Shown piece by piece: positions 1 through 24,000 of a stretch of DNA of 24,000 nt. The stretch lies in assembly GCA_030019475.1 (NCBI GenBank), contig JASEER010000010.1:1-24000 (forward strand), given 5' to 3'. The position numbers and the translations under genes are program-made. This DNA is from Thermoanaerobacterales bacterium. GTDB taxonomy: Bacteria; Bacillota; Desulfotomaculia; Desulfotomaculales; JASEER01. The notes below the pieces were generated by a model. The model had not been told where the DNA came from. It ran no database searches and was given only the letters and a program-made list of their open reading frames with translations. Numbering within the stretch: position 1 is the stretch's first letter; each line of letters begins with the position of its first letter.

Positions 1-120
1 GCCGCGATGGGCGCGATATAACCGTACAGGCCACCCTGGAGCGGCGCCCGAGCAAATAACCGGGAAAAATTTATTCGGGGTCAGACACCGAAGTAAGTTT
101 TTGGAGTCAGGCAGACATCC

Positions 121-155
121 AAGCCCGGAGACTACACTCTCCGGGCTTTCTTTTT
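121..155 (+). terminator. Rho-independent terminator of an upstream + strand gene that ends at the window edge
   Basis: AAGCCCGGAG (121-130) and CTCCGGGCTT (139-148) form a perfect 10-bp stem with an 8-nt loop, followed by TCTTTTT (149-155). Frame 3 is open from base 3 to TAA 57-59 with GC3 bias, consistent with a gene 3' end just upstream. Confidence 0.8.
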
Positions 156-218
156 GGCGCAAATAGAAGTTCATACCTATGGTGGCGAAAACTGCAGCTA
201 GGCGCCAGTCCCTCCTTT

Positions 219-227
219 TGTTACAAT
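219..227 (+). promoter_or_regulatory. Possible extended -10 element for the GH18 gene
   Basis: TGtTACAAT (TG 219-220, TACAAT 222-227) lies about 40 nt upstream of ATG 269. No convincing -35 hexamer. Confidence 0.3.
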
Positions 228-268
228 GTCTGCGGATATCTGCAATTTTCGTCAAAAGAGGATGAGAA

Positions 269-1303
269 ATGCGCTACTGGCGGCTAAGAGGTGTTACTGG
301 TGTATTATTGATCATTTTGTTGTTAGTCAGTCAACCAACGTGGGGGGCCGCGTCCTCGGACCGGCTGGTGCTGGGGTACTATGCCGAGAACTATCCCGGC
401 GATAGGCACGCCCTGTCCTCGATCTGGAACTACAGCCGCCATATGTGGGGGATCGCCACTTTCACTTACCTCCTTGAGAGGGACGGAAGCCTCACGGGCC
501 AGGTACCGGTAACCGCCGTCCGCCAGGCGCGGCAAAACCACCTCCGTACCTTCCTTCTGATACACAACTACCGGCAGGGCTTCGATACCCGGGCCGCCCA
601 CAGCGTCTTGACCAATCAGTACAGGCGCTCGAAGCTCGTAAACAGTATTGTATGGCTTGTCCGCCATTACGGTTACACGGGCGTGAATATCGACCTGGAG
701 GGGATTCCTGCGGGTGACCGGTGGGCCTTTAACGCCTTCCTGCGGGAGCTGGACAAAAAGATCAGCCCTTACGGGCTGCTGACCGTGTCCGTCCCGGCGA
801 AGACCTGGGACGATCCCGGGAACGCCTGGTCCGGGGCCTACGACTACCAGACCATCGGCCGGACCGCCGACCTCGTAATGATAATGTCCTACGATGAACA
901 CTGGATAGGGGGCGCCCCGGGCCCTATCGCTTCCCTGCCCTGGGTGCGGAAGGTGGTGGACTATGCCGTCCGGACCATTCCCCGGGACCGGTTGTTACTG
1001 GGCATAGCAACCTACGGCTACGACTGGTCAAGCCGGGGGAGCCGGATCCTTTCCTGGAGGGAGGCCCGGGACCTCGTGGCGCGTTACGGGTGGCAGCGCG
1101 TGGTCTGGGACGACCATGCGGCCTGCCCCCGCCTGGTTTACTGGGACAGGAACGGCATACGGCATGAGGTCTGGTTCGAAAATGAATACAGCCTGCGTTT
1201 CAAGCTGGACCTGGTCCATGCCTACGGCCTGCGCGGCATCGCGGTCTGGCGCCTGGGGTTTGAGGACGCCCGTTTTTGGCAGGTTGTGGGGGAAAAGCTG
1301 TAA
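269..1303 (+). CDS. Secreted glycoside hydrolase family 18 protein, YaaH/YdhD/SleL-like spore peptidoglycan hydrolase type, without LysM repeats
   Basis: Signal-peptide-like N-terminus (MRYWRLRGVTGVLLIILLLVSQPTWGAAS). GH18 catalytic block YTGVNIDLEG (D-x-E). MSYDEHW block. AGAGGA RBS at 257-262, 6 nt before the ATG. High GC3 in this frame. Confidence 0.85.
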   Translation: MRYWRLRGVTGVLLIILLLVSQPTWGAASSDRLVLGYYAENYPGDRHALSSIWNYSRHMWGIATFTYLLERDGSLTGQVPVTAVRQARQNHLRTFLLIHNYRQGFDTRAAHSVLTNQYRRSKLVNSIVWLVRHYGYTGVNIDLEGIPAGDRWAFNAFLRELDKKISPYGLLTVSVPAKTWDDPGNAWSGAYDYQTIGRTADLVMIMSYDEHWIGGAPGPIASLPWVRKVVDYAVRTIPRDRLLLGIATYGYDWSSRGSRILSWREARDLVARYGWQRVVWDDHAACPRLVYWDRNGIRHEVWFENEYSLRFKLDLVHAYGLRGIAVWRLGFEDARFWQVVGEKL

Positions 1304-1369
1304 GACAATGGTGGCGGTACGGTAGGGGCCGGGGTTATAATGGAGAAAACCCTGCCTCCGGAGTGACCG

Positions 1370-2563
1370 ATGAAGCGACTGATCCTCAGCTGCACCATTG
1401 CTCTTCTTTACCTGGCGATGCCGGCGGTTCCGGTACCGGCCCAAGCTGCTCCGGCGATAACCGGGGAAGCCGCCGTTCTGATGGACCTGGATACGGGGCA
1501 GGTCCTCTACACCAAAAACGCCGACCGCCGGATGTACCCCGCCAGCACTACGAAGATCCTGACGGCCCTGACCGCGCTGGAGCAGGGCCGGCTTGAAGAC
1601 GTAGTAACGACGAGTGAACGGGCAAGTCTCACAGAGGGCTCATCCGTCTATTTGAAGATTGGGGAACGCCAGCGCCTGGAGGATCTTCTGTATGCACTAA
1701 TGGTTAATTCGGGAAATGACTGCGCCGTGGCCATCGCGGAGCACATCGCCGGTTCGGAAGAACAGTTTGTGGACCTGATGAACGATTACGCGTCACGCTT
1801 AGGGGCAACACATTCCCACTTCGCCAATCCACATGGCCTCCACGACCCGCAGCACTATACCACCGCCCGCGACCTGGCCGTAATCGCCCGGGAAGCCATG
1901 AAGAACCCCACTTTTCGTGAGATCGTGGCCACCCGGACGTACACCCTTGATCGCCCCGACGATAAACGCCCGACCCTCCTGGTTAACCGAAACCGGCTTC
2001 TATGGACTTACGACGGCTGCCTGGGGGTCAAGACCGGTTATACCAGTGAAGCCAGCCAGTGCCTGGTGGCGGCGGCCGAGAGAAACGGCCAGCGGCTGCT
2101 GAGCGTGGTGCTCAAGAGCCAGGGCCCGGCGCTTTGGACCGATAGCGCTGCTCTGCTCGACTACGGCTTTATGAACTTCCCGCGGGTGATGCTTGTGCGC
2201 GCGGGCCAGGAGATAGGGGAGATTCCTGTGCCACGCGGCGCGGGGCCGCTTCGGGTGACGGCCGGCGGTGATTTTGCCTGGTGCCTGCCCGCGGGCAACC
2301 AGTCCGCCGTCAGCTGGGATGTCCGGGTCGCGCCGGACCTCGAGGCCCCTGTTGCCAGGGGGGAGCAGGTCGGAACCCTGGTGTTGCGCCTGAACGACCG
2401 GGATTTGGGGCACGTACCGCTCAAGGCCGCCAACGCGGTCGAAAAAAGGCGCCCCGCCCTCTGGATGTACGTTGTGCCGCCGGCGGTGCTCCTGGTGCTC
2501 CTGCCCGTCGTGCGAAGGGTCGTGCGCCGCCGACGCTCCGGGCTGCGTCTGCCGCGCCGTTAG
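1370..2563 (+). CDS. D-alanyl-D-alanine carboxypeptidase (peptidase S11, PBP5 type; DacB/DacF-like)
   Basis: SxxK = ASTTKILTA, SxN = VNSGND, KTG = GVKTGYT. N-terminal signal peptide. C-terminal hydrophobic plus Arg-rich anchor (LWMYVVPPAVLLVLLPVVRRVVRRRR). GGAGTG RBS at 1360-1365. Confidence 0.9.
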   Translation: MKRLILSCTIALLYLAMPAVPVPAQAAPAITGEAAVLMDLDTGQVLYTKNADRRMYPASTTKILTALTALEQGRLEDVVTTSERASLTEGSSVYLKIGERQRLEDLLYALMVNSGNDCAVAIAEHIAGSEEQFVDLMNDYASRLGATHSHFANPHGLHDPQHYTTARDLAVIAREAMKNPTFREIVATRTYTLDRPDDKRPTLLVNRNRLLWTYDGCLGVKTGYTSEASQCLVAAAERNGQRLLSVVLKSQGPALWTDSAALLDYGFMNFPRVMLVRAGQEIGEIPVPRGAGPLRVTAGGDFAWCLPAGNQSAVSWDVRVAPDLEAPVARGEQVGTLVLRLNDRDLGHVPLKAANAVEKRRPALWMYVVPPAVLLVLLPVVRRVVRRRRSGLRLPRR

Positions 2564-2672
2564 ACATCAACATCCCTGGCCCCAAATCCCAACGTAATCT
2601 CTACTTGCCGATTGTCAATTCAGTTAGCCGGTTAAAGGGTGCCTTCATTGCAGTTACGGAGGTGAAGGCAAG

Positions 2673-3107
2673 GTGTACCCACCGCTTCCCGAAGACCACA
2701 ACGCTTTGGTCCTTCTCGTGCAGAGCCCGGGGGTGATCCATGCCTACTGGACTCTAAGCGGGGAGTTCTGGGTGGCGATAACGGCCCGGGGCGAATTCGC
2801 CTTGCGGCTCTATGAACTCTACGATGACCGCCCCGGGTTCCTTGGTTTCCACGAGGTCCGGCCCGGTTGCCGGACGGGCAACTGGTATTTCCGGCAACTG
2901 GATCCGAACGCCGTTTACCGCGGGGAGTTGGGGCGCATCGAGGGCGGGAAGTTCTTCCCCTATTTGACATCCCGGCCGGTTGAGACCCCGCCCGACGGCG
3001 TGGTTGAAACCCCGGACGGACCGCCGCCTCCCCCGGACGACGCCCCGCTCCCGGCGGCGGAGGGGCCGCCGCCCTGGTCGGGGAGCCTCCCCCGGGAGGG
3101 ACGTTAA
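2673..3107 (+). CDS. DUF4912-like small protein with Pro-rich C-terminal tail
   Basis: GTG start with GGAGGTG RBS (2658-2664, 8-nt spacing). LVLLVQSPGVIHAYWTLS resembles the hallmark segment of DUF4912 proteins that often precede GH57 genes; this similarity is recalled, not searched. The stop overlaps the next start (TAATG at 3105-3109). Confidence 0.6.
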   Translation: MYPPLPEDHNALVLLVQSPGVIHAYWTLSGEFWVAITARGEFALRLYELYDDRPGFLGFHEVRPGCRTGNWYFRQLDPNAVYRGELGRIEGGKFFPYLTSRPVETPPDGVVETPDGPPPPPDDAPLPAAEGPPPWSGSLPREGR

Positions 3108-5905
3108 TGGCGGACGGGTTTCTGGCCCTGGTCCTGCATGCCCACCTGCCCTACGTACGCCATCCGGAGCAGGAACGCTTCCTGGAGGAGCACTGGTACT
3201 ACCAGGCCCTGACCGAGTGTTACCTGCCCCTGGCCCGGGTTTTGCAGGGGCTGCTGCGGGACGGGGTTGATTTTTGCCTGACGCTCTCTGTATCGCCGAC
3301 GCTGATGGCGATGTTTGAGGACCCGCTGCTGCAGGGGCGCTACCGCCGCTACCTGGAACGGCTGCTGGGCCTGGCGGCGAAGGAGAAGGAGCGCCTGAAG
3401 GACGTGGAACCTTTTGCGGCCTTGCCTGGAATGTACGAAGCGCGTCTCCTGGATGCCCGGGCCCTGCTGGACGACTGCCGGGACAACCCGCTCGCGGCCT
3501 TCGTCCCGGCGCTGCAGGCCGGGCGGCTCGAACTGATCACGACGGCCGCTACCCACGGCTATCTCCCCCTGATCCGCACCAGGGAGGCCAGGCGCGCCCA
3601 GATTGCGATCGGGGTCCAGGAGTATGCCCGGCGCTTCGGCGGCCCGCCCCCGGGGTTCTGGCTTCCGGAGTGCGGATATCTGCCGGGGGTGGACGAACTG
3701 CTGCGGGAGCAGGGCGTCGGATACTTCTTTGCTGAAACCCACGGCGTTCTCTACGCGCGGCCTTTCCCCCGCCGCGGCGTGTATGCGCCTGTGGCGTGCC
3801 CCTCCGGGGTGGCGGTTTTCGGCCGCGACCCGGAGAGTTCACGGCAGGTTTGGGACCGCACGGTGGGCTACCCCGGGGATCCCTATTACCGCGAATACTA
3901 CCGGGACATCGGGTATGAACTGGAATGGGAGTACCTGGAATCTCACCTCCCATCCGCCTTCACGCGGTGCGACACGGGCTTTAAATACTACCGGATCACC
4001 GGCGGCGTCCGGGAAAAGGAGCCTTACGACCCCGCGATGGCCGCGGCGCGGGCCGAGCGGGACGCCGCCCATTTCCTGGAGAGCCGCGAGTTGCAGGTCC
4101 AGTACCTGGGCCGGAACCTGGACCGCCCGCCGCTGATCGTCGCGCCGTACGACGCCGAGCTTTTCGGGCACTGGTGGTATGAGGGGCCGCAATGGTTGGA
4201 TGCCTTATGCCGCCTCATCCACCGCCGGCAGGGAGCGATCCGCCTGACCACCCCCGGGCGCTACCTGCGGACATACCCCTCCGCCCAGACCGTCGAGCTG
4301 TCCCTCTCCAGCTGGGGGGCCGGAGGGTACAGCGAGGTCTGGCTCAACCCGGCCAACGACTGGATCTACCCCCGCCTGCACCGCATGGAGAAACGGATGA
4401 GGGCCCTGGCCGACCTGCACGGCGGCGCCGCCGGCTTTAACCGCCGCCTGCTGACCCAGGCGGCGCGGGAACTCCTCCTGGCCCAGAGCAGCGACTGGGC
4501 CTTCATCCTCAAGACGGGTACCGCCACCGATTATGCCAACCGGCGCCTGGCGGAGCACATCGGGCGCTTTGACTTCCTGGTCGGTGCGCTCGCCGGGGAG
4601 ACGCCGCTCGACGAGGCCCGGCTGGCGGCCATCGAGGCACGCAACCCCCTTTTCCAGGAACTGGACTTCCGTCTTTACAGCCACCATTACCAGGCGCCCG
4701 CCGCGCGTTCGGCGGCCGGCGTCTCGCGGGTGCTGATGCTTTCCTGGGAATTCCCGCCCCGTACCGTGGGCGGTCTGGGCCGTCACGTATATGACCTGAG
4801 CCGGGCGTTGGCTCGGCTGGGGGTGACGATCCTGGTATTGACCGCCCCCGCCCCCGGGCTGCCGGAACGCGAGGAAGTGGAGGGGGTTCAGGTGTTGCGG
4901 CTGGCGCCCGGAGCGGTGGACTCGGAGGACTTCCTGACCTGGGTCGGCCAGCTGAACCGGGGGATGGTCGGCCTGGCGGGGAAAATTGCCCCGTGCGACC
5001 TGGTCCATGCCCACGACTGGCTGGTCGGAGAGGCGGGGGTCGCCATCAGCCGGCGCTGGGGCTGCCCCCTGATCGCGACCATTCACGCCACGGAGCACGG
5101 CCGGCACCGGGGGCTGCACAATGCCTTGCAACGCCATATCCACCAGCAGGAACAGCACCTGGCCGACCGTGCGCGGGTCGTCATCTGCTGCAGCCGCTTT
5201 ATGGCCGGCGAGGTGAGCAAGCTCTTCGGGGTCCCCCGGGGCAAGGTGCGGGTGATTCCCAACGGAGTGGAACCTGAAAGTCTGCGGGTCGAGCCGCAAA
5301 AGCAGAAAAAGGCCGCCACCGGAAAGCGATCCATCCTCTTCATCGGCCGCCTGGTGCCGGAGAAGGGCGTCCAGGTCCTGATCGAGGCCCTGGCGCAACT
5401 GGCGCCCCGTTCTCCGGACCTGCTCCTGACGGTGGCCGGCAGGGGCCCCTGGGAGGTTGCCCTGCGGAACCAGGTGCAAAGCCTCGGCCTCGGGGAGCGT
5501 GTCGCTTTTCCGGGCTTTGTCGACGGAGAACACAAGAATCGCCTCTTCGCCGAGGCTGCCGTGGCCGTCTTTCCCAGCCTTTACGAACCCTTCGGTATCG
5601 TCGCCCTGGAGGCGATGGCCGCCGGGGTGCCGGTCATTGTGTCCGATACCGGGGGTCTGGCCGAGGTCGTCGAACACGGGGTGGATGGGTTCAAGGTCCC
5701 ACCGGGCCGCGCCGACCTTTTGGCTTACTACCTGGAGGAGGTTATCCGCTCCCCGGCGTTGGGCAGCCAGCTGGCACGCTCCGCCTGGCAGAAGGTGATT
5801 ACGATTTACGACTGGGATCGTATCGCCGAACAGACCAGAGAAGTCTACGCAGGATCTTTGGCGACGGGAGGGGAGAGCGATGGCGCGGCCGCTGGTGGTC
5901 GGTAA
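3107..5905 (+). CDS. Fusion protein: GH57 alpha-glucan branching enzyme (GH57 + DUF1957-type C-domain) joined to a GT4 (GT-B) glycosyltransferase
   Basis: N-terminal ~530 aa carry GH57 blocks LVLHAHLPYVRHPE, FWLPECGY (nucleophile Glu) and APYDAELFGHWWYEG (acid/base Asp). From about nt 4730 (VLMLSWEFPPRTVGGLGRHVYDLSRALARLG) there is a complete GT4 domain including EPFGIVALEAMAAGVPVIVSDTGGL (E-x7-E). The 932-codon frame is uninterrupted. Confidence 0.9.
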   Translation: MADGFLALVLHAHLPYVRHPEQERFLEEHWYYQALTECYLPLARVLQGLLRDGVDFCLTLSVSPTLMAMFEDPLLQGRYRRYLERLLGLAAKEKERLKDVEPFAALPGMYEARLLDARALLDDCRDNPLAAFVPALQAGRLELITTAATHGYLPLIRTREARRAQIAIGVQEYARRFGGPPPGFWLPECGYLPGVDELLREQGVGYFFAETHGVLYARPFPRRGVYAPVACPSGVAVFGRDPESSRQVWDRTVGYPGDPYYREYYRDIGYELEWEYLESHLPSAFTRCDTGFKYYRITGGVREKEPYDPAMAAARAERDAAHFLESRELQVQYLGRNLDRPPLIVAPYDAELFGHWWYEGPQWLDALCRLIHRRQGAIRLTTPGRYLRTYPSAQTVELSLSSWGAGGYSEVWLNPANDWIYPRLHRMEKRMRALADLHGGAAGFNRRLLTQAARELLLAQSSDWAFILKTGTATDYANRRLAEHIGRFDFLVGALAGETPLDEARLAAIEARNPLFQELDFRLYSHHYQAPAARSAAGVSRVLMLSWEFPPRTVGGLGRHVYDLSRALARLGVTILVLTAPAPGLPEREEVEGVQVLRLAPGAVDSEDFLTWVGQLNRGMVGLAGKIAPCDLVHAHDWLVGEAGVAISRRWGCPLIATIHATEHGRHRGLHNALQRHIHQQEQHLADRARVVICCSRFMAGEVSKLFGVPRGKVRVIPNGVEPESLRVEPQKQKKAATGKRSILFIGRLVPEKGVQVLIEALAQLAPRSPDLLLTVAGRGPWEVALRNQVQSLGLGERVAFPGFVDGEHKNRLFAEAAVAVFPSLYEPFGIVALEAMAAGVPVIVSDTGGLAEVVEHGVDGFKVPPGRADLLAYYLEEVIRSPALGSQLARSAWQKVITIYDWDRIAEQTREVYAGSLATGGESDGAAAGGR

Positions 5906-7925
5906 CGGGCGCATCCTGGTCGCCTTTGACAACCTCTTGAACATGCGCGACTTTTACTACCCGTTTGTGGGCCAGTGGAACCATATCCAGGGAAGGCGCA
6001 ACCGGCTCGGTGTCTGGACCGATAGCGGCTTCGCCTGGACCGAGAGCCCAGGGTGGGAACACCGCCTGCGCTACCGGGAGGGGGCCCTGGTCACCGAAGT
6101 CCACGCGACACATGCCGGACTGAAAGTCGCTCTCACTATCAACGATGCGGTCGATTACCACGAGAACGTTTATCTGAAACGGGTGACCGTGCGCAACCTG
6201 GATGACCGGGAGCGTGAGGTGCGCCTCTTCTTTACCCAGAACTTCTCCATTGACGAGACGCCCGTGGGTGACACGGCCCTCTTCGATCCCGTGCTCCACG
6301 TTGTCTACCACTACAAGAAAAACCGTTACCTCTTGGCCAATGCCATGGCCGGGCAGACCCGCTTCCATCAATATGCCACGGGGTTAAAGCGAGTGGGAGC
6401 GATCGAAGGCACTTTCCGGGACGCCGAGGACGGGACCCTGAGCGGCAACCCGATCGCCCAGGGTTCGGTCGACAGCGTCATCGGACTGCACCTGCGCCTC
6501 GGGCCGGGCAGGGCCGAAACGGCGTACTACTGGATCTGCTGCGGGCGCAACTACCAGGAAATCCGCCGGCTGAACGCCTACGTCCTCCGGCACGACCCCT
6601 GCACCCTGATCGAACAGACCGAGGCCTTCTGGCAGAGCTGGCTGGCACGCGCGGACGCGGATTGCCGGGGGCTCAGGCCCCGGCTGGTGGAGCTGTATAA
6701 GACGAGCCTGCTGCTGGTGCGGGCGCACCTTGATGATCATGGGGCGATTATTGCCGCGTGCGATTCCGATATCATGGGAGGGACCAACAAGGACCATTAC
6801 TGCTACGTCTGGCCCAGGGACGGGGCCATGATCGCCTTGGCCCTGATCCGGGCGGGCTATGCCAAACTCACCCGTTCCTTTTTTGGCTTTTGCGCCAACG
6901 TTCTTACCGAGGGCGGCTACCTTCTTCATAAGTACAACCCGGACGGCACTCTCGGATCCAGCTGGCATCCCCTGATACGTGACGGGGTGGTGCAGTTGCC
7001 GATCCAGGAGGATGAGACCGCCCTGGTCCTGATCGCCCTTTACGCCTACTATGCAGCCGAACGGGACCTGGAGTTCATTTCGGATCTGCACCGTTCCTTT
7101 ATCGTCCCGGCCGCCGACTTCATGGCCGGGTACATCGACGAGGAGCTTAACCTGCCGCAGGAAAGCTATGATCTGTGGGAGGAACGCCACGGCATTTTTA
7201 CCTTCACGGCGGCTGCGGTCTACGGGGGCCTTTCGGCGGCCGCCGCCTTCGCCCGGCTGTTCGGGGACGGCATGCGCGCCGCCGGTTACGAGGCACGTGC
7301 GGAGCAGGTTAAACAGGGCATCCTGGAACGCCTCTGGTCACCGGAACTGAACCGTTTTGTCCGCGGCCTGGTGTTCGACCCCCGGGAAGGACGTTACGGC
7401 CCGGACCAAACACTGGAATCCAGCACGGCGGGGGTGTACCTGTTCGGCGTGCTGCCTCCCGATGACCCCAGGGTGGCGGCCACGATGCGCGCCATCGAGG
7501 ACGGGTTGCTGGTCCAGACGGCGGTGAGCGGTATTGCCCGCTACACCGGCGATCGGTATTTCCAGCGATCCCAGGACGTTTATAACGTGCCCGGAAACCC
7601 CTGGTTCATCTGCACCCTCTGGCTGGCGCAGTGGTACATCGCCGTGGCGAAGGCCCCGGACGACCTTTTCCGCGCCCAGGGGCTGATCGAATGGGCGGCA
7701 GGGTTCGCGCTGGAAAGCGGAGTGCTCAGTGAACAGCTGGATCCCTTCAGCGGGGGCCCGCTCTCGGTGGCGCCCCTGGTCTGGTCGCACTCGACCTATA
7801 TCCTGGCCCTTCAGGAACTGATGTCCAGGCAAGCCGCTTTCCGGCGGCGCGGGACAGGAATCTCGGAAGCGGCGGCGACCGTCCCGGCGGGGCGGCCGAT
7901 AAATCCGGGTACCAGAGAGGGGTAG
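5880..7925 (+). CDS. Glycoside hydrolase family 15 (glucoamylase / glucodextranase / trehalase-type)
   Basis: N-terminal LVVGNGRILVAFD. YCYVWPRDGAM block. Catalytic-acid block SYDLWEERHG. Catalytic-base block LSEQLD. GGGAGGGGAG RBS at 5866-5875. The start overlaps the upstream gene by 26 nt. Confidence 0.9.
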   Translation: MARPLVVGNGRILVAFDNLLNMRDFYYPFVGQWNHIQGRRNRLGVWTDSGFAWTESPGWEHRLRYREGALVTEVHATHAGLKVALTINDAVDYHENVYLKRVTVRNLDDREREVRLFFTQNFSIDETPVGDTALFDPVLHVVYHYKKNRYLLANAMAGQTRFHQYATGLKRVGAIEGTFRDAEDGTLSGNPIAQGSVDSVIGLHLRLGPGRAETAYYWICCGRNYQEIRRLNAYVLRHDPCTLIEQTEAFWQSWLARADADCRGLRPRLVELYKTSLLLVRAHLDDHGAIIAACDSDIMGGTNKDHYCYVWPRDGAMIALALIRAGYAKLTRSFFGFCANVLTEGGYLLHKYNPDGTLGSSWHPLIRDGVVQLPIQEDETALVLIALYAYYAAERDLEFISDLHRSFIVPAADFMAGYIDEELNLPQESYDLWEERHGIFTFTAAAVYGGLSAAAAFARLFGDGMRAAGYEARAEQVKQGILERLWSPELNRFVRGLVFDPREGRYGPDQTLESSTAGVYLFGVLPPDDPRVAATMRAIEDGLLVQTAVSGIARYTGDRYFQRSQDVYNVPGNPWFICTLWLAQWYIAVAKAPDDLFRAQGLIEWAAGFALESGVLSEQLDPFSGGPLSVAPLVWSHSTYILALQELMSRQAAFRRRGTGISEAAATVPAGRPINPGTREG

Positions 7926-7930
7926 CTCAG

Positions 7931-9821
<1,891 letters not shown>

Positions 9822-9823
9822 AA

Positions 9824-9852
9824 TTTACCTGTGCTATGATTGGTGGTAAAAT
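9824..9852 (+). promoter_or_regulatory. Candidate sigmaA-type promoter for proB
   Basis: TTTACC (9824-9829), 17-nt spacer, TAAAAT (9847-9852), with TG at 9844-9845 (extended -10), in the 43-nt obg-proB gap. This would put the TSS only a few nt before GTG 9865, so either the promoter or the start codon call is uncertain. Confidence 0.35.
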
Positions 9853-9864
9853 CTGAGCACACGG

Positions 9865-11004
9865 GTGAAAAGGGTGGAAAACCGTTCCCAGCTTGGCGCC
9901 AGCCACCGCATTGTCATCAAAATCGGTTCCAGCTCGCTGGCCTATGCCACCGGGAAACTAAACCTGGGTGGCATTGATCTTTTGGTCCGGCAGATAGCCG
10001 ACCTGCACAACGAAGGCCGGCAGGTCCTTTTGGTCACTTCGGGGGCCATCGGTGCCGGGGCCGGAAAGATGGGCCTGGGCCGGCGTCCGCGGAGCATCCC
10101 CGAAAAGCAGGCGGCCGCGGCCGTGGGCCAGGGACTGCTGATGCACGTCTACGAGAAGTTCTTTGCCGAATACGGCGTAACGGTCGGCCAGGTGCTGGTG
10201 GCCCGGGAGGACTTCGCCGACCGGAAGCGCTTCATTAATATGCGCAACACACTCTGCGCCCTGTTGCGTTTCGGCGTGCTGCCGGTGATCAACGAGAACG
10301 ATACCGTGGCCGTCGACGAGATCAAAATGGGGGATAACGACTACCTGTCGGCCCTGGTGGCGGGACTGGTCAACGCCGATGTCCTGCTCCTCCTTTCGGA
10401 TGTCGACGGGCTGTACACCGGCGACCCGGGGCGGGATCCCGCGGCCCGGCTGATCCCATCGGTGCGCGAAATAACCCCGGAGGTCGAGGCCCTGGGAGGC
10501 GGGAGCGGTTCGGACCTGGGCACGGGCGGTATGGCGACCAAGCTTGCCGCGGCCCGGATGGCGATGCAGTCCGGGGTGATCACCGTCATCGCCCGCGCGC
10601 ACGCCCGGGAAGTCATCCGCCGTGTCCTCGGCGGGGAGGAAGTGGGTACCGTCTTCTGGCCCGCGGAGAACAAGCTCGAGGCGCGCAAGCGCTGGATCGC
10701 CTACGGGTCCGCCGTCGCCGGAAGCGTTAAGGTCGACGAGGGAGCGGCCCGGGCCTTAATCAAGCAGGGGAAGAGCCTCCTCCCGTCCGGGGTGATCGGG
10801 GTCGAAGGCCGCTTCGGCGTCGGGGACACGGTGAGCATCGTCGATCCCCAGGGGCGGGAAATAGCCCGCGGCATCGTCAATTTCACGGCCGCCGAGATTG
10901 AGAAGATCAAGGGCGTTAACACCGGGGACATCGCGGCCATCCTGGGCCCCCGCTCCTACGAGGAAGTCGTGCACAGGAACAACATGGTATTGGAAATAAG
11001 GTAG
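9865..11004 (+). CDS. proB: Glutamate 5-kinase with C-terminal PUA domain
   Basis: IVIKIGSSSL and VLLVTSGAIGAG amino-acid-kinase blocks. The C-terminal GSVKVDEGAARALIKQGKSLLPSGV...GDTVSIVD is PUA-like. GTG start; an alternative in-frame GTG lies at 9877. Confidence 0.95.
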   Translation: MKRVENRSQLGASHRIVIKIGSSSLAYATGKLNLGGIDLLVRQIADLHNEGRQVLLVTSGAIGAGAGKMGLGRRPRSIPEKQAAAAVGQGLLMHVYEKFFAEYGVTVGQVLVAREDFADRKRFINMRNTLCALLRFGVLPVINENDTVAVDEIKMGDNDYLSALVAGLVNADVLLLLSDVDGLYTGDPGRDPAARLIPSVREITPEVEALGGGSGSDLGTGGMATKLAAARMAMQSGVITVIARAHAREVIRRVLGGEEVGTVFWPAENKLEARKRWIAYGSAVAGSVKVDEGAARALIKQGKSLLPSGVIGVEGRFGVGDTVSIVDPQGREIARGIVNFTAAEIEKIKGVNTGDIAAILGPRSYEEVVHRNNMVLEIR

Positions 11005-11053
11005 TAGGTAAAGGGTTTAGTGCCGGCATACTACGAAACGTGAGGTGTACAAC

Positions 11054-11569
11054 GTGGACCGCCTCTGGGCCCCCTGGCGTTCGCACTACGTGACTGAAGC
11101 CGTCAGGTCTGATTCCGGCTGTATTTTCTGCCAGAAACTGGACGACACCGCGGACGAAGAGAACCTGGTCGTGGCCCGGACCGACCGCTGCTTCGTCCTT
11201 ATGAATCTCTACCCCTACAACAACGGGCATCTGCTGGTCGCACCCCACCGGCACGTGGGGGAAATGGAGGCCATGGACGGGGACGAACTGCGGGAGTTGA
11301 TGGAGGTCACCCGCTGGATGGTGCGCGTCCTGCGCCGGGCCATGAACCCCCACGGCTTCAACGTCGGGATCAACGTCGGCCGGGTGGCCGGCGCCGGCAT
11401 CCCCGGCCACTTCCACATCCATATCGTCCCGCGCTGGGACGGGGACACCAACTTCATGCCGGTCCTGGGCGAGACCAAGGTCATCTCCGAGGGCCTGGAG
11501 CGCACCTACCGGAAGATCCGGCAGGCGATGCAGGACGAGGAGCAAGAGGCCCGCGGCGAACGGGACTAG
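11054..11569 (+). CDS. HIT (histidine triad) family nucleotide hydrolase/transferase, Ap4A-phosphorylase/GalT-like branch
   Basis: Histidine triad GHFHIHIVPRW. N-terminal LWAPWRSHYV block. I prefer GTG 11054 (GAGGTG at 11042-11047, 6-nt spacing) over the ORF-track start 11045, which overlaps its own RBS. Confidence 0.85.
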   Translation: MDRLWAPWRSHYVTEAVRSDSGCIFCQKLDDTADEENLVVARTDRCFVLMNLYPYNNGHLLVAPHRHVGEMEAMDGDELRELMEVTRWMVRVLRRAMNPHGFNVGINVGRVAGAGIPGHFHIHIVPRWDGDTNFMPVLGETKVISEGLERTYRKIRQAMQDEEQEARGERD

Positions 11570-11602
11570 GAGCGTACATCAAGGTATTAAGGAGGCGAGA
11601 GC

Positions 11603-12868
11603 ATGACCGAAGAGGCGATCCGTGCGGCGGTTGTCGCAAAGGCCGCCCGCTGCCGCGAGGCGGCGCGCCGGCTGGCTTACCTGCCGACCGACGTCAAGGA
11701 CCGGGCCCTGCTGGCAATGGCCGCGGCCCTTGAAGATCAGGCCCCGGCCATCCTGGAGGCGAACGCCCTTGACATGGAGGCCGGAAGGGCGAAGGGCCTT
11801 ACCCAGGCGCTCCTCGACCGCCTGTTGTTGAACAAGGCGCGCATCCGGGACATGGCCGAAGGCCTGCGGGCCGTGGCCGCGCTGCCCGATCCGGTGGGCG
11901 AAGTGACCGGGATGTGGACGCGCCCGAACGGGCTGCAGGTCGGCCGGGTGCGCGTGCCGCTGGGCGTGGTGGGGATGATCTACGAGGCGCGGCCGAACGT
12001 TACCGTTGACGCCGCGGGCCTGTGCTTGAAGGCCGGCAATGCCTGCCTCCTGCGCGGCGGCTCGGAGGCCATCAATTCCAACCGCGCCATCGCCGGGGTC
12101 ATCGCCCGCGCGGCGGTGGCGGCGGGGGTCCCTGAAGGGGCCATTGAGCTGGTGGAGGTCACCGACCGCGCGGCGGTCAATATCATGTTGCGGTTGAACG
12201 AGTACCTGGACGTCCTCATCCCCCGGGGCGGGGCGGGCTTGATCCAGGCCGTGGTACAGAACGCCACGGTGCCGGTCATCGAGACCGGCGTCGGGAACTG
12301 TCACGTCTTCGTCGACCGCGAGGCCGACCTGGCGATGGCGGAGAGGATCGTGGTCAACGCCAAGTGCCAGCGGCCGGGGGTCTGCAACGCCATGGAGACC
12401 CTCCTCGTCGACGAGCCGGTGGCGGCGGCTTTCCTGCCGGGCCTTTTACAGCGCTTGCGCGATTCCGGCGTAGAGGTGCGCGGCTGCCCGCGCACCAGGG
12501 AACTGGTCCCCTGGGTGACAGCGGCCACCGAGGAGGACTGGGCGACCGAGTTCCTCGATCTGATCCTGGCCGTGCGCGTCGTGGACGGCCTGGACCAGGC
12601 CATGGACCACATCTACCGTTACGGGACCAAACACTCCGAGGCCATCGTCACCGAGAACTACACCCGGGCGCGGCGCTTCCTGCAGGAGGTGGACGCGGCG
12701 GCGGTCTACGTCAACGCCTCGACGCGTTTCACCGACGGCTACCAGTTCGGGTTCGGGGCCGAGATCGGCATCTCCACCCAGAAGCTTCACGCCCGGGGAC
12801 CGATGGGCCTCAAGGAACTGACCACGGTCAAATACATCATCTACGGCAACGGCCAGGTACGGCAATAA
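11603..12868 (+). CDS. proA: Gamma-glutamyl phosphate reductase
   Basis: ALDH-fold ProA blocks: VIETGVGNCHVFVD (catalytic Cys), NASTRFTDGYQFGFGAEIGISTQKLHARGPMG. AAGGAGG RBS at 11589-11595. Confidence 0.95.
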   Translation: MTEEAIRAAVVAKAARCREAARRLAYLPTDVKDRALLAMAAALEDQAPAILEANALDMEAGRAKGLTQALLDRLLLNKARIRDMAEGLRAVAALPDPVGEVTGMWTRPNGLQVGRVRVPLGVVGMIYEARPNVTVDAAGLCLKAGNACLLRGGSEAINSNRAIAGVIARAAVAAGVPEGAIELVEVTDRAAVNIMLRLNEYLDVLIPRGGAGLIQAVVQNATVPVIETGVGNCHVFVDREADLAMAERIVVNAKCQRPGVCNAMETLLVDEPVAAAFLPGLLQRLRDSGVEVRGCPRTRELVPWVTAATEEDWATEFLDLILAVRVVDGLDQAMDHIYRYGTKHSEAIVTENYTRARRFLQEVDAAAVYVNASTRFTDGYQFGFGAEIGISTQKLHARGPMGLKELTTVKYIIYGNGQVRQ

Positions 12869-12995
12869 ACGATCGTCAGACATCGGACGACCGGTGACCA
12901 ACCTCCGTCAAGGCACGCCTCCTGATACCCGCACATATCCTGGAGAGGGAGAAGCAAGTGTTCATCGCCATCTTCTTCCAGGGGGCTGCGGGACG

Positions 12996-13046
12996 ATGAA
13001 GGTGTTCCTTGACCCCGGTCACGGCGGGTCGGATCCCGGGGCTGCT
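12996..13046 (+). pseudogene. Remnant of the 5' end of an N-acetylmuramoyl-L-alanine amidase (Amidase_3/CwlD-type) gene
   Basis: ATG 12996 encodes MKVFLDPGHGGSDPGAA, the canonical Amidase_3 N-terminal zinc-ligand block (DPGHGGxDPGA), preceded by AGGGGG. Similarity stops after ~17 codons, and the rest of the 300-nt proA-nadD gap carries the nadD promoter. Confidence 0.4.
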
Positions 13047-13106
13047 GCGCGAGGCGCTGGCACGGGTCCGTCAGGAGGCCGACTCCGCCCTGCAGGGCGA
13101 GGCCCC

Positions 13107-13135
13107 TTGCATTTTGCCGGTCCGCGGATTATAAT
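13107..13135 (+). promoter_or_regulatory. SigmaA-type promoter of the nadD-RRM-rsfS unit
   Basis: TTGCAT (13107-13112), exactly 17 nt, TATAAT (13130-13135), 33 nt upstream of GTG 13169. G-rich discriminator GGGG directly after the -10. Confidence 0.7.
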
Positions 13136-13168
13136 GGGGCAAACCCCGGCATAGGAAGGTTCAGATAG

Positions 13169-13771
13169 GTGAGGAAATTTGCGGTAATGGGCGGGACATT
13201 CGATCCCGTGCATTACGGCCACCTGGTTACCGCCGAGGGCGTGCGCTGGGAGTTCCGCCTTGAAAAGGTGGTCTTCGTACCGACGGGTCGCCCGCCGCAT
13301 AAGTACGGCACCCGGATTTCCGCCCCGCATCACCGGATGGCCATGACCGTTGCCGCTACGGCCTCAAACCCGTACTTCACGGTTTCGGATGTCGAGATCA
13401 GGCGCGCCGGGCCGTCTTATACCTACGACACCATTTGCGAATTTCGCTGCGAGTACGCACCGGAGGAGATCTACTTCATTACCGGTGCGGACGCGATTCT
13501 GGAGATTCTGACCTGGCACCGGGTGGAGGAGCTGCTTCAGATCTGCCGGTTCATCGCGGCCACCCGCCCCGGGTATGACCTCGACAACCTGAAGGAGCGT
13601 TTGCGGCAGTTACCGCCGCGCCTCATCCACCGGATTACTCCGATCATCGTCCCGGCGCTGGCCATCTCTTCAACCGACATCCGCCGGCGGGTGCGAACCG
13701 GACGGCCCATCAAATACCTTTTGCCGGAGAACGTCGAGGAGTATATCTTCGCGAACCGGCTCTACAAGTGA
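13169..13771 (+). CDS. nadD: Nicotinate-nucleotide adenylyltransferase
   Basis: GGTFDPVHYGHL (HxGH motif), ISSTDIRRR motif. GTG start with AGGAAGG RBS at 13153-13159. Confidence 0.93.
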   Translation: MRKFAVMGGTFDPVHYGHLVTAEGVRWEFRLEKVVFVPTGRPPHKYGTRISAPHHRMAMTVAATASNPYFTVSDVEIRRAGPSYTYDTICEFRCEYAPEEIYFITGADAILEILTWHRVEELLQICRFIAATRPGYDLDNLKERLRQLPPRLIHRITPIIVPALAISSTDIRRRVRTGRPIKYLLPENVEEYIFANRLYK

Positions 13772-13824
13772 CGGCTGCATCAGGGCAATGCCTTTTGCAG
13801 ATACTACTTAAAAAGGGAAACGAG

Positions 13825-14094
13825 GTGAAGAAGGTAGTGACCACCCTGTACGTGGGCAACCTCCCGTGGGCCACTACCGCCGAGGATCTGGAGCAGATCT
13901 TCGGACAATACGGCGAGGTGCTCTCGAGTCGGATTATCACCGACCGTCAAACCGGGCGCTCGCGGGGTTTTGGCTTTGTAGAGGTCAGGGACGAGGACGC
14001 GGAGACCATGGTTTCCGCCCTTAACGGCAGCGAACTGGGCGGGCGCATCCTGACGGTCAATGAGGCCAAGGCCCGGAACAACAGGCGCGTGTAA
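13825..14094 (+). CDS. Single-RRM RNA-binding protein
   Basis: RNP-2 LYVGNL and RNP-1 RGFGFVEV. About 90 aa, like bacterial Rbp proteins. Start is GTG 13825 or GTG 13837 (MTTLYVGNL...). The ORF-track start 13768 overlaps the nadD stop and adds a non-RRM extension. Confidence 0.85.
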   Translation: MKKVVTTLYVGNLPWATTAEDLEQIFGQYGEVLSSRIITDRQTGRSRGFGFVEVRDEDAETMVSALNGSELGGRILTVNEAKARNNRRV

Positions 14095-14133
14095 CCCGGC
14101 CCCATAGGAGAGCAAAACCGGTTCCGGGGAGGA

Positions 14134-14499
14134 ATGGCTTTGGCTGTTGGTCCCGAGGCGGTGCTTAAGGCCGCGGTGCGCGCGGCGCGGGACCGGAAGG
14201 GCTTCGATATTGTCGTCCTCGACATCGCCAGGTTAACCGTAATCAGCGACTATTTCGTGCTGGTGAGCGGCCGCTCCACGACCCATGTCCAGGCCCTGGC
14301 AGAACACATCCAGGAGACGCTGGAAAGGGAGACCGGGGTGCGTGCCCTACGCCGCGAGGGATACCGGGAAGGCCGCTGGGTGCTCCTCGACTACGGGGAC
14401 GTCATTGTGCACATCTTTGTCGAGGAAGAGCGGGCGTTTTATAACCTGGAGCGGCTGTGGGGCGACGCCACACCGGTGGAACTGCCGGCGACCCTATAA
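14134..14499 (+). CDS. rsfS: Ribosome silencing factor RsfS (YbeB/iojap family)
   Basis: FDIVVLDI...SDYFVLVSGRSTTHVQALAEHI...WVLLDYGDVIVHIF family blocks. GGGGAGG at 14126-14132 is only 1 nt from ATG 14134, so TTG 14140 is an alternative start. Confidence 0.9.
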   Translation: MALAVGPEAVLKAAVRAARDRKGFDIVVLDIARLTVISDYFVLVSGRSTTHVQALAEHIQETLERETGVRALRREGYREGRWVLLDYGDVIVHIFVEEERAFYNLERLWGDATPVELPATL

Positions 14500-14529
14500 T
14501 AACGGTGAACTTGTGCTTAACGCCGGTTG

Positions 14530-14558
14530 TTGACATTTGTCCGGCCGTCCCTTATAAT
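14530..14558 (+). promoter_or_regulatory. Consensus sigmaA promoter of tRNA-Ala
   Basis: TTGACA (14530-14535), exactly 17 nt, TATAAT (14553-14558). The tRNA 5' end lies 13 nt downstream. GGGG discriminator. Confidence 0.85.
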
Positions 14559-14571
14559 GGGGAAGTGTGAT

Positions 14572-14646
14572 GGGGCTGTAGCGCAGTGGGAGCGCGCTAC
14601 CTTGGCATGGTAGAGGTCGCGGGTTCGATCCCCGCCAGCTCCACCA
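14572..14646 (+). tRNA. tRNA-Ala (anticodon GGC), CCA encoded
   Basis: 75-nt cloverleaf. Acceptor GGGGCTG/CAGCTCC with the G3:U70 Ala identity pair. D stem GCGC/GCGC. Anticodon stem CTACC/GGTAG with loop TTGGCAT (anticodon GGC). T stem GCGGG/CCCGC with loop TTCGATC. Discriminator A plus CCA. Confidence 0.95.
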
Positions 14647-14661
14647 TCACTTTGACGTTTG

Positions 14662-14700
14662 AAGCCCTCCAGCCTTTTTGGTTGAGGGCTTTCTGATTAT
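14662..14700 (+). terminator. Probable (leaky) intrinsic terminator after tRNA-Ala
   Basis: AAGCCCTC (14662-14669) pairs with GAGGGCTT (14684-14691), followed by the U-rich TTCTGATTATTT. The 14-nt loop is large, so efficiency is probably partial. Confidence 0.6.
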
Positions 14701-14722
14701 TTGCCGAGGGGAGAGCGGGGGA

Positions 14723-17203
14723 GTGGAGGAACGTTATCATTTCGCCGGAATAGAAAAGAAATGGCGCGCCCGGTGGGAGGCCGCCGACCTTTATAACGTC
14801 CCCGATTTTTCAGACCGCCCGAAGTTTTATTGCCTCGAGATGTTTCCCTACCCGTCCGGCAAGCTGCATATGGGACACGTGCGCAACTACGCCATCGGTG
14901 ACGTGGTGGCCCGCTTCAAGACGATGCAGGGCTATGACGTCCTGCACCCCATGGGATGGGACGCCTTCGGCCTGCCGGCGGAGAACGCCGCTATCAAGCA
15001 CGGCATCCATCCCGCGGACTGGACCTGGGACAACATCGCCAACATGCGCCGGCAGCTTAAGGAGATGGGCCTCAGCTACGACTGGCGGCGGGAGGCGGCC
15101 ACCTGCCACCCGGGGTACTACCGCTGGAACCAGTGGCTCTTCCTCCAGTTCTACCGCCGGGGCTTGGCCTACAAGCGCAAGGCACCCGTCAACTGGTGCC
15201 CCGGCTGCGCCACCGTGCTGGCTAACGAGCAGGTGGTGGCCGGGGGCTGCGAACGCTGCAAGACCCCGGTCCAGCGGCGCGAGCTGGAGCAGTGGTTCTT
15301 CCGCATCACGGAATACACCGAGCGGCTGTTGAAGGACCTGCAGCGCCTGGATGGCTGGCCGGACAAGGTAAAGATAATGCAGGAAAACTGGATCGGGCGT
15401 AGCGAGGGCGCCGAGATCGACTTCCCGGTGGTGGGGAGCGACCGGCGGATAACCGTTTTCACCACCCGGCCGGACACCCTTTACGGCGTGACTTATATGG
15501 TCCTCGCCCCCGAGCACTCCCTTGTGGGGGAGCTGACCGATCCCGCCCGCCGGGCCGAGGTCGAGGCTTTCGTCCGCCGCGCCCGGGACCTGAGCGAGTT
15601 GGACCGCACCGCGGGCGAGCATGAAAAAGAGGGTCTACCCATCGGCGCCTACTGCGTCAACCCCCTGACCGGCGTCAAGGTGCCGATCCTGGTGGCCAAC
15701 TACGTACTGCTTGAATACGGCACGGGCTGCGTGATGGGGGTGCCGGCCCATGACCAGCGGGACTGGGAGTTCGCCACCAAGTACGGCCTGGCGAAGAGGG
15801 TTGTCATCCAGCCCCCCGGGGAAACGCTCGACCCCTCGACCATGGACGCCGCCTACGCCGGCGAGGGGGTACTGGTGAACTCCGGACCCTTCGACGGGAT
15901 GCCCAACACCCGCGCCATGGCCGCCATCACCCGCTACCTGGAAGAGCAGGGCCTGGGACGGCGAATGGTCAACTACCGCCTGCGCGACTGGCTGATCTCC
16001 CGCCAGCGGTACTGGGGAACACCGATCCCGGTCGTCTACTGCGATGCCTGTGGCGTCGTTCCCGTCCCCGAGGACCAGTTGCCGGTTCTCCTGCCCTACG
16101 AGGTGGCCTTCAAGCCGACCGGGCAATCCCCCCTGGCCGAGAGCGAGGAGTTCGTGCGCACCACCTGCCCCGGCTGCGGCGGGCCGGCGCGGCGGGAGAC
16201 CGACACGATGGACACGTTCGTCGACTCCTCGTGGTACTACTACCGGTACACCAGCCCGCGGGACGAGCAGGCTCCCTGGTACGGGAAGGCGGTGGAGCGG
16301 TGGCTGCCCGTCGACCAGTATATCGGCGGCGTCGAGCATGCCATCCTGCACCTCCTGTATTCCCGATTCTTTACGAAGGTACTCAACGACATGGGCCTGG
16401 TGCCGGTGGATGAGCCCTTTACGAACCTCCTAACGCAGGGTATGGTCCTGAAGGACGGGGCCAAGATGTCCAAGTCCAAGGGCAACATCGTCAGCCCGGA
16501 GGACATCCTTGCCCGTTACGGCGCAGACACGACACGCCTGTTCATCCTCTTCGCCGCCCCGCCGGAACGCGACCTGGAGTGGTCGGACCAGGGGGTTGAG
16601 GGCTGCTACCGTTTCATACAGCGCGTCTGGCGGCTCGTGCTCCCGCTCACGGATACGGTCCGCAAGGCCCCCCGCGAGCCCCGTACGGGCCTGGTCGGCG
16701 TCAACCGCGCCCTTCGTCACCTGACCCACCGGACCATTGCTCGGGTCACCGAGGACGTAGAGACCCGTTTCAACTTCAACACCGCCATCAGCGCGATTAT
16801 GGAGATGGTCAACGGCCTGTATCACTACCGCGAACGGGTGCCGGAATCCGACCGCGACCCGGCGGCGCTGCGTGAGGCCGTCGAGAGCCTGTTGCTCCTC
16901 CTGGCCCCCTTCGCCCCGTTTATCACGGAGGAACTCTGGGAGCGCTGCGGCCACACGGACAGTATCCACCGGCAGCCGTGGCCGGAGTTCGACCCCGGCC
17001 TCCTCGTAGAGGATACCGTAACCATCGTTGTTCAGATCAACGGCAAGGTGCGCGAGCGGCTGGTCGTCCCGGCCGACGCCACGGGGGAGCAGATGAGCGA
17101 ACTGGCCCTGGCCCAGCCGCGGATCCAGTCCCTGATCGGGGACCGGAAGGTCGTCAAGGTTATTCCCGTTCCGCAAAAGCTGGTCAACATCGTGGTCCAA
17201 TAA
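14723..17203 (+). CDS. leuS: Leucine--tRNA ligase
   Basis: HIGH region [20 protein letters not shown] = [12 protein letters not shown]1 editing domain. Start moved to GTG 14723 ([25 protein letters not shown] 14706-14713) because the ORF-track TTG 14678 lies inside the tRNA terminator hairpin. Confidence 0.97.
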
Positions 17204-17224
17204 CGCCGGCGGTCCACCGTCGCC

Positions 17225-17261
17225 AAAAGCGGCCCCCGAGGAGAAGGGGGGTCGCTTTTTT
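17225..17261 (+). terminator. Rho-independent terminator of leuS
   Basis: GCGGCCCCC (17229-17237) pairs with GGGGGTCGC (17247-17255), one G:U, 9-nt loop. It is flanked by AAAA (17225-17228) and TTTTTT (17256-17261). Confidence 0.85.
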
Positions 17262-17379
17262 GCGCATTCAGGGTGAAGAATCATCGTGAAAAGGATAGTA
17301 ATCCGGACTATGGTGAAGGCAGTTGCAGGAATACGCAAAATAACGCTCGAATTGGCCCATCATCACTACGTTGGGCCGT

Positions 17380-17408
17380 TTGACATCATTAGGGGGTATT
17401 GTTAGTTT
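17380..17408 (+). promoter_or_regulatory. Candidate sigmaA promoter of the first usp gene
   Basis: TTGACA (17380-17385), 17 nt, TAGTTT (17403-17408). Predicted TSS near 17415. Confidence 0.4.
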
Positions 17409-17420
17409 GAGGGTAAGCAA

Positions 17421-17436
17421 TGTGATCACAATCACA
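17421..17436. promoter_or_regulatory. CRP/FNR-type palindrome, site S1
   Basis: TGTGATCACAATCACA is a perfect TGTGA-N6-TCACA, 31 nt upstream of ATG 17467 and about +6 to +21 relative to the predicted promoter. Followed by AGAG, as is S2. Confidence 0.55.
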
Positions 17437-17466
17437 AGAGGCGGTTCTTTGAGGAGAGTGGATGGT

Positions 17467-17880
17467 ATGCGCATCCTGGTGGCGGTTGACGGTTCGGAAC
17501 AGGGTTATGCGGCCTTGCGCTATGGGGTCCGGCTGGCAAAAAGGGGTACCCCGGCCGTGTTGGACGTGTTGATTGTCGCCCTCCCCGTCCTTCAAGCGCA
17601 ACACCTCGACGAGGAGGACGAGAGCGTGGGCCTGGAGTTGCCCCGGATCCGCCAGACGGTGGAAACGATCCTGGCCGCTGAGGGCGTGGAACCCCACATC
17701 CTTGAGAGGCGGAGCGTCGATCCCGCGGAAACGATCTGCCGTACGGCGCGTGACGGGGGTTTCGACGATGTCGTTATGGGACGCTGGGGCCGCTCGGCGG
17801 AAAGGGCCGCAGGCCGTTACCTGGGCAGCGTGGCGTACCAGGTCTTGCAGACCTGCCCCTGTCCGGTGACGGTGGTCTAA
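17467..17880 (+). CDS. Universal stress protein (UspA family)
   Basis: MRILVAVDGSEQG start and the Usp ATP-binding-type block VVMGRWGRSAERAAGRYLGSVAYQV. GAGGAG RBS at 17451-17456, 10 nt before ATG 17467. The ORF-track start 17371 adds 32 non-Usp codons. Confidence 0.85.
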   Translation: MRILVAVDGSEQGYAALRYGVRLAKRGTPAVLDVLIVALPVLQAQHLDEEDESVGLELPRIRQTVETILAAEGVEPHILERRSVDPAETICRTARDGGFDDVVMGRWGRSAERAAGRYLGSVAYQVLQTCPCPVTVV

Positions 17881-17913
17881 GGACCTGCCCCGGCCGCCTG
17901 TGCTGCCCGGCCA

Positions 17914-17929
17914 AGTGATTGTGCTCACA
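17914..17929. promoter_or_regulatory. CRP/FNR-type palindrome, site S2
   Basis: AGTGATTGTGCTCACA (GTGA-N6-TCAC core, 9/10 to TGTGA-N6-TCACA), followed by AGAG as in S1. It overlaps the spacer/-35 position of a possible -10 TAAACT (17934-17939). Confidence 0.5.
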
Positions 17930-17986
17930 AGAGTAAACTTTAGGGGAGAGAAACTCGTGACAGGACCCGGATAAGCGGCCTGGCAG

Positions 17987-18022
17987 TCCCCCTCCGTGGA
18001 GACAATCAGGCCTGGAGGGGGA
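17987..18022 (+). promoter_or_regulatory. RNA hairpin sequestering the Shine-Dalgarno sequence of the small ORF
   Basis: TCCCCCTCC (17987-17995) is the exact reverse complement of GGAGGGGGA (18014-18022), with an 18-nt loop. The 3' arm is the only RBS for ATG 18032. An alternative pairing, GGCCTG (17977-17982) with CAGGCC (18007-18012), is also possible. Confidence 0.6.
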
Positions 18023-18031
18023 TCGAATTCA

Positions 18032-18136
18032 ATGCTTGACGGCGCAGCTATCCTGACATTGGCCCTGGTCACACTCGCCGTGATCGGACTGGGCGCCTCG
18101 GTAGACAGGGCGCAAGAAAGGAACGGCGACAAATAA
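18032..18136 (+). CDS. Unannotated 34-aa single-TM peptide (MLDGAAILTLALVTLAVIGLGASVDRAQERNGDK)
   Basis: ATG lies 10 nt after GGAGGGGG. About 70 percent GC at third codon positions (23 of 33 codons counted by hand), like real genes here. A hydrophobic core is followed by a charged tail. It ends 23 nt before the second usp gene. It is below the ORF-track length cutoff. Confidence 0.45.
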   Translation: MLDGAAILTLALVTLAVIGLGASVDRAQERNGDK

Positions 18137-18159
18137 GTACCGGAAGGGGCTGGATCACC

Positions 18160-18588
18160 ATGCGGAAAGTTCTGGTTGGGCTTGACCGGTCGGAATACGC
18201 GCTGCGCGCCGCCACTCTCGCGGCGGAACTCGCCAGGGCGATTCCCGGCCTGGAGGTGACCGCGGTAATGGTGGTCCGGCCATTACCCGAGGGATTGTAT
18301 CGCGAGGAGCAGGACCTGGCGGCAAACAGCGGCGGCTACGACGCGCAGCGCATCATCCGGCGGGCCAAGGAGATCTTCGCCGAGCACGGAGTTGAAGCCG
18401 CTTTTGACAGCATCAGCGGTAGCGACCCCGGGCTTGAACTCTGCCACTACGCCGCCGACAGGGGTTACGACCATATCATCGTCGGCAAGAAGGGACGCGC
18501 CTCCTCCGCCGGCAACGGCCTGGCCCTCGGCAGCGTCGCCTACAAAGTCCTGCACCTGGCTCCTTGCGCAGTAACGATTGTAAAGTAA
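18160..18588 (+). CDS. Universal stress protein (UspA family)
   Basis: MRKVLVGLDRSEYA start and IIVGKKGRASSAGNGLALGSVAYKVLHLAPCAVTIV Usp block. GGAAGGGG RBS at 18142-18149. Confidence 0.85.
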   Translation: MRKVLVGLDRSEYALRAATLAAELARAIPGLEVTAVMVVRPLPEGLYREEQDLAANSGGYDAQRIIRRAKEIFAEHGVEAAFDSISGSDPGLELCHYAADRGYDHIIVGKKGRASSAGNGLALGSVAYKVLHLAPCAVTIVK

Positions 18589-18658
18589 GAAGACGGGAAG
18601 AAGCCTGCCCCCGGTCGAAGACGAGGGGCAAACATGGCGCGAAAGGAGTGAAAGCAGC

Positions 18659-19225
18659 ATGACCGGATGGGATCCCAGAACCATACCCGGCAGTGATTCT
18701 CCAGTCAGCGACTCTTCCGCCGCCGGGGAACACGCGCAAATCACCGAGGTCCTCAACCTCAGCCGGGCGGCGAAATGTATGCTTCTGGTCGGGGGACAGG
18801 TCGCCACCCTGGCGGTCGTCACCGCCCGCCTGGGCCAGGAGGAAATCAGGGAGCGCCACACTGTGGCCCAAAACGTCGGGCGGCTCTTTCACGCCTGCCG
18901 CCAGGTCCGGATCGCCCTTCCGGAACTGGCCATGCGGACGGACGAACTGTTGCAGGCCTGCTGTGACGCCGTGGAAGGGATCGAGGAGAACACGTATTCG
19001 GCCACCCGGAAGGCCATGCTGCATACCGTCCATAGCGTCTCCCGTCGGGTGCGCGAGCTGGCCGAGACGGTATCCCAAACCTGTTCCGCTCTGACCCCGT
19101 CAACGGAGGCCAGGCGCAACACGGTGGCCGGCATAGTTGCGGCCACGGATTCTCTTGGGCGTGTCGCCGGCCGGATGGAGAAAACAATGGGGTTGGAATC
19201 CACCGGGCTCGCCAACCCTTGCTGA
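18659..19225 (+). CDS. Hypothetical protein, predicted helical, Cys-containing
   Basis: AAGGAG RBS at 18643-18648. Strong GC3 bias in this frame, in contrast to the overlapping track ORFs. I recognise no family. Confidence 0.6.
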   Translation: MTGWDPRTIPGSDSPVSDSSAAGEHAQITEVLNLSRAAKCMLLVGGQVATLAVVTARLGQEEIRERHTVAQNVGRLFHACRQVRIALPELAMRTDELLQACCDAVEGIEENTYSATRKAMLHTVHSVSRRVRELAETVSQTCSALTPSTEARRNTVAGIVAATDSLGRVAGRMEKTMGLESTGLANPC

Positions 19226-19313
19226 TAGAGGGGCGGGCGGACAGCGGCGTGAGCCCCGCCGCACCGCCCGCCGTTCTACCGCTTTTTACTAAACCTACCA
19301 CCCCTCATCTTGG

Positions 19314-19348
19314 GCCGACCCGCTTCCCGGCGGGTGGGCTCCTTTTTT
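19314..19348 (+). terminator. Rho-independent terminator ending the usp2-hypothetical unit
   Basis: GCC-g-ACCCGC (19314-19323) pairs with GCGGGT-g-GGC (19330-19339), 6-nt loop, then TCC and TTTTTT (19343-19348). A second GC-rich hairpin (GGCGGGCGG 19232-19240 / CCGCCCGCC 19264-19272) precedes it. Confidence 0.75.
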
Positions 19349-19358
19349 GCCGCTACGC

Positions 19359-19387
19359 TTGACGGCGGCGCGCGCGCTCCTTATCAT
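19359..19387 (+). promoter_or_regulatory. SigmaA-type promoter placed for a leaderless transcript
   Basis: TTGACG (19359-19364), exactly 17 nt, TATCAT (19382-19387). ATG 19395 begins 7 nt after the -10, which is the expected TSS position. Confidence 0.5.
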
Positions 19388-19394
19388 AGGTGAC

Positions 19395-19694
19395 ATGCAA
19401 ACATTCTTTAATCCCACGCCGCGACAGTTGGAGATCATGGGTTTCCTGGCCGTCATGGGACCGGTGGATGAGGGGGACGTGGCCCTGGCCTTCCGCCTCA
19501 CCCCCGAGGACCTGCGCCGGGTGCCGGCATCCTTCGCCGACAGCCCGGGTGATTTCGTGGCCCGCCTGGAGTTGAAGGCCTTGCTCTCGGCCGGATACGT
19601 TTTCCATGACGGGGTGCTCTGGGGCCTGACCAACGAGGGGCGGAAGATGTGGCTGCTCAAGGGTCGGGCGCGGCCGAAACCCTACGGCTATTAA
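19395..19694 (+). CDS. Small hypothetical protein (99 aa); possible helix-turn-helix, weakly supported
   Basis: Strong GC3 bias. No usable SD (AGGTGA ends 1 nt before the ATG), but there is a promoter at leaderless distance. The ORF-track TTG 19347 lies inside the upstream terminator U-tract. Confidence 0.55.
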   Translation: MQTFFNPTPRQLEIMGFLAVMGPVDEGDVALAFRLTPEDLRRVPASFADSPGDFVARLELKALLSAGYVFHDGVLWGLTNEGRKMWLLKGRARPKPYGY

Positions 19695-19722
19695 CTCTCT
19701 GTTCTTGACGGTGAGCAATAAG

Positions 19723-19753
19723 GAACCCCGTCGATGGACGGGGTTCTTTGTTT
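19723..19753. terminator. Bidirectional intrinsic terminator between convergent genes
   Basis: GAACCCCGTC (19723-19732) and GACGGGGTTC (19737-19746) form a perfect 10-bp stem with a GATG loop. TTTGTTT follows on the + strand and CTTATTG on the - strand. Confidence 0.8.
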
Positions 19754-19789
19754 CAGGAGTGTTTGTTTTACCGGGCCGAGACCCTGGCC

Positions 19790-20500
19790 TCAGGCCTCAT
19801 GCTTGCCGCCGCTATGGGCGACGATGCCCAGACCCTCGAAGGTGTACAGGATGCCGAAGCCGTACCATACGGTGTAGAGAAGGTAGAAGACGAGCAGGAA
19901 CACGGTCAGGCCCATCACCGAATTCAAGGTGGAAACCTTAAGGCCGTAGAAGTTGTAGGTCGGCTCCAGGGCCTTCTCCATAATGGCCTTGGTGTAGAGG
20001 TACCGCGGCCCGGCGCCCCGAGCCGTGAGGTATGCTTTGTTGATCTGCTTCATCGAGTTGTACCAATAGTAGATGACCTCCCGGTCGTTGACGCCGGCGC
20101 CGTACTTGGCGGTGATGGTCTCCGGCTTGTTGTTGAAGACGGCGTCTGCGTCGGCCAGGCAGGCCTTGGCGATGTTCCCGAGGTCGCCGTCGACCTTGAT
20201 GTTCAGGCCCTCGGCCTTTACGTCGGCCCCTGCGGACTGGTAGAGCTTCGCGGTGAGCTGCGCTTCCTCTTCGCTCTTTGTCTTCAGGGTTATCGACACC
20301 GGGTCACCGACCCACTTGTCGGCCTTCTCCATCTGCTCCGGGATGTAGTAGGTCGAGCCCTTCGCCAGGGAGTTGAAGAGGTCGTCTGAAACCTCCAGGC
20401 CGGACCGGCCGTTCCAGACCGGGCCGAGCACTCCGATCAGGACGAGGGCGAAGGTTGCGAGCAAGGTGATCCCAATCCAGAGCTTTCTTTTATCGTTCAT
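19790..20500 (-). CDS. Hypothetical membrane protein: N-terminal TM, ~165-aa soluble domain, C-terminal hydrophobic segment
   Basis: AGGAGGTG RBS 6 nt before the ATG (complement of 20507-20514). MNDKRKLWIGITLLATFALVLIGVLG anchor. C-terminal VMGLTVFLLVFYLLYTVWYGFGILYTF. It starts 27 nt downstream of the TSUP gene stop, so the two are probably co-transcribed. Confidence 0.75.
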   Translation of the reverse strand: MNDKRKLWIGITLLATFALVLIGVLGPVWNGRSGLEVSDDLFNSLAKGSTYYIPEQMEKADKWVGDPVSITLKTKSEEEAQLTAKLYQSAGADVKAEGLNIKVDGDLGNIAKACLADADAVFNNKPETITAKYGAGVNDREVIYYWYNSMKQINKAYLTARGAGPRYLYTKAIMEKALEPTYNFYGLKVSTLNSVMGLTVFLLVFYLLYTVWYGFGILYTFEGLGIVAHSGGKHEA

Positions 20501-20527
20501 TATGGCACCTCCTTCGCGGTTGCGCTG

Positions 20528-21838
20528 CTAATGGCCCACTTCGGCCGCCGGGTGGGTTTCAACGTATGCCTGATGAGCCGCCCGGAACTTGGGCAGGTTC
20601 TTGAAGAATTCGTACATTACCCAGACCGCGAACCCGCCGACCAGGGCAAAGAACAGGACGACACCTATCGTATCAAGGATCTTCCCGGTGGCGTCGGCCA
20701 TCCGGATGTAGCCCAGGCTGGAGAGCTTCGCCGGCAGGGCGCAGGCGCGGTTGACGAAGCCGGCCAGGATGACGGTGGCGTAGAAGCCCTTGATCACGCT
20801 GCCCTTGACTACGCTGGTCACCATGGAGCCCATCTGGATACCGACGAGGGAGCCGAGAAGCAGGCCCATCGCCAGGGTGTAGAAGACGAACCCGTAGATC
20901 GCGTACTGGAAGATCGAGGCGTAGGCCGTGGTGAAGATGATTTGCAGGATGTCGGTGCCGACTGTGGTGAAGGTCGAGACGCCGAGGCCGTAGACGAACA
21001 TCGGGAAGGTCAGGAAGCCGCCGCCGACGCCCATGATCGCCGCGACGAAGCCGACGACAAAACCGCAGACGATCACCGGGTAGATCGGGATGCGCCGACC
21101 GCCGGGAACGACGCCCTGGTCGAACTTGATAGTGGGCGGGACGTTCAACTTCTGCAAGGCCTGCGCGAAACCGGTGGTGGTGCTGACGTCAGCGCCGGTC
21201 TTGTCGGCGCTCTTCAGACGCAGGTAGTCGTACAGAGCGTAGACGCCCAAGAAGCCGAGCATCAGGACGTAGACCGAGTTGATGAAGGCGTCGCTCATGG
21301 CCGGGCTTGATTCGTAAATGGCCCGGTTAAGCTTGCCGCCGAACGTCACGCCGGTGAACGACCCGACCACGAACCAGAAGGCGAGGCCCACATTCACGTT
21401 GCCCAGCTTGCTGTGCAGGACGGTACCCATGATCGCCTTGGCGAAGATGTGGAACTGGTCGGTGCCTACGGCCATAATCCCCCTGACGCCGGCGCTCATC
21501 AGGGCCGGCGTCAGGATGAATCCGCCGCCGGCGCCGATGCAGCCGGTGATCAGGCCGGCGCAAAGGCCGATGAACAGGGACATGAGGAAGGCCGAGGTGT
21601 TTACGAACTGCGGCATGTAGGCCTTGGAACCACCGATCGCGTCGGGCAGGGCCGCAAAGCCCAGCTGCACTCCCAGGGCGATGATCAGCGGCGCCAGCGC
21701 GATGAGCAGCCATTTCCGTCGCCTGGTAAGGATAACCCTGCTGGTTTCGATTTCCCACTTTGCCTGGGCCATCTGGGCGGCCATCAGGAAGTCATATGTC
21801 TGACGGCTGCCGGAGGCCACTTTCCTGAAGATACTCAC
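20528..21838 (-). CDS. TauE/SafE (TSUP) family anion permease, long two-repeat form
   Basis: Two TauE repeats with GCIGAGGGFILTPALM and IMGVGGGFLTFPMFVYGL. Polytopic. I prefer the GTG at 21838 (AAGGGGGTG RBS, 5-nt spacing) over the ORF-track TTG at 21877, which has no RBS. Confidence 0.88.
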   Translation of the reverse strand: MSIFRKVASGSRQTYDFLMAAQMAQAKWEIETSRVILTRRRKWLLIALAPLIIALGVQLGFAALPDAIGGSKAYMPQFVNTSAFLMSLFIGLCAGLITGCIGAGGGFILTPALMSAGVRGIMAVGTDQFHIFAKAIMGTVLHSKLGNVNVGLAFWFVVGSFTGVTFGGKLNRAIYESSPAMSDAFINSVYVLMLGFLGVYALYDYLRLKSADKTGADVSTTTGFAQALQKLNVPPTIKFDQGVVPGGRRIPIYPVIVCGFVVGFVAAIMGVGGGFLTFPMFVYGLGVSTFTTVGTDILQIIFTTAYASIFQYAIYGFVFYTLAMGLLLGSLVGIQMGSMVTSVVKGSVIKGFYATVILAGFVNRACALPAKLSSLGYIRMADATGKILDTIGVVLFFALVGGFAVWVMYEFFKNLPKFRAAHQAYVETHPAAEVGH

Positions 21839-21963
21839 GTTCGCACCCCCTTGATGGAGTAAGAGCTGGTTAGTCAAACGCCTAACGTATGAGGCCGAGG
21901 AGTGTAGTGATGATTTTTCTCGCGCTCACCCCCTTTCAGGGTTGGTATTCGTGGCAATTGGCC

Positions 21964-22001
21964 AAACAAAAAGGCCGAAACATCTTGCGATGCTCCGGCC
22001 T
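21964..22001 (-). terminator. Strong intrinsic terminator inside the 5' region of the TSUP operon (attenuator or small RNA end)
   Basis: The minus-strand RNA reads AGGCCGGAGCATC-GCAA-GATGTTTCGGCCT: a 13-bp stem, a GNRA tetraloop, then UUUUGUUU. Two stem positions are G:U on the minus strand but A:C mismatches on the plus strand, so the structure is strand-specific. Confidence 0.7.
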
Positions 22002-22030
22002 ATCGTTGTTCGATTCGGCGGAAAACCTAA

Positions 22031-22046
22031 AGTGACAAATTTCACA
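22031..22046. promoter_or_regulatory. CRP/FNR-type palindrome, site S3
   Basis: AGTGACAAATTTCACA (GTGA-N6-TCAC core). It starts 11 nt downstream (minus-strand sense) of a possible -10 TAAGAG (22063-22058), the same geometry as S1. Confidence 0.5.
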
Positions 22047-22089
22047 TTCACAGTCGCCTCTTACCCCAGCCGACTGATAAAGGACCAAC

Positions 22090-22105
22090 TGTGAACGGCT
22101 TCACT
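22090..22105. promoter_or_regulatory. CRP/FNR-type palindrome, site S4
   Basis: TGTGAACGGCTTCACT (GTGA-N6-TCAC core), centred 59 bp from S3 and roughly 45 bp upstream of the predicted minus-strand TSS. Confidence 0.5.
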
Positions 22106-22330
22106 ATGCTCTTGTTACCTTAAGGATAGTGACGTTACCGAATGAAGTCAAGAGCATTTTTCTCTACTTTGTTAGAATTTTGGATGTCAATATCTGAACA
22201 GCCGAAATTCCTAGACTGTCCGTTTTCCGACACTCCGGCAGGTATCGAGGCCCGTCGGCAACAGGATATGGCGAGGCGATGGCAGGTGAAACCGTGTCTT
22301 GAAAGGGACGGCCCCGGGGACAACACCGAT

Positions 22331-22346
22331 TGGCACCGGACTTGCT
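22331..22346 (+). promoter_or_regulatory. Sigma-54 (-24/-12) promoter of the CBS-histidine kinase operon
   Basis: TGGCAC-cggac-TTGCT matches TGGCAC-N5-TTGCW exactly, 54 nt upstream of ATG 22400. It is the only TGGCAC in the window followed by TTGC at the correct spacing. The downstream kinase is NtrB-like. Confidence 0.7.
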
Positions 22347-22399
22347 AAAGAGTTAGTCAGGGAAGCCGGCCGCGAGGCCTTTCAAGAGGGGGCAAGACC

Positions 22400-22753
22400 A
22401 TGTACGGCCTTACAAGTGAGAAGCTCGTTCGTGACCTGCAGGTCCCGATAGAAGAGTGCCTTAACATAGGAAAGGTTGTCAGTCTGGCCGCTGCGGCCCG
22501 AAGATCCAGGATAGGCCGCCCGTCCAAGGCGCGCGAAAGGGTCGCGAACGTGATGCAACCCATCCGCCTGAGCACCATTGAGGGTTCGGCCACGCTGGCC
22601 GAGGCGGTCCATGTGATGGTCAGGAATGCTGTCACGATCCTGCCGGTTTTTGAATACGGCCGGTTAACGGGGATTATCCATGCCGGCCGCGTTCTCGAGG
22701 AAGCGGCCAGGATTATGGGCGAGGTTGAGGACCAAGCGGTCAGCGGCCGTTAG
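22400..22753 (+). CDS. Small CBS-domain protein (one clear CBS motif)
   Basis: VMQPIRLSTIEGSATLAEAVHVMVRNAVTILPVFEYGRLTGIIHAGRVLEEA is a canonical CBS motif. GAGGGGG RBS at 22386-22392, 7-nt spacing. The stop lies 16 nt before the kinase start. Confidence 0.7.
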   Translation: MYGLTSEKLVRDLQVPIEECLNIGKVVSLAAAARRSRIGRPSKARERVANVMQPIRLSTIEGSATLAEAVHVMVRNAVTILPVFEYGRLTGIIHAGRVLEEAARIMGEVEDQAVSGR

Positions 22754-22769
22754 AAAGGGGGGTGCCTCG

Positions 22770-24000
22770 TTGCGCCGGCCATTCTTTGGACATAGCTTGA
22801 GATTTCAGATCATCGCCCTTGTAACGTTGATTTCGATTGCGCCCCTGGTCCTTGTCTGCTATGACCTTCTTTTTGCCAGCAAGAGCGAGCGCATCCTGCT
22901 CAACGACAAGGAAGCGCGCCTTGTAAGTATCGTCAACTTCCTTCACCATCAGGTGGCCCAGGAAATCGAGGGACACCACCCAACCGGCGCCCGGGAGCGC
23001 GACAGGATGCTGCAGGAGGGATTCGAACGGGCGGCGGGTACCCTGGCCAAGGACTACCCCGGGGTTCGCCTGGGCCTTTACATGGTGGACAGCAACCAGA
23101 TCTTCATCAAGGGTTTCCTGCACGAATACCGCGAGTTCACCCCCGCCGAACAGAAACAAAGAGAGGAGCGGGTCAAGCGCGAGGTCTTTGGCGGCATTCA
23201 AAAGGTTCTGGATACCCGGGAGGCGGTTTCGCGCGTCGGCCGCACGTGGGATGACCAGTTCCTGGAACGCCTGGTGCCGCTTGATATCGGCGGCAAGACG
23301 GTGGCCGTGCTGTGGGCCGAGGAGCGGATGCATCCCATTTTCGCCCAGTCGCAGAATTTCCGGGTTATCACCCGCTACGCCGTGCTGGCTACAATTCTCA
23401 TTACCGCCACCGGCGCTCTTTTCATCATTATTAATTTGACGAACAGGCTGATGCAGATTAAGAACGGGGTCCTGCAACTGGAGAACGACATCCAGGCCTT
23501 CTTGCCGGATATGCCCGGCGAACTCGGACAGATCACGAGGGCCGTCAACAAGATGGCCCAGGGGCTTGCCGAGAAGGAAGCGTTGCTGGAGCAACTCCGC
23601 CGCTCCGACTGCCTTACCGCCTTAGGGAGGTTAGTTACCGGGATCGCCCACGAGCTTCGTAATCCCCTGGGCATCCTCAAAGCGACGGTCCAGGTGATGG
23701 AGGAGGACTATGCCGAGGACAAGGACATCCAGGATTTTGTGCGCCGGCTGAACCAGCAGATTGACCGGCAAAACTCCATTGTCAACGAACTTCTTGACTT
23801 CGGCCGGCCCAGCAAGGGTGCCATGGAACCTCAGAGCGTCAACACTCTGATCGAGAAGGTCCTGCGCTTTACCGCTCCTTTCCTGCGCCAGCGCAAGGTC
23901 GAGGTGGAACTCAGCCTGGATCCGGACCAACCGGCGATTAACGGAGATGCCGAAAAGCTGAAGCAGGTTTTCGTCAACGTCATCCTTAACGCCGTGCAGG
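22770..24000 (+). CDS. Sensor histidine kinase, NtrB/AtoS-like (TM-sensor-TM-HAMP-HisKA-HATPase); 3' end outside the window
   Basis: My own translation from TTG 22770 (GAAAGGGGGGTG RBS, 5-nt spacing): MRRPFFGHSLRFQIIALVTLISIAPLVLV... with a second TM YAVLATILITATGALFIIINL. HAMP (PGELGQITRAVNKMAQGL). H-box LVTGIAHELRNPLGIL. N-box beginning VFVNVILNAVQ. The frame is open to the window end, so it is absent from the ORF track. Confidence 0.9.
   Translation, partial: MRRPFFGHSLRFQIIALVTLISIAPLVLVCYDLLFASKSERILLNDKEARLVSIVNFLHHQVAQEIEGHHPTGARERDRMLQEGFERAAGTLAKDYPGVRLGLYMVDSNQIFIKGFLHEYREFTPAEQKQREERVKREVFGGIQKVLDTREAVSRVGRTWDDQFLERLVPLDIGGKTVAVLWAEERMHPIFAQSQNFRVITRYAVLATILITATGALFIIINLTNRLMQIKNGVLQLENDIQAFLPDMPGELGQITRAVNKMAQGLAEKEALLEQLRRSDCLTALGRLVTGIAHELRNPLGILKATVQVMEEDYAEDKDIQDFVRRLNQQIDRQNSIVNELLDFGRPSKGAMEPQSVNTLIEKVLRFTAPFLRQRKVEVELSLDPDQPAINGDAEKLKQVFVNVILNAVQ

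Follow-up and report, generated by a model that had tools for sequence, protein, structure and literature searches.

The closest described counterparts of the sites reported here are the operators of Rex, an NADH/NAD+-sensing repressor. In Gram-positive bacteria (S. aureus, S. coelicolor, B. subtilis, Clostridia) they are 18-bp dyads with invariant GTGA/TCAC, published as TTGTGAAW4TTCACAA (PMC2883068; PMC6391272), and a TTGTTAA/TTAACAA variant is listed for Thermoanaerobacterium (PMC5886521). Positions 1 and 7 tolerate mismatches, and co-localization with a promoter leads to repression (PMC2883068, PMC6391272, PMC5886521); Pagels et al. found positions 4-5 to be critical and positions 1 and 7 to be often mismatched in confirmed sites, and the S. 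aureus protein favours an A/T central spacer (PMC2883068). In Desulfovibrio vulgaris Hildenborough, Rex represses sat via two inverted repeats, as summarized in a passage of PMC7531388 that cites Christensen 2015. A protein of another family, HcpR1 of Desulfovibrio desulfuricans (CRP/FNR), binds TGTGA-N6-TCACA, and Rex and HcpR1 sites are identical (PMC5701242). Because this core is common to Rex and CRP/FNR proteins, the dyad does not discriminate between the families. Our full-text literature search found no paper that combines Rex, Rex binding and NADH with a universal stress protein (Usp).

Here, we analyse a 24-kb stretch of Thermoanaerobacterales DNA (the window), part of a metagenome-assembled genome of an uncultured member of the Bacillota with kinship to Desulforudis, for which four copies of a palindrome, GTGA-N6-TCAC (S1 to S4), had been predicted and ascribed to a CRP/FNR-type regulator of two usp genes, a small open reading frame (ORF) and a TSUP permease operon. 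Sequence comparisons tip us towards the reading that a single homodimeric repressor, in all likelihood Rex with its NADH/NAD+ sensing, uses S1 to S4 and a fifth copy as its operators.

Results

A rescan of the window found GTGA-N6-TCAC exactly four times (17422-17435, 17915-17928, 22032-22045 and 22091-22104), in agreement with the original prediction, whose quoted 16-mers are correct and which had missed no exact copy in coding DNA. Dinucleotide shuffles gave a mean of 0.24 matches and reached four or more in 0/100 cases, and an i.i.d. Poisson model (lambda 0.27) gives P(>=4) = 1.8e-4; the supposed excess over chance is therefore real (4 observed against 0.24-0.27 expected). Further copies of TGTGA-N6-TCACA are absent from the window, even allowing <=2 mismatches. 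One-mismatch variants of the core, by contrast, stand at background level (8, that is, 12 matches minus the 4 exact ones, against ~6 expected) and 7/8 of them lie within annotated genes, so the enrichment is specific to the exact dyad. All four copies are intergenic, as had been claimed: deposited gene calls and Pfam checks both place them in non-coding DNA, which makes up ~13% of the window (estimated from the deposited gene calls and the ORF list). leuS and usp1 flank S1, usp1 and the 34-aa ORF/usp2 unit flank S2, and S3 and S4 share a 561-bp spacer from which the TSUP gene (minus strand) and a CBS-HisKA operon (plus strand) diverge. S1 and S2 share the extension TCACAAGAG, as was noticed earlier. 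The fifth GTGA-N6-TCAC copy is found 3 kb beyond the window end and precedes a DUF2292-like small gene. The features are collected in Table 1. Family searches gave no match for the 34-aa ORF and a Pfam search no family for the 236-aa TSUP partner, and the deposited TSUP call (418 aa) is too short; the N-terminus of the 436-aa form aligns with homologues of 436-437 aa.

Table 1 Sites, promoters and genes of the usp and TSUP loci (window coordinates).
Feature	Position	Strand	Remarks
usp1 promoter, sigma-70-type, predicted: TTGACA (17380-17385), 17-nt spacer, TGt-TAGTTT (17403-17408)	17380..17408	+	Read from sequence; -10 too weak to pass the promoter filter
S1 operator (putative), ATGTGATCACAATCACAA	17420..17437	.	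3 mismatches to TTGTGAAnnnnTTCACAA at positions 1, 7, 7'
usp1, universal stress protein, 137 aa	17467..17880	+	Pfam PF00582, E = 1.2e-23
S2 operator (putative), AAGTGATTGTGCTCACAA	17913..17930	.	4 mismatches at positions 1, 2, 7, 7'
Hydrophobic small ORF, 34 aa	18032..18136	+	Gene call on Logan contig
usp2, universal stress protein, 142 aa	18160..18588	+	Pfam PF00582, E = 9.4e-22
Membrane protein, 236 aa, constant TSUP partner	19790..20500	-	Fused to TSUP in other phyla
TSUP/TauE-family permease, 436 aa, GTG start at 21838	20528..21838	-	Pfam PF01925, E = 6.4e-36
Invariant hairpin GCCGAAUCGAACAACGAUAGGCC + 13-bp intrinsic terminator + U-run, TSUP leader	21954..22024	-	67.4 bits, model R1
S3 operator (putative), AAGTGACAAATTTCACAT	22030..22047	.	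4 mismatches at positions 1, 2, 7, 1'
S4 operator (putative), CTGTGAACGGCTTCACTA	22089..22106	.	2 mismatches
TSUP leader promoter, sigma-70-type, predicted: TTGACT-17-TATCCT	22123..22151	-	Conserved in relatives
TGTCAATATCTGAACA, candidate enhancer (UAS) for sigma-54 activator, outside GTGA regulon	22185..22200	+	Repeats in relatives
Sigma-54 promoter, predicted: TGGCACcggacTTGCT, of CBS-HisKA-receiver-Alph_Pro_TM operon	22331..22346	+	Sole 0-mismatch match in window

The sites are conserved in position and in target. The same dyad occurs in eight related clusters (L086, L087, L088, L122, L124, L147, L168 from Desulforudis sp. and L169 from Desulfofundulus salinus), where it precedes the same families, namely the 437-aa TSUP protein with its 236-aa partner, the small gene and the usp pair. 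This bears out the proposal of a cis-element common to the usp genes and the TSUP operon, including the suggested check upstream of orthologous genes. Examples are TTGTGAAATATTTCACCA, which precedes the TSUP gene in L124 and L147 alike, TAGTGAAACATTTCACAA in D. salinus, TTGTGATATATATCACAA ahead of the small gene in L124 and AAGTGAATAATGTAACAA ahead of usp-usp in L086. Across the seven clusters counted, 20/25 core matches are non-coding, a figure that includes four sites moved from coding to non-coding on the basis of annotation, because a crude ORF mask had placed them in spurious long ORFs of high-GC DNA. As a negative control, the other 47 metagenomic TSUP loci scanned (from other phyla) included 0 or 1 with a site in the 900 nt upstream when <=3 mismatches were allowed. 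Neighbours of the cluster in L086, L087 and L168 are aprBA and hdr/qmo-like genes; the upstream regions of aprBA in the related loci carry no sites.

Pooled half-sites give TTGTGAA (T28/42, T30/42, G42/42, T40/42, G34/42, A38/42, A22/42), which equals the published Rex operator half (PMC2883068, PMC6391272), and the extended consensus in the lineage is TTGTGAA-N4-TT(C/A)ACAA, in which the TAACAA half found in relatives fits the Thermoanaerobacterium variant (PMC5886521). The list of sites behind this matrix was partly picked by similarity to the Rex consensus; the subset chosen on the core only keeps the outer T's (26/40, hand tally). Against the 14 specified Rex positions S4 and the fifth site have 2 mismatches each, S1 has 3, and S2 and S3 have 4, and sites of relatives have 1-3, the best, in low-GC relatives, differing at 1/14. 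GTGA/TCAC (positions 3-6 in both halves) is intact in all window sites and deviations are limited to positions 1, 2 and 7. The position-7 A is absent from 3/4 window sites (S1, S2 and S3), S2 and S4 have a G+C-rich central spacer, and the position-2 mismatches of S2 and S3 fall outside the published tolerance rule (PMC2883068). Several leaders also carry GTGA-N12-TCAC and an extra GTAGTGAC motif, which a simple Rex model leaves unexplained.

Relative to predicted promoters, S1 starts 11 nt past the usp1 -10 and lies 31 nt ahead of the ATG. S2, which follows the usp1 stop codon by 33 nt and precedes the 34-aa ORF and usp2, has no convincing promoter adjacent to it. At the TSUP operon, S4 occupies about +11 to +28 and S3 about +70 to +87, at a spacing of 59 bp centre to centre. 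The original order of these two sites, with S3 on or just past the promoter and S4 further upstream, is thus reversed: the operon is on the minus strand, both sites lie downstream of the predicted start, and S4 is nearest the promoter. The TSUP promoter has identical hexamers and spacing in L087 and reads TTGACT-17-TATGCT / TATTCT in L168. Among other relatives, the dyad adjoins the predicted -10 in L124 and overlaps it in L147; both loci also have one Rex-like site centred near -51, which is odd for a repressor. Spread between the -10 box and about +87 of predicted sigma-70-like promoters, the window sites look like repressor operators, in line with the operator-like placement proposed earlier.

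The main competitor, which we regard as unlikely but worth weighing, is an HcpR1-like CRP/FNR regulator that would chiefly repress, or else activate from promoters mis-predicted here. Many CRP/FNR paralogues are common in anaerobic Firmicutes, and the half-sites of E. coli CRP are TGTGAT/ATCACA, which S1 (aaTGTGATcacaATCACAag) matches as well as it matches Rex. The core TGTGA-N6-TCACA is a dyad of CRP type, and HcpR1 of a sulfate reducer recognizes the identical sequence (PMC5701242). However, the pooled flanks read TTGTGAA...TTCACAA and not aaaTGTGA...TCACAttt, S4 and S3 come after a predicted promoter that three genomes have conserved, and the L124 and L147 sites touch the -10 region. Activation from -41.5 or -61.5 was ruled out, because a distance of 38.5 nt, which includes a Shine-Dalgarno sequence, separates the centre of S1 from the usp1 ATG, and because S3 and S4 are downstream of the predicted promoter; repression by a CRP/FNR protein at these sites is possible. 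The window, its 6.5-kb extension and nine related clusters encode neither a CRP homologue nor a cNMP/HTH_Crp domain. The proposed CRP/FNR label is consequently less likely than Rex, given the flanks and the positions unlike those of an activator, whereas the idea of one dimeric regulator encoded outside the window stands, as tblastn finds no Rex or CRP homologue there and Pfam no cNMP/HTH_Crp domain. A rex gene is likewise absent from ~30 kb of a 575-kb contig (JASEIJ010000002.1) and from the related Firmicute loci.

Such close tracking of one gene cluster by the motif would also suit a lineage-specific dimeric repressor that is neither Rex nor CRP/FNR and reads GTGA halves in several arrangements: relatives have extra GTGA halves, GTGA-N12-TCAC and a recurrent GTAGTGAC(A)A beside dyads or inside promoter spacers, and L087 and L168 encode a 117-aa HTH protein (HTH_Tnp_1/HTH_23) within the operon. 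We hold this to be rather improbable, as ~30 kb of the window genome contains no such HTH gene and a 1-mismatch fit to 14 Rex positions in low-GC relatives is hardly coincidental. It is very doubtful that the palindromes act as RNA, in 5'-leader hairpins or long-range helices such as part of a TSUP attenuator. Transcription probably covers every window site, and the minus-strand leader 22118-21955 has an unusually good fold (z = -4.4), with a predicted helix in which the right half of S4 pairs with TTCACAGT beside S3; but any two inverted half-sites can pair, so this helix carries no independent information, and the half-sites are conserved in sequence without compensatory change. Moreover, as the dyad overlaps the -10 in L147 and adjoins it in L124, its left half would be untranscribed in both, there is no terminator or structured element downstream of S1 or S2, and the leader regions have no Rfam matches. 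Least credible, and close to negligible, is that S3 and S4 are upstream activating sequences of the neighbouring sigma-54 activator driving the CBS-HisKA operon. The perfect -24/-12 promoter there has equivalents in L086 and L087 and an NtrC-type activator gene is close by, but about 230-300 bp separate it from S4 and S3 on its upstream side, beyond the ~80-200 bp range of such elements; a different repeat, TGTCAATAT..ACA, is kept at the usual ~135 bp in the window, L086, L087 and L168, and no sigma-54 promoter exists downstream of S1 or S2.

Discussion

We infer Rex as the protein, repression as its effect and NADH as the signal. At low NADH/NAD+ a Rex dimer would sit on the 18-bp dyad TTGTGAA-N4-TTCACAA, at or shortly past a predicted sigma-70-type promoter, and would block initiation or early elongation at usp1, the small-ORF/usp2 unit and, through its two operators, the TSUP-236aa operon. 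A rise in NADH, for example when electron acceptor is short, would release the repressor and the genes would be expressed, with the conserved hairpin-terminator of the leader as a possible second, independent checkpoint at the TSUP operon. Of the stress-responsive regulon envisaged originally, the shared control holds up, but a redox (NADH/NAD+) regulon linked to a sulfur-anion transport cluster is the better reading. This would place an ordinary type of control on new targets: two stress-protein genes and a candidate sulfur-anion transporter.

The dyads resemble the Gram-positive Rex operators in their TTGTGAA-N4-TTCACAA layout and unvarying GTGA/TCAC, and the Gram-positive regulon in the TTAACAA variant of relatives and the predicted co-localization with promoters. 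They differ from consensus operators in that the window sites are degenerate (2-4 mismatches), two with G+C-rich spacers, and, as far as our full-text search reached, from known Rex regulons in their targets, here Usp proteins, a TSUP permease with its 236-aa partner and a DUF2292-like small protein. Compared with D. vulgaris, as far as the passage in PMC7531388 describes it, two putative operators before a candidate sulfur-anion transporter, which has aprBA beside it in relatives, parallel the paired repeats at sat (sulfate adenylyltransferase), among the entry steps of dissimilatory sulfate reduction, although phylum and target gene are different. The identical TGTGA-N6-TCACA core is shared with the sites of HcpR1 and E. 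coli CRP (PMC5701242), but flanks and promoter positions here are unfit for an activator and no family member is encoded nearby.

The TSUP leader that holds S3 and S4 also contains an invariant 22-nt hairpin-plus-terminator module, present in 26 copies, and no Rfam family was found at the gathering threshold or at E <= 5-10 in the relevant regions of the window, L086 and L088. Comparable systems are those of multi-terminator antitermination, such as the ANTAR-controlled eut locus and RAT/BglG-type antiterminators. As in these, short conserved RNA hairpins, each next to an intrinsic terminator, precede several genes of the cluster. The module differs from them in sequence and shape (AUCG-AACAA-CGAU with a GCC/GGC clamp), the cluster encodes no ANTAR or PRD protein, and the overlap of hairpin and terminator is confined to the lowest 3-4 pairs of the latter.

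Palindromic sites and predicted promoters

A pattern search of the 24-kb window gives exactly four matches to the palindrome GTGA-N6-TCAC (S1–S4), all of them non-coding: S1 lies 5' of usp1, S2 between usp1 and a 34-aa ORF followed by usp2, and S3 and S4 5' of the operon for a TauE-family (TSUP) permease. Dinucleotide shuffles contain a mean of 0.24 matches, with none of 100 reaching four, and an i.i.d. model gives a lambda of 0.27 and P(>=4) = 1.8e-4. Allowing up to two mismatches to TGTGA-N6-TCACA adds no site to these four anywhere in the window, and one-mismatch variants of the core stay at background (8 versus ~6 expected), seven of the eight lying within annotated genes. S1 and S2 have similar flanks, which had hinted at a duplicated usp 5' region; with an alignment score only ~1.8 s.d. 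above shuffles, which is not significant, a recent duplication was rejected. S2 is followed by a five-codon ORF, VTGPG*, whose ribosome-binding site is good.

The predicted usp1 promoter ends 11 nt 5' of the S1 18-mer, and the centre of S1 is just 38.5 nt from the usp1 ATG, a distance that also accommodates a Shine-Dalgarno sequence. Downstream of the predicted TSUP promoter, S4 covers ~+11 to +28 and S3 ~+70 to +87. The original prediction was right on re-check about the coordinates and sequences of the sites and the common S1/S2 tail TCACAAGAG; it had the order of S3 and S4 reversed, S4 being promoter-proximal and both sites downstream of the predicted start. No convincing promoter was found beside S2, which may act as a roadblock within a usp1–small ORF–usp2 transcript. 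Further along the TSUP leader, 3' of S3, comes a strong terminator hairpin with a U-run and then the permease. Upstream of the orthologous permease in two related loci (L087 and L168, a Desulforudis sp.), the same promoter hexamers are found with two GTGAA-type sites 59–68 bp apart and the same terminator module, and L168 has the arrangement in two paralogous operons.

Features in the window and in related loci (L-numbers; L082 is the window genome beyond the window end)
Feature	Locus	Position	Strand	Details
Genes before usp1	window			spo0B-like, obg, proB, HIT-family gene, proA, nadD-like gene, RRM-domain gene, rsfS, tRNA, leuS
Predicted usp1 promoter	window	17380-17385; 17403-17408		TTGACA, 17-nt spacer, TGt-TAGTTT
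S1	window	17422 (first nt)		
usp1	window	17467-17880		then 34-aa ORF, usp2, two genes without family match
S2	window	17915 (first nt)		
VTGPG* ORF	window	17957-17974		
115-aa ORF	window	19347-19694		
236-aa membrane protein, TSUP/TauE permease	window		minus	
TSUP N-terminal extension	window	21785-21838	minus	probable GTG start 21838; deposited start 21784
Terminator hairpin	window	22001-21962	minus	
Hairpin-terminator module	window	21954-22024	minus	
S3	window	22032 (first nt)		
S4	window	22091 (first nt)		
GTAGTGAC(A)A	window	22126-22133		
Predicted TSUP operon promoter	window	22151-22123	minus	TTGACT-17-TATCCT
Repeat TGTCAATATCTGAACA	window	22185-22200	plus	TGTCAATAT..ACA type; ~135 bp upstream of -24/-12 promoter
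Sigma-54 -24/-12 promoter	window	22331-22346	plus	TGGCACcggacTTGCT, perfect match
CBS-HisKA-receiver-Alph_Pro_TM operon	window		plus	
Fifth exact palindrome	L082	3477-3492		tGGTGAAAGTATTCACCa / GGTGAATACTTTCACC
Coding copies of core	L082	3937-3952; 5976-5991		
Dyad	L124, L147			TTGTGAAATATTTCACCA, 5' of TSUP gene
Dyad	L169 (Desulfofundulus salinus)			TAGTGAAACATTTCACAA, 5' of TSUP gene
Dyad	L124			TTGTGATATATATCACAA, immediately 3' of small gene's -10
Dyad	L147			TTGTTACATTATTCACAA, overlaps a -10
Dyad	L086			AAGTGAATAATGTAACAA, 5' of usp-usp
Dyad	L087			AAGTGAATATTGTAACAA, 5' of TSUP gene
Dyad	L168			AAGTGAATCTTATCACAA, 5' of TSUP gene
Module copies	L082	3009-3081		
Module copies	L086	8269-9884		
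Module copies	L087, L088, L121, L122, L124, L147, L168			
GTAGTGAC(A)A near dyads	L086	~8178-8190		
GTAGTGAC(A)A near dyads	L087	~14690-14710		
GTAGTGAC(A)A near dyads	L088	~16680		
GTAGTGAC(A)A near dyads	L124	~7655		within promoter spacer
GTAGTGAC(A)A near dyads	L147	~3820		within promoter spacer
GTAGTGAC(A)A near dyads	L169	~7840		

Related gene clusters

The window LeuRS is 73–74% identical to that of Desulforudis MAGs, and synteny downstream of leuS was compared in 80 genomes. The usp block is missing from the nearest of these MAGs (L002 and L003), so their leuS loci are uninformative on site conservation. There, a homologue of the 115-aa ORF directly follows leuS (L002 2688-3027 and L003 12485-12776; window counterpart 17204-19346), which points to the usp1–small ORF–usp2–orf188 block as an insertion or rearrangement specific to the window genome. 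As for gene models, the TSUP gene probably starts at a GTG that gives 436 aa as in homologues, the deposited 418-aa call being 18 codons short; this start has a ribosome-binding site, AAGGGGGT, and an N-terminus that fits the homologues (MSIFRKVASGSRQ...). Pfam assigned no family to the 236-aa, 188-aa, 115-aa and 68-aa proteins, and a 64-aa protein, which has a basic tail, shows a sub-threshold DUF2292 match only.

Close homologues of the permease (60–83% identity) occur in Desulfotomaculia-type Firmicutes and in other phyla. The Firmicute-type clusters share TSUP and its 236-aa partner, CBS-HisKA-receiver(-Alph_Pro_TM), a sigma-54 activator and a 63–65-aa DUF2292-like gene, and the usp-usp pair is part of the neighbourhood in the closest relatives. 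In three loci of Desulforudis-type relatives (L086, L087 and L168) aprBA and hdr/qmo-like genes lie next to the whole module, which comprises usp-usp, CBS-HisKA-receiver-Alph_Pro_TM, TSUP with its 236-aa partner, the DUF2292-like gene and the sigma-54 activator. This setting suggests that the module serves to take up or sense sulfur anions in dissimilatory metabolism. In the window genome it is found after leuS instead. In Kiritimatiellales, Victivallales and Deltaproteobacteria, the TSUP protein is ~660–690 aa long (for example P0035, P0047, P0076 and P0092) and is apparently fused to the 236-aa partner; such a fusion would support a functional complex of both proteins.

Dyads recur in front of these genes. 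The window genome has a fifth exact copy ~3 kb beyond the window end; the leader it occupies is that of the 64-aa DUF2292-like gene, and this gene is divergent from the one for the sigma-54 activator. Of 25 core matches in the seven clusters counted, 20 fall in non-coding DNA, after reassignment of four sites that a crude ORF mask had scored as coding because it was misled by spurious long ORFs in high-GC DNA. Two coding copies, one in each of two receiver domains, sit at matching codon positions where they encode PVIMIT, and show how the core can arise in coding DNA. As a control, sites at <=3 mismatches within 900 nt upstream were present in none or one of the other 47 TSUP loci that were scanned.

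Candidate regulator

The idea of a shared regulon in the original prediction is supported by this comparative evidence, with the same dyad 5' of the same gene families in relatives, while its CRP/FNR label gives way to Rex, the most probable regulator on flanking consensus and site geometry. A half-site matrix pooled from 21 sites reads T-T-G-T-G-A-A, identical to half of the Rex operator TTGTGAAW4TTCACAA (PMC2883068; PMC6391272), although it is partly biased because some sites were selected by similarity to that consensus; among sites chosen by the core alone, a hand tally still gives T for 26 of the 40 outermost positions. TAACAA halves in relatives match the TTGTTAA/TTAACAA variant among Thermoanaerobacterium Rex sites (PMC5886521). 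Each of S1–S4 has two to four mismatches to the Rex consensus, all at positions 1, 2 or 7, the position-7 adenine being absent from S1, S2 and S3. According to Pagels et al., positions 4–5 are critical, bound sites often deviate at 1 and 7, and binding persists with three mismatches (PMC2883068). Rex acts by repression, from operators placed at promoters (PMC2883068, PMC6391272, PMC5886521), and the placement of S1, S3 and S4 relative to their predicted promoters would fit this. With moderate confidence, we propose from site sequence and placement that Rex would regulate S1–S4, as new targets for a well-known regulator.

TGTGA-N6-TCACA alone cannot assign a regulator family, and the core is also compatible with a repressor of the CRP/FNR family; we consider this unlikely, given that the flanking consensus does not fit, activation from S1 is impossible so close to the ATG, and the ten examined clusters contain no CRP/FNR gene. 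Across all 170 loci, tblastn with an E. coli CRP query found no homologue, and a B. subtilis Rex query found homologues only in unrelated lineages (L022, L023 and L132/133). A cluster-specific repressor that is neither Rex nor CRP/FNR seems a little less probable still. RNA-level and enhancer readings of the palindromes are, even taken together, very improbable. As the principal reading, RNA hairpins were rejected for lack of covariation and because the dyad in L147 overlaps the -10 and that in L124 abuts it. The enhancer reading draws on a sigma-54 system beside the TSUP operon, with the sole zero-mismatch sigma-54 promoter in the window, which belongs to the plus-strand CBS-HisKA-receiver-Alph_Pro_TM operon, and an NtrC-type activator gene just past the window end. 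S3 and S4 are at the wrong distance, and another repeat, TGTCAATATCTGAACA, occupies the usual place, with related repeats at the equivalent place in L086, L087 and L168; this repeat is the likelier enhancer, so S3 and S4 need no such explanation.

If Rex is the regulator, the Rex regulon of Desulforudis-like subsurface sulfate reducers would come to include the highly conserved TSUP permease together with both universal stress proteins; no paper linking Rex with universal stress proteins was found in the literature. For some sulfate reducers, the family to which the permease belongs has been put forward as the sulfate importer (PMC5840216), and in relatives the permease sits beside aprBA. Electron-acceptor uptake would then be tied to the NADH/NAD+ ratio, like Rex control of sat in Desulfovibrio (in Desulfovibrio vulgaris, Rex represses sat via two inverted repeats; PMC7531388), and the sites would offer an experimental handle on this transporter family. 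Most probably, these are a new target set for a known regulator and of moderate interest.

A conserved leader module

In the TSUP leader, an invariant 22-nt sequence, GCCGAAUCGAACAACGAUAGGCC, precedes the terminator. It belongs to a module in which the hairpin GCC-GA-AUCG-AACAA-CGAU-A-GGC is fused to variable intrinsic terminators, the fixed 4-bp AUCG/CGAU hairpin with its AACAA loop being stacked on a terminator with a covarying upper stem. An alignment of 21 distinct copies from seven gene clusters of 42–63% G+C has 20 invariant columns, and 26 distinct copies, five of them outside the training set, are recovered by a covariance model at E < 1e-4; further copies in L168 are matched by sequence pattern only. 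At least eight Desulfotomaculia-type clusters carry the module repeatedly, 5' of, between and 3' of their TSUP, CBS and DUF2292-like genes: in leaders, between genes (small gene/CBS/TSUP) and after the 236-aa gene, at times in tandem. No copies above chance were found elsewhere in the window or, for seven related Firmicute genomes, in ~150 kb surrounding leuS, and nothing in Rfam 15 matches.

A protein- or ligand-dependent attenuator would be the obvious hypothesis, and, tentatively, the module could be a previously undescribed cis-regulatory RNA such as a riboswitch or an RNA-binding antiterminator target. That the sequence is so strictly invariant over this range of G+C points to a ligand or RNA-binding factor that is specific and still to be discovered; the module is for that reason perhaps a more original result than the Rex sites and merits its own follow-up. 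As a riboswitch or antiterminator target, it would place a candidate dissimilatory sulfate/sulfite transporter under redox (Rex) control and a second signal.

Several relatives also have GTGA-N12-TCAC in their leaders, as well as T(C/A)AC-AA-TCAC halves in tandem and the recurring motif GTAGTGAC(A)A. This motif, which may represent an additional half-site or be bound by a second factor, forms its own palindrome, TCACTAC-N5-GTAGTGA, in the cultured species D. salinus.
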